From: a virus
IMG/VR virus record: IMGVR_UViG_3300023174_000078
Location: 1-64,000 of that record
Direction: 5' to 3' (one strand)
DNA: 64,000 nucleotides
Part shown: positions 1 through 64,000 of the stretch, piece after piece
Layout of the letters: each line of letters begins with the position of its first letter
How positions within the stretch are numbered: the first letter of the stretch is position 1
The notes under the pieces: generated by a model
Databases searched by the model: none
Told to the model about the DNA's origin: nothing
What the model saw: the letters and a program-made list of their open reading frames with translations, nothing else
Position numbers and translations under genes: made by a program

Positions 1-720
1 ATCTAAAAATTTAGCTTCTAGCAGAGAATCCGTAGTGGTAGATGTTCCTGCGTAAATAGTAGTGGGCATTCTGGATGCCTTTTGACACTGCTCAATATCA
101 GGCAAGAAGTCCGGGTCTAGTAGCTGACATTCGTCAAAAAGGGCCTCGTCGCAAGTTTTGCTTCGAGCCTCCTGTGTATCTGTCAGGCACTTTACCATCA
201 TCGTAACGGATTCATTCGGATACTCTTTATATTTTAAATTCTGTCTATAGTCTTTATGTACTTGGTAAAATCTAAATGCTCGTTCCATTTCGCGTACACG
301 GTTTGCGTATGTGTCCAAGAAAGATTGGTGCGGAACAATATACATACTCCTCCGTTTACTCATGATATGCGCATACATCAATTGCCTAGCACTAAGACTA
401 GTACTTTTTCCTATTTGTCTCCCCGCCCGAATCGCCAAAAACCCACCGATTTGCATATGAAACATAGCAAATGAATAAGGTCTGGCAGAGCAAGATAATG
501 GCTTATCGTATGGGTACTGCGGAAAGAAATACGGAACCAGCAGCCCCGCATTGTATTTGCAAAGTCTGTAAATATCTATTATCCTACTGGCTATCTTGTC
601 ATTACCGTGCGGGTCTCCATCAGTTTCTTTTTCTAACCGTTTGATATCGTCAGTTAACGCTTTAAGTTTATACCTAAACTCAGCATTTGTTTTGACTTCC
701 CAGTTTAAATCAATGTACAT
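1..720 (-). CDS. terL: Terminase large subunit, N-terminal ATPase domain (partial, runs off window start)
   Basis: Manual translation of the minus strand from ATG at 720 is open to position 1: MYIDLNWEVK...IRAGRQIGKSTS (Walker A)...DEALFDECQ (Walker B)...IYAGTSTT (motif III-like). Absent from the ORF track because its stop is outside the window. Confidence 0.85.
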   Translation of the reverse strand, partial: MYIDLNWEVKTNAEFRYKLKALTDDIKRLEKETDGDPHGNDKIASRIIDIYRLCKYNAGLLVPYFFPQYPYDKPLSCSARPYSFAMFHMQIGGFLAIRAGRQIGKSTSLSARQLMYAHIMSKRRSMYIVPHQSFLDTYANRVREMERAFRFYQVHKDYRQNLKYKEYPNESVTMMVKCLTDTQEARSKTCDEALFDECQLLDPDFLPDIEQCQKASRMPTTIYAGTSTTTDSLLEAKFLD

Positions 721-722
721 AT

Positions 723-959
723 ATGGCTTTCTCTTACACCGCTAATTCTTTAAGGCACATCCGTCCAAATCGTTTTTTTAAAGCTAGATTTAGAAATATC
801 AGATGGAATAGAGATGACACTATTGTTGTTGACAGCGCGCCTGTCAATGATAATAAATTCATACCCGCAGATCCTGAAGTAGCAAACGAACGTCTGCTTA
901 ACACACTCAATAACACAAATGGCAAACTCGAAAGAATCAGAAACCGCTACAACGGATAA
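723..959 (+). CDS. Hypothetical protein
   Basis: 78-aa ORF divergent from terL; overlaps the next ORF by 41 nt. Confidence 0.5.
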   Translation: MAFSYTANSLRHIRPNRFFKARFRNIRWNRDDTIVVDSAPVNDNKFIPADPEVANERLLNTLNNTNGKLERIRNRYNG

Positions 960-1377
960 AGTTGATAAGGCGGAAAATAAAACGGCTGAGAGTTTTCAGA
1001 AAGTTCTTGCATTACTTCAAGAAATTGCTAAAAAGCTTCCAGAGGTCGAAAAGACATTTGACCCTGTAGCTTACCTGATCAATTCTTTAAAACCCTCAGA
1101 CGTACTAATTGAATATAAAATTGTTGCGCACAGCAAAAATGGAGAAATATTCAACATCGAAGGCGTAAATAACTTGCCCCGATTATTTGATGAGTCAATG
1201 CTTCCAGAAGCACCTTCCAATTTTGAAAATGCATTTAATGCCAGCATCATTCGTCCTGCTCTAAATGCATTCATGAAATACACCCGGGACAAGGTTGACG
1301 AGTATAAAAAACCAACTTCCATTTCTCAGGCATTAGCGTTACCGACAGCAGATCAGCAAGATTTCATTTCCGAATAA
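919..1377 (+). CDS. Hypothetical protein
   Basis: 152-aa ORF ending 5 nt before thyA. Confidence 0.75.
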
Positions 1378-1382
1378 AAGTT

Positions 1383-2981
1383 ATGATTGAGTATCAAAAG
1401 TTAATGAGGCAGGTGTTAGAGAATGGTGTATATAAAATGGATAGGACCGGTACTGGTGCTATATCTGTTTTTGGTACACAGAGCCGTTACAATCTGGCGG
1501 ATGGTTTTCCGTTGGTGACCACCAAGAAAATGTTTACCCGTGGAGTAATTGGCGAACTTCTGTGGTTTATAGAAGGTAATACTAACGCGCATTACCTGGA
1601 AGAAAAATACGGAATTAAATTTTGGAAAGATTGGGCAGATCCTGAAACTGGAGAACTCGGACCTTTGTACGGTAAGCAGTTGAGAAACATTGAGTACTCT
1701 TACTGGGTAGAGCCTAAACTACGTGCGCAAGCGCCAGCAGAGTTAATCTTGAAAACTAATTACGATAAGAATGTTATTGTAGACTATTTATCCGGAGAAT
1801 CGGTATATCTGGGTAAAACAATCCAAACCAAAGAATGCGGACTATGTACAGTAGTTAAGGAGATTTCTGCGCCGTCTGGTAGAAACCAATTCGATGTGCA
1901 ATTCCACAATACTGGTTACATTCGGCGTGTAGATTACGCCGCTGTACAAACTGACACAATTAAGGATCCATACTGTCAGTCTGTATGCGGTGTAGGCTAT
2001 TACGGCGAGTTTGAAGAAGATGAACACACGCCTATATTGAAAACAGTATGGCGTGAAATGTTACGCCGATGCTATAACACTGAAAGCGACTCTTACAAAG
2101 GTTACGGGGCAAAAGGCGTACATGTGCATCCGTCATGGCTTTGCTTCGCTAATTTCAACAAGGATGCTAGAACTTTAACAAATTGGAATTGTCGTTTAGA
2201 GTATGGATCTGAATACGAGCTGGATAAAGATGTGCGCTATGCGGCCAATTACTACAGTAAAGAAACCTGCATGTGGTCTTCTAGACTGGAACAAGGTTAC
2301 AACACATCAACTAATAGACCTTTCAAATGCTTGAATCCCGCAGGAGAAGAAATTTTCTTAAAATCCGTAGGCGAGGCTAAAAGAAAATACAATCTGAATA
2401 TATCCGCTGTTCATCGTTGTTTAAACGGGGAACTTCAAACGCATCACGCCTGGAGTAATTTTGAGTATGTATATGAAGAAGGTAAAGTGTGTCGCACGCG
2501 TGTAATCGATCAACTAAAAGAAGTCATAGCTGAAATTAAACACAACCCTGACAGCAGAAGATTAATCATTAGCTTATACAATCCGCATGAAGTTGATAAA
2601 ATGAATTTACCGCCTTGTCATGGTAATATGATTCAATTCTTCGTAGACGATGAAAAAAGATTAAGCTTGCATATGTATCAAAGAAGCGGCGATGTATTCA
2701 TAGGAGTACCCGTAAATATTGCCAGCTATTCTTTGCTACTCATGATGGTAGCGCAAGTTACTGGGTATACAGCGCATGAATTTATACACACACTTGGTGA
2801 TGCGCATCTTTATGTGAACCATATTGAACAAGCTAAACTCCAACTTTCCCGGGAACCTCTGGAAGGTCCAGCTATGTTAATCAATCCAAATGTTAAAAAT
2901 ATTGATGATTTCAAATATACGGATTTTGAATTGCTGAACTACGAATGTTATCCTGCCATTAAAGCTGAGATTGCTGTTTAA
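1383..2981 (+). CDS. thyA: Thymidylate synthase with about 270-aa in-frame HNH-like endonuclease insertion
   Basis: [60 protein letters not shown] motifs; insert between YGKQLRN and IDQL. Confidence 0.95.
1689..2501 (+). mobile_element. Homing-endonuclease-like insert in thyA (phage HNH-like domain plus NUMOD1-like HTH); no intein termini visible
   Basis: WREMLRRCY...[21 protein letters not shown]...ELDKD...YYSKETCMW, then [22 protein letters not shown]; boundaries approximate. Confidence 0.75.
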
Positions 2982-3000
2982 TTTAAATTACATATTTATG

Positions 3001-3032
3001 GAAGGGGTACCTCTGCAATGGGGTACCCCTTC
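3001..3032 (+). terminator. Stem-loop after thyA
   Basis: GAAGGGGTACC...GGTACCCCTTC inverted repeat. Confidence 0.6.
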
Positions 3033-3050
3033 GTGTTATATAAATTTGTA
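3015..3050 (+). repeat. 36-bp direct repeat, copy 1 (contains promoter motif at 3033-3050)
   Basis: GCAATGGGGTACCCCTTCGTGTTATATAAATTTGTA, identical at 3596-3631. Confidence 0.95.
3033..3050 (+). promoter_or_regulatory. Recurrent phage promoter-like motif GTGTTATATAAATTTGTA
   Basis: Exact copies at 3033, 3614, 6631, 48829 and 52720, each intergenic and upstream of a + strand ORF. Confidence 0.8.
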
Positions 3051-3095
3051 ACCCTTACACAGGGTATTAATTAATAAACAACACAAAAATATTAT

Positions 3096-3530
3096 ATGAC
3101 AACCACAACTAACCTGAACAGCATCTGGATAAATTGGACACTACAGCACACTTGTACCCGTGGTTGGGCTCACTTAGCTGGAGAGCTCCCTGACGGACGG
3201 CGAGTTATATGTTGGGGTAACACCACCAAACCGCTGAGCTGGTCAAAGTGTAAGGTAGAGGAACTTCCAGAGGAGCGCGCGGCAAAGCTTGGGGTTACCC
3301 TCCTTGCTTTCGAGCACGTCGTCCCCTGGCTGCAGCTATTTACTCGTGGGGAAAATACTATGCAGCTCAACGAAAATGAAGCATCCAGCCCATGGACAAC
3401 CGAGTCCTTGGACAATGATTGGTACCGTAAACTGGATACAATCACCGGCCCATGGACAAACGAGTCATGGACAATCGAGTGCGTACCCGATGATTGGAAA
3501 CTTAAACTGGATACAATCAAACGCCGTTAA
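3096..3530 (+). CDS. Hypothetical protein with internal C-terminal duplication
   Basis: Has its own promoter motif and terminator; PWTTES..DW..KLDTI repeated as PWTNES..DW..KLDTI. Confidence 0.7.
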   Translation: MTTTTNLNSIWINWTLQHTCTRGWAHLAGELPDGRRVICWGNTTKPLSWSKCKVEELPEERAAKLGVTLLAFEHVVPWLQLFTRGENTMQLNENEASSPWTTESLDNDWYRKLDTITGPWTNESWTIECVPDDWKLKLDTIKRR

Positions 3531-3546
3531 TCCTAATAATACAGAG

Positions 3547-3580
3547 AAAATCCCACATAGCAATATGTAGGATTTTTTTT
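3547..3580 (+). terminator. Rho-independent terminator
   Basis: AAAATCC-C-ACATA/GCAA/TATGT-A-GGATTTT followed by T-run. Confidence 0.75.
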
Positions 3581-3595
3581 ACTTATTAGCTATAG

Positions 3596-3631
3596 GCAAT
3601 GGGGTACCCCTTCGTGTTATATAAATTTGTA
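3596..3631 (+). repeat. 36-bp direct repeat, copy 2 (promoter motif at 3614-3631)
   Basis: Identical to 3015-3050. Confidence 0.95.
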
Positions 3632-3666
3632 CGCACCGGAATTATCTAGGACGTACTTTCATAGTC

Positions 3667-5664
3667 ATGTTTAAAAACATAAAGCAACAAGTACAACAGC
3701 GCTTCAGTGAGCTGGTTAATAACGGACCCATTTTTTATGTGTCCGTTGATAAGGAGAAGATCTGGGATATTTATCTCAACGCCTTCCCCGAACAACATAA
3801 GCAGGAAAATACCTGCAACTGTTGCAAGTCGTTTATCCGCCAGTTCTCATGTCTGGTTGGAATCAAGGATAATAAAATCCTGACCCTTTGGGATTTCGAA
3901 TGTACCGACCCGGAATACAAAGACGCCGTTAAGGCACTCCGGGATTATATCCTTACTTGTCCTATCGATTCCGTGTACGTCAATTCGTTCGACAAACTTG
4001 GCACGGATAGAAATCCTGATACAAAGCGCAACCTTATCTGGGAGCACTATTTTGTTACCCTTCCTAAATCAATGGTTTTGAAGGAGGATAAGATTGGTCC
4101 TCATCAAGGCACAGCTCGAGACAACAAGAACGTTCTGAAGCGTTCATTGGAAGAGATCACGGATGATGCGGTCAATACCACATTGGAATTGATATCGCAA
4201 AACTCCCTTTACCGGGGCAACGAACATCAAGCAACACTGGTGGCGTTCCGCAAACTCAAAGAAGAATTCAAGAAGGTTCCAAAGGCCTTACGTGATAACT
4301 TCTGCTGGGTTCAGTCCATGGGTACTCACGCCGCAGTGTGCCGCGTTCGGAATACGTCTATCGGTACACTGCTGGTTGATCTGTCTGAAGGTCGCGAGCT
4401 GGATGCCGCAGTCAGCGCGTTTGAGCGCGTTGTGGCTCCTGCTAACTACAAGCGCCCTACCGCCCTGGTTACACCCAGGATGATTGAACAGGCACAGCAG
4501 AGACTAACAGAGCTGGGACTGTTGGGTTCGCTGGAAAGGCGTGTCCTGGACAGTCGTGATCTTAATGTGAACAACACTCTGTTTGTTCATCGTCCGTCTG
4601 GTGGCGTGGTCGCTGATGTATTCGCAGAACTCAAGAAGGAGACCGTTGTTAATCCCAAAAGCCTGAACAAGGTAGAGGAAATTAGCATTCAGGACTTTAC
4701 AGATAAAGTCCTCCCAACTGCCAAGGCAATTAAAGTTCTAGTGGAAAATCACCACATGCCGAACTTCGTTACAATGGTAGGTCCGAAGAATGCGACTGAC
4801 CCGACCATGTTCAAGTGGGGCAACAACTATTCCTGGGCATACTCCGGGGATGTTGCGGATTCAATTAAAGAACGTGTGAAAGCAGCGGGCGGTAACGTCA
4901 CTGGCGTTCTGCGTATCAGCCTGTCGTGGTCTAACCACGATGACCTGGATCTGCACGTCTTTGAGCCGAACAATTATCGCATTTATTACGGTAACAGGTC
5001 GCAGACCTCTCCGTCAGGTGGGCGGCTTGACGTCGACATGAACGCAGGCCGCGGACAATCTCGTCAGCCTGTTGAGAATATCTTCTGGGCGCAAGAGCCT
5101 AAGCTCGAGGGTAAATACGCAGTTGTTGTGAACAACTATTGCCGCCGCGATAATAAAGATGGCGGCTTCGAGGTGGAGATTGAATACAATGGCGAAACTG
5201 AGATTTTTACTTCCAGCACTAATGCTGCGTCAGGTAAAGATTTCCATATTGTTGAATTCAATTACACAAAGAAAGACGGTATTCAGTTTATCAATTCAAA
5301 TGGTAAATCGAATATTGCCAAATATAATTCCAGAGAAAAGTGGGGTGTTAAGACCGGACAGTTCGTACCTGTTCGCGCGGTAACGCTCTCGCCTAATTTC
5401 TGGACTGAAGCAGCAGGAAACAAACATTACATGTTCCTGTTGGAAGGTTGTAAATCGGATGAGAAAGCTCGTCCATTTTTCAACGAGTTCCTTACACCCG
5501 AACTGAGTGCGGATCGTAAGGTATTCGAAATTCTAGGCAGCAAAGTCAATGTGGAAAAGGCAGAAGATGAATTGTCCGGTCTCGGATTTTCCGATACAAC
5601 GCGCAATCATGTTTTTGTTGAAGTCGAAGGCGCGTTCAAGCGTGTCGTCAAAGTTAAGTTCTAA
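3667..5664 (+). CDS. Large phage protein with CxCC motif and YfaP/DUF2135-like C-terminal domain
   Basis: CNCCKSFIR; WSNHDDLDLHV.EP...IYY...GGRLDVD...VENIFW. Confidence 0.75.
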   Translation: MFKNIKQQVQQRFSELVNNGPIFYVSVDKEKIWDIYLNAFPEQHKQENTCNCCKSFIRQFSCLVGIKDNKILTLWDFECTDPEYKDAVKALRDYILTCPIDSVYVNSFDKLGTDRNPDTKRNLIWEHYFVTLPKSMVLKEDKIGPHQGTARDNKNVLKRSLEEITDDAVNTTLELISQNSLYRGNEHQATLVAFRKLKEEFKKVPKALRDNFCWVQSMGTHAAVCRVRNTSIGTLLVDLSEGRELDAAVSAFERVVAPANYKRPTALVTPRMIEQAQQRLTELGLLGSLERRVLDSRDLNVNNTLFVHRPSGGVVADVFAELKKETVVNPKSLNKVEEISIQDFTDKVLPTAKAIKVLVENHHMPNFVTMVGPKNATDPTMFKWGNNYSWAYSGDVADSIKERVKAAGGNVTGVLRISLSWSNHDDLDLHVFEPNNYRIYYGNRSQTSPSGGRLDVDMNAGRGQSRQPVENIFWAQEPKLEGKYAVVVNNYCRRDNKDGGFEVEIEYNGETEIFTSSTNAASGKDFHIVEFNYTKKDGIQFINSNGKSNIAKYNSREKWGVKTGQFVPVRAVTLSPNFWTEAAGNKHYMFLLEGCKSDEKARPFFNEFLTPELSADRKVFEILGSKVNVEKAEDELSGLGFSDTTRNHVFVEVEGAFKRVVKVKF

Positions 5665-5700
5665 TTCAAATCAAACCAGCACACCAAGAAATAAAACAAA

Positions 5701-6093
5701 ATGACACTGGAAACACTCGTTATCAAAGCCGCCCGCCAAAAATGGCGTTTTGCCAGCACCAAGGGACATCTGTCTTTTGAAGATCTCTGGGATCTCAATC
5801 TTGAGGCCCTGGACAAAGTGGCCGTCGCATTGGATGAAAAGATCCAAAAGGGAGGGCGTAAGTCTTTCATCACCAAGCGCACCGAAAGCATGACCGAAGA
5901 ACAGGGCATGTTCGATCTCGTCACATATGTGATCGAGACCAAGATGGCAATGATGGAAGCGGCCAAAGATCGCGCAGCCCGTGCCTCGCAGAAGGAGTTC
6001 CTTGAGGACCTCAAGAAGCGTAAGCAGATCGCGTCGCTGGAGAATCTGTCTCTCGAGGACATCGAGAAGCAGATCGCGTCTCTCGACGTGTAA
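5701..6093 (+). CDS. Phage coiled-coil protein, probable partner of upstream gene
   Basis: RFASTKGHLSFEDLWDL motif; helical C-terminus; A-rich leader. Confidence 0.75.
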   Translation: MTLETLVIKAARQKWRFASTKGHLSFEDLWDLNLEALDKVAVALDEKIQKGGRKSFITKRTESMTEEQGMFDLVTYVIETKMAMMEAAKDRAARASQKEFLEDLKKRKQIASLENLSLEDIEKQIASLDV

Positions 6094-6100
6094 AGCAAAG

Positions 6101-6135
6101 AGTACTGCCGGGAAGTACCTGGCAGTACTATTTTA
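6101..6135 (+). terminator. Terminator-like hairpin
   Basis: AGTACTGCCGGG/CCTGGCAGTACT followed by ATTTTA. Confidence 0.7.
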
Positions 6136-6142
6136 TGCCTAT

Positions 6143-6619
6143 ATGAGAACAATCGTCAGATACGCATCAGAGCTAGGAGTAGAATTTGATACAGCAGAAC
6201 TCGCCGCTAAAGATGACGAGCGCTTGCCTAGAATTATAGAAACCTACCGGCACGACTTACAAAGAATGGAGTCGGGGCTGGAGACTTTCGGGAAAAGCCC
6301 AGTGACTGAAGAGTTGAAAGAGCACTGGCGCGTCGCTATCAAAGAGTACGAACTACTATGGGAGAAAGCTCAGGCGAACAAGCCTAAAGGTACACAAGCT
6401 AAAATTGAACTTCTGTACAACGGCGATTATCCCGGGTATCAATGCGTACGTGTAAATGACGAATGGTTGACTACTGCAGAAGCCGCCCTACTGTGTAAAG
6501 TCTTTAAGACTAACAACCTTGAAGAGCTGTATGACAAAGTAGGATTATCAAAAAATTGGGATGGTATACCGAGCGAAGAACACGAACCCTTCACAGGGGT
6601 TATAGCCATCTCGCAATAA
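6143..6619 (+). CDS. Hypothetical protein
   Basis: Likely start ATG 6143 (MRTIVRY), downstream of the hairpin. Confidence 0.7.
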   Translation: MRTIVRYASELGVEFDTAELAAKDDERLPRIIETYRHDLQRMESGLETFGKSPVTEELKEHWRVAIKEYELLWEKAQANKPKGTQAKIELLYNGDYPGYQCVRVNDEWLTTAEAALLCKVFKTNNLEELYDKVGLSKNWDGIPSEEHEPFTGVIAISQ

Positions 6620-6630
6620 TACACATTGTT

Positions 6631-6648
6631 GTGTTATATAAATTTGTA
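6631..6648 (+). promoter_or_regulatory. Promoter-like motif copy
   Basis: Exact GTGTTATATAAATTTGTA. Confidence 0.8.
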
Positions 6649-6767
6649 CGGATAGGTATATCCATCCGTGAGTTTCCTCACCCATCGTGTGATGGGAGTG
6701 AAGAAAAACCCCACCCTGTGCTTAGTGGATTCGCTTAGGGTGGGGCTAACTTCAAAACATAAAACAA

Positions 6768-6971
6768 ATGACCATCATCGAAAGAAACAAGCAATTGCTT
6801 GAAAAAGCAAAAGCGTGCTCTGGTACAGACGCGCAAATACTACATGCGTTGTCTCAGACGACAGACGCACTGGATGCTCTTTTGTCGCAAGCCCATGCGC
6901 AGTTCGCTGCCGGAGATCGGCATGCGACATTCAATAAGCAAACAATAGAGAGATGCCATGAAACAGGTTAG
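6768..6971 (+). CDS. Hypothetical protein
   Basis: A-rich leader AAAACATAAAACAAATG downstream of the promoter motif. Confidence 0.65.
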   Translation: MTIIERNKQLLEKAKACSGTDAQILHALSQTTDALDALLSQAHAQFAAGDRHATFNKQTIERCHETG

Positions 6972-7122
6972 AATAATACTTTTATTGATAAGTATATTTA
7001 TATTTGCAATGGCGTTTACTGTTAATTGCTTTGAGTATAACTTATCTCCTGTTGGTGTGCTACTCACAGTATCAATGTCTATAATATTGGCAGTAACATG
7101 TCCATTTATTAAAGATAAATAA
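6958..7122 (+). CDS. Small two-TM membrane protein (54 aa, below ORF-track cutoff)
   Basis: MKQVRIILLLISIFIFAMAFTVNCFEYNLSPVGVLLTVSMSIILAVTCPFIKDK*. Confidence 0.6.
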   Translation: MKQVRIILLLISIFIFAMAFTVNCFEYNLSPVGVLLTVSMSIILAVTCPFIKDK

Positions 7123-7395
7123 TTGCTCTTAAAGCGCCCCACGCGCTGCTTTGGCAGAATGTGGACGGTTACAAGGCCGAACGCCGCTCCCAGGGTCCGA
7201 GGGAGCTGTTGCTCTGCTTCTTTGCAGAGAACGTTGAGTAAGAGCAATCTTGAGGTACTCTATAAAAAAAAGGAAAATACCTATTAAGCGTGGCCGCGTT
7301 AATGCTGCAATATTGACAAAGCCCCACCTCAAGGGAAACAACGACCCAACACGTAATATAAACCAGGCCTGGTTTTTGATCGTGTCCTAAGTTGT
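7122..7395 (+). ncRNA. Putative structured non-coding RNA with three closed domains; strand inferred from context
   Basis: ATTGCTCTTA(7122)/TAAGAGCAAT(7239) encloses four hairpins; CTTGAGGT/ACCTCAAG closes 7249-7333; ACAAC..CACG..AAACCAG/CTGGTTT..CGTG..GTTGT at 7338-7395. Confidence 0.55.
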
Positions 7396-7437
7396 AGAAA
7401 AGCGCGTAAAGTAGAAATACTTGCGCGCTTTTCTTTT
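7396..7437. terminator. Bidirectional terminator between convergent units
   Basis: AGAAAAGCGCGTAA/TTGCGCGCTTTTCT. Confidence 0.75.
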
Positions 7438-8131
7438 ATATATTATGTAGCCAAGGATCTACGAGATAAGGTCTACCTGCGCGATTAAACATTACGTTGC
7501 CCGCGCCTCTAATATCGCTTATGGCTACAGGACCTTTAGATGTTTGCATAAGTGCAGTATTTGGTAAGCCTCCTGCATTATAGCTGCCGAACCTTTTCGC
7601 CGTGGGGATAGAAACCTTTTCAGGCTCTAATGTAGATTTTTGAAAACGGTTTACGAAATCTAGCCATTGTTTTTTATTGCTAGAAGGCAACGACAGCAAT
7701 TCTTTTAAAGGGTTACTTGTTGGCGGTAAAGGCTGTAGCCGGGGGATCGCATAACCTCTACCTCCGCGTATTGTTGATAATACCTGCGGGAAAATGTCAG
7801 ATGAAGAAAACAAATTTTTAATACTATCTATTCTTTTTTCATTAGCTGCTGAAGGTCGTGCAGATATTAATTTTACAGCAGATGGTCCGTGACCTCCGGT
7901 AAAACTCTCATACACGCGACCCTCACCTCCAGCACCCAAAAGCTTTGGTTTGTTATTTATATTTTTTAAAAGCCTTGTTTTGTTTTCAGGTAAAGTTTGA
8001 ATTAACTTTTTTAAACTAGCACTAGACAATCCACCGCCAGCTAAAGCTCTAACCCAAGCCGGTGTTGCTTTTTTGGTAATGCTGCTAATCAAATTTACTT
8101 TTAACTGTTTCACACTTATACAATAAACCAT
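7436..8131 (-). CDS. Ser/Thr protein kinase-like protein
   Basis: Gly-loop LGAGGEGRVY, AVK lysine, catalytic-loop-like DIRGAGNVM, LVDP; exact start uncertain. Confidence 0.75.
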   Translation of the reverse strand: MVYCISVKQLKVNLISSITKKATPAWVRALAGGGLSSASLKKLIQTLPENKTRLLKNINNKPKLLGAGGEGRVYESFTGGHGPSAVKLISARPSAANEKRIDSIKNLFSSSDIFPQVLSTIRGGRGYAIPRLQPLPPTSNPLKELLSLPSSNKKQWLDFVNRFQKSTLEPEKVSIPTAKRFGSYNAGGLPNTALMQTSKGPVAISDIRGAGNVMFNRAGRPYLVDPWLHNI

Positions 8132-8140
8132 GTAAAATAT

Positions 8141-8356
8141 ATGACAATTTCAAAAGCAAGAATTACAGAACAACCGAAACAAATGTTTGACCCGATGCCA
8201 GAAGTATGGGTTACATATGAAGACGGGAAAGAAGAAAAACTCTTCTCCTATTATCCGGATGAGATTTCATTTACGGAGTTTGAATTTATAGGTTTAACCA
8301 AAGAAGAAGCACACCAGCTTTTTCACAAAAAAGACGTAGCATATTTAAGGTCATAG
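8141..8356 (+). CDS. Hypothetical protein
   Basis: LFSYYPDEISF.E.EFIGLT; ends 1 nt before sbcD. Confidence 0.75.
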   Translation: MTISKARITEQPKQMFDPMPEVWVTYEDGKEEKLFSYYPDEISFTEFEFIGLTKEEAHQLFHKKDVAYLRS

Positions 8357-8357
8357 T

Positions 8358-9500
8358 ATGATTAAAGTAATACACACAGCCGACTGGCATTTGCGCGATA
8401 TGCAATTCGGTAAGACAGCGCGCGCTCAAGACTTCACTGATTCTGTCTTTCGTATTGTAGACATAGCAGTTCAGAATCAAGTGGATTACATTCTATGCGC
8501 TGGGGACATTCTGAACTCCAAGCGTCCTAGCAGTAGAAATATCGCAGACTTGATTCGCCTGAACCAAAAGCTTCTGGCAAATAAAGTTAAGCTATTTGTT
8601 ATCACTGGTAACCACGACAAATGTCATCCTTCCTGGATCAAGGTATTACAGGAAGAAATGCAGGAGAATGGGCAGTGCGCTATTTACGATATCGATTTCC
8701 AGCTTAAGCGCATTCAAAGCAGAGATGGTAATTACTATACAATCTATGGCGTACCAGATATGGCTCCAGATGATTTCCGAGAAAAGAGCGTGAACTTTCC
8801 GGAGGCTGACTTCATGATGTTCCATGCGCTGATCAAGGACTTTGCATCATTTGATGCTGGTGACAAAGTTTTAAAAGTGGACGACTTACCTACAGACAAA
8901 TACAAAGCTATTCTGCTTGGTGATATTCACACGCATAAGTATATCAAAAAGAATGACTGTCTAGTTGGGTATCCCGGCTCTACTGAACTTTGTTCTCGTA
9001 ATGAAGATATTAATAAATTTGTAAGTTTAATAACACTGCAGGACAGCGGTAGACTGGAGTGGGATTCCATTCCTCTGAAACTCAATAAACCAATCATCGC
9101 TGAAGATGTTCGTACAGTAGAAGAAGCTAATGATTTACTGCTTAGAATTAATGATGTTAAAGATGAACATCCTACCATTCTGGTTCGCAAAGATCCTGTG
9201 TTCACAGATCTTTATATGCGTATAGCTCGTATTGTAGACACTAGTAAATGTATTATACGTGTTACAAACCTACAGACAGCAGGTTTCAAACTTTTAAATA
9301 TCGTTAGCCGTAGGACTGACAATCCTGTTGGAAAGCAACCAGTAGATTTTATCTCGGACTATTTTCCAAACAACTCCGATATATTCGAATTAGCGCAAGC
9401 ACTTTGCGACCCGCAGGCAGCAGCTCCTCATCTTCTCGAAAATTTCATAGACAAAAGATTATATGCGAATCAAAAAACTACAGATAAAAAATTTGGGTAA
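8358..9500 (+). CDS. sbcD: Mre11/SbcD-like metallophosphoesterase nuclease
   Basis: HTADWHL, AGDI, GNHD, LGDIH, YPGS motifs. Confidence 0.93.
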   Translation: MIKVIHTADWHLRDMQFGKTARAQDFTDSVFRIVDIAVQNQVDYILCAGDILNSKRPSSRNIADLIRLNQKLLANKVKLFVITGNHDKCHPSWIKVLQEEMQENGQCAIYDIDFQLKRIQSRDGNYYTIYGVPDMAPDDFREKSVNFPEADFMMFHALIKDFASFDAGDKVLKVDDLPTDKYKAILLGDIHTHKYIKKNDCLVGYPGSTELCSRNEDINKFVSLITLQDSGRLEWDSIPLKLNKPIIAEDVRTVEEANDLLLRINDVKDEHPTILVRKDPVFTDLYMRIARIVDTSKCIIRVTNLQTAGFKLLNIVSRRTDNPVGKQPVDFISDYFPNNSDIFELAQALCDPQAAAPHLLENFIDKRLYANQKTTDKKFG

Positions 9501-12000
9501 ACACAGACAGCTAGGGGCAACTCTAGATGGTGCTGTAGTGGGTCTTATGGGACCAAACGGTTCTGGTAAATCTACCATACTCAAGCTTATACATTTTCTG
9601 ATAACGGGCTGGACTCCTGCCAAGGAAACACAAGAATCGTTCATCCGTAAAGTTGATCCTGAAATCGAAGCCGAACCTTCGTCTGGTTTAGCTGAAATGG
9701 AGTTCTCAGCCCAAGGGAATACGTATAAAATTAGCCGTAAAATCGGATCTCCTTCGTCACGAAAGCTTGCCCGCCTAGACAGCAAGGGAAATGAAATAAA
9801 AGAAGATACCTATACCGGGGCTGCGGAAATACAAGCGCAGCTGACTGACATTCTAGGTGCCGATAAATACGCTATCGATAATGCGGTGTTTCCAGAGCAG
9901 GGTGCTTTGGATAAAATTATATTTGGCTCTCAAGCGGAGCGTGAGGAGTTGCTGGTAAAGCTGCTACTCCTTGGACATATGCAAAAAGTTGCGGATGTCG
10001 CAGCAGGTAAAATTAAAATTCTAGCCTCAGAAATTCAAGATTTCTCAACCCTGCATGATGAGTTACAAGCATCCAGGAATAGTGCGGAAGTGGATTTAGC
10101 GAATGCAGAAGAACAGCTTATACGTACTCGAAGCTACGATGCAGAAATTAAACTGTATGAAGATTGGGAGCGGGCGGTTAATGATCTGACATCTAATTCT
10201 TCGCATTTATTAAGCGCTAAGAATGCTGCGCGTATAAACAATGAAAAAGCTAAAACTGCTTTAGATGAACAGGCGACCAAGCTTGGCTTAGTTTTGCAAT
10301 CCGCCGATGAACTTAGCAACTGGATTGAAAAGCTTAAAAATAAAATTAAAGCGACGCGTCAAACGGTGACCACCCTGCAGGATACCAAAGGTAAAGCCGT
10401 GCAGCACAAGAGCATCGTTGCGCGTATAGACAATCACAATAAAGAACTAATACAGCTCAAAGACGAGTGCCCAGAGCCTGTACCCGCGAGTATACTGGAT
10501 GATCTGAGCAGACGAATCAGCGAGCAACAGTCCCGGGAAATCTATAAAGAGGAGCTCGATGAAGCTATTACTAAGGGGAAAGAAAATAGGAGCGCCGTTG
10601 AAAATCTTGTAGTTTTGTCTAACGGTCTAGCTGAAGAGCTGAAAAGTATCGAGGATGAAGAACAAGCCGTATCAAATGAAAGGGCGCTGTTCAGAACCAT
10701 CACCGATACTTGTCGTTTAGCGTTAGATAGTAATTGTTCAGCCGATTGCCCTGTATGTGGTGAAAACGTTTCTCATGAAAAATTGAGATCCAGGCTGGAA
10801 ACATATAGTGTTAAGTTGAGTGACGCGTCTTATCAAGTGCAGATCATTCGCGCGAGACACGAGCAAAAGAGTAAGCAAATGCGTGAAACTACGCACGAGC
10901 TTACTCAACGCCAGACTCTGCTGACTTTGTATACTAAAAAGTATAAAGAGAATAAAGCGTTGCTAGACGCCGGTGCCGACGAGGATGTGCAAAGTTTGAA
11001 AGAACAGCTCACAAGTCTGAATTATACCACGGCGAAACGCGTGGCTGACATCAAAAATATAAATAAAATTGAATTCGAAATTGAGACATTAGAGTTCGCA
11101 CTTCAAGGTTACACCGAAGAAGAAATTAAAAGTTTCAACGAGCTTGATATTGTTACCTTGGATCAAGCGGTCAACGAGCTCAACGATAAAGTAGAGCACT
11201 GGAGCTTAAAGCTAGATGAGTTATCAAAAACTTATATTACTATTAATCAACTCATTTCAGCCAGAGATACGGAGACAAAACGCTCCGAGGAATTTGCTGT
11301 CGCCTGCGAGGGGCTTGCTCTAAAAAGGGATGCAATCTTTGATTCTTTTCCGCCGCAACTAAAACAATTGGTTGAGCAAGGGGGTGAGATAAAAGACACG
11401 CTTTTAGAGAAGAATAAAATATATAATCAACTTGAAGCCAAAGCAGCGCAGCTTAAAATCCAGGCCAACGGTGTCCGTAAAAGGTTACGCGAGATCGAAG
11501 ATAAAATTAAACTAGATCAAGAAAAGCGCACAGTAATCCAAGAGCTGCAACAAGTGGTTCATGCCTTCTCAAGGCAAGGTATTCCTATGGCTTATGTGCA
11601 GCATAAATTTGATGGTCTTGTCAGTATGACGCAAGACAATCTAGAAATAATGGATGCCAACTTTGCTATTATCCCACATCCTTCCAAACCAGTGAGCCTG
11701 CAGTTCTACCGTACGGATGAGCCTGGGCAGGTATTGTTCGATCATGACAAGTTGTCTGGCGGGCAGAAGGTGCGTTTATCCATAGCGTTCCTTTTAGCAG
11801 TTCAACAACTCGTGATCCCGGAATTAGGATTCCTAGTTTTAGATGAGCCGTCCACGCACTTAGATGAAGAAGCTAGAGAAAATTTAAAAGAGCTCTTGCT
11901 TAATTTGAATCAGCAGCTAGAAAGTACAGATACTCAAATTCTCGTATGCGACCACGCCCGGGAATTGGAGCCTGCCTTTGTAAATGTAATTCAATTATGA
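9463..12000 (+). CDS. sbcC: Rad50/SbcC-like SMC ATPase
   Basis: GPNGSGKST, long coiled coil, CPVC zinc hook, LSGGQ signature, LDEP, CDH. Confidence 0.95.
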   Translation: MRIKKLQIKNLGKHRQLGATLDGAVVGLMGPNGSGKSTILKLIHFLITGWTPAKETQESFIRKVDPEIEAEPSSGLAEMEFSAQGNTYKISRKIGSPSSRKLARLDSKGNEIKEDTYTGAAEIQAQLTDILGADKYAIDNAVFPEQGALDKIIFGSQAEREELLVKLLLLGHMQKVADVAAGKIKILASEIQDFSTLHDELQASRNSAEVDLANAEEQLIRTRSYDAEIKLYEDWERAVNDLTSNSSHLLSAKNAARINNEKAKTALDEQATKLGLVLQSADELSNWIEKLKNKIKATRQTVTTLQDTKGKAVQHKSIVARIDNHNKELIQLKDECPEPVPASILDDLSRRISEQQSREIYKEELDEAITKGKENRSAVENLVVLSNGLAEELKSIEDEEQAVSNERALFRTITDTCRLALDSNCSADCPVCGENVSHEKLRSRLETYSVKLSDASYQVQIIRARHEQKSKQMRETTHELTQRQTLLTLYTKKYKENKALLDAGADEDVQSLKEQLTSLNYTTAKRVADIKNINKIEFEIETLEFALQGYTEEEIKSFNELDIVTLDQAVNELNDKVEHWSLKLDELSKTYITINQLISARDTETKRSEEFAVACEGLALKRDAIFDSFPPQLKQLVEQGGEIKDTLLEKNKIYNQLEAKAAQLKIQANGVRKRLREIEDKIKLDQEKRTVIQELQQVVHAFSRQGIPMAYVQHKFDGLVSMTQDNLEIMDANFAIIPHPSKPVSLQFYRTDEPGQVLFDHDKLSGGQKVRLSIAFLLAVQQLVIPELGFLVLDEPSTHLDEEARENLKELLLNLNQQLESTDTQILVCDHARELEPAFVNVIQL

Positions 12001-12479
12001 GCAATGTAGCTACTCTGTATAATCTGAAGATCAAGTTGACTTCTGTTTGGCTGGGCAATCAGCGTACACGCGAGAATGTCAGACGTTTTCGCCGTGATCG
12101 CGATGGTAAAATTGCTGTAGATTTGGCCCAATGGAATTGGACATTTCAGCAAGCTGCCGATGCCCTGCATATGGATGACATCGACACGGATACTATCCGT
12201 CCGCAGGTCAATATTGATCCGCCGTCTTTGGTTTTGTACAGACGTAACTACACACATAAAAATAAACAGCAGTGTGAAATGTTTGAAGCCCTGCGTGAAA
12301 ACTGTGTTTTAAATATACAGGTTCTAGTCACGACTTCAGACAAGCAAGATAAGTTTCCTCCAGATCTGGCTAGGCTCAGTAATATATTTAGATTCACTGG
12401 TATGTTACTGGGTCTAAGCCCTTGGGGAGGACAGTATGGATACGGTAGATTTGATGTAGAGGATTTAACTCCACTATAA
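11997..12479 (+). CDS. Solo RAMP-superfamily (Cas7/Csm3-like) protein
   Basis: N-terminal strand YNLKIKLTSVWLG, FRRDRDGKIAV, MFEAL, C-terminal G-rich loop LGLSPWGGQYGYGRFDV; ATGA overlap with sbcC stop. Confidence 0.7.
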   Translation: MSNVATLYNLKIKLTSVWLGNQRTRENVRRFRRDRDGKIAVDLAQWNWTFQQAADALHMDDIDTDTIRPQVNIDPPSLVLYRRNYTHKNKQQCEMFEALRENCVLNIQVLVTTSDKQDKFPPDLARLSNIFRFTGMLLGLSPWGGQYGYGRFDVEDLTPL

Positions 12480-12507
12480 AACAACAAAACAAAAAACGAG
12501 TACAACT

Positions 12508-12729
12508 ATGGACACACCAGAAATCGAAAAAATGATAGAGGAAATGACAGGGGCTATCCAGCACCTTGCTGATGCCATTACACCCACAAACGCCTATGGA
12601 TCGCACGACGCATCTGGAGGATTTGTGAGCTCGCACACGGAAGCTTTGATGGGACTCACATCGTCCATGCAAAGTATCGCTAGCTCTATTAGCGACTTGG
12701 CGGATGCGATCAGGGAATCTCGTAGCTAA
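12508..12729 (+). CDS. Hypothetical protein
   Basis: 73-aa helical ORF with A-rich leader. Confidence 0.7.
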   Translation: MDTPEIEKMIEEMTGAIQHLADAITPTNAYGSHDASGGFVSSHTEALMGLTSSMQSIASSISDLADAIRESRS

Positions 12730-12763
12730 CGATAAAACAGCAAAAAGTTCAAAAAATATTATT

Positions 12764-13060
12764 ATGACAGAAAAAACGTTAGATGTTACTTCAATAGCGG
12801 ATGCTCAAAACAAAGTCTCGGACATTCAAGTCGTAGGTAATGGTGACTTATTTACGCTTCTGTGCAAGGCTTCGTCTAAATCTCAAGGATGGATGAAGTC
12901 TACAAAAGCTATGCAATTGTATAATGGATGTGTAGTGCAAGTCACTACACAGCAAGGCGACAATGTGGCGGAGGCACTAACCTTTGTTCCTGATGTGTAC
13001 ATCGTTCCTGACGTGAACGGAGGTCACAGGCTTATGGTAAAAGGAGAAGAGTATCTGTAA
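12764..13060 (+). CDS. Hypothetical phage protein
   Basis: KASSKSQGWMKSTKAM..GCVVQVTTQ..AEALTFVP; start ATG 12764. Confidence 0.75.
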   Translation: MTEKTLDVTSIADAQNKVSDIQVVGNGDLFTLLCKASSKSQGWMKSTKAMQLYNGCVVQVTTQQGDNVAEALTFVPDVYIVPDVNGGHRLMVKGEEYL

Positions 13061-13082
13061 GCAATAGGATCTGATTCAAATG

Positions 13083-13112
13083 TAATACGGGACAGTATTC
13101 TGTCCCGTATTA
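13083..13112 (+). terminator. Perfect 13-bp hairpin, terminator-like
   Basis: TAATACGGGACAG/CTGTCCCGTATTA. Confidence 0.65.
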
Positions 13113-13163
13113 TAGTAGCGAGCATTGTTTGCTTTATTTAATAAGTAATTAAAAGTCTATAGT

Positions 13164-14603
13164 ATGAGTAAAGAAGTTCATCTCATGTGGGATGACTCTG
13201 TATTGACTATTGCCCCGTCCAGTCCTGCACTGGAAAAGTTTCTGACTTACCGGGAAAAGAAGTTGGTTCAAGATCCAAAAGTCCCATGGAAAAGAGTTAC
13301 CAAGGTAACTGTAAATCCTTTATATAAAGTCGTCAGCGAGCAGAAAGAATACACCGTTATCCAAACTATGCAGGGTATGTGGCTGAAGGTGAAAACCTTT
13401 TTAGAGTCTAATGGTTGTGACGTGCGATTTTATGACATGCGCATAACCTTTCCAAAACCACGATTAGATTTAATGTGTGGTTTTAGATTTAAGCAGGAAG
13501 AACTGCTTACTTCTTTTTTACATACCAACTGTAGCGGCCTGTTAGGTGCGCCCACCCGGTACGGAAAAACAACTTTAATTAAAAATACATTACGCGCATT
13601 TCCAAATGTACATACTGTAGTTACTGCACCAGGGGCGGATTTAGTGAAACAGCTTTACGAAGATGTGAAGGAAGCCCTACCGCATAGAGAAGTTAAACTT
13701 ATTGGAGCTGGCTCAACAAAAAGTCCATGCGACGATGTAAACGTTGTGAGCATGGATAGCTTGCACAAGTGTGATGCACCAGCATGTAAACTGTTATTGA
13801 TTGACGAACCACATGCGTGTGTCACAGACAGCCGTTTGCCTGAATTAGTTAAGTTTGATAAAGCAAGACGTATTGGGTTTGGCGCTACACTGAAAGGTAG
13901 ATTCGATCAGCGCGACATATTAATTGAAGCACTGATTGGCCCTGTGATAGCGGAGCGGACATTCCAAGAAGCTGTAGCAGAAGGAGCTGTATGTCCTCTT
14001 ATAGTGTACATGGTTGTAATACCACTAGCTGGTGTGTGTGATGACCGTGACCGCGCTTATAAAACACATCTCTTTAAAGGCGAACGCGTAGCAAAAGCTG
14101 TGCGTTGGATTTGCCATGAATTACTGCCTCAAGATTGGCAGACTCTTATCTTCATTAAAAACGAAGATCAGGCTGAATACTTTTTAGACTGGGTTGGTCA
14201 GGACGGCACCATAGCCATGGCCAAACGCATGACTAAAACAGAGCGCGAAAATATGATGGAGCGAATGCGCGGAGACGAAGTTAAACGTTGTTTAGCCAGT
14301 GAAATCTACGCGCAAGGTGTGACATTCAATCATGTCCGTGCTTTGATTAATTTAAGCGGTGGTGGAGCTAGCACATCTACAATTCAAAAACCTGGCAGAC
14401 TTGCAGAAGTTCGCCCAGACAAGAAATGTGGTGTCGTATTTGATTTCTTCTTTACCCCGGGAACGGGGAAGGGGAATGGTGTGCAGGCTTTGTACCGCGA
14501 GTCATTAGCCAGAGTTAAAGCCTACGCAGAAAAAGGCTACGAGATTATTTATGTAGACAGTTACAATGCGCTCGAATCTTCTTTCAAATCTAAAGCTATC
14601 TGA
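13164..14603 (+). CDS. SF2 DNA helicase (UvsW/XPB-like)
   Basis: APTRYGKT, LLIDEPH, GFGAT, QKPGRL. Confidence 0.88.
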   Translation: MSKEVHLMWDDSVLTIAPSSPALEKFLTYREKKLVQDPKVPWKRVTKVTVNPLYKVVSEQKEYTVIQTMQGMWLKVKTFLESNGCDVRFYDMRITFPKPRLDLMCGFRFKQEELLTSFLHTNCSGLLGAPTRYGKTTLIKNTLRAFPNVHTVVTAPGADLVKQLYEDVKEALPHREVKLIGAGSTKSPCDDVNVVSMDSLHKCDAPACKLLLIDEPHACVTDSRLPELVKFDKARRIGFGATLKGRFDQRDILIEALIGPVIAERTFQEAVAEGAVCPLIVYMVVIPLAGVCDDRDRAYKTHLFKGERVAKAVRWICHELLPQDWQTLIFIKNEDQAEYFLDWVGQDGTIAMAKRMTKTERENMMERMRGDEVKRCLASEIYAQGVTFNHVRALINLSGGGASTSTIQKPGRLAEVRPDKKCGVVFDFFFTPGTGKGNGVQALYRESLARVKAYAEKGYEIIYVDSYNALESSFKSKAI

Positions 14604-14706
14604 TTTTATTATGCTCTGTGGCTTTGTGGCTAAACAACGATTAGCTTGACTGTGCCATACATCCGTGGGAAATAAGTACGCCACTATCAACTGAGGAAAT
14701 AGCCAC

Positions 14707-14946
14707 ATGGGAACACGCTTTAAAAAACTACCAGAACCCGAAAAACCTTCATGGTTAAAAACATCAGAAGAACTGGACGCAGAAGAGGGCTGGGCTGTTT
14801 TATACAGGTTTAAAACTAAAACCGAAATGGCCATGTTCGTCAATAACCCGGACAACATTGCCGAATTAGAATACAGATATCCTTATGATGTTTACAGGCG
14901 TAAACTAGACATAGATAAAAACTATATTGCGGTACTGAGACGTTAA
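14707..14946 (+). CDS. Hypothetical protein
   Basis: 79-aa ORF; TAATG overlap with next gene. Confidence 0.65.
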   Translation: MGTRFKKLPEPEKPSWLKTSEELDAEEGWAVLYRFKTKTEMAMFVNNPDNIAELEYRYPYDVYRRKLDIDKNYIAVLRR

Positions 14947-15590
14947 TGAATCAAGATCAATTAGACGCTATAGCGCGCGAGATACGCCGCTATTATATTG
15001 AAAGAAAAAGTGCGCTATACAACAAAACTTTCAAGCTGACAGGAAATAATGCCGAGTTCATTCACTGGCAGAAAGCCGCAGCGGTGTGCGTAGAGTTAAA
15101 CGCGACGCCAGAAGTTTTTGTCGACGCGGCATTTTCAAATAGCCGTAGCACATTTGGTCCTTTTCCAAATGCGATGTACGGCGCTGCGTGTCGTAGTTGG
15201 TACAGAGATTACTCTTCTTCAAGAAAAACTTATAATCAGGCTAAGCAAAAAGCAGAGCAGGACGGTAAAGACGCTATGTTCGACGCAGAAACTGATACGT
15301 ATACAATAGACCTTAAGTACGAAATTGAATTAGTTGAACGCTCTTTGACTAGATTAACAGGTACTAAAAAAATTAATGCTGTTACTATAGAATACGTTAA
15401 CAGCCTGACTACTAGCTATCCCACGCATGTGCGTGTATTGCTGGGATATAAGAACGATAAAGTTAAATTATTCTTTGGGCGTGACGCCTTAGAATTTTAC
15501 AACACAAGGCCTCATATGTATCGCGCAGCGCAAACCCTTGGATATCCAATCAAAGACATTTTGTTATGGCTAAATGCCCACCACAACTAG
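14946..15590 (+). CDS. Hypothetical protein in replication cluster
   Basis: Overlaps the start of the DnaB-like helicase. Confidence 0.75.
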   Translation: MNQDQLDAIAREIRRYYIERKSALYNKTFKLTGNNAEFIHWQKAAAVCVELNATPEVFVDAAFSNSRSTFGPFPNAMYGAACRSWYRDYSSSRKTYNQAKQKAEQDGKDAMFDAETDTYTIDLKYEIELVERSLTRLTGTKKINAVTIEYVNSLTTSYPTHVRVLLGYKNDKVKLFFGRDALEFYNTRPHMYRAAQTLGYPIKDILLWLNAHHN

Positions 15591-17080
15591 AAGCGTATAT
15601 AGACAAAAATTACAAATGGTTTGAGCAAGCTATTCTTGCTGTTTGTAGTTCCGATCTTCAGAGTTTCAAAAAATTCAGCCTAGTGCTGTGTTTAAAATCC
15701 GGGTCTAAGGACAAACATTCGGACGACTTTGAGGAGCAGTACCACAACATAATCTATGATGCCATACGTGGTTACAATGGATTATTCGAGGGCGCGAGCG
15801 AAAGCATATTCAAGCCTATGGGCTCCTCGCAGCTACAAGCCATGCTCAATGAGCGTGCGAGTAAAGGCGAAGTCGTATCGTTTTCCGAGATACCGGATAT
15901 AGTTAAATATTTTGAAGAGGTGATTTTACCTTTTCAGGCCGGAGAGGATACGCTGTACTTGGTCAACACAGGTATAACCTACTACCTAAAGAATATCAGA
16001 GCGAAGAAGATCCTAAACAGCGCTTCGTTGTTGGGTGTCAATCTGGATGATCTGGCTTTGCTATGTGAGAAGGACGTGGAACTCATTAATAAGCTAGATG
16101 AGGGAGACAAGATTCTAAAAGATGTCCCGGATAGGATTCAACTGGCTGCCATTGATGAGTTTGATGATCCTAATCGTATTTTAGTAGAGACTCTGGATTG
16201 CGATATACCAAAGCTGAATGAAGCTATTTCTTCATTCCGAAAAGGACATTCTTATTTATTTATAGGCGGGACTGGATCGGGTAAAACTATCATAGCGTGT
16301 CAGTTAGCCTGCGCATTTTCTTACATCAACGGGGCCTCTGGACTTTACATATCTACGGAGCAAAAACACGACGAGCTTTATCGCCGTATCATTTCCAACA
16401 AATGCAGCATTCCGCATAGGTCCATTAGCCAAGGTATTTTTAAAGAAAAACTAACTCCCGCTGAGCTCCAGCGATATTTGGAGTTTAGAAACAAGGTCAT
16501 AAATTTAAACTCTGGCGATGCCCAGTTTATTAACTGGGGAAATTTTCAAAAACAAAACGACATCAATATCAGTAAAAAAATCGAAGAGGAGATTGATACG
16601 TATGAGAAAGAAAGCGGAAAGAAAGTTGATTACGTTATTCTAGACTGGATTGGTGGGGCATTAGGATCGATGGTCGATGCTGGCGATAAAACGCGGTTTA
16701 TATACCAAGCGGCGGCAGACGCATTAGAGGCGCTTTGCAGGAAAAGAAATTTTGTTGCTATAGCCTTTGCGCAGGCCGTACCTTCGTCAGTTAATAAAGT
16801 AAAAATAGACTCTCTAGATTTAGCTGAGTGTAAAACTATGGGTAGAAATTACTCGGCTATTATCGGTATATCCAGTTTGTATTCCGAAGAGTACGCTAAA
16901 CAAATTGACCAAGAAAAAAATAAAAAGCGGAAGGACTACCGTATAGGATCGGAGTTGGATGACACAGCCACATTCGCCGTTAAGCAATTCTTGTTTATAT
17001 CCAAGTCCCGCTTCGCGGATCCAAAAGCCGTGCCTTATAAGAGAGAGTACGAATATCAACGCGCAGCACCCTGGACGTAA
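15566..17080 (+). CDS. dnaB: DnaB-like replicative helicase
   Basis: GGTGSGKT, YISTEQ, VILDW, FAQ, ISKSRF. Confidence 0.85.
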   Translation: MAKCPPQLEAYIDKNYKWFEQAILAVCSSDLQSFKKFSLVLCLKSGSKDKHSDDFEEQYHNIIYDAIRGYNGLFEGASESIFKPMGSSQLQAMLNERASKGEVVSFSEIPDIVKYFEEVILPFQAGEDTLYLVNTGITYYLKNIRAKKILNSASLLGVNLDDLALLCEKDVELINKLDEGDKILKDVPDRIQLAAIDEFDDPNRILVETLDCDIPKLNEAISSFRKGHSYLFIGGTGSGKTIIACQLACAFSYINGASGLYISTEQKHDELYRRIISNKCSIPHRSISQGIFKEKLTPAELQRYLEFRNKVINLNSGDAQFINWGNFQKQNDINISKKIEEEIDTYEKESGKKVDYVILDWIGGALGSMVDAGDKTRFIYQAAADALEALCRKRNFVAIAFAQAVPSSVNKVKIDSLDLAECKTMGRNYSAIIGISSLYSEEYAKQIDQEKNKKRKDYRIGSELDDTATFAVKQFLFISKSRFADPKAVPYKREYEYQRAAPWT

Positions 17081-17134
17081 AAAAGCGTTTTTTGTGCTTG
17101 CGCGCAAAGCGCGTTTCGCTAGTATCCAAGTCCT

Positions 17135-18601
17135 ATGCTTTGGAAACCTGCGATGTTCGTTCGGACTGAGAAACACCCACGCCGCCCTGTAGCGCATAAC
17201 ACGATCAGCATCCCTGACCATATGGTTACGGCGTCTGAGAGTGATATACCAGAACTCACTATCAAGCTGAATTACTCTAGCTTGGAAGACAGAACTAAAG
17301 GCGAGGTTTTTGCACTGATTCAGCACATGAATCGGCTTGGTAAATTTGTATCCAAGACTTGGGTATGTAACAGATTAAATTTTAGAGAACGCAAAGCTGA
17401 TGATATTTTTGCGGAACTTAAACGCGAGGGGCAGATTGAAGATTTCATGGCCGTACGCGGAGGTCGCAATCACGGATCCTACTGGCGTGTGTCAGGAAAG
17501 AAGGCACGCAGAGAGATGCAGGTTGTGCATGCAAACATGAGGCGTGCGCTACGCGCCTCCCCTTTGGAGAGTATTAACTCTCCTAAAGGTTCTCTGAAAA
17601 ACAGAGAAGATTTCCAAACCGATTCTATTTCCGGGGTTGGTTTGGAAAAAGAATTCGAACCTGTAGAAAAAATATCCCTGAGACATCAGGCAGTTACCCG
17701 GAACTACGAAGATGGTTCTCCGGGTGACGGGCAGAATGGAACGCAGTACACAGAAGCAGGATGCTTTGACCGTATGATTTCCCCGGAAGCCAACCCGGTA
17801 GAGTACGAACTCGTGGAGTGCTTGATCGATGTTTCAGATGACAAAATGTTAACCCCGGCAGCAGCAAGAAGTGCTGCCCGCCGTATGGATTCTGGTGTGA
17901 TTAATAAGCAATCAGTTGCTAAAATGTGTGACATAATTAGGTCTAAAGATCTGGCTTTCAGTCTTTTAGACATAATCAGAAACTTTGAAGATATCCTCAA
18001 GGAGCACTGCGAAACAATACGCCCCGGAGAAATTAGCTACATATCTGAGCAGATAAAAGAGATGGCCGAAGGCACTTCTGAAAACTATGTCTTCGAAGAA
18101 ATTACTCTTGCTTCAAAAACTTTATATGAACTTAAACCTGATGTTGAAAAATTAACTTACCAAGACTATCATAACTTTATTATTACTTACGGCATATCTG
18201 TTTATGCTAAACTTGTTGTTTTAAGTCTTTCTAAATATTATAAACCTCATATTATAAAATTGTTGGCTGCTGAATTTGAAGATAAACTTTTTGCTGAGAT
18301 GAGCGCTAACATAGCTGTGTATAATTTCCTAAAGAATTTTAAGAAGTTTGATTTTATTGACTGGGCTGCTTTTGCTAAATATCGCCATAAAAAAGTTGAT
18401 AGCTTGAGATGCACTTTGTTTATAAATAAAATTAAAAATAGAAAGTTGGACATGTTTGCTAATCAGTTACACTTTTTTGATCGTTTGTATGCACACGGAA
18501 ATCAACACAACGCAGGGACTAGTCTCGAGCACAATACCGAGAGACATTATGATACTTGCGGAAGCATTGAGTCGCCTGCATGGGCCAGCAATCATTCGTA
18601 A
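17135..18601 (+). CDS. Winged-HTH protein, putative replication initiator
   Basis: VSKTWVCNRLNFRERKADDIFAELKREGQIE; lies between helicase and primase; internal inverted repeats; start uncertain. Confidence 0.5.
   Translation: MLWKPAMFVRTEKHPRRPVAHNTISIPDHMVTASESDIPELTIKLNYSSLEDRTKGEVFALIQHMNRLGKFVSKTWVCNRLNFRERKADDIFAELKREGQIEDFMAVRGGRNHGSYWRVSGKKARREMQVVHANMRRALRASPLESINSPKGSLKNREDFQTDSISGVGLEKEFEPVEKISLRHQAVTRNYEDGSPGDGQNGTQYTEAGCFDRMISPEANPVEYELVECLIDVSDDKMLTPAAARSAARRMDSGVINKQSVAKMCDIIRSKDLAFSLLDIIRNFEDILKEHCETIRPGEISYISEQIKEMAEGTSENYVFEEITLASKTLYELKPDVEKLTYQDYHNFIITYGISVYAKLVVLSLSKYYKPHIIKLLAAEFEDKLFAEMSANIAVYNFLKNFKKFDFIDWAAFAKYRHKKVDSLRCTLFINKIKNRKLDMFANQLHFFDRLYAHGNQHNAGTSLEHNTERHYDTCGSIESPAWASNHS
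17539..17648. repeat. Four abutting inverted repeats inside the CDS (candidate origin)
   Basis: GAGGCGTG/CGCGCCTC; CCTTTGGAGAG/CTCTCCTAAAGG; TTCTCTG/CAGAGAA; TTTCCAAACC/GGTTTGGAAA. Confidence 0.7.
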
Positions 18602-19754
18602 TGAATCTAATGGATTTCACATATATTTACCTTCTCCGGAATGTTTAAAAACTGACGGAAGAAAAGAAATACAAAGTAAACACCTAACTGTTAACGCTTC
18701 CAGGTATAAACAAACAGATGACTGGATTCAGAAGCATGGTTATCTCCAAGACGAACTTGCCCGGGATTACAGCGCCGTATGTCATAAGACCGACACTAAG
18801 TATAAGGTGTCCGATCTGTTGAATGAGCGAAAGTTTCCCACGTTAGAAAAAAGAGGATTACCCAACATCTCCTCTAAAATTATTCAGGCCGCAACGCAGC
18901 GTACTGCGAGTTTAGTAGATGATGGTCAGGGTAATCTGGTCCCGATGAATCCTGGGGTTGTCGTTCCCATTACGGAGCTACCGCCTTTTCATCCTGCTGT
19001 CATTTACTTAAAGGATCGCGGCTACGATTTGCACCTGCTGTATAAACAGTTCAAGTGTTCGTTCTGTACGCAAGAAACTCCTGAAAATTCAGAGAAAGGT
19101 ATTTTCTACAAACGCTTGCCTCTGGATTTCAAAGACACACCACAGGGAAGAATAGTGTTCTATTCTTTTATTAACGGTGTACAGGTCGGCTGGCAGGCAC
19201 GTATTATTGAACGTGTAGAAGGTAATTTAAAATACTACCTTCATCCTTATAAAAGTAATTGGGTGGCTGCAGAGCAAAAAAATAGCGAGACCGGGAAATG
19301 GGAACCACTTCCCGGTGTAGAGATTAAACTGGAAGGTTACACAATAGAATGGAAGCCATCCAAATATAAGACGGCGTTTGGTATGCAGCGTAATGAAACC
19401 CTCATGGGTTTAGACGCTGCTATAGAGTTCAATAAAACACTTGGACTTCGTAAACCCACGGCTTGTATAGTGGAAGGTCCTTTAGATGCCGCGCGTATTG
19501 GTCCGGGAGCTATTGCGCTGCTGGGTAAATACATGAGCGAGCGTCACGCAGATATACTGGTTAGCAAATTCAAAAAGCTAATAGTAGTGGCGGATAATGA
19601 TAAAGCCGGAAAAGAAATGGCTGATAGAATTAAGTATTTAATGAGTGACAGAAGGGCTGAGCTTGTATTCGTCGACATTCCTGATTGTTACAAGGATGTA
19701 GGTGAAATGACATATGCTGCAGCCATTGATATGGTATTTAAACACATAAACTGA
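18489..19754 (+). CDS. dnaG: DNA primase (TOPRIM)
   Basis: YLKDRG, GRIVF, GWQAR, SKYKT, IVEGPLDA, ADNDKAG, KDVGE. Confidence 0.88.
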   Translation: MHTEINTTQGLVSSTIPRDIMILAEALSRLHGPAIIRNESNGFHIYLPSPECLKTDGRKEIQSKHLTVNASRYKQTDDWIQKHGYLQDELARDYSAVCHKTDTKYKVSDLLNERKFPTLEKRGLPNISSKIIQAATQRTASLVDDGQGNLVPMNPGVVVPITELPPFHPAVIYLKDRGYDLHLLYKQFKCSFCTQETPENSEKGIFYKRLPLDFKDTPQGRIVFYSFINGVQVGWQARIIERVEGNLKYYLHPYKSNWVAAEQKNSETGKWEPLPGVEIKLEGYTIEWKPSKYKTAFGMQRNETLMGLDAAIEFNKTLGLRKPTACIVEGPLDAARIGPGAIALLGKYMSERHADILVSKFKKLIVVADNDKAGKEMADRIKYLMSDRRAELVFVDIPDCYKDVGEMTYAAAIDMVFKHIN

Positions 19755-19755
19755 A

Positions 19756-20994
19756 ATGAGCACACAAAACAAAAATACAGCTATTAGCGGTATTAACCAT
19801 CGCGTTCGCAGCGGTGGTTTGTACTGGAAACAAGTTAATATTGGTAAAGGTCACTACGGCGCGAATCGCCAAGGTGTTTGGTATTTCACTTCGGAAGCTA
19901 AGCTCGCTGAAGTGGACATGCCGAGATGGTTGATTAGCAATAGAAATTTAGCTACGTTACTTTGCGTAAGTTCCAATAGCCTTGCACGTTACGCCAACTT
20001 CACATACGCGAAGCACACAGTTTATCATGATGATGCTCCGACTCATTTTGTTTCGGAAGACATCAAGCATACTAAACGAACACGCCAATTGATGTGGACT
20101 CTGGACGGAGTTCATTTTATTTTTAATAAGTCGGGTATCCGCCTTAATGCGAATGTTAAGAAGGAAATGGAACTTTGGATTGCTGGGCAAGCTGCTGTAT
20201 CCGGACATAGGAATACCGAAACGCCTGATATAGTCGTGCCCAATAGTACCGAGGAAGATTTTGCCTCTGCTATAGATATAAAATCTGTACAGGCAGCAAA
20301 GCATACTATTATTGAGGCGGTTAAGTACGTCACAGACATAGTGGACCAGCTTTGGTTCGAGCGTAACAAGCGCCGCGAACTGGAGGTGGAGGTTTCCTCC
20401 CTCAGGGATCAGATTGAGCGGTTCAGTAGCCCGCGTGCCGCTGGCGCGTCTAGAGCAGAAGTTAATGTCAAATCTTTGAAATCGGTTAAGGCAGCTGTTG
20501 CGGCTAAGCAAAACATATTAGTGGATCTAGCGAGCGCCGAAAGCCTCAGCCAGTACCTTTCCCGGAATGGTAAAAAACAGTATAAAGCCGAACAGCTGAC
20601 GCGCATGGGTCTGCTTAATAGTGAGCAGATTTACTCTTTGTTTCCCGATTCATGGTTAGATAAATCTACCAGCGAGTTGATACAAAAGGATAAATTCCAA
20701 GATTTATTAAGGCAGATATTTCATTTGAAACATTCCAGCCATCGCACGCCAATGCTTAAGGCAGAAATGATCCGGGATAACATGGCGGTCGTATGCCAGG
20801 TGTTCTGCAAGAAGAAACCCAATCCTACGGATGATTATGGTAATAAACTGGAGTTGGATAATCCGGCTTATACTTCTAGCAGCGATCCCTGTGTTCGTTT
20901 TCAGGTACGCTACACGGCGAAAGCTATTGACTACCTGAGGAATAATTGGTATATGCTACTTGATTCGGTAAGTGAACAAAAAGTTACAGTTTAA
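19756..20994 (+). CDS. Hypothetical protein with central coiled coil
   Basis: 412-aa ORF tightly packed between primase and polymerase. Confidence 0.75.
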   Translation: MSTQNKNTAISGINHRVRSGGLYWKQVNIGKGHYGANRQGVWYFTSEAKLAEVDMPRWLISNRNLATLLCVSSNSLARYANFTYAKHTVYHDDAPTHFVSEDIKHTKRTRQLMWTLDGVHFIFNKSGIRLNANVKKEMELWIAGQAAVSGHRNTETPDIVVPNSTEEDFASAIDIKSVQAAKHTIIEAVKYVTDIVDQLWFERNKRRELEVEVSSLRDQIERFSSPRAAGASRAEVNVKSLKSVKAAVAAKQNILVDLASAESLSQYLSRNGKKQYKAEQLTRMGLLNSEQIYSLFPDSWLDKSTSELIQKDKFQDLLRQIFHLKHSSHRTPMLKAEMIRDNMAVVCQVFCKKKPNPTDDYGNKLELDNPAYTSSSDPCVRFQVRYTAKAIDYLRNNWYMLLDSVSEQKVTV

Positions 20995-21160
20995 ATTGTC
21001 ATCTAGACTGGCTCATCTTGAGAAATTAAAAGATGAGCCGGTTATGGATGATTTTGATTCTGGGCTTCATGCCGCGCGTCACGACGAATACGCATTTTTA
21101 AAAGAGGTTTTGAAAGAACATGGAGAATCCAAAGAAGGACAAGGTAATACCTGTTCCTGA
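20972..21160 (+). CDS. Small hypothetical protein
   Basis: 62-aa ORF bridging the flanking genes by overlaps. Confidence 0.5.
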   Translation: MNKKLQFKLSSRLAHLEKLKDEPVMDDFDSGLHAARHDEYAFLKEVLKEHGESKEGQGNTCS

Positions 21161-24100
21161 CTATACACTCCCGCCACTCTCTCTAGTCGAGAAGACTGGG
21201 TCTATAATCGGGCACAACGGTGTAACATTTATTGCTGGCGAGGGCATAAAACCTGCCGATATAATGTTTATTTCTTCTTGTGTCTCACCGCAAGAGGCTA
21301 GTAAATTTATTAAAGGAAAATATAATGAGGAGGGTGTTCGCGTGAGGCCTCGTTATCTTCGTTCTGACGCAGGTGTTATGTTTTCTGACATCTTTAATCA
21401 AGAAGGTATAGACTTATACAAGTGTTATTACACAGCTTTAGTAAAATGGTTACTACCTAAAAATGAGCGTATCAAAATCCCAAAGGATGTTATAGCCTGG
21501 GCATTGCCAGCGCTTGAAGCGGAGATACAAAGTGTTAATCCTAAAATTATAGTTTGTATAGGTAAGCCTGTATTTGATTTGCTTACTGAAATTAAACTAT
21601 CTTTGAGCGACGCTAAAAGTGGTTGGTTCTATAATAAAAAATATAATGCTAAATTATATTTAATAGATGACACGTACAAACTTGTTACTAATCCCGAATA
21701 CATCGGAAAGTTCAGGGTTGAGGCAAGGGAGATACACCGTATGCACAGAGAGGTATGCAATCTCGCTACAGATCGGATTCCTCTTGAGTACGAGACGATT
21801 ACTAACTCCGCCGATTTAAAACGTGTAGTCAGTAATTGGAAACAAAATAATTTCAATGTTATAAGCGTTGACTGTGAGTGGGCTGGTAATAACCACATTG
21901 ATGGACAACTTAGAAGTACACAGTTTTGCTGGGCTCCCGGTAAAGCTTGTTATGTCCGTTGGATGGATGACAAAGGTAACTATACTTTTGATACATCGTA
22001 TAAGGAGGCTGGTAGTATTTTATCTTCTTGGTTGGACCGTGAAGAGGTCAAGTATATAGGGCATCACTTTGCGGCTGACGCCCCGTGGCTGCATCATGTG
22101 CTTGGTTTGAATTGGTATGAGAAGTGTATATTCGATACCGAGTTTGCGCAGCAGACAGCGAATGAAGCTGAAGATCTTTCTTTAGAGCGTATAGCTTTGA
22201 AGTATACAGATCTGGGTCGTTATGATTTGGATCTTGTCCTATGGGTTAAACAAAATAAAGCTTTAATGGTTGATGGTGGTTACGGCGCAATACCTGATGA
22301 CATACTTATTCCTTATGCTTGTAAGGACGTAGATACTGTATTTCGTGCGTGGCCGTTTATACATCGCAGCCTGCAAATTCAAGACTTGTTGGATTACTAT
22401 AATAATGTGTTCCATCCTTTTGTGACGGATGTGTTCGTGAGTTTTGCTGTAGTGGGACTTCCGATGGATGTCGCTATGATGGATGAACTGCGAGTATTAT
22501 ACACATTTGCGCGCGACAAAATGGAAGTTGTGCTACGCGAAGATATTCATGTAGAGGCTAAGAATTTTATTTTGATGGCGTTTGCTACAAGACTCCCACC
22601 TGAGCTGGCAGCAAACTCCTATTTAGAATTTATTTCTTTAATAGCTAATTCGGATCATGCGCAGGCTTGGAGTATACTGAAGAGCGCAGCCAAGAAACCC
22701 GATGACGTACCTAAGTTAAAATTTATATTTGATCATTTTATTGATAGCTCGAATTTCAATATTCGGTCTGCGGCACACTTAAAACGTTGGTTGTTTCAGG
22801 TTAAAGGCTATGAGCCTATCAAATCAACCAACAACAAAGATAAGGGCCTGCCTGCAACATCTTGGGAGAAGATTAAAGCCATGCCTTTAGATGTGCAGAA
22901 AAATTATAATCCCGCAGTAGACAAACAGACGTTGCAGATTTTATCCGAACAAAATGACGATAGAATTCTGCGCAAACTTCTACAGCTGAATGCGGTCGGT
23001 AATATATGCAAAGCATTTCTTAAGGAGGCAGATACCGACGATGACGGTAATGTTCTAAAAGAGAACGGTCTTCATTTTTACCTATGCAGTGATAACCGCG
23101 TGCATGGTCAAATGAGCACCACAGAAACCGGACGACCTCGTAGCTGGAAGCCGAACTCCTTGAACTGGCCTAGTTATGTTAACTCTATGATTTCGAGTGG
23201 TATCTCAGATCTGTTTGGTAAACTAAAAGAACGCGACGAGTTACCGGAAGAGTTTGAGAAATTTATAATTAAGGACGATAAGGGAGACTACAAGATTAAG
23301 GTACCTTCTATACGTAGCTGTGTTAAAGCGCCGGATGATTGGTGTTTTGTGGAGTCTGACTACCAGACTGCGGAGATTAGAGGGCTGGCATTCATTTCTG
23401 GAGATAAGAATCTCATAGATATTGTATGCAATCCCGATTTAAATTTTGCAGTCACAAAAGATGACAAAAAAGTTAGACTATCTTTTCCGTCAGAAGTATT
23501 CCCTCCTTCCGCGCAGGAAGAATATAAGTCCCTCCTCATTTCCCCGGATGATCCCTCTTTAATGAGAAAAGAAGACGGTTCATTGAAACACCCAAAGCAG
23601 GACCTTCACTGGTCTCTGGCTGAGATGGTTCATATTAAGCCGAGAGAAGTTCTTGACGATAAAAAAGACCGTGGTGCGGCGAAGGTAGGAAATTTTTCGT
23701 GTATAGCTAAAGACTCCTACTTACACACGCCTTCAGGGCCAAAACTTGTTACTAACATATCACTTGACGACATGTTGTGGGATGGTGTAGAGTGGGTAAG
23801 TCATGAAGGTATACAGTACCAAGGAAATAGATGCACAATCAGATATCAAGGTCTGGCAGCAACCCCAGATCACGTCATCTGGCTTGCTAACGGAAATAAA
23901 TGTTGCTTCGGGGATGCCGCTATCAACGGCTGGAAAATCAAAGAGGAACAAACCCTTCCGATGTGCCGACCCCAGAGCCAAAATGCTAAGAGCCCGTTAT
24001 CACGCAATGATTCAGCGTTGCTACAAAGACACGCACGTATCTTCTGTAAATTACAAAGGCCGGGGAATAGAAGTATTATTCACTTCCCTGGGCGATTTTG

Positions 24101-25520
24101 TACAATGGGCTTTAGACCGGTGGCCGAATACAAACTTCAAAGGTTTGGATTTCGACCGTATAGACAATTCAGGGCATTACTCGAAAGAAAATCTGAGGCT
24201 CGTAACGCGCCTGATGAACTTGAGAAATACAAGAGCATCAAAGTGGTCTTTTCGCACACGCGCCGAAGCCATAATAACTGCTTATCCAGATTTACCAGTA
24301 GCGATGAGGACTATTTGGAATATGCTGCAAATGGGCATAACCGAAAAAGAGATATTCGAGAAAGTAAAGTCCGGAGAAATAAAGAGCCGGAAGGCTATAT
24401 TATCCAACGCGAAAGTATTACGAGCCAGGAAATTAATACAATTGAATCCGAGCCTGGGTGTAGGCGAGAAACAGATAATGAAATTATATCGGAAAGGATT
24501 AACCGATCAGGATATAGTAGCACATGTGGCCAAGCACAAAGAGTTAACTTTGCGTATTCGGAAAGCTATGCAACGCGAAGAGCACGCTTTACAACGTGCC
24601 GCCCGTTTAGGCATAGGCTTTGCAGACAGCACTATAAGGAAAATGATACGCGCGGGATTATCCGACGAACAGCTGATAGCAGCCTGGGAAAAAGCATCTT
24701 TAAAGTTAGAATCAGTCAGGCAGAAGATAGAGAGGCTTGGCTTAAAACTCAGCGCCGCTACTACTCACAGGTTGATGAAGCGGGGAATGTCGGATGTGCA
24801 GTTAGAAGAATATTCGAAGAAAAGGGTTTTAAGCTCACAAAAGAGCCAGTCTATGATATAATAAATGCGGGCCCTAGACGTAGATTTGTAGCTAACGGGT
24901 TGTTGGTTTCAAACTCAGCTTACGGCGCGTCTGCCTCTACGCTGGAGCGTAAAATCGAACAAGACACTGGTAAGAAACCAGAAGAAGGAACCGGGCAACG
25001 GCTACTTAAGGCGCTGGAAAAGCGTCAGCCTGTTGCGCAGGACTTCCTGATTAAAATGGAACGCGTACCTGAGAAGCCTGGATATTACCGCGCAGCCTCT
25101 GGAAGACTTCGTCATTTTTCTTCGCACGATCCTAAATACATCGACGAGATTGACGAGCAGTTGACTATGGGATTGTTCAGGTCTATGGGTAGAGAGGCTC
25201 GTAACTTTCCAATGCAAGAGAGTGTAGCTGCTACTGCCGCGCGAGCGGGCAAGTGGCTGCTGGACGCTTACATAAAGTTAGGTATGCAAGCCAGACCATT
25301 GATTATTTTATATGATTCTGTTGTTACTCTTTGTCCTCTTGAAGAACGCTTTAAGGTTGCGCAGCTGCACCAGCTCTTTATGACGGATGAGAACACCTGG
25401 ACGTACCACGGTCGAACGATGAACTATCCAATTGATCAATTGTTTTGCTACAGATGGTCCGATAAACCATCAAAAGATGAAACTAAACTGCTAGAAGACA
25501 AAACTTACAAAACTAACTGA
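21120..25520 (+). CDS. polA: Family A DNA polymerase with N-terminal UDG-like domain, 3'-5' exonuclease and intein
   Basis: SVDCEW (ExoI), HHFAAD, YACKD (ExoIII), TETGR, SDYQTAEIRGLA (motif A), AKVGNFS-intein-SAYG (motif B), NFPMQ, LYDS (motif C). Confidence 0.93.
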   Translation: MENPKKDKVIPVPDYTLPPLSLVEKTGSIIGHNGVTFIAGEGIKPADIMFISSCVSPQEASKFIKGKYNEEGVRVRPRYLRSDAGVMFSDIFNQEGIDLYKCYYTALVKWLLPKNERIKIPKDVIAWALPALEAEIQSVNPKIIVCIGKPVFDLLTEIKLSLSDAKSGWFYNKKYNAKLYLIDDTYKLVTNPEYIGKFRVEAREIHRMHREVCNLATDRIPLEYETITNSADLKRVVSNWKQNNFNVISVDCEWAGNNHIDGQLRSTQFCWAPGKACYVRWMDDKGNYTFDTSYKEAGSILSSWLDREEVKYIGHHFAADAPWLHHVLGLNWYEKCIFDTEFAQQTANEAEDLSLERIALKYTDLGRYDLDLVLWVKQNKALMVDGGYGAIPDDILIPYACKDVDTVFRAWPFIHRSLQIQDLLDYYNNVFHPFVTDVFVSFAVVGLPMDVAMMDELRVLYTFARDKMEVVLREDIHVEAKNFILMAFATRLPPELAANSYLEFISLIANSDHAQAWSILKSAAKKPDDVPKLKFIFDHFIDSSNFNIRSAAHLKRWLFQVKGYEPIKSTNNKDKGLPATSWEKIKAMPLDVQKNYNPAVDKQTLQILSEQNDDRILRKLLQLNAVGNICKAFLKEADTDDDGNVLKENGLHFYLCSDNRVHGQMSTTETGRPRSWKPNSLNWPSYVNSMISSGISDLFGKLKERDELPEEFEKFIIKDDKGDYKIKVPSIRSCVKAPDDWCFVESDYQTAEIRGLAFISGDKNLIDIVCNPDLNFAVTKDDKKVRLSFPSEVFPPSAQEEYKSLLISPDDPSLMRKEDGSLKHPKQDLHWSLAEMVHIKPREVLDDKKDRGAAKVGNFSCIAKDSYLHTPSGPKLVTNISLDDMLWDGVEWVSHEGIQYQGNRCTIRYQGLAATPDHVIWLANGNKCCFGDAAINGWKIKEEQTLPMCRPQSQNAKSPLSRNDSALLQRHARIFCKLQRPGNRSIIHFPGRFCTMGFRPVAEYKLQRFGFRPYRQFRALLERKSEARNAPDELEKYKSIKVVFSHTRRSHNNCLSRFTSSDEDYLEYAANGHNRKRDIRESKVRRNKEPEGYIIQRESITSQEINTIESEPGCRRETDNEIISERINRSGYSSTCGQAQRVNFAYSESYATRRARFTTCRPFRHRLCRQHYKENDTRGIIRRTADSSLGKSIFKVRISQAEDREAWLKTQRRYYSQVDEAGNVGCAVRRIFEEKGFKLTKEPVYDIINAGPRRRFVANGLLVSNSAYGASASTLERKIEQDTGKKPEEGTGQRLLKALEKRQPVAQDFLIKMERVPEKPGYYRAASGRLRHFSSHDPKYIDEIDEQLTMGLFRSMGREARNFPMQESVAATAARAGKWLLDAYIKLGMQARPLIILYDSVVTLCPLEERFKVAQLHQLFMTDENTWTYHGRTMNYPIDQLFCYRWSDKPSKDETKLLEDKTYKTN
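23700..24914 (+). mobile_element. Intein in PolA motif B (405 aa; C1...SN/S+1)
   Basis: CIAKDSYLHT block A, ATPDH block B, VYDIINAGPRRRFVANGLLVSN blocks F/G; removal restores AKVGNFSSAYG. Confidence 0.9.
23803..24861 (+). CDS. HNH homing endonuclease in the +1 frame inside the PolA intein (possible start ATG 23914)
   Basis: RYHAMIQRCY...NYKGRGIEV...FVQWA...DFDRIDNSGHYSKENLRLVT...NLRN, followed by repeated HTH-like segments. Confidence 0.85.
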   Translation: MKVYSTKEIDAQSDIKVWQQPQITSSGLLTEINVASGMPLSTAGKSKRNKPFRCADPRAKMLRARYHAMIQRCYKDTHVSSVNYKGRGIEVLFTSLGDFVQWALDRWPNTNFKGLDFDRIDNSGHYSKENLRLVTRLMNLRNTRASKWSFRTRAEAIITAYPDLPVAMRTIWNMLQMGITEKEIFEKVKSGEIKSRKAILSNAKVLRARKLIQLNPSLGVGEKQIMKLYRKGLTDQDIVAHVAKHKELTLRIRKAMQREEHALQRAARLGIGFADSTIRKMIRAGLSDEQLIAAWEKASLKLESVRQKIERLGLKLSAATTHRLMKRGMSDVQLEEYSKKRVLSSQKSQSMI

Positions 25521-25521
25521 A

Positions 25522-27084
25522 ATGTCATTTATTCCTACTGATTACTCACAAATTCAACGTCAACTTAAAGCTGAAAAAGAAAATAGCTATTGGGGCGGTT
25601 ACTACAAGCCGGGCGTTTATGGTGGTACACCCACGCAAAAGAAAATATATTCCGGTCGTATTCTACCGGCATTTGATTACAACTTATCGCAAGCAGATTC
25701 TGAATTTCCAAATTCTTGGATGCCTTATCGTAATGCCGATAATATCGACACAGAAACAAATCAGCCTGTTCTCAGCGCTTTCTTTGCTGTTGTCGCTGCC
25801 TATTCCTGGTTTGGTAATAAACAGGTCTCGTTTCTAAGTCCCTCCACTTTGCGGTTTACACAAAGTATATCCAAGGGCCCGGAGCTAATTGATCCTGTGC
25901 AAGACTTGCGCAACTTCGCCAAAAAGCATGAAGATCCTGCTATACGTGCGTTGATTGAACGTCCTGAAAATAAGAAGGATGCTAAAATCATCATTCCTTA
26001 TGCTCAGCGTCGTTATGTATTTAACTTTTACGGTACTGCTGGTGTGGATCGTAATTTCAGAAACTATCTGGTCGACGTGTCACAGAAAGCCTTTGAAGAT
26101 CTTGCTGCTAAGCTTTCTGAGTGGCGTCCGGCGCACGAACAGACTATAGATTCTAACTGGCCTAATTATCTTTATGGGGATATCACTGATCCCAACACTG
26201 GTGTATTAGTTGAAACTACAGCCATCCCAGCTACTCCACAGCCGTTCAATGGTTTTGTATTCACGACAGGTTCGCATAAATCATTAAAGGGTATCAGGCA
26301 GTATCCCGTTCCGCCAGAAGCTATGGCTGGCCGGTACCAGCTTTATGGTGATAATTCCGCGTTCAAAATTATGAGCGTGCAAGATATTGTTGAATTTCTT
26401 GTAGAGGACGGTGCTATTCCGTACCACTTGATTCAGGAGGTTTGTAGTAACTATGCGCATGTTCCGCCTCGCCCTGGTAATACCAAGGTGTTTCCCGGCG
26501 CATCGCATGATGAAGAAGACATGGACTCTTTCCGCCCACCGGTGAGTAATCCATTTACGCAACCAAAACCTGCAGCGCCTCCCATGCCGGTTAAATCAGC
26601 CAGCGAGGAAGCGCCGCCTTGGAACACAGCCGCCGTTGCTCCGCCGCCACCACTTCCTGCACCCTCAGCGCAACCAAGGTTCTGGGTGTCTATGAATGGT
26701 GATACAGCCGACGAGCCACGCACCCAAGCCGAAGTGCAGCAGCTCATTAATAGCAATCCAGGGCAAGTGTTTATGCTTTGTGGTACTGGAACGAACAGCG
26801 CGTGGCAATCCCCTGCAGAAGCGGGTTTTGTAGTTCCGGTTAATAAGCCAACTCCGCCGCCCATGCCTGGCGCACCGCCAGCTCCACCGGCTTTGCCTCC
26901 GATGCCTAGCTCTCCTCCTCCAGTATTACCGTCAACGTCAGCAGCACCGACATCTGCTGCTGCTTTAACGCCGGAAGAGACGCAGGAGTATAATGCTCTA
27001 AAAGTTCTATTTGATGCGGGCACGCTTCCAACTTCAGATTTGATGAAGTTTGTGAAGTTCGTAAATCGTATCGAAAAGGCTTAG
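25522..27084 (+). CDS. Putative ssDNA-binding/recombination protein with Pro-rich tail and GYF_2-like domain
   Basis: Position between polA and recA; GRILP; RFWVSMNG..EP.T.AEVQQLI; function inferred from context only. Confidence 0.45.
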   Translation: MSFIPTDYSQIQRQLKAEKENSYWGGYYKPGVYGGTPTQKKIYSGRILPAFDYNLSQADSEFPNSWMPYRNADNIDTETNQPVLSAFFAVVAAYSWFGNKQVSFLSPSTLRFTQSISKGPELIDPVQDLRNFAKKHEDPAIRALIERPENKKDAKIIIPYAQRRYVFNFYGTAGVDRNFRNYLVDVSQKAFEDLAAKLSEWRPAHEQTIDSNWPNYLYGDITDPNTGVLVETTAIPATPQPFNGFVFTTGSHKSLKGIRQYPVPPEAMAGRYQLYGDNSAFKIMSVQDIVEFLVEDGAIPYHLIQEVCSNYAHVPPRPGNTKVFPGASHDEEDMDSFRPPVSNPFTQPKPAAPPMPVKSASEEAPPWNTAAVAPPPPLPAPSAQPRFWVSMNGDTADEPRTQAEVQQLINSNPGQVFMLCGTGTNSAWQSPAEAGFVVPVNKPTPPPMPGAPPAPPALPPMPSSPPPVLPSTSAAPTSAAALTPEETQEYNALKVLFDAGTLPTSDLMKFVKFVNRIEKA

Positions 27085-27099
27085 TTCTTAGTTGTAATA

Positions 27100-27128
27100 T
27101 GGCACGCTGTATAATCTACAGCGTGCCA
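27100..27128 (+). promoter_or_regulatory. 12-bp hairpin overlapping a TATAAT box upstream of recA
   Basis: TGGCACGCTGTA-TAATC-TACAGCGTGCCA. Confidence 0.5.
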
Positions 27129-27148
27129 AACTTTAATTTTAATATTTT

Positions 27149-28789
27149 ATGTCAACAGAACTTACAAAGAAACGCAGAGGTCGCCCACCGGGCTCCGCCA
27201 AAAAAGTTGCAGACCAAGAATCGTCTGTAGAATCTTTAGTAGATAACGATGTTATTGAGAGTCCGCCAGCGCAAATGGCTGGTGCTAATATTGATTATGG
27301 TTTTCACTTTTTAGATAGTGAAGAAGACTATGGTGATAAATTTAAAATTGCTTTAGACGGTGCTGTTTCTTCTAGAAAGAATCAAAGCGTAAGTTTCAAG
27401 AAAATGTCTGAAATACAGGAAGGCTTTGCTTTTCCATTTCGCCACTTCTTACTTCAGTACGCTGTAGGCCAGTATGGTATCCCTTCTCAAAAAATTATAG
27501 ATATTATTGGGGCAGAAGGCATCGGGAAGTCCACCTTGGTTATGGACATGTTGGGTAGTGCCATGGACGTTGGTTGTCCTGCGCTCTACATTGAATGCGA
27601 GTCCAAGCAAATTCCAGCGTCACGTGTTATGCGCGCGCTGCATCCCAGCATTACCCGGGCTTATAAAATGCTTAATCGCTTACGTGTAGAGCCGGTGAAC
27701 TCACTGGATCACATGTGGCAAGCGATGAAAGATTTCGTGTATATAGCTAGAGGCACAAAAGGAACAAAGGATACGCCGCGAGTTCCTATGCACGTACCTA
27801 TTGTCATCGCAGTAGACCCGTGGTCAAAATTGTTAAATCCTGACGAAGCTGCCGGGTTTTACAACTACGGCGATAACATGTCTGATGCTAAGAAGAAGAA
27901 ATTCAAAGAGATCAGTGAGGGCTCAAACCTTGGTCATGCCAAGTGGGCTCATAAGTGGTGTCGTCTTCTTCCTGCATTTCTTAAACAGTACAACGTTGTG
28001 TTGATTGTAGTAAATCATCAAAACGATAAGATTGATATGGGTGGTAGCGCGCCCTCCTTCATGTCGCCTGAGACTAGTGCTCTATATAATAAGACTACTC
28101 TAGGGGGTAAAGCATTACGTCAAAACACTGCACTGACTTTAATTTTGTCGCGCAAAGGACTGGCTAAAAATGGTTCCGGGGACATTACTGGAAATTTGAT
28201 TACTTGTCGTGTAGCCAAGAACTCTCTTGGTCCTGGTGATATTAAATTTCACTATGAACTTCGTTCCGGGCATTACAATGATACTTTGACGCATATGGAT
28301 TCCGCAATCAATTTTAACATTGGTTTTGCCGCTATGTGTGCTGAGCAGAAATGGATGAGTACATCCGTGAAAGGCTCCAAGTTCTCCAGCCCGGTGCTAG
28401 GAGTTACTGAAGTATCAGCTGATGAGTTTTGTGAAGCATTTGATGCTAATCAGGCAGTGAAATTTAATCTTGGTAAACAGCTTGGTATTAATGGTTATGT
28501 TGATGTTGTTGATAATATTAAATCGATGATAGAAAAGAATTATCACGCTGAACATGATGACTCTGTTGAATCTGAAATTGAATTAGGTACGCAACTTGAT
28601 CTCGAAGCGCTGGAAGCTTTGCGACAAAAGATGGAACAAGGTAACGGCTTTAGTTTACCTGAATTACCTGAAGAAACCGATACCGTTCCGGAAGAAGATG
28701 AAGAAGCTGCGCATCTGATGTCTGTAATTGAAGATATAGATACTAATCAAGAAAACAATAGTGAGGACCTCCCAACCCAAGACGAATGA
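27149..28789 (+). CDS. recA: RecA/UvsX-like recombinase with N-terminal AT-hook-like motif and acidic tail
   Basis: GIPSQKIIDIIGAEGIGKST, YIECE, IAVD, VVNHQ, GGKAL, VAKN; KRRGRPPG. Confidence 0.88.
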   Translation: MSTELTKKRRGRPPGSAKKVADQESSVESLVDNDVIESPPAQMAGANIDYGFHFLDSEEDYGDKFKIALDGAVSSRKNQSVSFKKMSEIQEGFAFPFRHFLLQYAVGQYGIPSQKIIDIIGAEGIGKSTLVMDMLGSAMDVGCPALYIECESKQIPASRVMRALHPSITRAYKMLNRLRVEPVNSLDHMWQAMKDFVYIARGTKGTKDTPRVPMHVPIVIAVDPWSKLLNPDEAAGFYNYGDNMSDAKKKKFKEISEGSNLGHAKWAHKWCRLLPAFLKQYNVVLIVVNHQNDKIDMGGSAPSFMSPETSALYNKTTLGGKALRQNTALTLILSRKGLAKNGSGDITGNLITCRVAKNSLGPGDIKFHYELRSGHYNDTLTHMDSAINFNIGFAAMCAEQKWMSTSVKGSKFSSPVLGVTEVSADEFCEAFDANQAVKFNLGKQLGINGYVDVVDNIKSMIEKNYHAEHDDSVESEIELGTQLDLEALEALRQKMEQGNGFSLPELPEETDTVPEEDEEAAHLMSVIEDIDTNQENNSEDLPTQDE

Positions 28790-29192
28790 TCATAGGCTGA
28801 TTACTCACATTGCTAAGCACTTTAAACTGGATCCTACGGATTATGATAATCTAGAGGATTTGTTTTCTGCGCTTGATGCAATGTGGGCTTCTCCGCCCTT
28901 GGCTCTTCGTGATTTGTTGTGCGTCTACGAGACGTTTCCTGTATTTGGTGAATTTATGTTTCCGAAGGGCAAAAGTTACTTGTGGCAATTGATTGAATCT
29001 ACGGATTCGCCTATGTTACTAACTGATGCACTTATTTCCGGTAAAGACGGTTTGTTTATTTGCCAGGCCGTGGCTACCGAAAAGGTGGCGACAGAAGCAG
29101 AAAGAATTCTTTCTAAATTAACTAATCCGACGATGTGTATTAATCATCGCCATGGCGTGACTGCCTTGCTTTATCCTTTAAATTCTTTATAG
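28761..29192 (+). CDS. Hypothetical protein
   Basis: ORF packed in operon (GTG start). Confidence 0.6.
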   Translation: MRTSQPKTNDHRLITHIAKHFKLDPTDYDNLEDLFSALDAMWASPPLALRDLLCVYETFPVFGEFMFPKGKSYLWQLIESTDSPMLLTDALISGKDGLFICQAVATEKVATEAERILSKLTNPTMCINHRHGVTALLYPLNSL

Positions 29193-29650
29193 TGGAAAAT
29201 ATGTCTTCAAATACGGAGTGTATCAATGGGTGGATCGAGTTATTGCATTTTAAAACCGATCCAAGGCAGATACATCTAGCTAAGCCATTTGTTAAAGATA
29301 CTGATTCTTTGGAGAATTTCAAAGAAGAGCATTATCAAATGGTTGGCAGCCACATACCCCTTTGCGAATACTACTCCGCGATTGAAGTGTACAAACAATT
29401 TGTTGTACCAGTAGATAAAGAATTCAACATACCAAGACCTTTAGGTAATTTCGATGCTATGAATTTATGTATGCGAGATCCTAAGTTTGGTAGAAAACTT
29501 TTGACATTTATATTTTACCCTAAAAAATTACACCATTCTGTTAAATTCAGAGAACAGCGAGTGCAATACCATCCTGATTACCCGCATGCGCTGTTAATTA
29601 GAAAAGAACCATTTAGATCTTTTATAAGAAAATCTGAAGAATCATCTTAA
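29192..29650 (+). CDS. Hypothetical protein
   Basis: ORF packed in operon. Confidence 0.65.
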   Translation: MENMSSNTECINGWIELLHFKTDPRQIHLAKPFVKDTDSLENFKEEHYQMVGSHIPLCEYYSAIEVYKQFVVPVDKEFNIPRPLGNFDAMNLCMRDPKFGRKLLTFIFYPKKLHHSVKFREQRVQYHPDYPHALLIRKEPFRSFIRKSEESS

Positions 29651-30192
29651 TGTTGAACCAAAACTACTCCATCATTGCTTTCCTCAAAGAAACTGATGAT
29701 GGAGTTTCCTTCCCATTTCTTCCAGAGCAAATCTGGGATGACTGCTACGATATATATTGTATTAACTACGATACAATTGGTCCTGACACTGAAAAAATGG
29801 ATGCGGCTAGTACAGTTATTCATATACCTGCGTGTGATGTCGACAAACAAGGTAATATAGCTGACATCCTAGCCTCTTTAATTCATTCAGACGGTATGGA
29901 TCAAAGAAAAGTATTTACAGTGCATCCTAATAATATACTTCTTCCTATTTATAAGTGGTACCTGTTAAGGCATGGTGTTACTATGTTTAACGTCGAGCAA
30001 TTCGTACAGCGTTTGTCACGGGTTACCGTGGACATATGTGATGCGTTTCACAAACCCGCTATTCTTACGCTTGACCGCAGGCAAAATTTTAATTATAAAA
30101 CTATAGCTAGGTGGTTGAACTTTAATCCTGAAGGTACCACCAAGAAAGATCAGTGTCTGAGTACTTTAAGATATATATGTCATCGATTGTAA
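29650..30192 (+). CDS. Hypothetical protein
   Basis: TAATG overlap with upstream ORF. Confidence 0.65.
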   Translation: MLNQNYSIIAFLKETDDGVSFPFLPEQIWDDCYDIYCINYDTIGPDTEKMDAASTVIHIPACDVDKQGNIADILASLIHSDGMDQRKVFTVHPNNILLPIYKWYLLRHGVTMFNVEQFVQRLSRVTVDICDAFHKPAILTLDRRQNFNYKTIARWLNFNPEGTTKKDQCLSTLRYICHRL

Positions 30193-31847
30193 AGCCAGCT
30201 AGAGAGTCAAAGATTAACATGGATGCGCTGAAAGGCGGATATTCACAATTACCGAACGCCTTGAGTGTTATGGGGTTTTCCCAGTTACGCGAAGGGCAAG
30301 AACCTGTGATTGTAAATATTATGGCCCAACGGGATACGCTATGTATTCTTCCGACCTCTACGGGTAAAACCGCGTGCTTTGTGATTCCGACGTTATGCCT
30401 TGGTTGGCGAGCAATTGTATTCTCGCCCCTGGTCGCGCTTATGCGCGATCAGGTCCAAAGCCTAAATGCTAAAGGAATCAAAGCGCAGGCGTTATCCTCT
30501 ATGCAGACAGACGCGGAAAACCAGGCAGTTATTAAACGCTGGGCCGCAGGTGAACTGCAGTTCATTTATGTAGCGCCAGAGAGACTACACAACGAAGCAT
30601 TTAGAGACGCCATGATGCGTGTACCGCCAGACATGGTAGTCATGGACGAGGCACACTGTTTATCGCAGTGGTCTGATAATTTTAGATCGAGCTATTGTTT
30701 GGTCGGTGATTTTATCAGAGAGAAGAACCCTAAGGTTGTAGCCGCCTTTACAGCTACATGTCCGGATGAAGTAGAGCATGACATACGCCGTGTTCTATAT
30801 CTTGAAAACGCACAAAAAATTTCTTATTACCCTAGAAGAACCAATCTTCATTTAAAGAGTGAAAACATGATTAGCGAAATGCAGATCGCGGATTTTATTT
30901 CCGGCGTCGATGGTCCTGTTATTGTTTACTGCGCTACGATTAATAGAGTGGAGCAGACAGCCAAACAGTTAATGTCCGCTTTACGTGAAGATGTAATTAT
31001 TTTTCATGGAGAATTGTCACCTACAGACAAGCGTGTTAATCAGGACATGTTCATGAATGACAAAATTCGTGTCATGGTGGCGACAAATGCGTTTGGTATG
31101 GGTGTGGATAAAGGCAACATCAGAGGTGTTGTTCATAGAGATATTCCAGGCTCGCTGGAGGCGCTAGCGCAAGAAGTAGGACGCGCTGGGCGTGACGGTA
31201 AAGACTCTGTTTGTATGACATTCTATTCCCCGGATAGTTACAACACACAGAAGTTTTTTATTGAGTGTAGCTATCCTTCGCAGTCTGAAATTAATGCTGT
31301 GATGCGTGTCTTGAATTTGGCAGCGGATAGTAACGGCGTTTCGCAGCTTACCATTAATGATATAGCTAAAAAGACTAATTTGTTTAGCCGTAAAGTTCCT
31401 GCTATTCTTGAAGTTCTAAAAGCTAATAAGATTATAGAGCGCGAGAAAAACGGCGAGAAGATAGCTAAAATCAGGCTGGACGAGAATACTCCTGAAGACG
31501 ATTCCAGATTTGAATTATGGTGGAATACTATTTTAGAGTATGGTATTGAAGAAGATGGTTTCTTTAATATAGATTTAAATTGGTTCGCTGATCATATAGG
31601 CTTGGGGTATCAGACTATTACTAATCATTTTAAGAAGTGGGATGACCAGTCTGTAATTCGTTTCATTCCGCCATATAGAGGTTCAGCAACCAGAATTACA
31701 GGCTCTGTAAATCAAATTGACTTTGATCGGCTATCTGCTAAAGCAGCAGGAGCACACGCCAAGTTGGATCAAGTATTGGGCTATCTTAAAACTCCTGATA
31801 ATGATAAGCATAGTTATTTAGAAAAATATTTTCAAGTTAATAATTAA
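30177..31847 (+). CDS. recQ: RecQ-family DNA helicase
   Basis: LPTSTGKT, SPLVALMRDQV, YVAPERL, DEAHCLSQW..FR, TAT, ATNAFGMGVDK, QEVGRAGRDG. Confidence 0.95.
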   Translation: MSSIVKPARESKINMDALKGGYSQLPNALSVMGFSQLREGQEPVIVNIMAQRDTLCILPTSTGKTACFVIPTLCLGWRAIVFSPLVALMRDQVQSLNAKGIKAQALSSMQTDAENQAVIKRWAAGELQFIYVAPERLHNEAFRDAMMRVPPDMVVMDEAHCLSQWSDNFRSSYCLVGDFIREKNPKVVAAFTATCPDEVEHDIRRVLYLENAQKISYYPRRTNLHLKSENMISEMQIADFISGVDGPVIVYCATINRVEQTAKQLMSALREDVIIFHGELSPTDKRVNQDMFMNDKIRVMVATNAFGMGVDKGNIRGVVHRDIPGSLEALAQEVGRAGRDGKDSVCMTFYSPDSYNTQKFFIECSYPSQSEINAVMRVLNLAADSNGVSQLTINDIAKKTNLFSRKVPAILEVLKANKIIEREKNGEKIAKIRLDENTPEDDSRFELWWNTILEYGIEEDGFFNIDLNWFADHIGLGYQTITNHFKKWDDQSVIRFIPPYRGSATRITGSVNQIDFDRLSAKAAGAHAKLDQVLGYLKTPDNDKHSYLEKYFQVNN

Positions 31848-31875
31848 ATATGAATTAGGAGTTACCCCTGCCTGC
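31831..31875 (+). repeat. 45-bp direct repeat, copy 1
   Basis: 43/45 identical to 32099-32143. Confidence 0.92.
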
Positions 31876-31884
31876 AGTTTTAAC

Positions 31885-32115
31885 ATGAACTATCCGTATC
31901 CCAAAAAAGCAATTATTAAATATGTAAATGCATATAAAGATGGCGGTACAAAACAATTTGAAGTACTTAATAGTGAAGAGATTGGAATTAAACACATCTT
32001 CCAGGACTTTAGATTGCATTCAACATCGCAAGGAAAATTTTTCACTGATTATCCGGGAGGAAGTGCTTCAGTTGAAATTATAGATGCATTCATTAATATT
32101 CAAGTTAATAATTAA
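31885..32115 (+). CDS. Hypothetical protein between the 45-bp direct repeats
   Basis: 76 aa, ends in QVNN* exactly like recQ. Confidence 0.7.
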   Translation: MNYPYPKKAIIKYVNAYKDGGTKQFEVLNSEEIGIKHIFQDFRLHSTSQGKFFTDYPGGSASVEIIDAFINIQVNN

Positions 32116-32143
32116 ATATGAATCAGGAGTTACCCCCGCCTGC
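32099..32143 (+). repeat. 45-bp direct repeat, copy 2
   Basis: TTCAAGTTAATAATTAAATATGAATCAGGAGTTACCCCCGCCTGC. Confidence 0.92.
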
Positions 32144-32528
32144 CCAAAGAGCGTTTAAGCTACTCAGTAGTTTACCGCCGCTTACAGACGCAATTACATC
32201 TGTCACACACAGTCCCTGCGTTGCGTGTGGTAGACCAAAGCATCTTACGGATTTCAAAATTTACAATTCCGGTGTCGTCGATAATGTGATGGAGCCGATT
32301 TGTAAACTCTGCATAGGGGCCTATACGGAGTGTGCTAAATTCGTGTGCTGTAAGTGTAAAATGGTTATGGGTTGGGTGGACCCGCATAAAGATAGCGATG
32401 GTTTTATATTTGAAAAAAAACAGTCTTACCACATTCAGGCTTGCCCTAATTGTACTCCTGGGTTATTGAAAGCCGACTTGATAGAAAAAATTATTTACCT
32501 ACAACGCAAACAAAAAGGACTTTTATGA
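32118..32528 (+). CDS. Zinc-finger protein
   Basis: Four CxxC pairs: CVAC, CKLC, CCKC, CPNC. Confidence 0.75.
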   Translation: MNQELPPPAQRAFKLLSSLPPLTDAITSVTHSPCVACGRPKHLTDFKIYNSGVVDNVMEPICKLCIGAYTECAKFVCCKCKMVMGWVDPHKDSDGFIFEKKQSYHIQACPNCTPGLLKADLIEKIIYLQRKQKGLL

Positions 32529-33115
32529 GTAATACCACAGTATCCAGCATCCCAGCTCCCGGGGCTTTGACTAAACCAAAGCGTGAGAATATTAAGAAAA
32601 CAGAAGCTTTCAGTATGAAGCCACCGGTGGTGGAAGCTGATCCTGATGGCGGCGATAACCACAAGTATCTATGTAAATTTGTGTCAAATAATTACCGCGA
32701 GGTAAAACAAGTTTGTACATTCGATGTCTGGAAAAGATGCGAAGGCAGACAGACTCCAGGCAAAGTACGAGACGGCCTAGATTCCCGGCTTCATAACGAC
32801 TTTGTGATTATCCAAGATAAGGAGGGGAAAGTAATTGATGTTGATGTCATTCCTAAAACTTATTATACTAGCCGTGCCGTTCTGCCTGATTATCTACAAG
32901 ACAAGCACGATATAATTATAAAAGTCAATACCAAGACAGGAGGTGTTGAGGTTACGCAGTGTCCTGCTGGTGTGACTAAATCTAACATTTTGAAGCTTAT
33001 TAATTCTTTGGATGCGGTAACAGCCGTGTCCACAGGTGACACACTGCCAGGAGGATTTGAAGTTTTGAATGTATCTGGTAATCAGATTTCTGTTGTTTCT
33101 ACGGCTCGCAGTTAG
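32525..33115 (+). CDS. Hypothetical protein
   Basis: ATGA overlap with upstream gene. Confidence 0.7.
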   Translation: MSNTTVSSIPAPGALTKPKRENIKKTEAFSMKPPVVEADPDGGDNHKYLCKFVSNNYREVKQVCTFDVWKRCEGRQTPGKVRDGLDSRLHNDFVIIQDKEGKVIDVDVIPKTYYTSRAVLPDYLQDKHDIIIKVNTKTGGVEVTQCPAGVTKSNILKLINSLDAVTAVSTGDTLPGGFEVLNVSGNQISVVSTARS

Positions 33116-33136
33116 TTTGTAATACAACGTTCTGTT

Positions 33137-33154
33137 GTGTTATAAATAATTGTG
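33137..33154 (+). promoter_or_regulatory. Degenerate copy of the promoter-like motif
   Basis: GTGTTATAAATAATTGTG, 14/18 match. Confidence 0.5.
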
Positions 33155-33355
33155 GACCGCTCACATATTATCACCACCGCCACAGGTGCAGTTACTCTCG
33201 CAGTAGCTGCACCTGTTTTAATTTCTATGGTCGGAATAATTTCTATATTATGGCCAGTGATTCCTATTTTGGCTGTTGGTTCCATGTGGGCTGCAGCTAG
33301 CAAACCAGCAAATAGCAACAACAATGCCAACAACACAAAAAGCGAACGCGCCTAA
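33152..33355 (+). CDS. Small hydrophobic membrane protein (start uncertain)
   Basis: Hydrophobic stretch AVAAPVLISMVGIISILWPVIPILAVG. Confidence 0.5.
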   Translation: MDRSHIITTATGAVTLAVAAPVLISMVGIISILWPVIPILAVGSMWAAASKPANSNNNANNTKSERA

Positions 33356-34235
33356 CACAGCGCAACAACCTATTGTAGAGACTGTGCTCGCGCACAGCCC
33401 TCTGATGATAGGAGGTAAGGTGCAGCAGGAATGCTGGGCCAATTTCGGCGTATCCTTCCATACGCAGCGCGGTCAGGCGCATCTCCAGGCAGGGCAATTT
33501 CTGCCTATATGGGAGCTCCGCTCAGGGCGCTGGCAATACCGTACACCTGCACAGATTAGCATTGTATCGGCGTTTGTCATGAACAGTCGGTACATGATTC
33601 GTGGGGGGGATGCCAAATTATCCTCTCATCCGGAGGTTAATGAGTGGGAAGGCGCTAGCCCTGTGAAGGGGCAGTCGTCGGAACTTCGTCAGCCGGGCGG
33701 TGTTCGCCGCCTTAATCCCAGCAACCTACCGGTCATAGCCACAAATGCCAGTAATTATGAATCTCGCGCTACAACGGCCAGAGCGTTTCATGATCACTTC
33801 GGCAAGTCTGCGCTGTACGAAGGGTGTCCGCTAGTATTAGCATGCCGGGCGGATGTTACTCCTGAAGTAGACATTGGGCGTAATATTCCCATGTTGGACC
33901 TTATCCGGCAGGACACTATCTCTGGGTATGTGCTCCCGCTACCAATAGTGGCGTCCAACGAAGAGGAAGTCGTACTGAAGGATTATCCGCAGAATTGGAT
34001 AAAGGCCGCCATCGAATTCTTGGATTTGTACAGCATTACTGAAGTCGGTATTTGGTACAAAACGCAAGGGGACGATATTGTTGATACGGTCAGCAGCGCT
34101 AGACCTAAGGAGGTTTATCGTAACGCTATTAACAAAAAAGATCTGGGGTTCAGTACACTGGATCCAGATTTGTACGAACGGATGCTGCCGTTCGCTACAG
34201 GTAAGCTGGATCTAGACATGCTACCGCAGGCCTAG
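33324..34235 (+). CDS. Hypothetical protein
   Basis: About 303-aa ORF followed by a terminator. Confidence 0.75.
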   Translation: MPTTQKANAPNTAQQPIVETVLAHSPLMIGGKVQQECWANFGVSFHTQRGQAHLQAGQFLPIWELRSGRWQYRTPAQISIVSAFVMNSRYMIRGGDAKLSSHPEVNEWEGASPVKGQSSELRQPGGVRRLNPSNLPVIATNASNYESRATTARAFHDHFGKSALYEGCPLVLACRADVTPEVDIGRNIPMLDLIRQDTISGYVLPLPIVASNEEEVVLKDYPQNWIKAAIEFLDLYSITEVGIWYKTQGDDIVDTVSSARPKEVYRNAINKKDLGFSTLDPDLYERMLPFATGKLDLDMLPQA

Positions 34236-34241
34236 GTCAGC

Positions 34242-34276
34242 AAAGAGCTCGCGGATAACTACCGCGCCTCTTTTTT
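34242..34276 (+). terminator. Rho-independent terminator
   Basis: AAAGAG..CGCGG/CCGCG..CTCTTT followed by T-run. Confidence 0.65.
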
Positions 34277-34328
34277 ATCTATCAGGTTTTGCTTTTTTTT
34301 AGATATCAAGTAAATTATCTTATACCAT

Positions 34329-35516
34329 ATGCAGAAAAATATTGAGCCAGAAGAAGAATTACCCAAAGGCGTCATACTGCGCGACTTTGATGACTTCAAT
34401 ACATTACGCAATCAAATTTTTGATGGTGTAAAAAGTTCTATGATCAAATCATTTCCTGTTAACTATGGAAGTGTAAGAATGGAATTACATGACGTGGATT
34501 ACGATGATCGAGATGACGTGCCTGTGTCCCAGCAGAAACAAATGCTGCTGGAAAATAAGTACATAACTAAAAAGTTAAGAGGTACGGTAAAACTATTCGA
34601 TAACACTAATGATCAGCTGCTTGAAGAGAAACGGTTGTCATTAATGAAGGTACCTTACCTGACCAACCGGGGGACCTTTATCCATGGAGGTAATGAGTAC
34701 GCATCGATCATGCAATCCCGGCTCCTCCCCGGAGTGTACACACGTAGACAAGCTAACGGAGAACTTGAAACACAGTTTAACGTTAAACCTGGTACTGGTG
34801 TAGGATTTCGTGTTGGCTTTGAGCCCGAAACAACGCAGTACAGAGTAAAGATTTCACAAGCCAACTTGCACCTGTATAGTCTATTAAAAGATTTAGGTAC
34901 TAATGATAAAGAATTAGAGAAAGCTTGGGGTCCAGAAATTTTCCGCGCTAACCAAATGAAATATGATGCGCGCGTATTTGATAAAGCATATGACCGCCTT
35001 GTTCCAGCACGTCAAAAGAAATTGGATAAATCAAGAGAAGATAAAATGACGTCTGTTCGTAACGCCTTAGAAGCTGCACAGATTCATGCACGTGTGGCGC
35101 AGAAAAACCTACCTAATATGTTTGATCCGAAGGTAGCCTCTCAGTGGGAAGCTCAATGGCAGGGTAAACAAGCAGCTGAAAAAGTTATTGATGAAATGCC
35201 TTTTAATCCTGACTTAGAGCCAGAGGAGGTTTATGAGAATTATTTTGATCCTGATGCTGAAGTTAAATCAGCAGCAGACATGCATGCATTAATGCAGGCG
35301 CGTAGACACAGTGCGCAGGCTAAAGAAGAGTATAAAAAGAAGACAGCTATTATGGCAGCAGCTTTAGCCAGATATCCTGATGAATTTATTGTAGATCAGG
35401 ATGGACGTATGTCAGGTATTGTTCATTTACCTACAGGTTTCCGTATCCACGTTCCCAGGGAAGTCATACCTGCCAAAGTAAAACGTGTATTTCAGGAGGT
35501 AGAAGACGATGAATAA
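34329..35516 (+). CDS. rpoB: RNA polymerase beta subunit, N-terminal piece with appended C-terminal domain
   Basis: LRGTVKL...LMKVPYLTNRGTFIHGGNEY..IMQSRLLPGVY resembles the RpoB GTFvINGtERViVSQlhRSPGVf motif. Confidence 0.85.
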   Translation: MQKNIEPEEELPKGVILRDFDDFNTLRNQIFDGVKSSMIKSFPVNYGSVRMELHDVDYDDRDDVPVSQQKQMLLENKYITKKLRGTVKLFDNTNDQLLEEKRLSLMKVPYLTNRGTFIHGGNEYASIMQSRLLPGVYTRRQANGELETQFNVKPGTGVGFRVGFEPETTQYRVKISQANLHLYSLLKDLGTNDKELEKAWGPEIFRANQMKYDARVFDKAYDRLVPARQKKLDKSREDKMTSVRNALEAAQIHARVAQKNLPNMFDPKVASQWEAQWQGKQAAEKVIDEMPFNPDLEPEEVYENYFDPDAEVKSAADMHALMQARRHSAQAKEEYKKKTAIMAAALARYPDEFIVDQDGRMSGIVHLPTGFRIHVPREVIPAKVKRVFQEVEDDE

Positions 35517-36126
35517 TATTGATAAATTAAATTTATCTTTAGGGCTGGTTAAACAGGCCTTTTTAAAAAGATTAACTAAAATGTTTAAACCTTCACTTAG
35601 TGATTTAATGAAGGCTAGAAGAGGCATGCATATGACAAGTAATCCTTTCGATGCTTATTTTGAATTTAGTCATCGTTATGCAAAACAGCATGGTATCGAC
35701 ACATCTGATATTCCTGATGATGTTATGGCAAAGTTTAAAGATGCAGTTTTTAACAACCATGGCGTTTATTTACCTCAATACAAACTAGGATATATAAGTA
35801 GAAAAAATAAGGCTAATCTTGAAGCATTTGTTAGAACAAAGCGGCATGAACTAATTCATGGTATACAACATTCTTTACCTTTTATGCGGTCTACTTTGGC
35901 TGGTAAAGTAAACAAAATTCCTTTTATAGGTAAAAGATTTGGTGCTTTGGCTGATGAATTAGAAGCGCATGCTTATCAAGATCCTAAATATAAGTTGGGA
36001 GGAATCAGACGTTTTAATCACGCATTACCTTCATATATAGCCTCACATAAAGATACTCCGGAAGAATTAGGTTTTAAATTATACGATAAAGCTAGAACGA
36101 TGTGGCCATTAAATAAATATGAATAA
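35509..36126 (+). CDS. Putative zinc metallopeptidase-like protein
   Basis: RHELIH (HExxH) plus downstream DELEAH. Confidence 0.5.
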   Translation: MNNIDKLNLSLGLVKQAFLKRLTKMFKPSLSDLMKARRGMHMTSNPFDAYFEFSHRYAKQHGIDTSDIPDDVMAKFKDAVFNNHGVYLPQYKLGYISRKNKANLEAFVRTKRHELIHGIQHSLPFMRSTLAGKVNKIPFIGKRFGALADELEAHAYQDPKYKLGGIRRFNHALPSYIASHKDTPEELGFKLYDKARTMWPLNKYE

Positions 36127-36529
36127 TTCAGAATTCATTCCAGATTATAAACCTGAAGATATTCAGGATGCCTACAATGCCATTTACGGTCACTACGGTC
36201 CCCGGTTAGCATCTATGGATAAATGGCCTTCTGAATGGATTAAAAGTGATGTCGATCCTATGGGCTGGTTGCAATGGTACGAGCAGTATAAAGCAGGACG
36301 TAGATCAGAAGATGATGACAGACAGATTAAAAGGTGGAAGTCTTTTAAAGCTAGACATGGTTCTCAGTTCAAAAAGAATCCAACACCTCGCCGTGCTTTT
36401 GCGTTACGTAACTGGGCTATTGATCCTCTGAAAATAATTGAGGATGAAGAAGCGCGTGGACAATTAGCTGAAGCTATGGAAAATTATAAACAGAAAGCTT
36501 GGGATAAATATAATAAAGAAAAAGCATGA
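36119..36529 (+). CDS. Trp-rich hypothetical protein
   Basis: DPMGWLQWY..Y..GRRS.DDDRQIKRW motif. Confidence 0.75.
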   Translation: MNNSEFIPDYKPEDIQDAYNAIYGHYGPRLASMDKWPSEWIKSDVDPMGWLQWYEQYKAGRRSEDDDRQIKRWKSFKARHGSQFKKNPTPRRAFALRNWAIDPLKIIEDEEARGQLAEAMENYKQKAWDKYNKEKA

Positions 36530-38229
36530 ATAAATCCCAAATAGACGAGATACTTTCGAAAGTACAGAAGCAAGCGTCTGCAGTTGCTAAGGTTCGCTCC
36601 ATTCTGCCTAATCGTAAAGTTGATGCAAACGATAACGGCATACCAGACGATGAAGAGGAATATGTTCCTGTAGGAGTTAAGGGATTACTATCTGCATCTC
36701 AGAAACTGCTGGCTGTGAACCGGGGTTTAGATAAACCTGACGAGCGAGATAGTTTATTATTTAAAAGAATATTAACTACAGATCGTTTATTATCTGAACG
36801 TGTGCGTTTAGATAGTGACAGAGTACGTGGTTCTATGATGCCTCTTATTGCGCGACATAAGAATCTTAAAGCTGTAGGACCATTTGCTTTTGACTCTTAC
36901 ATGGAGAAATTTCTGATTGGTAATCCGCTGTCCTCGCCACTAGAAGAGATTAATCCGTTACATCTTTTGGAGCAATCCCGTAGAGCCACACAGATGGGAC
37001 CTGGCGGTATTGGGACTGACAACGCTATAACGGAAGATATGCAAGCTATTCGCGTTGATCAGTTTGGATTTATTTCAACTTTAGAAGGACCGGAGTGCGC
37101 GGACTCAGAGACAAAAGTTTTTACTAAAAGAGGCTGGTTACTCTGGCCTGAAGTTAAGGACGACGACCTATTTGCCTGTGTTGTTGATGATCGTATGCAG
37201 TTCCTTCCTGCTTCCCGAATCGTAAGGGAACATTATGAAGGCGAATTGATCAGTATAGTTCATAGGTATTTTTCAGCTTTACTCACACCAGGGCATAGAC
37301 TGTTGTACACGACATCTGGAAATTGTAAAAGCTTCGAATCTTACAAGATTAAAACAGCTGAGCAATTGTATGGTAAGAGAATTATAATACCTTCGTGGTC
37401 CCCTGCCTATTGTGGAAATGCAGATGTTACGCATATCGATACTCCTTACGGTCCTATTCCTGTAGATGACATGGGAGAATTTTTGGGATGGTTTCTCAGT
37501 GAGGGGAGCTGCGGAACTTATAATACGGCAAAAGGTAAAAGTTATGTTGTGGCTATAAGCCAGTGTCCTTTAGCTAATCCTGTAAATTATGAAAGAATTA
37601 AAAGTCTTTTAGAGAGAATGGGTATAAAGTATTCAGCAGGCGAACATTCTTTAAATATATATTCGAAATCATTTTTACAATTTATTGAAGGTTGGGTTCC
37701 AAATTGTAGTGGATGTAAGGTTAAGCGCTTTCCGCAGGATGTATTTGACTGGCCGTTGTCTGCTCGTAGTCGTATTTGGGAATCTTACAGATTGGGGGAC
37801 GGAAGATCTAACAAAGATGCTTCCGTCGCCACCTCGTCTAAGTATATGAGTGTTGATATGGAAAATTTTATTGTTACTCTTGGCAATATGAGCACGCGCA
37901 AGCTGCAGCGGGATGGTATGTATGTGGTTAGGCGCTTGCAATGTCCCGAGGCGCATATATTACCGAGGCATTGGAGTCGTGTTAATTACTCCGGTACTGT
38001 ATACTGCGCCACTGTACCAGGCGGTAGACTCTTGTTCTCAAGAAATGGGCAGACGCCATTCTGGTCTGGCAATAGCGAGAAAATAGGAATAGATGTTCGC
38101 CTGGCCTGGGGTTCTAAAATAGGTTCAGATGGAAGACCTTATCAAAAGTTCCTTAATCGTAAAACAGGTAAATACCAGTGGATGAGCCCGGAGGATCTCG
38201 ACGGCTTGACTGTTAAATTACCTGATTAA
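36526..38229 (+). CDS. rpoB: RNA polymerase beta subunit, middle piece (Rif-pocket/fork region) with intein
   Basis: NPLSSPLEEINPL..LEQSRRATQMGPGG...FGFISTLEGPE-intein-SEKIG aligns to RpoB SQLSQFMDQNNPL..ITHKRRISALGPGG...YGRVCPIETPEGPNIG. Confidence 0.88.
   Translation: MNKSQIDEILSKVQKQASAVAKVRSILPNRKVDANDNGIPDDEEEYVPVGVKGLLSASQKLLAVNRGLDKPDERDSLLFKRILTTDRLLSERVRLDSDRVRGSMMPLIARHKNLKAVGPFAFDSYMEKFLIGNPLSSPLEEINPLHLLEQSRRATQMGPGGIGTDNAITEDMQAIRVDQFGFISTLEGPECADSETKVFTKRGWLLWPEVKDDDLFACVVDDRMQFLPASRIVREHYEGELISIVHRYFSALLTPGHRLLYTTSGNCKSFESYKIKTAEQLYGKRIIIPSWSPAYCGNADVTHIDTPYGPIPVDDMGEFLGWFLSEGSCGTYNTAKGKSYVVAISQCPLANPVNYERIKSLLERMGIKYSAGEHSLNIYSKSFLQFIEGWVPNCSGCKVKRFPQDVFDWPLSARSRIWESYRLGDGRSNKDASVATSSKYMSVDMENFIVTLGNMSTRKLQRDGMYVVRRLQCPEAHILPRHWSRVNYSGTVYCATVPGGRLLFSRNGQTPFWSGNSEKIGIDVRLAWGSKIGSDGRPYQKFLNRKTGKYQWMSPEDLDGLTVKLPD
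37096..38073 (+). mobile_element. LAGLIDADG intein in RNAP beta (326 aa; C1...GN/S+1)
   Basis: CADSETKVFTKRGW, LTPGH, FLGWFLSEG, YRLGDG, VYCATVPG...WSGN. Confidence 0.9.
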
Positions 38230-38310
38230 TATTGTGTAACGAAATTGGTTCTTAAATAGAATGTCCTTGACTTAAAAACCAAATTACGTTTTATTAACGA
38301 CACACATTAT

Positions 38311-38787
38311 ATGAATTCGCACACCAAATTGACAGCTTCAGTATTCCTTATTAAAAGAGCATTTGCCAACTACCTTGGTATGGGCGGAGCTGCTGATACA
38401 GGCGGTTATGCGGAACCTGCGCCCACCGCTACAGCTGCGCGGCTTCCTACGACTATTAATCCGAACTACGCTAACGCACGCGGCAGAGGTATAGGCAGTA
38501 TTCAACCCATGGAAAGAGCGCAACCTAGCGCGGCTATCAAAGGTTTAGCTACGCACAATCTGGGAGCTAATTCCAGTAATGTAAATCCCACGAAGCCGCC
38601 AACCGCATCCCCAGCAGCTAACACAGACCTGAACGCTACGTTTAAAAAGTATATGGGCTCGGCCTTTGATCCTAATAGTAAGCTGGATCAGTCTAAAATG
38701 AAATACCTGCAAGGGTTGGCTGATAAGGGTGTAACCATGAATGCCGCTAATATCTATGACAAAGGACAAGGCTACGGTAAGTTTTAA
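38311..38787 (+). CDS. Putative virion protein with K-x-A leader
   Basis: TKLTASVFLIKRA leader shared with ORF 44058; Ala/Pro-rich. Confidence 0.55.
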   Translation: MNSHTKLTASVFLIKRAFANYLGMGGAADTGGYAEPAPTATAARLPTTINPNYANARGRGIGSIQPMERAQPSAAIKGLATHNLGANSSNVNPTKPPTASPAANTDLNATFKKYMGSAFDPNSKLDQSKMKYLQGLADKGVTMNAANIYDKGQGYGKF

Positions 38788-38796
38788 ATTACCACT

Positions 38797-38824
38797 TGCT
38801 TAAATAACAGACACACATATACTC
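38797..38824 (+). promoter_or_regulatory. Sigma70-like promoter
   Basis: TTGCTT-N16-TATACT immediately upstream of ATG 38832. Confidence 0.45.
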
Positions 38825-38831
38825 ATTTATT

Positions 38832-39020
38832 ATGTCAAAAGAAATCACTCCAGACCTCATCCGCCAAGCCAAATACGAAGGTTTTATTCGTCACACATCC
38901 GCTACGTATGACAAAGATACTACTGGGCAAAAATTTGCTGACTATGTAGAAAAAGACAAAGCAAGAGAACAAAAATTTGTAGAGCTTCGTGGTAATATCC
39001 TCGAAGGATTGCAGGCATAA
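38832..39020 (+). CDS. Small hypothetical protein
   Basis: 62-aa ORF with promoter-like sequence upstream. Confidence 0.65.
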   Translation: MSKEITPDLIRQAKYEGFIRHTSATYDKDTTGQKFADYVEKDKAREQKFVELRGNILEGLQA

Positions 39021-39037
39021 TTTTGATGCATATTTTC

Positions 39038-39075
39038 ACCTCCGTGGTATAATACTGTTACCACGGAGGTTTTTT
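39038..39075 (+). terminator. Hairpin plus T-run, overlapping a TGGTATAAT box
   Basis: ACCTCCGTGGTA/TACCACGGAGGT-TTTTT. Confidence 0.6.
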
Positions 39076-39468
39076 ATGCCTAAATCTAAGTCTACGACTC
39101 CTAATAGCGCAAAAAGTAACAAGAAGGTTAAGCTCGTAGAAACAAAACTAGGGCATAGGCGGTCTCTTGGTTTATGGGAGCAGGTTGATAATCGAACATC
39201 AATGATCACGATTGATGCGCGCTTAAAAGGCTTTCAGAGATTGTTGATTGTATTGCACGAAGCGCTGCACGAAACGTGTCGCGATTGGACTGAGGAAAAA
39301 GTTGTGGATGTAAGCGAATTTTTAGCTCGCATTCTTTGGGAATGCGACTATAGACATGTCGATCATTCCGGGGAGGCTGAACCTTCGTATGAGACGCCTA
39401 TTAAAAAAGATAAAAAAAAGACTGGGGCTAAAACCAAGGAGATATGGGATACAAAAAACCAAAGCTAG
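39076..39468 (+). CDS. HExxH metallopeptidase-like protein
   Basis: LGLW...ITIDARL....LIVLHEALHE...EEKV; start ATG 39076. Confidence 0.6.
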   Translation: MPKSKSTTPNSAKSNKKVKLVETKLGHRRSLGLWEQVDNRTSMITIDARLKGFQRLLIVLHEALHETCRDWTEEKVVDVSEFLARILWECDYRHVDHSGEAEPSYETPIKKDKKKTGAKTKEIWDTKNQS

Positions 39469-40145
39469 GACCATTCGCTACCCCGGCGCAGACACAGCGC
39501 TGGCTTAAGTGTGTAAACAGCTGGGCTAAGGCGAATAATAAAAATCAAACTGACATTTCGAATACGCTTGGATTCTCTAGCAGATCCGCGTGGTATCGGT
39601 TGTTGCAGGGCATTAATAAGCGCGCCCGTCTAACTTTAGTGAGATCCTCAACGCAGCAGTTGTGTCTGGATGCGAATTTCATTAATGGCATCTATGATTT
39701 CAAGGCTAAGTTTTCTGAAGCGAGAAACATATTCACAGATTTTAAAGAGCTATACGCGAACTGTATTAGCAACGGCAATCAGTATCAGGCATCGCAGATT
39801 GTACGTAAGGCGGCTATGTTTCTTTTTGAGACATTGGTTCCTAAAGATATGATTCTATCTTTAGAATTCATTAACAGAAAGAATGAGTACGAGACAGCTA
39901 AGATTTGTTGCAGCTCAGACGAAAGTATTTTCTATGACATAGTAATATTTGGAGGCCATATGTGTGTTATGTTCACTTTATCTAAGCAATTGGGAAATAT
40001 GAGTGTGCCTATAATGGAAGGTGATCTAGATATTCATGCGGTTAGCGCTATTAAACATCAAGTATCTGTAGGCAAGAAAAAGTACTATAAGTCACAGAAG
40101 AGTATTGATAAGTTTGCAGATAATGCTAAAAAATTCACTATATAA
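39444..40145 (+). CDS. XRE-like HTH protein
   Basis: NQTDISNTLGFSSRSAWYRLLQG. Confidence 0.55.
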   Translation: MGYKKPKLGPFATPAQTQRWLKCVNSWAKANNKNQTDISNTLGFSSRSAWYRLLQGINKRARLTLVRSSTQQLCLDANFINGIYDFKAKFSEARNIFTDFKELYANCISNGNQYQASQIVRKAAMFLFETLVPKDMILSLEFINRKNEYETAKICCSSDESIFYDIVIFGGHMCVMFTLSKQLGNMSVPIMEGDLDIHAVSAIKHQVSVGKKKYYKSQKSIDKFADNAKKFTI

Positions 40146-40147
40146 TT

Positions 40148-40729
40148 ATGTCATTAGGTATTGATACTGCGGTTGAAAGAACGCCACCGAATGTTGCGGC
40201 TATGAAGATGTTCAAAGATAAGTTGTTGCAGGGGCACAAAGTCACTGCAGCACAATTTGGCGTTGAGCTACCTGACATGACAGTCCAGGATAATGTTGTA
40301 TATGTTACTGACACTGATGACGATGAATCAGTTTTAACAGATAATTTAACCGAGAATGATAATTATCAAGATCCAGATGCGCTGACTCATATGAATAATA
40401 CAGCATTGGGGCAAGAACGTATAATGGCAAAGAAAGATCCCGTACAGATGTTAGCAGAGTACTTAGAGCAAACGCCAGCGAAGGAAGAGGTTAAGATTGT
40501 GGGTCCTTTTGGTAAGCTTGGCTTTAGGGCTTTGAATGTCAGTATAACTGAATTCGGCGTTGCCTTCATAATTAAAAAAGAAGCAATACAGTTTGAGCCA
40601 AATATAAATACAGAATTGACTATACAATACCGAGGCCAAGACTATTCTGTAATTTATGCAGGCGGGTTCTTTACTTTTCCAAAAATCCCTTTTACATTTG
40701 TATCTTTCCTACGCATTCAACCTGACTAA
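40148..40729 (+). CDS. Hypothetical protein
   Basis: 193-aa ORF in operon. Confidence 0.75.
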   Translation: MSLGIDTAVERTPPNVAAMKMFKDKLLQGHKVTAAQFGVELPDMTVQDNVVYVTDTDDDESVLTDNLTENDNYQDPDALTHMNNTALGQERIMAKKDPVQMLAEYLEQTPAKEEVKIVGPFGKLGFRALNVSITEFGVAFIIKKEAIQFEPNINTELTIQYRGQDYSVIYAGGFFTFPKIPFTFVSFLRIQPD

Positions 40730-40731
40730 TT

Positions 40732-40902
40732 ATGATTAAAGAAGGAGTTGTTATAAAAAACAAAACATTGTGTCCTAGCACAGGAAAACCTTGTGACTGT
40801 AATAATCCCAACGTTGAATGTGAAAGAGACAAGTATAAAAAGGCGTCGTTGCAGCAGCTCAGCAGCGAACTCGATGACAAAAAAGATTTTATTAAATTTT
40901 AA
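40732..40902 (+). CDS. Small Cys-rich protein (56 aa, below ORF-track cutoff)
   Basis: MIKEGVVIKNKTLCPSTGKPCDCNNPNVECERDKYKKASLQQLSSELDDKKDFIKF*; fills the gap before the portal gene. Confidence 0.65.
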   Translation: MIKEGVVIKNKTLCPSTGKPCDCNNPNVECERDKYKKASLQQLSSELDDKKDFIKF

Positions 40903-40904
40903 TT

Positions 40905-43673
40905 ATGGTCAATTATCCCGGCGACAATGACGCATTTGCAGTTTGGACAGGTAAGAATCGCGTATTCGCAGATCCGTTCTTACTTCCTAGTAGTACAGCA
41001 ATACCTACTGAACTTCAGTCGGCTTTAGACTTTTGTTTATTTTTATATTATCTAAACCCCCTTTATCGCCGCGCTTCCACGCGCGTAATCAGTCACTTTG
41101 TTACAGATATTGATTTTGTTGGTAAGGATGGTGACCAGGATGAGCGGGATGAATTCAAAAATTTCCTGATTAATGAGTTGGATATCTTTGGCGCTTTACT
41201 TGAGGTGGGGCAGGAGTGGAGCTGCTTTCAAGGCGACACTAAAGTTGTTACGCAAGAAGGTTCTGTACCTATTAAATCTTTGACAGGTCGGAGAGTCAAT
41301 GTGTTGTCTAGAGATGGTATTTATAGACCGGCAGATTTTAAGTCTTACGGTGTTCAGTCCCTAATGGAGATTGAGTTCAGTGATGGGCGTATGGTGTACG
41401 CTACACCTGAACATAAATGGTATGTTAAAAATTGTTCTGGTAAGGAAGTTACTGTTACTACGGCCCAACTTAAAAATAGACATCGCATAAAAAGGACATT
41501 AGCGCCCCGTCCTGAAAAGAACGAAGAGTACCACGAAGGTGTGCGTCATGGTTTTATTTTTGGCGATGGTGCAAGAGCTGGTGCCGGATCTGCAGCGCTA
41601 TTTTGTGGTAAAAAGGATGAAGCTTTGTTGTCTTATTTCACAGGCTATGGTAATAAATACAGAGTACGCAAGGATCGCACACAGGTTGGGCGTATGTCCG
41701 GGTTCCCTGCTACGTATAAAGACTTACCTGCTGTAGATGAAAGCGCGAGCTACTGGTACGGCTTTGTGAGTGGTTTCTTGGCGGCTGACGGGACTGTAGA
41801 CACTTACGGCTGTGCTATGCTCACGCAGATCAAGAGAAACACGTTAGAGGCCATTGAGGCGCAGCTACCTAGGATTGGCATGTGCGCTGGTCCTATTCGC
41901 GCGCAGAGACGCGACACGCAACCGGGACTGCATCTAGGCAACGCTAAAGTTTATGACAGCACCATCCACTTTATGACGCTTCTCAAGCGGTTCATGCACG
42001 AAGATGATTTTATCATTCCCGCGCATAAAGAAAAGTTCATTAAAAACCGAAGTACTTCAGATAAATACGGCGAATATGTCGCTATTAAGTCTGTTAAAAT
42101 GACAGACAGGATAGAAGAAGTGTTCTGCTGTGTTGAGATGGAGACGCATTCAATGGTTGTCGACAATGGAATTTTAACTTCCCAATGCTACGGTAACGCA
42201 TTTCTAAGACTGCACCTACCTTTCGACCGTGTACTCATCGATCATAGAGACGGTAAATATAAAGAATACGCACTTCCGATGTTTGGTTCAGACGTGAAGT
42301 ATGATTATAAGGCCATGAAATATGATGTGCCTGATCCTACTACTTTTGATAGGCCAAAAGAGAAAAGATCCAGAGTAAAGCTGGATTTCATCGACCGCCC
42401 TTCCCGGGATAAATCACGGATTAAATTACGTAAATTGGATCCTAGACAGATTGTGCTGCAGCATTCATTTATGAGCGGTAAGCAGCAGATGATTTATCGT
42501 TTCGAGCCTGAGTGGGTTACTATGATTAAAAATAGTATCATGTATCAGGTGAACGAGACACCGATGAGCATGCTTAAAGCTATTGCGCTTGAGCAGGATT
42601 TCTTGTTTAATGAGGGACAAGTCTTCCACTTTAAGTCCCCTACTATTTCAGGTGTTTCTAATTACGGTTGGGGATTACCTGAAACCATAGCAAACTTTAG
42701 ACATATCCATCAACTGCAAGTGTTGCGTAAAATTGATGAGGCGGTAGGTCTGGATTATATGCTTCCTTTCCGTATGTTTCATCCCGTCCCTTCCGCGCAG
42801 GCAAGTGATCCTATGAATTATATGTTAATGAACCGGTGGGGTTCAGAGATTAGAGAAGTCATCAAGCGGCGCAGACTTGATCCTTTTGCAATGCATGCCT
42901 TACCATTTCCTGTAAGCTATCAGGAGTTTGGTGCTCAAGGTAAAAATCTGGCACCTAAAGAATTAGTAGAGTATCATAATAATGTGCTCTTAGATTCAAT
43001 GGGCTACCCGGCAGAGTTGTTTAAGGGTTCGTTACAAGTCCAACAAATTCCTACCGCTGTTCGTTTGTTTGAAAATTCATTTCATTTTGTACATCAAGGC
43101 TTTGATAGAATTGTGAAATGGGCGTCTGGTAGAATTTGTGATTATATTGGGCAACAACGCCTGGAAACCTCTCTGCAACTCCCGCGCCTTGCTGATGACC
43201 TCGAACGCCAGCGTGTATACATGCAATTGGCTGCAGGTGCAGAAATTCCACGGTCCATTGCTTATGGTCCTTTCGGCATCAAAGATCCTGTTGAGGCTGC
43301 TAAACAGCGCGCTCAAGAAGATATTGAAATCGAGAAAGAGCAAATAAAGCTGCAGGCTGATTTTCAAAGACAGCAACAGCTGGGCTCCATGGATACTATA
43401 TTGGCGCAGCAAGCGCAGCAAACAGCCGGTGGTAGCTCGCCTGCTGGTATGGAAGGTGCAGGGGATGGTGGCGATATGAACCCGCTTGACATCCAGAATA
43501 AAGCTGCTGAAATGGCACAGCAATGGTTGCAGATGCCTGTCGGTGAACGTCAGAAGCAAATGGCAGCTGTTCGCACTTCAAATCCAAACCTGCATGCAAT
43601 GGCTAAGCAAAAGATGGAAGAAATGAGATCTCAAGCGGAAAGCCAAGGTAGGCAGGCCTTATCACAACCTTAA
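40905..43673 (+). CDS. Putative portal protein with intein
   Basis: YYLNPLYRRA, QEWS-intein-CYGNAF, VFHFK...GWGLP, SMGYPAELF, Gln-rich tail; about 600 aa after splicing. Confidence 0.72.
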   Translation: MVNYPGDNDAFAVWTGKNRVFADPFLLPSSTAIPTELQSALDFCLFLYYLNPLYRRASTRVISHFVTDIDFVGKDGDQDERDEFKNFLINELDIFGALLEVGQEWSCFQGDTKVVTQEGSVPIKSLTGRRVNVLSRDGIYRPADFKSYGVQSLMEIEFSDGRMVYATPEHKWYVKNCSGKEVTVTTAQLKNRHRIKRTLAPRPEKNEEYHEGVRHGFIFGDGARAGAGSAALFCGKKDEALLSYFTGYGNKYRVRKDRTQVGRMSGFPATYKDLPAVDESASYWYGFVSGFLAADGTVDTYGCAMLTQIKRNTLEAIEAQLPRIGMCAGPIRAQRRDTQPGLHLGNAKVYDSTIHFMTLLKRFMHEDDFIIPAHKEKFIKNRSTSDKYGEYVAIKSVKMTDRIEEVFCCVEMETHSMVVDNGILTSQCYGNAFLRLHLPFDRVLIDHRDGKYKEYALPMFGSDVKYDYKAMKYDVPDPTTFDRPKEKRSRVKLDFIDRPSRDKSRIKLRKLDPRQIVLQHSFMSGKQQMIYRFEPEWVTMIKNSIMYQVNETPMSMLKAIALEQDFLFNEGQVFHFKSPTISGVSNYGWGLPETIANFRHIHQLQVLRKIDEAVGLDYMLPFRMFHPVPSAQASDPMNYMLMNRWGSEIREVIKRRRLDPFAMHALPFPVSYQEFGAQGKNLAPKELVEYHNNVLLDSMGYPAELFKGSLQVQQIPTAVRLFENSFHFVHQGFDRIVKWASGRICDYIGQQRLETSLQLPRLADDLERQRVYMQLAAGAEIPRSIAYGPFGIKDPVEAAKQRAQEDIEIEKEQIKLQADFQRQQQLGSMDTILAQQAQQTAGGSSPAGMEGAGDGGDMNPLDIQNKAAEMAQQWLQMPVGERQKQMAAVRTSNPNLHAMAKQKMEEMRSQAESQGRQALSQP
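41223..42185 (+). mobile_element. LAGLIDADG intein in portal (321 aa; C1...SQ/C+1)
   Basis: CFQGDTKVVT, ATPEHKW, GFIFGDG, GFLAADG, VFCCVEMETHSMVVDNGILTSQ. Confidence 0.9.
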
Positions 43674-43685
43674 TAAATAAATCAA

Positions 43686-44027
43686 ATGGAAAAAACTGAA
43701 ATCGACTGGGTAGACATGATGAACGTTGTTGCTGCAGATATTTATCAGAATGCAGTTAACAAAGGATTCTGGGACAAAGAGCGTAATGACGGTGAAGCTA
43801 TCGCGCTTATCCATTCAGAACTATCTGAGGCTCTAGAAGCTTTGAGGCACGGGAATCCTCCTGATGACAAAGTAAATGAATATACAGGAGTGGAAGCTGA
43901 ATTAGCAGATGCGATCATTCGTATCTGTGATCTGGCTTCTGGTAGAGGCTGGCGTGTGTTTGAAGCTATGGCCGCTAAGATGGACTACAACACAACGCGC
44001 GAAAGGCTACACGGAAAAGAATTCTAG
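43686..44027 (+). CDS. MazG-like nucleotide pyrophosphohydrolase
   Basis: IALIHSELSEALEALR...ELADAIIRICD...KMDYN.TR...HGK. Confidence 0.85.
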   Translation: MEKTEIDWVDMMNVVAADIYQNAVNKGFWDKERNDGEAIALIHSELSEALEALRHGNPPDDKVNEYTGVEAELADAIIRICDLASGRGWRVFEAMAAKMDYNTTRERLHGKEF

Positions 44028-44057
44028 TATATTTGTATTTGTCTTAACATCCATGGT

Positions 44058-44342
44058 ATGCTAAAATATACCATGGATGTTTTGACTAAACTAGCCGCAA
44101 GCTTTTATCTGCTTAAAAGAGCGGATCAAACTTGTATAGAAAAAGGACAATCTACGCAGGTCAAAAATTGGGACGCCATAAAGGGTATTCCCGGATCATC
44201 CGGTAATCAAAACTATACTGATCCTTGGCGTCCTAACCCTGAAGATATGCCAGTCGATATAGGCATTAATAATAAACAAATGGTTACTGGCACTGGCGGC
44301 GGTGCTTTAATCTATGGGCGTTACCGTAATGGAGACAGATAA
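44058..44342 (+). CDS. Putative virion protein with K-x-A leader
   Basis: TKLAASFYLLKRA (start may be ATG 44073). Confidence 0.55.
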   Translation: MLKYTMDVLTKLAASFYLLKRADQTCIEKGQSTQVKNWDAIKGIPGSSGNQNYTDPWRPNPEDMPVDIGINNKQMVTGTGGGALIYGRYRNGDR

Positions 44343-44344
44343 CA

Positions 44345-45334
44345 ATGACAAACGACCCGTCTCTAAGCGCGCTGTACACAGCTATTGATCCTGCTGTAAA
44401 AGGTAAGATCAAGAATAAAATATATGATTTTGCGACACCTGATTCGCAAACCATAACGACACCAAACCCTTTTTCGCCTAATAAAGCAGATAATATTGAG
44501 ATGTCGCCCCTGCAGTGGATGTCGACTTACGATGATGAATTCAAAAAACAGAATCCGCAATACGCGGCATTAAACGCTTATTATAACCCTTTTCAAAGTA
44601 ACAGATCGTTTGGTTACGTCATGGGTGATAACTTGAATAAACTGTATAAAGGCTATGGGCCTGTTATAGGTAATATTTTAAATAAAGGACCAGTGGCTGG
44701 TGGATTACTTGCAACCGCTCCAGGTTTGTTACTCGGCGCAGCTGGTACTGGTTTATTAAATTTATTGACTGGTAAATCAGTATCTAGTGATTTACTACGG
44801 AATGCATTGATTGGTGGTTTAGCTGCTGGGTCTTTGGGTGCCTACAGTGGATACTTGCGCAAATACAAACCGCAATGGGCTGAGCCGGAAGCAGCGCCTG
44901 AGCAGTGGACACAAGAAGAGCTTCAAAATATTCACGCGATGAATAGAGTCAAGGCTCTAACTGGTATGAATAAACAAAGCGGACATGTAAAATTCGCCGC
45001 TATGAGTTCCTCGGAGGCGCAGGCGCGAGTGGTCCAACTTATCCAATCTGCCCCGGGGTTATCATTTAATGAGAAAAGCCAACTCATCGCTGGTGTTTCT
45101 CAGTTATCTGGAAATGAAGTTTCGCAGTTGTCTAGTTCTTTAGTTGGATTTGGTGGTGCTGCGGTGGGTGCCATAGTGGCTAGGTTTTTAATGAATAAAG
45201 GTTTGATAGGTACAGTTTTAGGCGCTATTTTTGGGGGAGCAATTGCTAAGTCTGTATTTGGGCCTTCAGTGACCAGGAACGATTTAGGACAGCCTTCTTT
45301 ACAAGGTAGAAATTTATTAGGACAATATCTTTAA
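44345..45334 (+). CDS. Gly-zipper hydrophobic protein, putative virion/ejection protein
   Basis: GLLLGAAGTG, GGLAAGSLG, GAAVGAIV, GTVLGAIFGG; KFAA. Confidence 0.6.
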   Translation: MTNDPSLSALYTAIDPAVKGKIKNKIYDFATPDSQTITTPNPFSPNKADNIEMSPLQWMSTYDDEFKKQNPQYAALNAYYNPFQSNRSFGYVMGDNLNKLYKGYGPVIGNILNKGPVAGGLLATAPGLLLGAAGTGLLNLLTGKSVSSDLLRNALIGGLAAGSLGAYSGYLRKYKPQWAEPEAAPEQWTQEELQNIHAMNRVKALTGMNKQSGHVKFAAMSSSEAQARVVQLIQSAPGLSFNEKSQLIAGVSQLSGNEVSQLSSSLVGFGGAAVGAIVARFLMNKGLIGTVLGAIFGGAIAKSVFGPSVTRNDLGQPSLQGRNLLGQYL

Positions 45335-45335
45335 T

Positions 45336-45983
45336 ATGAATGATTCATCATTTTTTAATTTAGGCGTTAAATTAGCGGCCTCTGCACGTGGACGTGATCC
45401 CCAAAATCTTGTAACTATTTCCGGTTTAGTTTCTACCATTGATAATCCCAAAGAAGCAAACTATGGATTTGTGCAGAAGATTATGTGCAAGGTTGCTGCA
45501 CATGCATTCGAAGAAGCTGGTCGTAAAAACGAAATAGAGTATCATATTTTTGAAAAGTTAGCACACACGGCCATGTGGTACCCCGAGTTAGACAAGTACT
45601 CGAATGCGGCGTTATCTGCGCTTGGTAAGATCGCCCTCGAGCACGAACAACAAATTAAAGAAGCGTCCAATGAAGAGATAACAAAACAAGCTCAGAATTT
45701 ACTTCCCGGATTACTAGCGATGGCTGGAAAATCTACCCCAGAGGTTATTAAAGCTGTAGCCGGGGCAGGCGCTCTTGGCGGGGGTGTCACAGGTGGGTTG
45801 TACTGGTTGCTTAATAGACATGCGCAAGAAGACGAAGACGAAGCAGAAGTAATCAAGGCTAAAATTGATTATTACAATAAAATTTCAGATGAGATCAAAA
45901 GACAATTAAGAACTCAAAAATTAGCACCTGCGCAGCTAGCTGCACAAGTTCAAGACATAGTAGATCGCGAAAACTTATTTTAA
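45336..45983 (+). CDS. Putative virion protein
   Basis: KLAAS, EKLAH, KEAS, KQAQ; GAGALGGGVTGG. Confidence 0.6.
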   Translation: MNDSSFFNLGVKLAASARGRDPQNLVTISGLVSTIDNPKEANYGFVQKIMCKVAAHAFEEAGRKNEIEYHIFEKLAHTAMWYPELDKYSNAALSALGKIALEHEQQIKEASNEEITKQAQNLLPGLLAMAGKSTPEVIKAVAGAGALGGGVTGGLYWLLNRHAQEDEDEAEVIKAKIDYYNKISDEIKRQLRTQKLAPAQLAAQVQDIVDRENLF

Positions 45984-45989
45984 TACTGC

Positions 45990-46427
45990 ATGAGACCCAA
46001 CTACGATTTTACAGCTATGATGGACCCCGGCGCTGGGGTTAATGTAGATCCAAACCAAGTATCCCCGTCGTTTGCTATTCCCGCCTCCTCCGAACAACCA
46101 CGCGTTGAGGAGGATAGTACTGACTCGGATTTTGAAGAGCACAAAGACCCTAAAGGAAAAACAATTTGGACAACCACGCCTACATTTGAAGATCAGTATA
46201 AACGTTTTCCTCAGACTACTAGACTGGTTGGACCTCTCGTGGCGGTTTATGACGCGGCTAACCCGGAGCAGCTTAAAGAATTAAACATCTTGTTTTCTAA
46301 GCAACAACCAGAGGACGCGCCTTCGATTATTCTTGCGAGTCGTAAAGAAAATTTCCACGAAGGAAAATGGTTGATGCTTTTGGAATATTTTAGAGTAGAA
46401 TACAAGCAACTCATTACGACTTCTTAA
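45990..46427 (+). CDS. Hypothetical protein
   Basis: 145-aa ORF in operon. Confidence 0.7.
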   Translation: MRPNYDFTAMMDPGAGVNVDPNQVSPSFAIPASSEQPRVEEDSTDSDFEEHKDPKGKTIWTTTPTFEDQYKRFPQTTRLVGPLVAVYDAANPEQLKELNILFSKQQPEDAPSIILASRKENFHEGKWLMLLEYFRVEYKQLITTS

Positions 46428-46428
46428 A

Positions 46429-47781
46429 ATGGAAAAGATAGCTTTAACTCCCCGCAGTCAAGAATTAATCAAAAACTACCTCATAGGAGGTGCAGCTCTA
46501 GGCGGTTCCGGTGCGCTGCTAACCTCATTGGTTAATTATATTAAAACCCTAAAACAGCAAGTCCCGTCTGACGAAGAAAAAGAAGATGATGACACGCTTT
46601 ATTTGAATGTAGGTAAGTCGGCCAATGAAAGTTCTGGTGCTACTGATTTCGCTGCTGGAGGTTTAGCTGTAACTGGTGGTCTGCTATCCACACTTGGTAC
46701 TTACGCGTTAGTCAGAAAGCTTTATCAAAACGTTAAAAGGAAACAATTACAAGAGCAACTAGATCAGGCGCAACAAGCATTTTTATCAAATGCAGAGCAA
46801 GAAGCGCAAGTTAAAAATGCCACCGCTTTAGAAAGCGGAAAGCCTATGGGCTTAGCGGAATTAAGCTGGTCTTCACCAATAGCTTTTGCGCTACTCAGCG
46901 CTATAGCTGCTGGAGCCTTGACGAATAAAGCTTTGGATAAAACCTTTCCTAGTATTAAGAAACCTAAAGATACTGCACCAAAGCGTATCGTTATTCGTAA
47001 GCCCCTGCCTAAAGAGAATAGCGAGGAAGACGAGAGTGCAGCCTATGACAAGGCGGCATCTGCGGAACAAGTAGACGATGCCTTAGAGTTCTTGGTCCAC
47101 CTGTGCATGGGTAGCAAATCAGCGGCACAATCAGAACTGGTTGATATTATCCATGCCGCAGCCCAAGGCAGAGGGCCTGAATTAACTACACATATCCTGG
47201 AGTATGGTTTTGATTCGGCTATGGATACGATTAAGGGTGCTGCCGATTACAGTATTACTCCTGCGCAGAAACAATGCGCCATTAGCTATTGCGTTAAAAG
47301 CGCCGCGTTAAACCCTATTGTTTCTCTGTTGGCTGCGGCAGAGTATAACGACATGGCTCCTAAGTTTACTAAAATAGCCAGCCTACAGCATGCAGATTGT
47401 GTGTCGACGCTAATTAAAATAGCTGGAACTATAGGTGCAATTAATAGAGTTGAAACTATTGGAGATTTAGATAGTAGTTTTGAAATTAGCAAAGAAGCTA
47501 ATGATATGTCACTTGAAGATATTCTAGCGCTGATAAACAGAATGAAAGACCAAGGCGCGCACACATCTGAAGAAGATGATATTGAGCAAAATGAAGATTT
47601 AAATTCTGAAGACAGTATCGATTCTGGGGAAGAGAAACAAGTCAATGATAGAAAGCCTTTTGCGACTAATAAAGCTACGCCTGATGTCATTGATGAATTA
47701 TCTGAAGAAGATGACTTGATTGATCAAGCAATGTCTGCTCCTGTTACACCTGCTAAAGCAATAGCAGCTGAAAACAAATGA
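46429..47781 (+). CDS. Putative virion protein rich in K-x-A motifs
   Basis: EKIA, KSA x3, KNA, KAA, KIA x2, KEA; Gly-rich hydrophobic helices. Confidence 0.6.
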   Translation: MEKIALTPRSQELIKNYLIGGAALGGSGALLTSLVNYIKTLKQQVPSDEEKEDDDTLYLNVGKSANESSGATDFAAGGLAVTGGLLSTLGTYALVRKLYQNVKRKQLQEQLDQAQQAFLSNAEQEAQVKNATALESGKPMGLAELSWSSPIAFALLSAIAAGALTNKALDKTFPSIKKPKDTAPKRIVIRKPLPKENSEEDESAAYDKAASAEQVDDALEFLVHLCMGSKSAAQSELVDIIHAAAQGRGPELTTHILEYGFDSAMDTIKGAADYSITPAQKQCAISYCVKSAALNPIVSLLAAAEYNDMAPKFTKIASLQHADCVSTLIKIAGTIGAINRVETIGDLDSSFEISKEANDMSLEDILALINRMKDQGAHTSEEDDIEQNEDLNSEDSIDSGEEKQVNDRKPFATNKATPDVIDELSEEDDLIDQAMSAPVTPAKAIAAENK

Positions 47782-48248
47782 CTGTACCCCGCAATAAAAC
47801 ATCTGCGTCCAAGTTACTTGCGCTCGTAGCTAAGAGTAAAAAAGCAGGACGCTATAAAGTTTCTTCGAAAGAAACAAGAACATACGCAGGTATTGTTTTT
47901 GACTCTAAATGGGAATCAGAAACATATAAGTTATTGTCTACTCTTTTACCGGCGGATACACATATACATAGACAGGTAAATTTTTTACTTCAAGAGAAGT
48001 TCAAGGCTCCCAATGGAAAGGCTATCCGAGAGATTCATTACTCTGCCGATTTTGTAATTACCCGGGAAAAAGAATTACAGGATAATGTAATCCCTACTGA
48101 CGCATTAGTAATAGATTCAAAGGGACATCTTACTGATATTTTTAAAATCAAGAATAAGATGTTCATGTTCAGATACAATGCGCTTATTCATCAGGTGAAA
48201 TCCGCGAAGGATGTCGCGGCTGTGGTTGACGTGTATAAGGCGCAATAA
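47778..48248 (+). CDS. DUF1064-like PD-(D/E)xK endonuclease
   Basis: YAGIVFDSKWE, QVNFLLQ, YSADF, VIDSKG. Confidence 0.8.
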   Translation: MTVPRNKTSASKLLALVAKSKKAGRYKVSSKETRTYAGIVFDSKWESETYKLLSTLLPADTHIHRQVNFLLQEKFKAPNGKAIREIHYSADFVITREKELQDNVIPTDALVIDSKGHLTDIFKIKNKMFMFRYNALIHQVKSAKDVAAVVDVYKAQ

Positions 48249-48259
48249 AAGCCGCCCAT

Positions 48260-48277
48260 GTGCTATATACATTTGTA
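48260..48277 (+). promoter_or_regulatory. Variant of the promoter-like motif
   Basis: GTGCTATATACATTTGTA, 16/18 match. Confidence 0.7.
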
Positions 48278-48348
48278 GCGGGTAGTGATATCTGCTAGCC
48301 GAAAGGCCGCATGACTTATGTTGTCATGCGTGGGCGTGAGCCCTTTTT
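48276..48348 (+). ncRNA. Four-hairpin structured leader or small RNA
   Basis: TAGCGGGTA-GTGA-TATCTGCTA; GCC-GAAA-GGC; CGCATGAC-TTATGTT-GTCATGCG; GGGC-GTGA-GCCC-TTTTT. Confidence 0.6.
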
Positions 48349-48379
48349 ACCTATAACATCTAAAACATAAAACATTAAG

Positions 48380-48808
48380 ATGGGACGAAAACACACACCT
48401 GAGACTAAAGAGAAAATTAGACTATCAAAGCTGGGTAGAAAACACACACCTGAGACTAAAGAGAAAATAAGGCTATTAAAACTTCAACAAACACCTGAGG
48501 TTAGATATAAAAATAGCCAAGCTCATCTAATTAAAGGACCACAACACCCTGCTGGCGTTGTTTGTGATTTCAGATCTCCTACTAATGTTGTTTGGCATGT
48601 TTCTAACATAGGTCATTTTGTCCGCACGCATAAACATCTTTTTGATGAAAGCGATGCTACATGGATAAATAGTGGCCGTAGCCTGCGTTGTAGGGCGGCA
48701 GACGGGCTTCGGTCCTTGTGTTCCCGCGCCAGCCCCCTGAGCTCCTGGAAAGGCTGGACACTAGTCAGTGATGTGGAGCGCTTCAAGAATAGCGCAGGTA
48801 TAGTATGA
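48380..48808 (+). CDS. NUMOD3-repeat DNA-binding protein (homing-endonuclease derived; no catalytic motif seen)
   Basis: GRKHTPETKEKIRL.KL twice (51-bp tandem duplication); SSWKGW C-terminus. Confidence 0.75.
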   Translation: MGRKHTPETKEKIRLSKLGRKHTPETKEKIRLLKLQQTPEVRYKNSQAHLIKGPQHPAGVVCDFRSPTNVVWHVSNIGHFVRTHKHLFDESDATWINSGRSLRCRAADGLRSLCSRASPLSSWKGWTLVSDVERFKNSAGIV

Positions 48809-48828
48809 TGGCAACGCGCCATGAGGTT

Positions 48829-48846
48829 GTGTTATATAAATTTGTA
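48829..48846 (+). promoter_or_regulatory. Promoter-like motif copy
   Basis: Exact GTGTTATATAAATTTGTA. Confidence 0.8.
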
Positions 48847-48874
48847 CGGTAGCTAATAACTGTCGCACAATTGT

Positions 48875-49123
48875 ATGTTCAACATTCAACTTAAAAACAA
48901 TATGCAAAACAACGAACGATTAGTTGGAATTCTCGCTGCCCGGAACTACTTGCTCAGCCTCCACCCCCGCAAAATGCAGGTGGTTGCGCTGGCAGAACTT
49001 GGTGATGAGGTTGCTCCTCCCACCAGTCTGTACGGCATGCCTGCATTGGAGCCAAAACCATCACCCACCAGGGTGGCGCTGAAGAACGCGCTCGACCGAC
49101 CTCTGCCGGTCCTATCCCTGTAA
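48875..49123 (+). CDS. Hypothetical protein (start 48875 or 48902)
   Basis: Follows the promoter motif; A-rich leader before 48902. Confidence 0.6.
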   Translation: MFNIQLKNNMQNNERLVGILAARNYLLSLHPRKMQVVALAELGDEVAPPTSLYGMPALEPKPSPTRVALKNALDRPLPVLSL

Positions 49124-49175
49124 AGGGATTACAATGACACAGGTGGCACATGTGTTGTTGGTTTGTGATAGCAAC

Positions 49176-49204
49176 GCTCGCGCCGTAGCCACCACGGCGC
49201 GAGC
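49176..49204. terminator. GC-rich hairpin between convergent genes
   Basis: GCTCGCGCCGT/ACGGCGCGAGC. Confidence 0.65.
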
Positions 49205-49216
49205 CTATCTTCACTT

Positions 49217-49606
49217 TTAACTGTCAAAGCACTCCTTGTATGCTTGTTCTTGTGTGAATTTGTTCTCATATATAAGCTTCCACATACGAGTCATTTTTTT
49301 TAGCGCAAGCTCTGGATTGTGAATTTCGCTATGACAGTTGTGGCATACAAGTACGCATCTCCGCATTTCTTCCTCCGCCCCCGGGACAGACATCCGGAGT
49401 AAATTACTCCCATTCAGGTTGGCTCCTTTTTCGTGCAGATGATGAAATGCTAATGCTGATAAATTCTTTTTGTAACCACAGACTGCGCATTGGCCACCCG
49501 CTTTGATGATCATGCTATACTTGCGCGTAAGGCGCATAACCCTGTTCCTTTTAGCTGACGAAGGTTTAGGCATCGCATACTGTACGACAAGCGCAGCTAG
49601 CAGCAA
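49217..49606 (-). CDS. Zn-binding HNH endonuclease
   Basis: CAVCGY....ALAFHH...CVLVCHNCHSEIH; adjacent to tRNA cluster. Confidence 0.85.
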   Translation of the reverse strand: MLLAALVVQYAMPKPSSAKRNRVMRLTRKYSMIIKAGGQCAVCGYKKNLSALAFHHLHEKGANLNGSNLLRMSVPGAEEEMRRCVLVCHNCHSEIHNPELALKKMTRMWKLIYENKFTQEQAYKECFDS

Positions 49607-49681
49607 GCAGACTTCACACGCGAAATTTATTGAATAAGTCCTTGCGCTTTGTGGCGTGCCGCCTATTGAATAACAAATTAA

Positions 49682-49757
49682 GCACTCGTAGCTCAGTGGA
49701 TAGAGCAGCGGATTTCTAATCCGCTGGTCGTTGGTTCGATCCCAACCGAGTGTGCCA
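49682..49757 (+). tRNA. tRNA-Arg(TCT)
   Basis: GCACTCG/CGAGTGT acceptor, GCGGA-TTTCTAA-TCCGC, GTTCGA T-loop, CCA. Confidence 0.95.
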
Positions 49758-49779
49758 GTTCTTTGATATTACCAATTTC

Positions 49780-49855
49780 GCGCCTGTAGCTCAATGGTTA
49801 GAGCGGAGGACTCATAATCCTTAGGTTCACGGTTCAAGTCCGTGCGGGCGCACCA
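49780..49855 (+). tRNA. tRNA with CAT anticodon (probably Ile2; elongator Met possible)
   Basis: GCGCCTG/CGGGCGC, GAGGA-CTCATAA-TCCTT, GTTCAA, CCA; G1-C72 paired, so not the initiator. Confidence 0.9.
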
Positions 49856-49883
49856 CTTTTTGCAGTACAACAAACTTTCATAA

Positions 49884-50108
49884 ATGAGCTTACAAGACGA
49901 TTACTTTGATTTGGATGCCCAATTGAAGGGCGAACAGAAGAGAAAACTGCGCAGGATATGGAAAACCCTTTGCGAGGCTGAATATACAGCCGAAGAAGCG
50001 TCCGAGTGCGTGCGTCTGATAAACGCTGCGCGCAGGTTACTTGCCGACAAGCCACCGCTATTCATGTCGCGTAAAATACGGGATAAGGCCAAAGGAGCTA
50101 AACCGTGA
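49884..50108 (+). CDS. Hypothetical protein
   Basis: 74-aa ORF between RNA genes. Confidence 0.6.
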   Translation: MSLQDDYFDLDAQLKGEQKRKLRRIWKTLCEAEYTAEEASECVRLINAARRLLADKPPLFMSRKIRDKAKGAKP

Positions 50109-50179
50109 GCATTCACTGCTAGCTCGGCTATAACTAAACAACCCGTAATTCCTCGGTAAGGAAGTAATTATAATAATTT

Positions 50180-50352
50180 GAGCGTGTGGCGGAATTAGAC
50201 GCGGCCTCTGGAAGCCGAATCCTTTGATGCATCGGGGACCGGATGAAAAGTATAGCGTAAGGGGACTGACATCAGATTTTAAATCTGTAAGGCCCGATAA
50301 GCGATGAAAACACAAGCTAGCAATTGCAGGTTCCAATCCTGCCACGCTCACC
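50180..50352 (+). ncRNA. Oversized tRNA-like RNA (about 173 nt)
   Basis: Acceptor GAGCGTG/CACGCTC plus A-CC, Leu-like D-arm TGGCGGAATTAGACGC, T-arm GCAGG-TTCCAAT-CCTGC, about 120-nt insert. Confidence 0.75.
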
Positions 50353-50375
50353 TCTTTATTAAGCAATAACCAAAC

Positions 50376-50561
50376 ATGAAAATAAAGATAAAAAGATCAC
50401 ACCCGCATTATGCGGCAAAGGTGGTACGCCACCGTGGACCAGGTAACGGATTCAAAATTAAATACCGCGACGGTTCCCTTTCCCCGGAAACATACGCAAT
50501 GCGCGCTGGTGCGCAAAACATGATAAATGGAACCTTCGGAAGTGTAGGTGGAATCTCTTAA
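50376..50561 (+). CDS. Small basic hypothetical protein
   Basis: 61-aa ORF. Confidence 0.55.
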   Translation: MKIKIKRSHPHYAAKVVRHRGPGNGFKIKYRDGSLSPETYAMRAGAQNMINGTFGSVGGIS

Positions 50562-50573
50562 CAAAATAAAACT

Positions 50574-50783
50574 ATGGCATCACAAAAATCACTAGTACTT
50601 GCCGTCGTCGCTGTACGCGACAAACTTGAACTGCTACGCAAGCGGATATTAGAATACGAAGACTATCTGCGAAAAGCTGACGCCAGCGAAGAAAGCAAAG
50701 AGTTCTGGACACACCAATTGAGTTACGTCAAAAATCTCATCCAAGAATACCGCGCAGCGGAAACTGACCTTCTAAATAGCTGA
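50574..50783 (+). CDS. Hypothetical coiled-coil protein
   Basis: A-rich leader. Confidence 0.65.
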   Translation: MASQKSLVLAVVAVRDKLELLRKRILEYEDYLRKADASEESKEFWTHQLSYVKNLIQEYRAAETDLLNS

Positions 50784-50784
50784 T

Positions 50785-51054
50785 ATGACAAATAACGCAA
50801 AGCTAGCGATTGCGAGCACAATTGCGAATGTGCCTATATTGATAGCACTCGCTTTATCCCTTTCCCAGGAACCTACCCAGGAAGAAACTTTCGACCGCGT
50901 TTCAAAGTATGCGCTTGCATATGAAGAAGCCGTCGATAAAGAAGAGTACATGACTCGAATTTACGAAGATATCAAAAGTATTGATGAGAGCAGTCTACCA
51001 CCTGCGCTCAGGACTTTTGTGATTAACGTAAAGGTAAGTCAGTTCTGTAAATAA
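50785..51054 (+). CDS. Hypothetical protein with N-terminal TM/signal
   Basis: LAIASTIANVPILIALALSL. Confidence 0.65.
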   Translation: MTNNAKLAIASTIANVPILIALALSLSQEPTQEETFDRVSKYALAYEEAVDKEEYMTRIYEDIKSIDESSLPPALRTFVINVKVSQFCK

Positions 51055-51059
51055 TAAAC

Positions 51060-51145
51060 GGCCCAGTGATGGAAAGGTAGACATAGCAGACTTAAAATCT
51101 GCTGCTTTAACAAGCGTGCCGGTTCGAATCCGGCCTGGGCTACCA
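51060..51145 (+). tRNA. tRNA-Leu(TAA)
   Basis: GGCCCAG/CTGGGCT, GCAGA-CTTAAAA-TCTGC, long variable arm, GTTCGAA, CCA. Confidence 0.95.
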
Positions 51146-51194
51146 CCGAGGAATAACCGCACATGCGTGTTATTTCTTTAATTATCAAATAGTC

Positions 51195-51467
51195 ATGACC
51201 CAAGAAACCGATTCTAATACTAAGATACCTGAAATTGAGACAATCTTCAATCAATTGAATGCCATAGATTTCACTCTAGCGCAGCTGGCAATTGATCTCA
51301 AAGATCCTGACAAACGCCAAGAGATTGGCATCAGGCTTGTCGAAAATATTAACGAGGCATTCTCAAAGGGCCTCGAATTTGCTGATGTGAAAGTGAAAAG
51401 CAAAGCCGGTATGGCAACTGTTTCATTCAAATTCTCGGCATCCGCTTTAGCTAAAAAGAATACATAG
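51195..51467 (+). CDS. Hypothetical protein
   Basis: 90-aa ORF. Confidence 0.7.
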   Translation: MTQETDSNTKIPEIETIFNQLNAIDFTLAQLAIDLKDPDKRQEIGIRLVENINEAFSKGLEFADVKVKSKAGMATVSFKFSASALAKKNT

Positions 51468-51470
51468 TGT

Positions 51471-51680
51471 ATGCGTTACTTCTGTTTACCTCGTGAGATC
51501 GTAGAAGCTATTCAAAATTTCGCGCCTGTTAAAGAAGTGTATCGCCCAGTTACATTCGTATTGAAAGACGGATCTATACGTGCCGACGTAACTGTAATAA
51601 ATTGTGAATTCTGCGCAATGGACGAGTCAAGGCACAAATATTTTGAACCTAGTGAAATTGTTTTAGCTGTTGAAAATTGA
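51471..51680 (+). CDS. Hypothetical protein
   Basis: 69-aa ORF. Confidence 0.6.
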   Translation: MRYFCLPREIVEAIQNFAPVKEVYRPVTFVLKDGSIRADVTVINCEFCAMDESRHKYFEPSEIVLAVEN

Positions 51681-51796
51681 AAATTTATTTTTTCCACTTG
51701 CTTACTTTATAAATCTCGCCATCATTAAAAATCAATCCTGGATGAATTCAGTTACGATTCCAGCACGATCTAAACCCAAAAAACACACAACTAGAT

Positions 51797-52054
51797 ATGA
51801 AAAGAAAGACATTGCCTGAAATTATCAAGGGACTTGAGCCGCTTGAAGCCAACATTAAAAGAGTGCGCACAAAGGCCCGCAAAAGCCTCTGGGATGAATT
51901 CTTCGGATCGCTTGTTAGCGGCGACTCCTTTGAGATCGAGGCGCTGGAAGTTAACACAGTCAAAGCGCATGCAGAAAAGCATGGTTTTGAATTGCGGCAC
52001 AAGAAAACTGAAGGCGATAAAGTTATCGCTCAAGTGCTTACAGCTGACGCTTAA
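51797..52054 (+). CDS. Hypothetical protein
   Basis: 85-aa ORF followed by a terminator. Confidence 0.7.
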   Translation: MKRKTLPEIIKGLEPLEANIKRVRTKARKSLWDEFFGSLVSGDSFEIEALEVNTVKAHAEKHGFELRHKKTEGDKVIAQVLTADA

Positions 52055-52073
52055 ACATTAGTCAGTACGTCCG

Positions 52074-52104
52074 GGGCTACCACTTAATTGTGGTAGCCCT
52101 TTTT
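52074..52104 (+). terminator. Rho-independent terminator
   Basis: GGGCTACCAC/GTGGTAGCCC-TTTTT. Confidence 0.85.
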
Positions 52105-52130
52105 ATTTATGTATCAAATCTCAAACAAAC

Positions 52131-52703
52131 ATGACAACAGACGAAATTAAAACTGAAATTGATAAAGCATTAGCCGGAGACAGAACGGTGATGCTTAAAG
52201 GCTACAAGAGTTCGGATGGTTCCGTAAAAGACTATGTAGTGCTCTTACTGCCTGATGATGGCTACAAAAATTTGGTAAAGCTCAGTCAGGAAAAGCTGAA
52301 TAGAGAACCTGAGTTTTTTATGAATGAACTTAGACCTGCTGACGCTGATATAGGTGAGTGGGCTACAGCAGTCACAGAGCAAATAGCTAGTTTTACCAAG
52401 AGTATGAGTGATGAAAAGCCTGCACGCGACATGCAGTTCAAGAACCCAACAGTTAAACAAGGTGGTATGCATTTCTACCAGAATGAGCTGGAAGCTGGAA
52501 ACACGAATACTGTTATTATTAAACATGTGCAGGTGCTCTCTACGACCAATCACACACCTGACAAGGAAGTGAAAGAACCTAAAGGGAACATTCCAAGGTA
52601 CAAGAATCTGATCCGGTCTAAATTACCAATCAGTCAGTACGTAGGGCAATTCAACCTATCCCCGGATAAGGTGGAGATCGTGAAATCCCTTTTCATGCCT
52701 TGA
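52131..52703 (+). CDS. Hypothetical protein
   Basis: 190-aa ORF. Confidence 0.75.
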   Translation: MTTDEIKTEIDKALAGDRTVMLKGYKSSDGSVKDYVVLLLPDDGYKNLVKLSQEKLNREPEFFMNELRPADADIGEWATAVTEQIASFTKSMSDEKPARDMQFKNPTVKQGGMHFYQNELEAGNTNTVIIKHVQVLSTTNHTPDKEVKEPKGNIPRYKNLIRSKLPISQYVGQFNLSPDKVEIVKSLFMP

Positions 52704-52719
52704 TATAGTAGCCCTGCGC

Positions 52720-52737
52720 GTGTTATATAAATTTGTA
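52720..52737 (+). promoter_or_regulatory. Promoter-like motif copy
   Basis: Exact GTGTTATATAAATTTGTA. Confidence 0.8.
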
Positions 52738-52756
52738 GCGCAGCGCGCTATTTATC

Positions 52757-53389
52757 ATGAAACTACAACATTATCATGCGAAAAGTTTACTGTCCTTAAC
52801 ACATGAAGGGCAGGCAACTGGAAATCGAATCTGTCAAATCCTGACAGATGTTGACGCTTTCAAAAGCGTTAAGAATATTAATTTGGCAAATCCAGCGGGG
52901 ATTGGCTATAGGGCAAACCACGAATCACTCTTGCTCCACAGCGCAATAGCTGCTGTGGATTACGCGGAGGAATCCGCGACGGAACTAATCCAAGTGACAT
53001 CCCGGCGAAAGATGCCCGTGACAGACGCGTATATAAATCTAGCACTTAAGGCCCAAGAGCTGGGTTCTCGTTTGTACCGTAACATGTGGGAGATCGCATT
53101 GTCGGACAGAGACAGAAAGGCAATGCGTCAGCTGGTAAACCGGATTGCGCAGATATCGGTCTGGGAAGACCTTCCAGCGCCAGTATGCGGCCTTTCATAT
53201 GATGAAGTAGTCAATGAGATGACTGGCGTGATTGCTTATAATCACGCATACGGTATAAGTTTTGTTGAGTACAAGAACGGTTTGGCTGCGACTGGGTGGA
53301 CTGTTTTGCGGCCCGCATTGGAAGAAATAGTTACCCTAGCCCGTTCTGAAATGGAATTGGCGTCGGCACTTTTAATGCCAACAACATGA
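52757..53389 (+). CDS. Hypothetical protein
   Basis: 210-aa ORF directly after the promoter motif. Confidence 0.75.
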   Translation: MKLQHYHAKSLLSLTHEGQATGNRICQILTDVDAFKSVKNINLANPAGIGYRANHESLLLHSAIAAVDYAEESATELIQVTSRRKMPVTDAYINLALKAQELGSRLYRNMWEIALSDRDRKAMRQLVNRIAQISVWEDLPAPVCGLSYDEVVNEMTGVIAYNHAYGISFVEYKNGLAATGWTVLRPALEEIVTLARSEMELASALLMPTT

Positions 53390-53592
53390 GCCAAACAACG
53401 CAAGTTGCTAAACAAAAAACGGAGAAAGCATTACGTAAGGCCGTAGCGGGCAGTGTGTTATGCGCGGCTCTTGCGCATCCCGACAGGATGCATCCGGCTA
53501 TTGTAGGTAGCATTGTTAAACGCGTAGCAGGTCAACTGCTCGCGCAATTCGATATCAAACCCAAACGCAAACACAGCGCGCTTGTCCGGTGA
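53386..53592 (+). CDS. Hypothetical protein
   Basis: ATGA overlap. Confidence 0.6.
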   Translation: MSQTTQVAKQKTEKALRKAVAGSVLCAALAHPDRMHPAIVGSIVKRVAGQLLAQFDIKPKRKHSALVR

Positions 53593-54533
53593 TTCCGGGC
53601 AAGCGCTTTTCTTTAGCACATATGCTTCCTTCAAATCCATTCAATATGCTTTTGGACAAGTTCCAAAACAGTCAAGAGCAGGCCAATATTTTTATTGGTG
53701 TTTATTTAAATAAAACAGGGCACATACGCATTATGCGTGATAGTGCCGGTAAATTGATCTGGTACAAATCGGTAGCCATTCTGCACGCGGAGTTTCTCCG
53801 TTGTATGACGACCAATCCCCAAGAGTTTCAAGCCTGTGATTTCTACGCAATTAGTGGACCGCGTTATACTGGTGATAAGCTGCTGCTAAATTTGTATGAA
53901 ACTGCAAAAATAAAAGTAACTTCAACTATGCTGCTTATTTTTAATGCAGTTGAGTTGGACTTTCACAGAAAGGCAAGTGTGGGTATGTACATGCCTCTTC
54001 AGTTTAATTTAGATAACCTTTATGCTAAGGTTCAAAAAGATCCTAGCGTTTTATTCGAGGTCGCAGCCCGTGCCAAACATTTGATCTTTAACGAAAGCAA
54101 GCCGTGCGTTTCGTGCGGTATCCTCTGCCATGTCCCGGATATTACAGGGCATCCAGGTGTTTCCTCTTTAGCGCACAAAGAATTAATGCTTATCGAAGAG
54201 GAAAACAAGAATTTCTGTTTTGATTGCGGTAAAACTCTCATCGCGAACACAGCGAAATATAAGATGTTAAGCTGCAGTGACTTTAATAAAGTGAATACTG
54301 TTACAGCCTTGGTTGCTGATATTGAAAAGTTAAGTGCGTTTGATACGCCTTTTGATTTTGATAAAGCGCAAAATATCCTGCGCGAAATCATGCAGCATAC
54401 AAGCAAAAGCAGCATGCTTATTTTAGACGGCGACACCGTTATAAGACAGGAAAAACCAAAAAGTGATGTATTGATGAATATCAAGAATGCAGCTGTTACC
54501 AAGCCGTCTGAAATTCCACCCTATATGAATTAG
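53589..54533 (+). CDS. Hypothetical protein with CxxC pairs
   Basis: CVSC...CFDC; GTGA overlap. Confidence 0.7.
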   Translation: MIPGKRFSLAHMLPSNPFNMLLDKFQNSQEQANIFIGVYLNKTGHIRIMRDSAGKLIWYKSVAILHAEFLRCMTTNPQEFQACDFYAISGPRYTGDKLLLNLYETAKIKVTSTMLLIFNAVELDFHRKASVGMYMPLQFNLDNLYAKVQKDPSVLFEVAARAKHLIFNESKPCVSCGILCHVPDITGHPGVSSLAHKELMLIEEENKNFCFDCGKTLIANTAKYKMLSCSDFNKVNTVTALVADIEKLSAFDTPFDFDKAQNILREIMQHTSKSSMLILDGDTVIRQEKPKSDVLMNIKNAAVTKPSEIPPYMN

Positions 54534-54534
54534 C

Positions 54535-54873
54535 ATGAGCACCATTACAACTGAACTCTTTAATTTTGGCGAAGAACTCGCGCCAAGTATCCAGCCTAAT
54601 AATACGACGTCGTTCCTACTGTCTGATGATGAATGTGCGTTTGTGCATGCGCTCAACCTGCAAAGTTCTTCGCTTAAAACAATGTTAATCAGCATTGTGT
54701 CTGCTGCAGAGGAGCAAATGGAACAACAGACTAAAGTTCTAGGTGCACTCAGAGATCAATTCATAACTGCACTAGCTAAAAAGCATAACATTGTTATTCA
54801 GGAAGATGGAGATTTTGACATCGACCTCCCGAATAAACTTATGCTGTACAAGCCCAAGAAAGAAAAAGAGTAA
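54535..54873 (+). CDS. Hypothetical protein
   Basis: 112-aa ORF. Confidence 0.7.
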   Translation: MSTITTELFNFGEELAPSIQPNNTTSFLLSDDECAFVHALNLQSSSLKTMLISIVSAAEEQMEQQTKVLGALRDQFITALAKKHNIVIQEDGDFDIDLPNKLMLYKPKKEKE

Positions 54874-54963
54874 GCGCTTTTAAAGTATATTGAGAAATGC
54901 TTGTGCCTAGTTAATTAAAGATCGCGGGAGGCGATCTGAATTCTCAAACCTCCCAACCTTTTT

Positions 54964-55227
54964 ATGATCGAGAAAACTAGCAGTAGAATTCAGTGCAAAG
55001 CTTGCGACTGGACTGGATTAATGAAAGACCTGCTTTCTGCAGGCAATCCTTTTAATGTTGAAGAAACCATATTCGGTTGCCCGGAGTGTAATCAATGTAC
55101 AGCGGGATTTGATAATTTATGCTGTCTGCATGACTGCAAAGAATTAGCGGTTTGTGGTTTCCCCACAACCACTAATGGATATTTATTTACTTGTCACGAG
55201 CATTACAGAGGATATAAGGACACTTAG
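54964..55227 (+). CDS. Cys-rich zinc-binding protein
   Basis: CKAC, CPEC, CC...C....C....CHEH. Confidence 0.7.
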   Translation: MIEKTSSRIQCKACDWTGLMKDLLSAGNPFNVEETIFGCPECNQCTAGFDNLCCLHDCKELAVCGFPTTTNGYLFTCHEHYRGYKDT

Positions 55228-55244
55228 ACTATAAAAACACGACT

Positions 55245-56063
55245 ATGATCACAACACAAGAAACAAAGATTGATTGGAGCAAGCCAGTTCAAACCAAAGA
55301 AACACCGCCGCGTAAGGTGCGTATCTTAACGACTGAAGCGCTTGGTTACTATCCCGTTGTCGGTAATATTGAAGGTGATGATACGTATCGCACTTTTACG
55401 ATTGACGGCAGTTACCGTGGCGGAATAATAGATGAATTTGACCTCGAAAACACCCCAACATGGAAACTCCCAGAACCACCACCAAACCAGCAATGGCATC
55501 GAGTGGACGGTTGGATCGAAGAGATGCTTCCGGCTGGGTGTAGGCCGTTGCTTAGAGGCGAGGCTATGGTGGATGGTGATGAGTACGGGGACGCCTACAA
55601 GCTACCCGATGGATCGCCACCACATCGTTGGTCTACCTTCCCAGGCCTACGATCAACTACCACGCATATGCGCACCAAACGCCCTCTTCCGCAGCCCGTT
55701 GATCCCTGGGCTGCTGAAAAAGCTGCTTTTGCGGCTGGGGAGACGATTCAGCATAAGCCAATATTACATCCAGATGTAGCTTGGAAGAATACTTCTGTCC
55801 CCATTTGGGCCGATGATAGCATTTACCGAATCAAACCAAAGCCCATCCGCGTTCCCCTTGGGCCGGAGGATGTTCCACCTGGAACGGTGATTCGGCTTCA
55901 AGAAGGAAACTGGAAAATTATTATTGGAGTTACATCCGAAGGCGTTCACACGCTTGAACATGGACTAATCGAATATGGTTTGCTTAATAATAACACCTGG
56001 CAAATCAAACGCCCCACCGACACAGAGTGGCAACCCTGCTACAAGGAGGTCGAACAGCCATGA
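55245..56063 (+). CDS. Mosaic hypothetical phage protein
   Basis: 272-aa Pro/Trp-rich ORF. Confidence 0.75.
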   Translation: MITTQETKIDWSKPVQTKETPPRKVRILTTEALGYYPVVGNIEGDDTYRTFTIDGSYRGGIIDEFDLENTPTWKLPEPPPNQQWHRVDGWIEEMLPAGCRPLLRGEAMVDGDEYGDAYKLPDGSPPHRWSTFPGLRSTTTHMRTKRPLPQPVDPWAAEKAAFAAGETIQHKPILHPDVAWKNTSVPIWADDSIYRIKPKPIRVPLGPEDVPPGTVIRLQEGNWKIIIGVTSEGVHTLEHGLIEYGLLNNNTWQIKRPTDTEWQPCYKEVEQP

Positions 56064-56293
56064 CAATAGCAGAACTATGTAAACAGTTGGGAGACATTGC
56101 GGCAGAAAATCCGAGAGGTATGGATGCCGAAGTTGTTATTTGGTTACGTTCGCGTAAAGCAATAGAACATTTAGCTATTCTAAATATATCGCACGCCGAA
56201 GTGGGGTACAGGCAGAGTTTGGGTGGTTCGATTGCCTGCATATGTGCATCTCTAGATGTCCCGCAAGAACCGCCAACGACCCCCAAACAATAA
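56060..56293 (+). CDS. Hypothetical protein
   Basis: ATGA overlap, AAGGAGG upstream. Confidence 0.6.
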   Translation: MTIAELCKQLGDIAAENPRGMDAEVVIWLRSRKAIEHLAILNISHAEVGYRQSLGGSIACICASLDVPQEPPTTPKQ

Positions 56294-56296
56294 TAT

Positions 56297-56734
56297 ATGA
56301 GTGGCACACCAAGAACAGATGCGGCAGTTCAGGCTTACTATGATACAGGGCAATCCTTCTCCGTGGTAGAGCCGGAACTAGCTCGGCAACTTGAGCGCGA
56401 GCTCAACGAAGCCAACGCCGACAGGCTGCGGTTGCGGGCCGTCCTTCAATCAATAGACCTATCGCCTTGTGACGGAGGATCGTGTCAGGTTGCGACAGAT
56501 GCTGATGATTATATTCAGGCAGCGCTCGCAACCACATCCGCACCCGCGCCAGTAGTCGCAAAAGCTGATGCGGATGCGTTGGCTGAGGAGCTTTACGAAT
56601 CAATGGCCCTGAATATCAATGTATTTTCAGATGCCGATACGGAGACGTGTAGCTATTACTCTGAGCACAAAAAGGTTATAAAAGACGCAAAAGCAGCACT
56701 TGAAACCTACCACGCCAAATACCCAAAGTCGTGA
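56297..56734 (+). CDS. Hypothetical phage protein
   Basis: TPRTDA...ARQLERELN motif. Confidence 0.7.
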   Translation: MSGTPRTDAAVQAYYDTGQSFSVVEPELARQLERELNEANADRLRLRAVLQSIDLSPCDGGSCQVATDADDYIQAALATTSAPAPVVAKADADALAEELYESMALNINVFSDADTETCSYYSEHKKVIKDAKAALETYHAKYPKS

Positions 56735-57081
56735 CAACTGAAGAACATCTAGCTAAAATTAAGTCCAAATGCCGGGAGATACTGGAGCTATCAAAAGCCC
56801 GTACTCCCGGTGAGTGGAAGATCAATAAGAGTGTCAAGGGTACATTCGTTAGGCGCGCTGATCCATACAAAGTGGGTGAGCCAAATGACGTATGTAGAAT
56901 TTGGAATTGCTCAAGAAGTGAAGGTAACGCAGCATACATAGCTGCATCTGCAGAAGTATTAGAAGCTAGTTGTCGGTCCACTATTGCGGCCATTGAGGGG
57001 CTGCAGTACATGACTCCTGGTATGAGTCAGACAGAGACTATCAAACAAATTATGGCCGCATGGCCCGAGGAATTACTATGA
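56731..57081 (+). CDS. Ead/Ea22-like hypothetical protein
   Basis: KARTPGEW...NAAYIAAS. Confidence 0.55.
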   Translation: MTTEEHLAKIKSKCREILELSKARTPGEWKINKSVKGTFVRRADPYKVGEPNDVCRIWNCSRSEGNAAYIAASAEVLEASCRSTIAAIEGLQYMTPGMSQTETIKQIMAAWPEELL

Positions 57082-57416
57082 AACCAGAACAACAACGAAT
57101 AGCAATCGCGGAAGCGTGTGGGTGGAAGCAATGTCAGTGGAACGGAGCCTACAATACATACAAGGGCGTTCCACCTGTCCGCCCCTCAGTGTTTCAGGAT
57201 ATTCCCGATTACCTCAACGACCTCAACGCCATGCACGAAGCGGAAAAGGTAATAGCCGGAAGTTTCCAGTGGAACAAGTATACGGAAGTCCTTGCGAATA
57301 TTTGCCATTGGAATAAGAAAAGTCACGATACGAGGACGATGGCGAACATTGTTTGTTCGGCCACCGCATCCCAACGCGCCGAAGCATTCCTTAAAACATT
57401 AGGGCTTTGGAAATAA
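57078..57416 (+). CDS. Hypothetical phage protein
   Basis: IAIAEACGW...PDYLNDLNAMHEAEK...ATASQRAEAFL. Confidence 0.75.
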   Translation: MKPEQQRIAIAEACGWKQCQWNGAYNTYKGVPPVRPSVFQDIPDYLNDLNAMHEAEKVIAGSFQWNKYTEVLANICHWNKKSHDTRTMANIVCSATASQRAEAFLKTLGLWK

Positions 57417-57440
57417 TAATTAACATACACAGTATCCCCC

Positions 57441-57815
57441 ATGAACGAAACACTAGAACCCTACGTTAAGAAGATGTTAGACGGCGGACTCAAAACCGCT
57501 GAAGATGTTGCTAAATTTATTGAAGTACAGACGCCCGAGTTGGGTAAAGAGATCATTGTATGGGGTGCCGCTTCCGAAATGGTGGCACCTATCATCAGCT
57601 TAATAGCTATTGGGTTAACGGTGGTTGTGCATTTTAAATACAAGCGTGCTGACTGGTATTGTGACTGGACGGATGAAATGCCGTTTGCCGTTGCTAATGG
57701 TATATTGTTTCTGATATCGAACATGATATTCTGGGTAAATATCATGGACGTTGTATACCCGCTTGTGGCACCTCGCCTGTTTATCCTTGAAAAGGTTAGT
57801 TCATTAATTAAATAA
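57441..57815 (+). CDS. Membrane protein (paralog A)
   Basis: Two TM segments; QTPEL..EII.W...APRLFILE. Confidence 0.7.
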   Translation: MNETLEPYVKKMLDGGLKTAEDVAKFIEVQTPELGKEIIVWGAASEMVAPIISLIAIGLTVVVHFKYKRADWYCDWTDEMPFAVANGILFLISNMIFWVNIMDVVYPLVAPRLFILEKVSSLIK

Positions 57816-57819
57816 GCAC

Positions 57820-58248
57820 ATGGCAAATCAAAATACACCGCCTCCGGCAATGGAATCCATTGATCAATTTGTTAATTGGGCTGTAGAGACAGCGCAAGTA
57901 AAAGGTCCCAAGATTGTGGACTGGCTTTATGCCGAGGTACCAGAAGTTGTTGCGCAATTTCTAGCATGGAGCTTTGCGGAAAGTTTCATATCTTTCATTA
58001 CAAGTGCATTCTTTATTTTCATTTATCCTATTTTGTATTTTTACATAGTTAAAAAAATCTATGTGCGATGTGAAGTAGGTAAGATGCGGGATCAGTCAAA
58101 CTTCTGGGGCGGCTGTGGCTTCCTCGGTATCAGTACCTTTGGTATTTCACAAATAGTAAGCTGGAATTCTATTAATTTGACTTGGTTACAGGTTTGGCTT
58201 GCGCCGAAGGTGTTTCTATTGGAAACGTTTGCGAACGTAGTCAAATAA
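57820..58248 (+). CDS. Membrane protein (paralog B)
   Basis: Two TM segments; EVPEV..QFL.W...APKVFLLE. Confidence 0.7.
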   Translation: MANQNTPPPAMESIDQFVNWAVETAQVKGPKIVDWLYAEVPEVVAQFLAWSFAESFISFITSAFFIFIYPILYFYIVKKIYVRCEVGKMRDQSNFWGGCGFLGISTFGISQIVSWNSINLTWLQVWLAPKVFLLETFANVVK

Positions 58249-58249
58249 C

Positions 58250-58438
58250 ATGAGCATATTTCAGAAACTGATATACAATATATTTCTTAAGGTATTAAAT
58301 CCGTACTTCACCAGACATCCCGGGGCGCTCATACCGATTATGTTCTCGCTGCAGGATCAACTTAAGAAAGCTGGATTTACTGATGAGGAACTGAGCAGAA
58401 TAAGGAAAGCATATGACCGCCGAAAAACATACAGGTAA
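58250..58438 (+). CDS. Small hypothetical protein
   Basis: 62-aa ORF. Confidence 0.55.
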   Translation: MSIFQKLIYNIFLKVLNPYFTRHPGALIPIMFSLQDQLKKAGFTDEELSRIRKAYDRRKTYR

Positions 58439-58736
58439 AGTGACGAAATTTTTTGTTTCTCTCACTGCATTTTTAATTATAACTGCAACAGCGTGTGCTT
58501 TTGTTTTTAGTTTGTATTCCGCTGCATACTTGACTGCTCGGCTCAAAGTAAACATCGACACGGGAAGTAAGGAGGAACGCTTAGTAAGGGCTATTGAACA
58601 ACTACCTGATTGCGCGTTAAAAAGTAATTGTTACGTTGTACTAGCCGCTGAATACGGCAAGGACAGTGATGAGTTGAATGACCTGTTAAACGCATATGCG
58701 GAGATGAAATTACAAGATTTGAAAGCGTCACAATGA
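58413..58736 (+). CDS. Membrane-anchored hypothetical protein
   Basis: N-terminal TM FFVSLTAFLIITATACAFVFSLY. Confidence 0.65.
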   Translation: MTAEKHTGKVTKFFVSLTAFLIITATACAFVFSLYSAAYLTARLKVNIDTGSKEERLVRAIEQLPDCALKSNCYVVLAAEYGKDSDELNDLLNAYAEMKLQDLKASQ

Positions 58737-58742
58737 TGCGGT

Positions 58743-59471
58743 ATGCGTGCTTTAAAGATTGAGTTACGGAATTATTGTGTTGAGATTGCTATACATGATT
58801 TGCCAGTGCCTAAAAAAGCGCAGTATCAAGGTGATATTCATGATGCTATGCACAAACAGATCAAAGGTTGGATGGATCCAAATAGGTCCACGCCATGGTA
58901 TGTGTGTGGTAATGTGGGTTACATACATGGAATATTGTTTGATAGTGATTTAGAGGTTGTTGTACGTAATGAGCGTGACGAAGTAATAGACAGCTTTAAG
59001 GGAGCTGATTGTTTTGAGCAGACATTCACAAAATACATATACTCCGCACAGCCATTTAAGTTACACCGTGGGTACACCACAGGTGGAAGAGTTACAGGAA
59101 TGGAAGTGAGGAAAGAAGGAGTAGCTAATTGCCTCATTAAATTACCCGCATACGCTCCCCCGTATTCCCGGGATAGCTTGCATTTATTATTAACGAAGGT
59201 AAGCAACATAGAGTCAGTTGATGAAAATTCATCTTACTATAAACGTGCCCATGCTTTTGTTGTTGATACGGGTGTGCTATCCTACAAAGGATCCGAATTT
59301 AATAATTACTTGATACCTTACGAAACAGACTTACAGGCGACAGAGCAAAAGCAACAACACCTATTTGCGGGCGCGTGGTTGCATGTAAAACCAAAGACAT
59401 ACACCGAAGCCAACCCAAAAGACTGTGATAGTTTGCGTAAATTGTATATTTCTAAAAAAGAATTTGTGTGA
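58743..59471 (+). CDS. Hypothetical protein
   Basis: 242-aa ORF. Confidence 0.7.
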   Translation: MRALKIELRNYCVEIAIHDLPVPKKAQYQGDIHDAMHKQIKGWMDPNRSTPWYVCGNVGYIHGILFDSDLEVVVRNERDEVIDSFKGADCFEQTFTKYIYSAQPFKLHRGYTTGGRVTGMEVRKEGVANCLIKLPAYAPPYSRDSLHLLLTKVSNIESVDENSSYYKRAHAFVVDTGVLSYKGSEFNNYLIPYETDLQATEQKQQHLFAGAWLHVKPKTYTEANPKDCDSLRKLYISKKEFV

Positions 59472-59495
59472 ATAGCAGCTTCAGCATGCGCCTAA

Positions 59496-59531
59496 ATGTC
59501 CGGGGGCCGATTAATTTCTGCTCCCGGACAT
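59496..59531 (+). terminator. Terminator-like hairpin
   Basis: ATGTCCGGGGGC/GCTCCCGGACAT. Confidence 0.6.
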
Positions 59532-59641
59532 ATAATTTGTTTGCGTGTGTATAATTTGTGTTTACTATGCTTTATTAATGGATAGCTAAAAAAGAGGCAT
59601 AAACACTATTAGCGTATAAATATTTAACAGTAATTATTTTA

Positions 59642-60589
59642 ATGTCCGATTCATCTTTTGTTCAATCTTTACAGCAACTAGTCCGCAAGAATGAAGGAAG
59701 ACCTCATTCGCAGGCTGAAGTACTGCGGGAGCTGGATCAGCGTTACTTGGATACATTTAATTTGAGTGTAGAACCATTGGGGAAGAAAAACCTGATTTAC
59801 TTTACTCTTAATTATAATTTAGAGTATATTGATTTATTTATTTATTGTTTGCGTTCTATTGTTAATAAAGACAGACCTGATTTATTTGATTTATTGATTA
59901 TATGTCCTCCTTTGTTTGAAACAACGATTAATGAATTAATTGAGGCGCGTAACATAGACCTGAAAGGATTTAAATTAATGTTTCATCATGTGGATGAAGC
60001 GGTTGATGGTATCGAGGCTTCTATGAATAAACTGAAGATATACCAATTCAAAGATATAAACGCATACGGAAAGATATTATTCCTTGATGTTGATATTATG
60101 GCTGTAGAACCAGTCAGTAATTTATTCAAACTTGATGTAGACCCGAATAAATTACACGCAGCTATTCATTCTACGACCTTGCATTTACATAATACTAAGT
60201 ACCACAGGCTAGTGGATTATGACGCTGGTAAGATGAATGAATTTAGGGATGCTGGTATATATGCCTTTAATGCTGGGCAGTTTTTATTTAACAATAGTGC
60301 GAGGATGCTGCAGCATATGCGTAATGTGGATTGGTTATCCTCCACATGGCCCGGTGAATATTTCTTCGAACAATCTTATTTAAACCACTATTTTAATTGG
60401 TACGGCATTTCTGATATAGACTTGCTAGATAACTGCGTTAAATTCGAGGCTGTCCATTTAAACAATAAAGTAGGATTTAATTGGCAAATTAAATTGAATT
60501 ACTCTATTATACACTTTGCTGGGCATGCATGTGATGCGGGCAAGAAAATAGAATACATTCGTAACTTTCATCTTGAATTAATTAATTAA
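59642..60589 (+). CDS. Glycosyltransferase family 8 (GT-A)
   Basis: KILFLDVDI (DxD), FNAGQFLF, EQSYLN, IIHFAG. Confidence 0.85.
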   Translation: MSDSSFVQSLQQLVRKNEGRPHSQAEVLRELDQRYLDTFNLSVEPLGKKNLIYFTLNYNLEYIDLFIYCLRSIVNKDRPDLFDLLIICPPLFETTINELIEARNIDLKGFKLMFHHVDEAVDGIEASMNKLKIYQFKDINAYGKILFLDVDIMAVEPVSNLFKLDVDPNKLHAAIHSTTLHLHNTKYHRLVDYDAGKMNEFRDAGIYAFNAGQFLFNNSARMLQHMRNVDWLSSTWPGEYFFEQSYLNHYFNWYGISDIDLLDNCVKFEAVHLNNKVGFNWQIKLNYSIIHFAGHACDAGKKIEYIRNFHLELIN

Positions 60590-60595
60590 TTAATT

Positions 60596-61222
60596 ATGTC
60601 AAACTACATACTATCCCATTGTAACTTTATCCACATTCCTAAATGTGGAGGTTCAGCATTAAATAATACTTTCCATAGGCTAGGTTTAGTTACCGATCCA
60701 GATAAACAGATGTTAAAGGAGCCGCATTACGGACATCTATTCCCATGTCAGATGCCTGAGAGCGAGAATCCGTACTTTGCATTTGTTAGGCATCCTGCTT
60801 CGTGGTGGTTGTCTTATTACCACTTCAACATGAACACAGAACATTCGCGGTTTTCAGCTGCGGAACTCTCCACGACTTCATTTGATGAATGGGTGCGTGA
60901 CTACGGTCCTTTTTGGTTGGGATTTTATTCTAAAATAGTGCAGCGCTATTTGGGCCGCGATCCCAATTTTCCGGCGAGTTCTAAAATAGAGTTAATCGGA
61001 CGCACTGAGTATTTATTCAGTGATTTACGCCGCATCTTTAATGTTATAGGACAACCATACAATTCAAATGTACTGCGTGATTTAATTTCTGGTAAACTTA
61101 AACTAAATGATAAACAGGCAAACAGGCAGGACTATGATCATACAGACATGTCCCAAGCATCCCGGGAAATAATCTTTGAGTGTGAACAACCCGTTTACAG
61201 GATGTTCAGCTATAAAATGTAA
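60596..61222 (+). CDS. PAPS-dependent sulfotransferase-family protein
   Basis: FIHIPKCGGSA (5'-PSB), FAFVRHP..W.LSYY (3'-PB), IGRTE.L..DL. Confidence 0.85.
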   Translation: MSNYILSHCNFIHIPKCGGSALNNTFHRLGLVTDPDKQMLKEPHYGHLFPCQMPESENPYFAFVRHPASWWLSYYHFNMNTEHSRFSAAELSTTSFDEWVRDYGPFWLGFYSKIVQRYLGRDPNFPASSKIELIGRTEYLFSDLRRIFNVIGQPYNSNVLRDLISGKLKLNDKQANRQDYDHTDMSQASREIIFECEQPVYRMFSYKM

Positions 61223-61224
61223 TT

Positions 61225-61953
61225 ATGGAAGCATATGATCCGTTATTAATGGGGAATTGGCATCATGATATTGTCATTAATGCTGCTGTTAGAACGCGCG
61301 ATTTATCGCCAGCATACAATGACAGATCTACAACCAGTAAAGAAGGCTTGGCTAAAGAAATAAAGGACATATACGGAGAAGCATTAAAAGATAAGAATGT
61401 ATTGGATATTGCCTGTAATGCGGGCGGTCATTTGTATGCGTTAAACAGATTTGGTATTAATTCCGGGTTTGGCTTTGATGCGCGGTCCTTATGGATACAG
61501 CAAGCGCATTGGTTAAAAAGGAATATAGATATTCCGTGTGATAACCTGACATTCGTGGAAGGTAGCTTTGATGTACTGCAAGACTTTGAAGACAGACATT
61601 TTCATTTGTCTTTGTTTAACGGGATATTCTATCACTTAGCCGATCCTATAACGCAGCTAGCTAAAGTAGCGGAAAAGACATCTGAGTTGCTTGTTATTAA
61701 TACTGCTTATGCGCCTCAGCACTCTGCAGGTCCTCCTGCGTTAATATTCAAAATGGAGGATGCGTCTATTGAAACAGGTTTAAGTGGTCTGGATGGATTA
61801 TCTTGGCTTCCTAGTGGTGAATATGTTCTTTACCGTATTCTTAAACATATGGGCTTTCCATATGCGCAGCTCATGTTCAAAAGTCCTAAGACCAATCGCC
61901 TAGCTGTTATTGCGGCACGCGAGGAAGGTTTACTAACTATTGCTGATGTATGA
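61225..61953 (+). CDS. Class I SAM-dependent methyltransferase
   Basis: VLDIACNAG, GFD, GIFYHL.DP. Confidence 0.85.
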   Translation: MEAYDPLLMGNWHHDIVINAAVRTRDLSPAYNDRSTTSKEGLAKEIKDIYGEALKDKNVLDIACNAGGHLYALNRFGINSGFGFDARSLWIQQAHWLKRNIDIPCDNLTFVEGSFDVLQDFEDRHFHLSLFNGIFYHLADPITQLAKVAEKTSELLVINTAYAPQHSAGPPALIFKMEDASIETGLSGLDGLSWLPSGEYVLYRILKHMGFPYAQLMFKSPKTNRLAVIAAREEGLLTIADV

Positions 61954-62456
61954 CCCCGCCAGTGCTATGGTTGTATGGTTTATCTGGGAGCGGTAAAACG
62001 ACTGTTTCTCGCTATGCGCAGTATATCATTAACTCGTGGCACGCACCCGTGATTGTATTAGATGCAGATGTATTGAGAAAAGATTACTGGCCTGAGATAG
62101 GATTAACCAAGAGTGCCCGGCTAGAGAATACACGGCGTATCGCTAAATTAGCGAAGACTTATAAAGATCTGAATATTGCTGTATTGGTAGCTGCGTGTGC
62201 GCCGTTCCAGGAACAAAGAGAGGATGTACTTCGTTTATTACCTGACACTAAGTTTGTTTACATGGACACACCATTAGACATATGCCGGGAGCGTAAACCT
62301 TACACATATAAAGATCCGGCGAGATCAGTTACTTCGGTAGAGCACACACCACCCCCTTGGGCAACTATAGACGGTAAACAAGATATCGACTCGATTCTTA
62401 CCGCGACTTCAGTCATCTTAGAGCGATGGCTTCCCTTTCAAATTTCAAGTACCTAG
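61950..62456 (+). CDS. cysC: Adenylyl-sulfate (APS) kinase
   Basis: WLYGLSGSGKTT, LDADVLR, R.EN.RR, VYMDTPLDICRERKP. Confidence 0.85.
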   Translation: MTPPVLWLYGLSGSGKTTVSRYAQYIINSWHAPVIVLDADVLRKDYWPEIGLTKSARLENTRRIAKLAKTYKDLNIAVLVAACAPFQEQREDVLRLLPDTKFVYMDTPLDICRERKPYTYKDPARSVTSVEHTPPPWATIDGKQDIDSILTATSVILERWLPFQISST

Positions 62457-62478
62457 AGGTACGAACAAACAACAAATA

Positions 62479-62721
62479 ATGAACTCACTGGTTAACTCTG
62501 TACCAGCTTTTAATGGTTGCTTTACGCATCAGATAAAAAGATTTGTATCCTACGGCGTGTTTACGCCTGTAATTCTAGCTTCATCCGCTGCTGTAACTGG
62601 CGATGTTTTAGGAGAGCTGTATAGCAAACTGTTTCAGCTCAGCCCTTTTTTCTCTGAATCACAATTGCAACTGAGACATGTTATTAAAACCAAACTGTAT
62701 GACGACACTGAATACGGGTGA
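62479..62721 (+). CDS. Small hypothetical protein (start of tandem family)
   Basis: 80 aa, overlapping chain. Confidence 0.55.
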   Translation: MNSLVNSVPAFNGCFTHQIKRFVSYGVFTPVILASSAAVTGDVLGELYSKLFQLSPFFSESQLQLRHVIKTKLYDDTEYG

Positions 62722-62941
62722 ACGTCGCGAATTTGCTGCGTATCACCTACTGTACAAGCGGTCTGTATTTAATACACAAGACGACGTGATTGACCTGTTT
62801 GATATTTTATCAAACTTCACGGATTGCGTGCATGGTGATGTATGGGATGTGATTTTAGTTAATCTACGAACGCCAATATATCAAGCGGCAGGTAGCCATA
62901 TAGCAAATTATGCGTCCGCAATCCTGAATGAGACAATATGA
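62699..62941 (+). CDS. Small hypothetical protein, tandem family
   Basis: SVF...V...VHGDVWDVI. Confidence 0.6.
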   Translation: MTTLNTGERREFAAYHLLYKRSVFNTQDDVIDLFDILSNFTDCVHGDVWDVILVNLRTPIYQAAGSHIANYASAILNETI

Positions 62942-63150
62942 GAAGAAAAAAAGATTACTTAGGTGATTATGTCGCTGATAGTGTAAACGATATATGTTGG
63001 AGTTGTGTGATACACATTATCACGGATATCATTTTTATGGCGACATCTCGTCCTGTTTACAAGGAAATTTATGGATTTATAGATACACATGTTTCTGATT
63101 CTGTAGGCAATATAGTTCATATAAAAATAAATAATGAATGCGATTTATAA
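62938..63150 (+). CDS. Small hypothetical protein, tandem family
   Basis: VADSVNDICWSCV...VSDSV. Confidence 0.6.
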   Translation: MRRKKDYLGDYVADSVNDICWSCVIHIITDIIFMATSRPVYKEIYGFIDTHVSDSVGNIVHIKINNECDL

Positions 63151-63180
63151 ATCTGTTAACGCTACGTATAGCCGAAAAAC

Positions 63181-63384
63181 ATGAAAACACTTTCTGATAC
63201 TGTCTGGTCTCAAACTTGGTATTGTATTCACATTTCTATATGGACCTCGATAGGCCGCGCGACTAATGCTGATACGGCGGTTTCTACGCACGAATTTGTT
63301 TCGGACGCAATTTTTGAACCTGTAGCTAAAGCTACTGGCACGCGTTACGTCGATTCAACAATATATGAAATTGTTAAATCCTAA
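63181..63384 (+). CDS. Small hypothetical protein, tandem family
   Basis: LSDTVWSQTW..I..SIWTSI. Confidence 0.6.
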   Translation: MKTLSDTVWSQTWYCIHISIWTSIGRATNADTAVSTHEFVSDAIFEPVAKATGTRYVDSTIYEIVKS

Positions 63385-63406
63385 AAAACAAATGAGTACA
63401 CACTAA

Positions 63407-63640
63407 ATGATGAATGATAAAACTCTTTATAACTCTATAACGACGCTAGTGTCTGTTTTTGCGCTCGATGGTTTAGAAGATCATGTTTTTAGCGTTACTC
63501 GCGGCTCCTGCGCAGCTAGGTCTGTGTGGATAACTGTTATGCATCAAGTCTTTGACATTACGCACAGGGCTACAGCCGATCCTAATTATGGTATTACCTC
63601 ACGTCTTGCCAAAGTATTAAATAAAAAAATAAATGAGTAA
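63407..63640 (+). CDS. Small hypothetical protein, tandem family
   Basis: LYNSI...SVWITVMHQVF. Confidence 0.6.
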   Translation: MMNDKTLYNSITTLVSVFALDGLEDHVFSVTRGSCAARSVWITVMHQVFDITHRATADPNYGITSRLAKVLNKKINE

Positions 63641-63839
63641 TATTTACTACTCTATTTGGACATCTATTTGCGATAATGTCTGTGGTGGCGTGGAGCGCAA
63701 TGGGCTTGACACTTTATGGGATACAGCGCGCTATTCCGTAGAGGATACTGTTTGGTTTGCTATCAGCGCCAATATCTTCGGGATTATGCCCGACGCTGTA
63801 GAAAAAACTATTTGTAACCATCTTTATGCTAAAACTTGA
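63633..63839 (+). CDS. Small hypothetical protein, tandem family
   Basis: SIWTSICDNV...TLWD...SVEDTVW. Confidence 0.6.
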   Translation: MSNIYYSIWTSICDNVCGGVERNGLDTLWDTARYSVEDTVWFAISANIFGIMPDAVEKTICNHLYAKT

Positions 63840-64000
63840 AAAATCCGTTTCACACTTCGCGCGTATTATGGTTCAGCCCAATATAATTGACCCCGTTAAA
63901 CATAATGCGTGGCAGGCTATTAGTGAGCAAGATTGGGAAGACGTATGGCTAATTCCTGCCGAATCGATATATACCGCCGCACGTAATAACGTGAGTGAGC
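63826..64000 (+). CDS. Small hypothetical protein, partial (runs off window end)
   Basis: MLKLEKSVSHFARIMVQPNIIDPVKHNAWQAISEQDWEDVW..., open to the end. Confidence 0.55.
   Translation, partial: MLKLEKSVSHFARIMVQPNIIDPVKHNAWQAISEQDWEDVWLIPAESIYTAARNNVSE

What the first reader, a model, noticed from the sequence alone, without database searches (positions are those of the whole stretch)
23700..24914. Dual-coding intein: the homing endonuclease is overprinted in the +1 frame while the intein frame stays open
Seen: the PolA frame has a complete intein (C1 at 23700, TxxH, SN/S at 24914), but its central ~300 codons are Arg/Ser-rich with no recognisable motif. The +1 frame (23803/23914-24861) encodes a clear HNH endonuclease (YHAMIQRCY, YKGRGI, DRIDNSGHYSKENLR) plus HTH-like repeats and stops inside intein block F. 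Both frames are stop-free for over 900 nt in AT-rich DNA. Known: intein endonucleases are normally in frame. Inference: a free HNH gene entered a mini-intein out of frame and stops were purged. The endonuclease would then be made by internal initiation or frameshifting, uncoupled from polymerase synthesis.
Basis: partly seen in the sequence, partly recalled or inferred. Interest (0 to 1): 0.78.

Follow-up and report, generated by a model that had tools for sequence, protein, structure and literature searches.

The report
Polymerase intein with overlapping out-of-frame nuclease gene
A lake phage's DNA polymerase gene carries a self-splicing protein insert (intein) whose middle also encodes, one base out of step, a separate conserved nuclease-like gene that probably spreads the insert; the layout is real and kept by selection, but this kind of intein is already described.

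Summary
PolA (21120-25520) is interrupted in motif B by a 405-codon intein (23700-24914; Cys1, TPDH, terminal Asn, +1 Ser). Its frame has no stop. The +1 frame holds a 352-codon ORF (23803-24861) that matches PHROG HNH families (E 7.5e-23).

The open intein frame is not chance. None of 83 at-risk HNH codons ends in T, against 53 of 208 others, and none of 20,000 synonymous shuffles is stop-free. The layout recurs in 10 further distinct viral sequences. Sixteen free-standing relatives carry 6-55 stops in that frame.

Substitutions follow the intein frame at both ends and the +1 frame in the middle. The +1 protein models at pLDDT 91.8. The intein-frame middle (residues 86-339) models as disordered between HINT-fold ends.

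An independent metagenome holds the same sequence without indels. Other lakes hold a precise intein-less allele and a second intein type at the site.

Not shown: splicing, how the +1 gene is translated, and nuclease activity. The family has Arg where HNH enzymes have the catalytic His.

Out-of-frame intein endonucleases are in print (2015 note, 2025-26 preprints). This scan has met this PolA family before on other DNA. Verdict: new member of a known kind.

The parts
21120..23699 (+). PolA N-extein (UDG-like, 3'-5' exonuclease and polymerase domains up to motif B ...RGAAKVGNFS)
   Evidence: ORF. Pfam PF03167, PF01612 and PF00476 match.
23700..23954 (+). Intein N-terminal splicing domain, residues 1-85 (Cys1; block B TPDH at 23862-23873)
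   Evidence: pLDDT about 90 and beta-rich. Foldseek hits are inteins/HINT domains. Substitutions fall at frame-0 third positions. C1, T55 and H58 are invariant in 12 of 12 sequences.
23955..24716 (+). Frame-0 read-through of the +1 gene: a 254-residue Arg/Ser-rich linker inside the intein, stop-free
   Evidence: 0 stops against 13.6 expected. pLDDT below 50 with no secondary structure. Arg 15.4% and Ser 10.2%. Substitutions fall at frame-0 first positions.
24717..24914 (+). Intein C-terminal splicing domain, residues 340-405 (VYDIINAGPRRRF...VSN), followed by +1 Ser at 24915
   Evidence: pLDDT 70-91. D386, G391, P392, R395, F396 and N405 are invariant. Substitutions return to frame-0 third positions.
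24915..25520 (+). PolA C-extein (SAYGAS... to the stop)
23914..24861 (+). HNH-like homing-endonuclease gene in the +1 frame. The start is not settled: ATG 23914 is preferred (ATG in L003, TTG in L007 at the same place). Alternatives are ATG 23983 and ATG 23803. The stop TAA is at 24859-24861.
   Evidence: PHROG phrog_3377 E 7.5e-23. The +1-frame constraint begins near offset 240 of the intein. 70-88% amino-acid identity in L003, L005 and L007. pLDDT 91.8.
24154..24228 (+). Conserved core motif of the +1 protein: D81-R82-I-D-N85 ... Y89 ... N93-L-R-L ... N105
   Evidence: G51, R82, Y89, N93 and N105 are invariant in 52 sequences. The N..N part aligns to I-HmuI 1u3e at E 0.064.
24334..24804 (+). 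Four helical repeat modules of the +1 protein (cores at 24334, 24496, 24655, 24784), a presumed DNA-binding part
   Evidence: Regex and contexts. Modelled as helices. Only weak matches to three-helix bundles.

Best explanation
A class-1-type intein sits in motif B of the phage's family A DNA polymerase. Its mobility gene is not fused in frame. It is a separate HNH-like gene written in the +1 frame over the intein's middle.

Ribosomes making PolA read straight through that stretch in frame 0. This gives a roughly 254-residue disordered Arg/Ser-rich linker between the two halves of the HINT splicing domain. Protein splicing then removes the whole 405-residue insert and restores motif B (inferred). 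Because PolA must be made, any stop in frame 0 is lethal. The +1 gene is therefore confined to codon choices that never create one (shown).

The +1 protein is made on its own, most likely by internal initiation near 23914 (inferred). It is presumed to cut or nick intein-less polA alleles of co-infecting phages, so that repair copies the intein plus gene into them (inferred from family, from polymorphism and from shared flanks).
For: 1. Two-frame layout and its statistics. The same result holds in W, L003, L007, L005 and L004: 0 of 100, 102, 110, 122 and 78 at-risk codons end in T, and 0 of 2000 shuffles are stop-free in each. It also holds in L011, L012, L013, L015, L017 and L018: 0 stops against means of 7.0-13.9, and 0 of 1000 shuffles each.

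2. Control: 16 free-standing relatives have 6-55 stops in the same relative frame, matching their shuffle means of 8.4-44.3.

3. Which frame is under selection (W vs L007, differences at frame-0 positions 1/2/3). Offsets 0-179: 11/8/26. Offsets 270-1079: 143/74/39, which is the 3>1>2 pattern of the +1 frame. Offsets 1080-1214: 6/5/18. HNH identity is 87, 72.5 and 69.9%, against 74.8, 44.7 and 51.1% for the intein frame.

4. Structure. The +1 protein models at mean pLDDT 91.8. In the intein frame, residues 1-85 have pLDDT about 90, residues 86-339 are below 50 without secondary structure, and the last 66 are at 70-91. All 44 listed Foldseek rows (ranks 1-50, with gaps) are inteins or other HINT domains; gp41-1 intein scores E 3.1e-4.

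5. The intein is a discrete insert. L002 and L006 lack it exactly. A contig of run X5 joins 23698 to 24915.

6. Not an assembly error. Run X2, from a different study, covers 23400-25119 with 1 base difference and 0 gaps.

7. Mobility. Near-identical exteins in lake metagenomes carry this intein (X2), another intein type one codon upstream (X3, X4), or none (X5). W, L003 and L007 share the last 40 nt of the 5' flank (2 and 6 differences). The intein-less L002 and L006 differ from W at 12 each (my count).

8. Breadth. 30 of 57 proteins found with the intein region carry the frame-0 read-through signature.
Against: - Splicing, separate translation and nuclease activity were not observed, and no RNA run holds the stretch.
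- The penultimate intein residue is Ser, not the usual His.
- No start codon is conserved across the nested clade. L011 has no ATG upstream of its Zn-ribbon. The phage uses no Shine-Dalgarno sites (GGAG upstream of 3 of 92 ORFs), so no ribosome-binding site can be pointed to.
- The +1 family has no conserved His. Arg is invariant at the position that (from recall) holds the HNH general base.
- No Pfam or NCBIfam model matches. The fold search gives only PacI at Z 5.2 and nothing by Foldseek.
- How an out-of-frame gene could enter without stops is unexplained.
- P0059 shows that a form with the HNH in frame with the N-intein exists, at least as a gene call.
Confidence: 0.82

Rival explanations
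1. Assembly or sequencing artefact: two compensating indels hide an ordinary in-frame HNH intein.
For: None was found.
Against: If the HNH were really in frame, the present frame 0 would be non-coding in the middle and should carry about 14 stops; it has none. The same frame relation holds in 10 further distinct viral sequences. Run X2, from another study, gives the same sequence with 0 gaps (these are contigs, not raw reads).
Confidence: 0.01
2. The +1 protein is made by programmed ribosomal frameshifting out of the PolA frame, as an N-extein/N-intein/HNH fusion, and not by separate initiation.
For: P0059 (1177 aa) is such a fusion hard-wired in frame. The +1 frame is open from 23800 in all five close relatives. 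No conserved start codon or ribosome-binding site was found.
Against: The open stretch 23803-23940 is within chance. +1-frame amino-acid conservation starts only near offset 240. I did not notice a slippery site, but I ran no search for one. The DNA of P0059 could not be fetched, so it may be an indel in one assembly. A 1200-residue fusion is an unlikely homing enzyme.
Confidence: 0.07
3. The +1 gene is no longer a nuclease. It is a DNA-binding or otherwise domesticated protein, or an inactive passenger, and the intein now persists mainly by vertical descent.
For: Arg is invariant where the catalytic His is expected, and no His column is conserved in 52 sequences. No Pfam or NCBIfam HNH model matches. 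The window's lineage has lost the N-terminal Zn-ribbon that L004, L005, L011 and others keep.
Against: The Arg is a trait of the whole family, including the many free-standing copies scattered through phage genomes, which behave like mobile genes. The +1 frame is under purifying selection. Presence/absence and intein-type polymorphism occurs on near-identical exteins. The family occupies motif B in very different PolA genes.
Confidence: 0.1

Closest known systems
Actinobacteriophage 'non-canonical' inteins with an endonuclease VII-like gene in reading frame 3 of the intein (Gosselin, Arsenault & Gogarten, bioRxiv 10.1101/2025.01.02.630785; abstract, sections 8 and 15 and searched passages read)
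   Same: The intein frame is open and continuous. The endonuclease lies on the same strand in another frame, between the splicing blocks. The in-frame middle models as unstructured. The endonuclease is related to free-standing phage genes. Intein-less alleles occur among close relatives.
   Different: Here the gene is in frame 2 (+1), from a different nuclease-like family (PHROG HNH families, D-R-I-D-N core). The host gene is family A PolA motif B; their hosts are named as DNA polymerase (listed as Pol III alpha), minor capsid, terminase and thymidylate synthase. The phages are uncultured lake phages. Their supplementary tables could not be opened, so overlap with their set cannot be excluded.
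[quoted passage not shown]
   Same: An out-of-frame endonuclease gene inside an intein. Intein-free and intein-bearing alleles coexist in natural populations. The authors propose secondary invasion of a mini-intein.
   Different: It is a cellular gene (dnaX). The endonuclease family and the host differ.
Brucellaphage large-terminase intein with an HNH gene 'located out of frame' (PMC4422536, Virol J 2015; one passage read)
   Same: An HNH gene lies out of frame within an intein-bearing phage gene.
   Different: The host gene is the terminase. The paper only mentions it in passing, without statistics on the open frame.
ShiLan insertion: out-of-frame HNH inside a mycobacteriophage DNA methylase (PMC11855218; abstract and section 4.3 read)
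   Same: A hidden HNH gene in another frame of an insertion that is stop-free in the host frame. The same open question of how it is translated.
   Different: ShiLan has no splicing domains. Here both HINT halves are present and conserved.
Fractured genes: split inteins flanking a free-standing endonuclease gene (Dassa et al. 2009, PMC2677866; searched passages read)
   Same: A free-standing-type endonuclease gene lies between the two intein halves. The 3' end of the endonuclease gene overlaps the C-intein coding region.
   Different: There the host gene is broken into two ORFs that are joined by trans-splicing. Here the host frame is continuous.

Membership tests
Intein (HINT domain, class 1 type) | Nucleophile (Cys/Ser) as first residue | tested here: met
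   Cys at 23700. C1 is invariant in 12 of 12 aligned inteins.
Intein (HINT domain, class 1 type) | Block B T-x-x-H | tested here: met
   TPDH at 23862-23873. T55 and H58 are invariant in 12 of 12.
Intein (HINT domain, class 1 type) | C-terminal Asn followed by Ser/Thr/Cys in the extein | tested here: met
   ...VSN|S at 24914/24915. N405 is invariant. The next residue is S, T or C in all 12. The penultimate residue is Ser here and His in L015, L018 and L040. From recall, His is common at this position but not obligatory.
Intein (HINT domain, class 1 type) | HINT fold of the joined N- and C-terminal parts | tested here: met
   In the model, residues 1-85 and 340-405 are confident. All 44 listed Foldseek rows are inteins or other HINT domains, the best at E 3.1e-4 with probability 1.00. 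Sequence profiles alone did not reach significance.
Intein (HINT domain, class 1 type) | Precise insertion that interrupts a conserved host motif and is absent from homologous alleles | tested here: met
   Motif B is restored on removal. L002 and L006 and a contig of run X5 lack exactly 23700-24914.
Intein (HINT domain, class 1 type) | Protein splicing activity | not testable with these tools
   Inferred only, from the need for PolA and from the stop-free frame.
HNH (beta-beta-alpha-metal) endonuclease | Match to family profiles | tested here: inconclusive
   PHROG families annotated HNH match (phrog_3377 E 7.5e-23, phrog_374 6.1e-20). No Pfam or NCBIfam model matches the protein or any of 52 relatives. 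I-HmuI (1u3e) matches at E 0.064 over the N..N segment only.
HNH (beta-beta-alpha-metal) endonuclease | Conserved general-base His before the two Asn/His of the motif | tested here: not met
   The 52-sequence alignment shows D81-R82 with R82 invariant, N93 and N105 invariant, and no invariant or nearly invariant His. Placing R82 at the His position rests on my recall of the motif, not on a structural superposition. I therefore call the protein HNH-like.
HNH (beta-beta-alpha-metal) endonuclease | Beta-beta-alpha-metal fold | tested here: inconclusive
   Foldseek found no match at E <= 0.001. VIA-align gives PacI 3m7k at Z 5.2, rmsd 6.4, 98 residues aligned, model residues 13-124, which is within the noise range stated by the tool. 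The domain was not folded alone.
Inteins with a homing endonuclease in a separate reading frame (2025-26 preprints) | Continuous open intein/extein frame, with a complete endonuclease-type ORF in another frame between the splicing blocks | tested here: met
Inteins with a homing endonuclease in a separate reading frame (2025-26 preprints) | The nested gene is related to free-standing endonuclease genes | tested here: met
   18 of 29 viral loci and 50 of 51 metagenome loci with relatives are free-standing. Enterococcus-phage genes annotated HNH align from residue 1 of the query, which starts at ATG 23983.
Fractured gene / split intein (Dassa 2009) | Host gene divided into two ORFs by a stop and a new start | tested here: not met
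   Frame 0 has no stop from 21120 to 25520.
Homing endonuclease gene (functional sense) | Presence/absence polymorphism at one site on otherwise similar alleles | tested here: met
   Runs X2, X3/X4 and X5. L002 and L006 against L003.
Homing endonuclease gene (functional sense) | Cleavage of the empty site and gene conversion | not testable with these tools

The most novel reading that the evidence does not exclude
Out-of-frame nesting is not a passing accident of invasion. It is an old, stable way of life for one lineage of HNH-like genes. The nested clade spans 35-88% identity to the window's protein. It occupies four slightly different points of PolA motif B in unrelated phage polymerases. 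It occurs in both alternative frames: +1 here and +2 in L040. It has kept the host frame stop-free throughout.

On this reading the intein serves as a safe harbour for a free-standing-type gene whose product needs no structural fit with the splicing domain. The enzyme itself may work without the canonical catalytic His, since Arg and Tyr are invariant instead.
Probability: 0.4. Interest if true: 0.6.

Novelty: new member of a known kind. Interest (0 to 1): 0.42.

Why it matters
Gene callers annotate only the long polymerase ORF, so these nested nuclease genes go unannotated, and the intein middle looks like meaningless low-complexity protein. The case gives a clean, quantified example of a long overlap (about 900 nt) in which one frame is selected for protein sequence and the other only for the absence of stops.

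It also offers natural material for three open questions about inteins. How do they acquire endonucleases? How is an internal overlapping gene translated in a phage that uses no Shine-Dalgarno sites? Why do intein-free, intein-bearing and differently invaded alleles coexist in one habitat?

The arrangement itself is already in the literature, and this scan has seen it repeatedly, so it is not a discovery of a new kind.

Tried and rejected
DNA-level relatives among isolated phages: none. The closest isolate PolA proteins are under 25% identical, so neither phage group nor host could be named. The absence of Shine-Dalgarno motifs only hints at a host type.

Pfam and NCBIfam on both frames: no useful match.

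PDB sequence search with the intein profile: nothing significant; two intein chains appear only at E 0.88 and 0.95.

Foldseek on the whole +1 model: no match at E <= 0.001. VIA-align: only weak rows.

No paralogue of the +1 gene elsewhere in the 121,276-bp genome.

The idea that the +1 frame's openness from 23803 proves a long N-terminal overlap was rejected, because it is within chance.

Promoter scan: 5 sigma-70-like sites against 2.1 +/- 1.5 in shuffles. One (TTGACG-18-TAGAGT, 23764-23793) lies just before ATG 23803, but it sits inside conserved intein codons and the host's promoter type is unknown. It is not used as evidence.

RNA evidence: no RNA holder listed for the stretch.

DNA for the more distant protein hits (P0002, P0003, P0005, P0024) and for P0059 could not be obtained. 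The +1 relation for the 30 of 57 proteins therefore rests on the read-through signature, whose HMM comes from Arg/Ser/Gly-rich sequences and may be somewhat inflated.

Rows dropped before counts. In one search, L008, L009, L010 and L014 were left out because they are the same contigs as L007, L005, L003 and L004. L016, L021 and L036 were left out as duplicates of L015, L020 and L035 (for L021 and L036 judged only from identical rows). In one search, L100 scored 'nested', but only on a 171-nt ORF, and I count it as an artefact.

Supplementary files of the papers were closed. The preprint's supplementary tables may list which exteins carry its out-of-frame endonucleases.

Searches behind the statement that the PolA motif-B family is not in print.
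Full report
**What is there.** The window holds a 1466-codon ORF (21120-25520, + strand) with uracil-DNA-glycosylase-like, 3'-5' exonuclease and family A polymerase domains. At 23700 the polymerase sequence breaks off inside motif B (...RGAAKVGNFS). It resumes at 24915 (SAYGAS...). The 405 codons between start with Cys, contain TPDH at 23862-23873 and end in ...VSN, and the next residue is Ser. In the frame shifted by +1, an ORF of 352 codons runs from 23803 to a TAA at 24859-24861. That stop lies inside the codons of the conserved VYDIINAGP block of the intein's C-terminal part. Within 23700-24914, frame 0 has no stop. Frame +1 has none between 23800 and 24858. Frame +2 has 52, and the minus-strand frames have 13, 15 and 33.

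**Is the double open frame more than chance?** The intein frame reads the last base of one +1 codon and the first two of the next. A stop therefore arises whenever a +1 codon ending in T is followed by one starting AA, AG or GA. The +1 gene has 83 such positions between 23983 and 24858, and none of the 83 preceding codons ends in T. Among the other codons, 53 of 208 end in T. Permuting synonymous codons among the same amino-acid positions gives 13.6 stops on average, and none of 20,000 permutations is stop-free. By contrast, the open +1 stretch upstream of the conserved part (23803 to about 23940) is unremarkable: 10-100% of shuffles of the intein codons leave it open.

**Relatives.** Viral-contig scans with the extein and with the +1 protein found seven loci from six contigs of the same phage group.
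- Two (L002, L006; about 91% extein identity) have no insert at this point.
- Four carry an insert: L003 (same contig as L001), L007, L005 and L004. In each, the polymerase frame is stop-free and the HNH-like gene lies in the +1 frame.

The codon test gives the same result in all five sequences, window included: 0 of 100, 102, 110, 122 and 78 at-risk codons end in T, and 0 of 2000 shuffles are stop-free in each.

A scan with the alignment of the +1 proteins gave 29 loci.
- The 11 closest (E <= 2e-25) are all nested in the +1 frame of an open host ORF. Four of them repeat contigs already in hand, and L015 and L016 have the same sequence. This leaves six new sequences.
- The 18 more distant loci are free-standing genes with stop-filled alternative frames.

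The six new nested genes show 0 stops against 7.0-13.9 expected, and 0 of 1000 shuffles are stop-free in each. Sixteen free-standing relatives show 6-55 stops, in line with their shuffle means. The codon pattern therefore belongs to the nested state, not to the gene family.

The new hosts are very different family A polymerases, including a 794-residue T7-like one. The insert always sits in motif B, but at four slightly different points: after NFS, after NF, after NFG[LF] and after AKG. A further sequence, found in three near-identical contigs (L039-L041), has a related gene nested in the +2 frame of a motif-B intein: 0 stops against 4.1 expected, and 4 of 1000 shuffles stop-free.

Among 57 proteins that share words with the intein region, 30 carry the recognisable frame-0 read-through of such a gene, among them a helicase (P0039) with a borderline match at E 1e-4.

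**Which frame is selected where.** W, L003 and L007 are collinear without gaps. The table gives W vs L007 differences by frame-0 codon position.

| Intein offsets (nt) | pos 1 | pos 2 | pos 3 | Reading |
|---|---|---|---|---|
| 0-179 | 11 | 8 | 26 | frame 0 coding |
| 270-1079 | 143 | 74 | 39 | pos 1 is the +1 gene's third position, so +1 coding |
| 1080-1214 | 6 | 5 | 18 | frame 0 coding |

The switch occurs near offset 240. Accordingly the +1 protein is 87, 72.5 and 69.9% identical in L003, L005 and L007. The intein-frame translation is only 74.8, 44.7 and 51.1% identical. The middle of the intein frame is thus constrained only not to stop. The last approximately 20 codons of the +1 gene overlap the conserved C-terminal splicing part.

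**Structure.** With a 52-sequence alignment, the +1 protein (from 23914) models at mean pLDDT 91.8, and only its first 11 residues are uncertain. The intein-frame protein, with 12 sequences, models as follows:
- Residues 1-85: pLDDT about 90, beta-rich.
- Residues 86-339: pLDDT below 50, no secondary structure at all.
- Residues 340-405: pLDDT 70-91.

All 44 listed Foldseek rows for this model are inteins or other HINT domains (gp41-1 intein E 3.1e-4, probability 1.00; Npu DnaE TM 0.52 on the target). The linker is 15.4% Arg and 10.2% Ser, against 4.8% and 6.3% in the extein. The intein assignment therefore rests on Cys1, TxxH, the terminal Asn, the +1 nucleophile, the HINT fold and the precise absence of the insert in relatives. 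Sequence profiles alone (Pfam, PDB) did not detect it.

**What the +1 protein is.** PHROG families annotated as HNH endonuclease match it: phrog_3377 at E 7.5e-23 and phrog_374 at 6.1e-20, with a weak match to an endonuclease VII family at 1.1e-3. HMMER against 1.84 billion representatives finds 6479 relatives at E <= 1e-3. tblastn finds genes annotated HNH endonuclease in Enterococcus and other phages.

No Pfam or NCBIfam model matches it or any of 52 relatives. A profile search of the PDB gives I-HmuI only at E 0.064, over the N-L-R...N segment. The fold search gives the HNH enzyme PacI only at Z 5.2.

The family's invariant residues are G51, R82, Y89, N93 and N105, within D-R-I-D-N-x-G-x-Y-x-x-x-N-L-R-L...N. 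By my recall of the HNH motif, R82 stands where the general-base His should be, and no His column is conserved. I therefore call the protein HNH-like and treat nuclease activity as inferred.

Relatives L004, L005, L011-L013, L015, L017 and L018 carry an extra N-terminal CxxC...CxC ribbon that the window's lineage lacks. The C-terminal half consists of four helical repeat modules.

**Errors excluded; population picture.** Logan contigs of run X2, from a different study than the likely source, cover 23400-25119 in two pieces with 1 base difference and no gap. A contig of run X5 joins 23698 to 24915 with one replaced base. It is a precise intein-less allele, with 20 differences in the 299 nt upstream and none in the 286 nt downstream. 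Contigs of X3 and X4 follow the extein up to 23695 and from 24915, and then run into the other intein type seen in L004, which is inserted one codon earlier.

Lake metagenomes thus hold three states of nearly the same polymerase gene. These are contigs, not reads, so frequencies are unknown.

In the last 40 nt before the insertion point, W differs from the intein-bearing L003 and L007 at 2 and 6 positions. It differs from the intein-less L002 and L006 at 12 each, and from L005 at 10 (my count). This fits co-conversion of the 5' flank but is not a test of it.

**How it most likely works.**
- Shown: the intein frame is translated through (otherwise stops would not be purged), and the +1 frame encodes a protein under purifying selection.
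- Inferred: the precursor splices. The +1 gene is translated separately. Its product cuts empty sites.

The start codon is open. ATG 23914 is matched by ATG in L003 and TTG in L007, and it lies just before the +1 constraint begins. ATG 23983 is where phage homologues begin to align. ATG 23803 is conserved, but it lies inside conserved intein codons. The genome shows A/T-rich leaders and almost no Shine-Dalgarno motifs (GGAG upstream of 3 of 92 ORFs), so no ribosome-binding site can be named.

One library protein, P0059, has the HNH part in frame with the N-extein and N-intein and ends at the HNH stop. Its DNA could not be found. It may be an indel, a split form or a hint of frameshifting.

How a gene that normally carries 6-55 stops in this frame came to lie stop-free in an essential gene remains unexplained.

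**Comparison with what is known.** The kind is in print:
- A 2025 preprint describes actinobacteriophage inteins with an endonuclease VII-like gene in frame 3 and with antisense endonucleases. It proposes invasion of inteins by free-standing genes.
- A 2026 preprint describes an out-of-frame endonuclease in the cyanobacterial dnaX intein, with coexisting alleles (abstract).
- A 2025 paper describes an out-of-frame HNH in a methylase insertion that has no splicing domains.
- Dassa et al. 2009 describe the split-gene counterpart.

Six full-text searches found no paper on a family A PolA motif-B intein with a +1 HNH-like gene.

The scan's own notes show that this same PolA family was met before on other genomes, and that more than 300 notes concern out-of-frame intein endonucleases. 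I used them as leads to the 2015 paper and the 2026 preprint, and I checked both.

**Verdict.** This is a new member of a known kind: well documented here by codon statistics, controls, models and population data, but neither surprising to a specialist who knows the 2025-26 work nor new to this scan.

Noticed in passing
L007:4324-4553 and L007:6638-6916: The related phage's polA carries two group I introns (Rfam RF00028, 89.4 and 70.6 bits) in addition to the motif-B intein, so one gene holds three mobile elements.
   Followed up: partly
L040:3031-3984 (also L039, L041): Another PolA motif-B intein holds a related HNH-like gene in the +2 frame instead of +1. The host frame has 0 stops against 4.1 expected.
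   Followed up: partly
protein P0059 (no DNA held): This 1177-residue gene call fuses the PolA N-extein and N-intein in frame to the HNH-like protein and ends at its stop. It could be a split or in-frame variant, or an indel. Neither the viral nor the metagenome scan found a close relative.
   Followed up: partly
L013:1-3411: By eye, this PolA fragment has two further intein-like inserts upstream of the nested one. One has an HNH-type middle in frame, and the other looks LAGLIDADG-like. Neither was verified.
   Followed up: no
protein P0013, residues about 700-1000: A second intein in this PolA (after ...TGRPR) has an Arg/Ser/Gly-rich, junk-like middle. It may hide another out-of-frame gene.
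   Followed up: no
L005:3193-4001: An insertion of about 800 nt in the N-extein of this relative's polA. It has no Rfam match and was not examined further.
   Followed up: no
whole genome G000 (window 1-64000 and beyond): Upstream regions of 92 long ORFs are A/T-rich and G-poor, with almost no Shine-Dalgarno motifs (GGAG in 3 of 92). This suggests a host that does not use them.
   Followed up: partly
window 23764-23793: A sigma-70-like TTGACG-18-TAGAGT lies about 10 nt before ATG 23803 and is kept in L003 and L007. It sits inside conserved intein codons, so it may mean nothing.
   Followed up: no
window 1689-2501: An earlier scan note reports an endonuclease-like insert within ThyA that has no intein or intron signals. 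It recalls the ShiLan-type insertion. I did not look at it.
   Followed up: no
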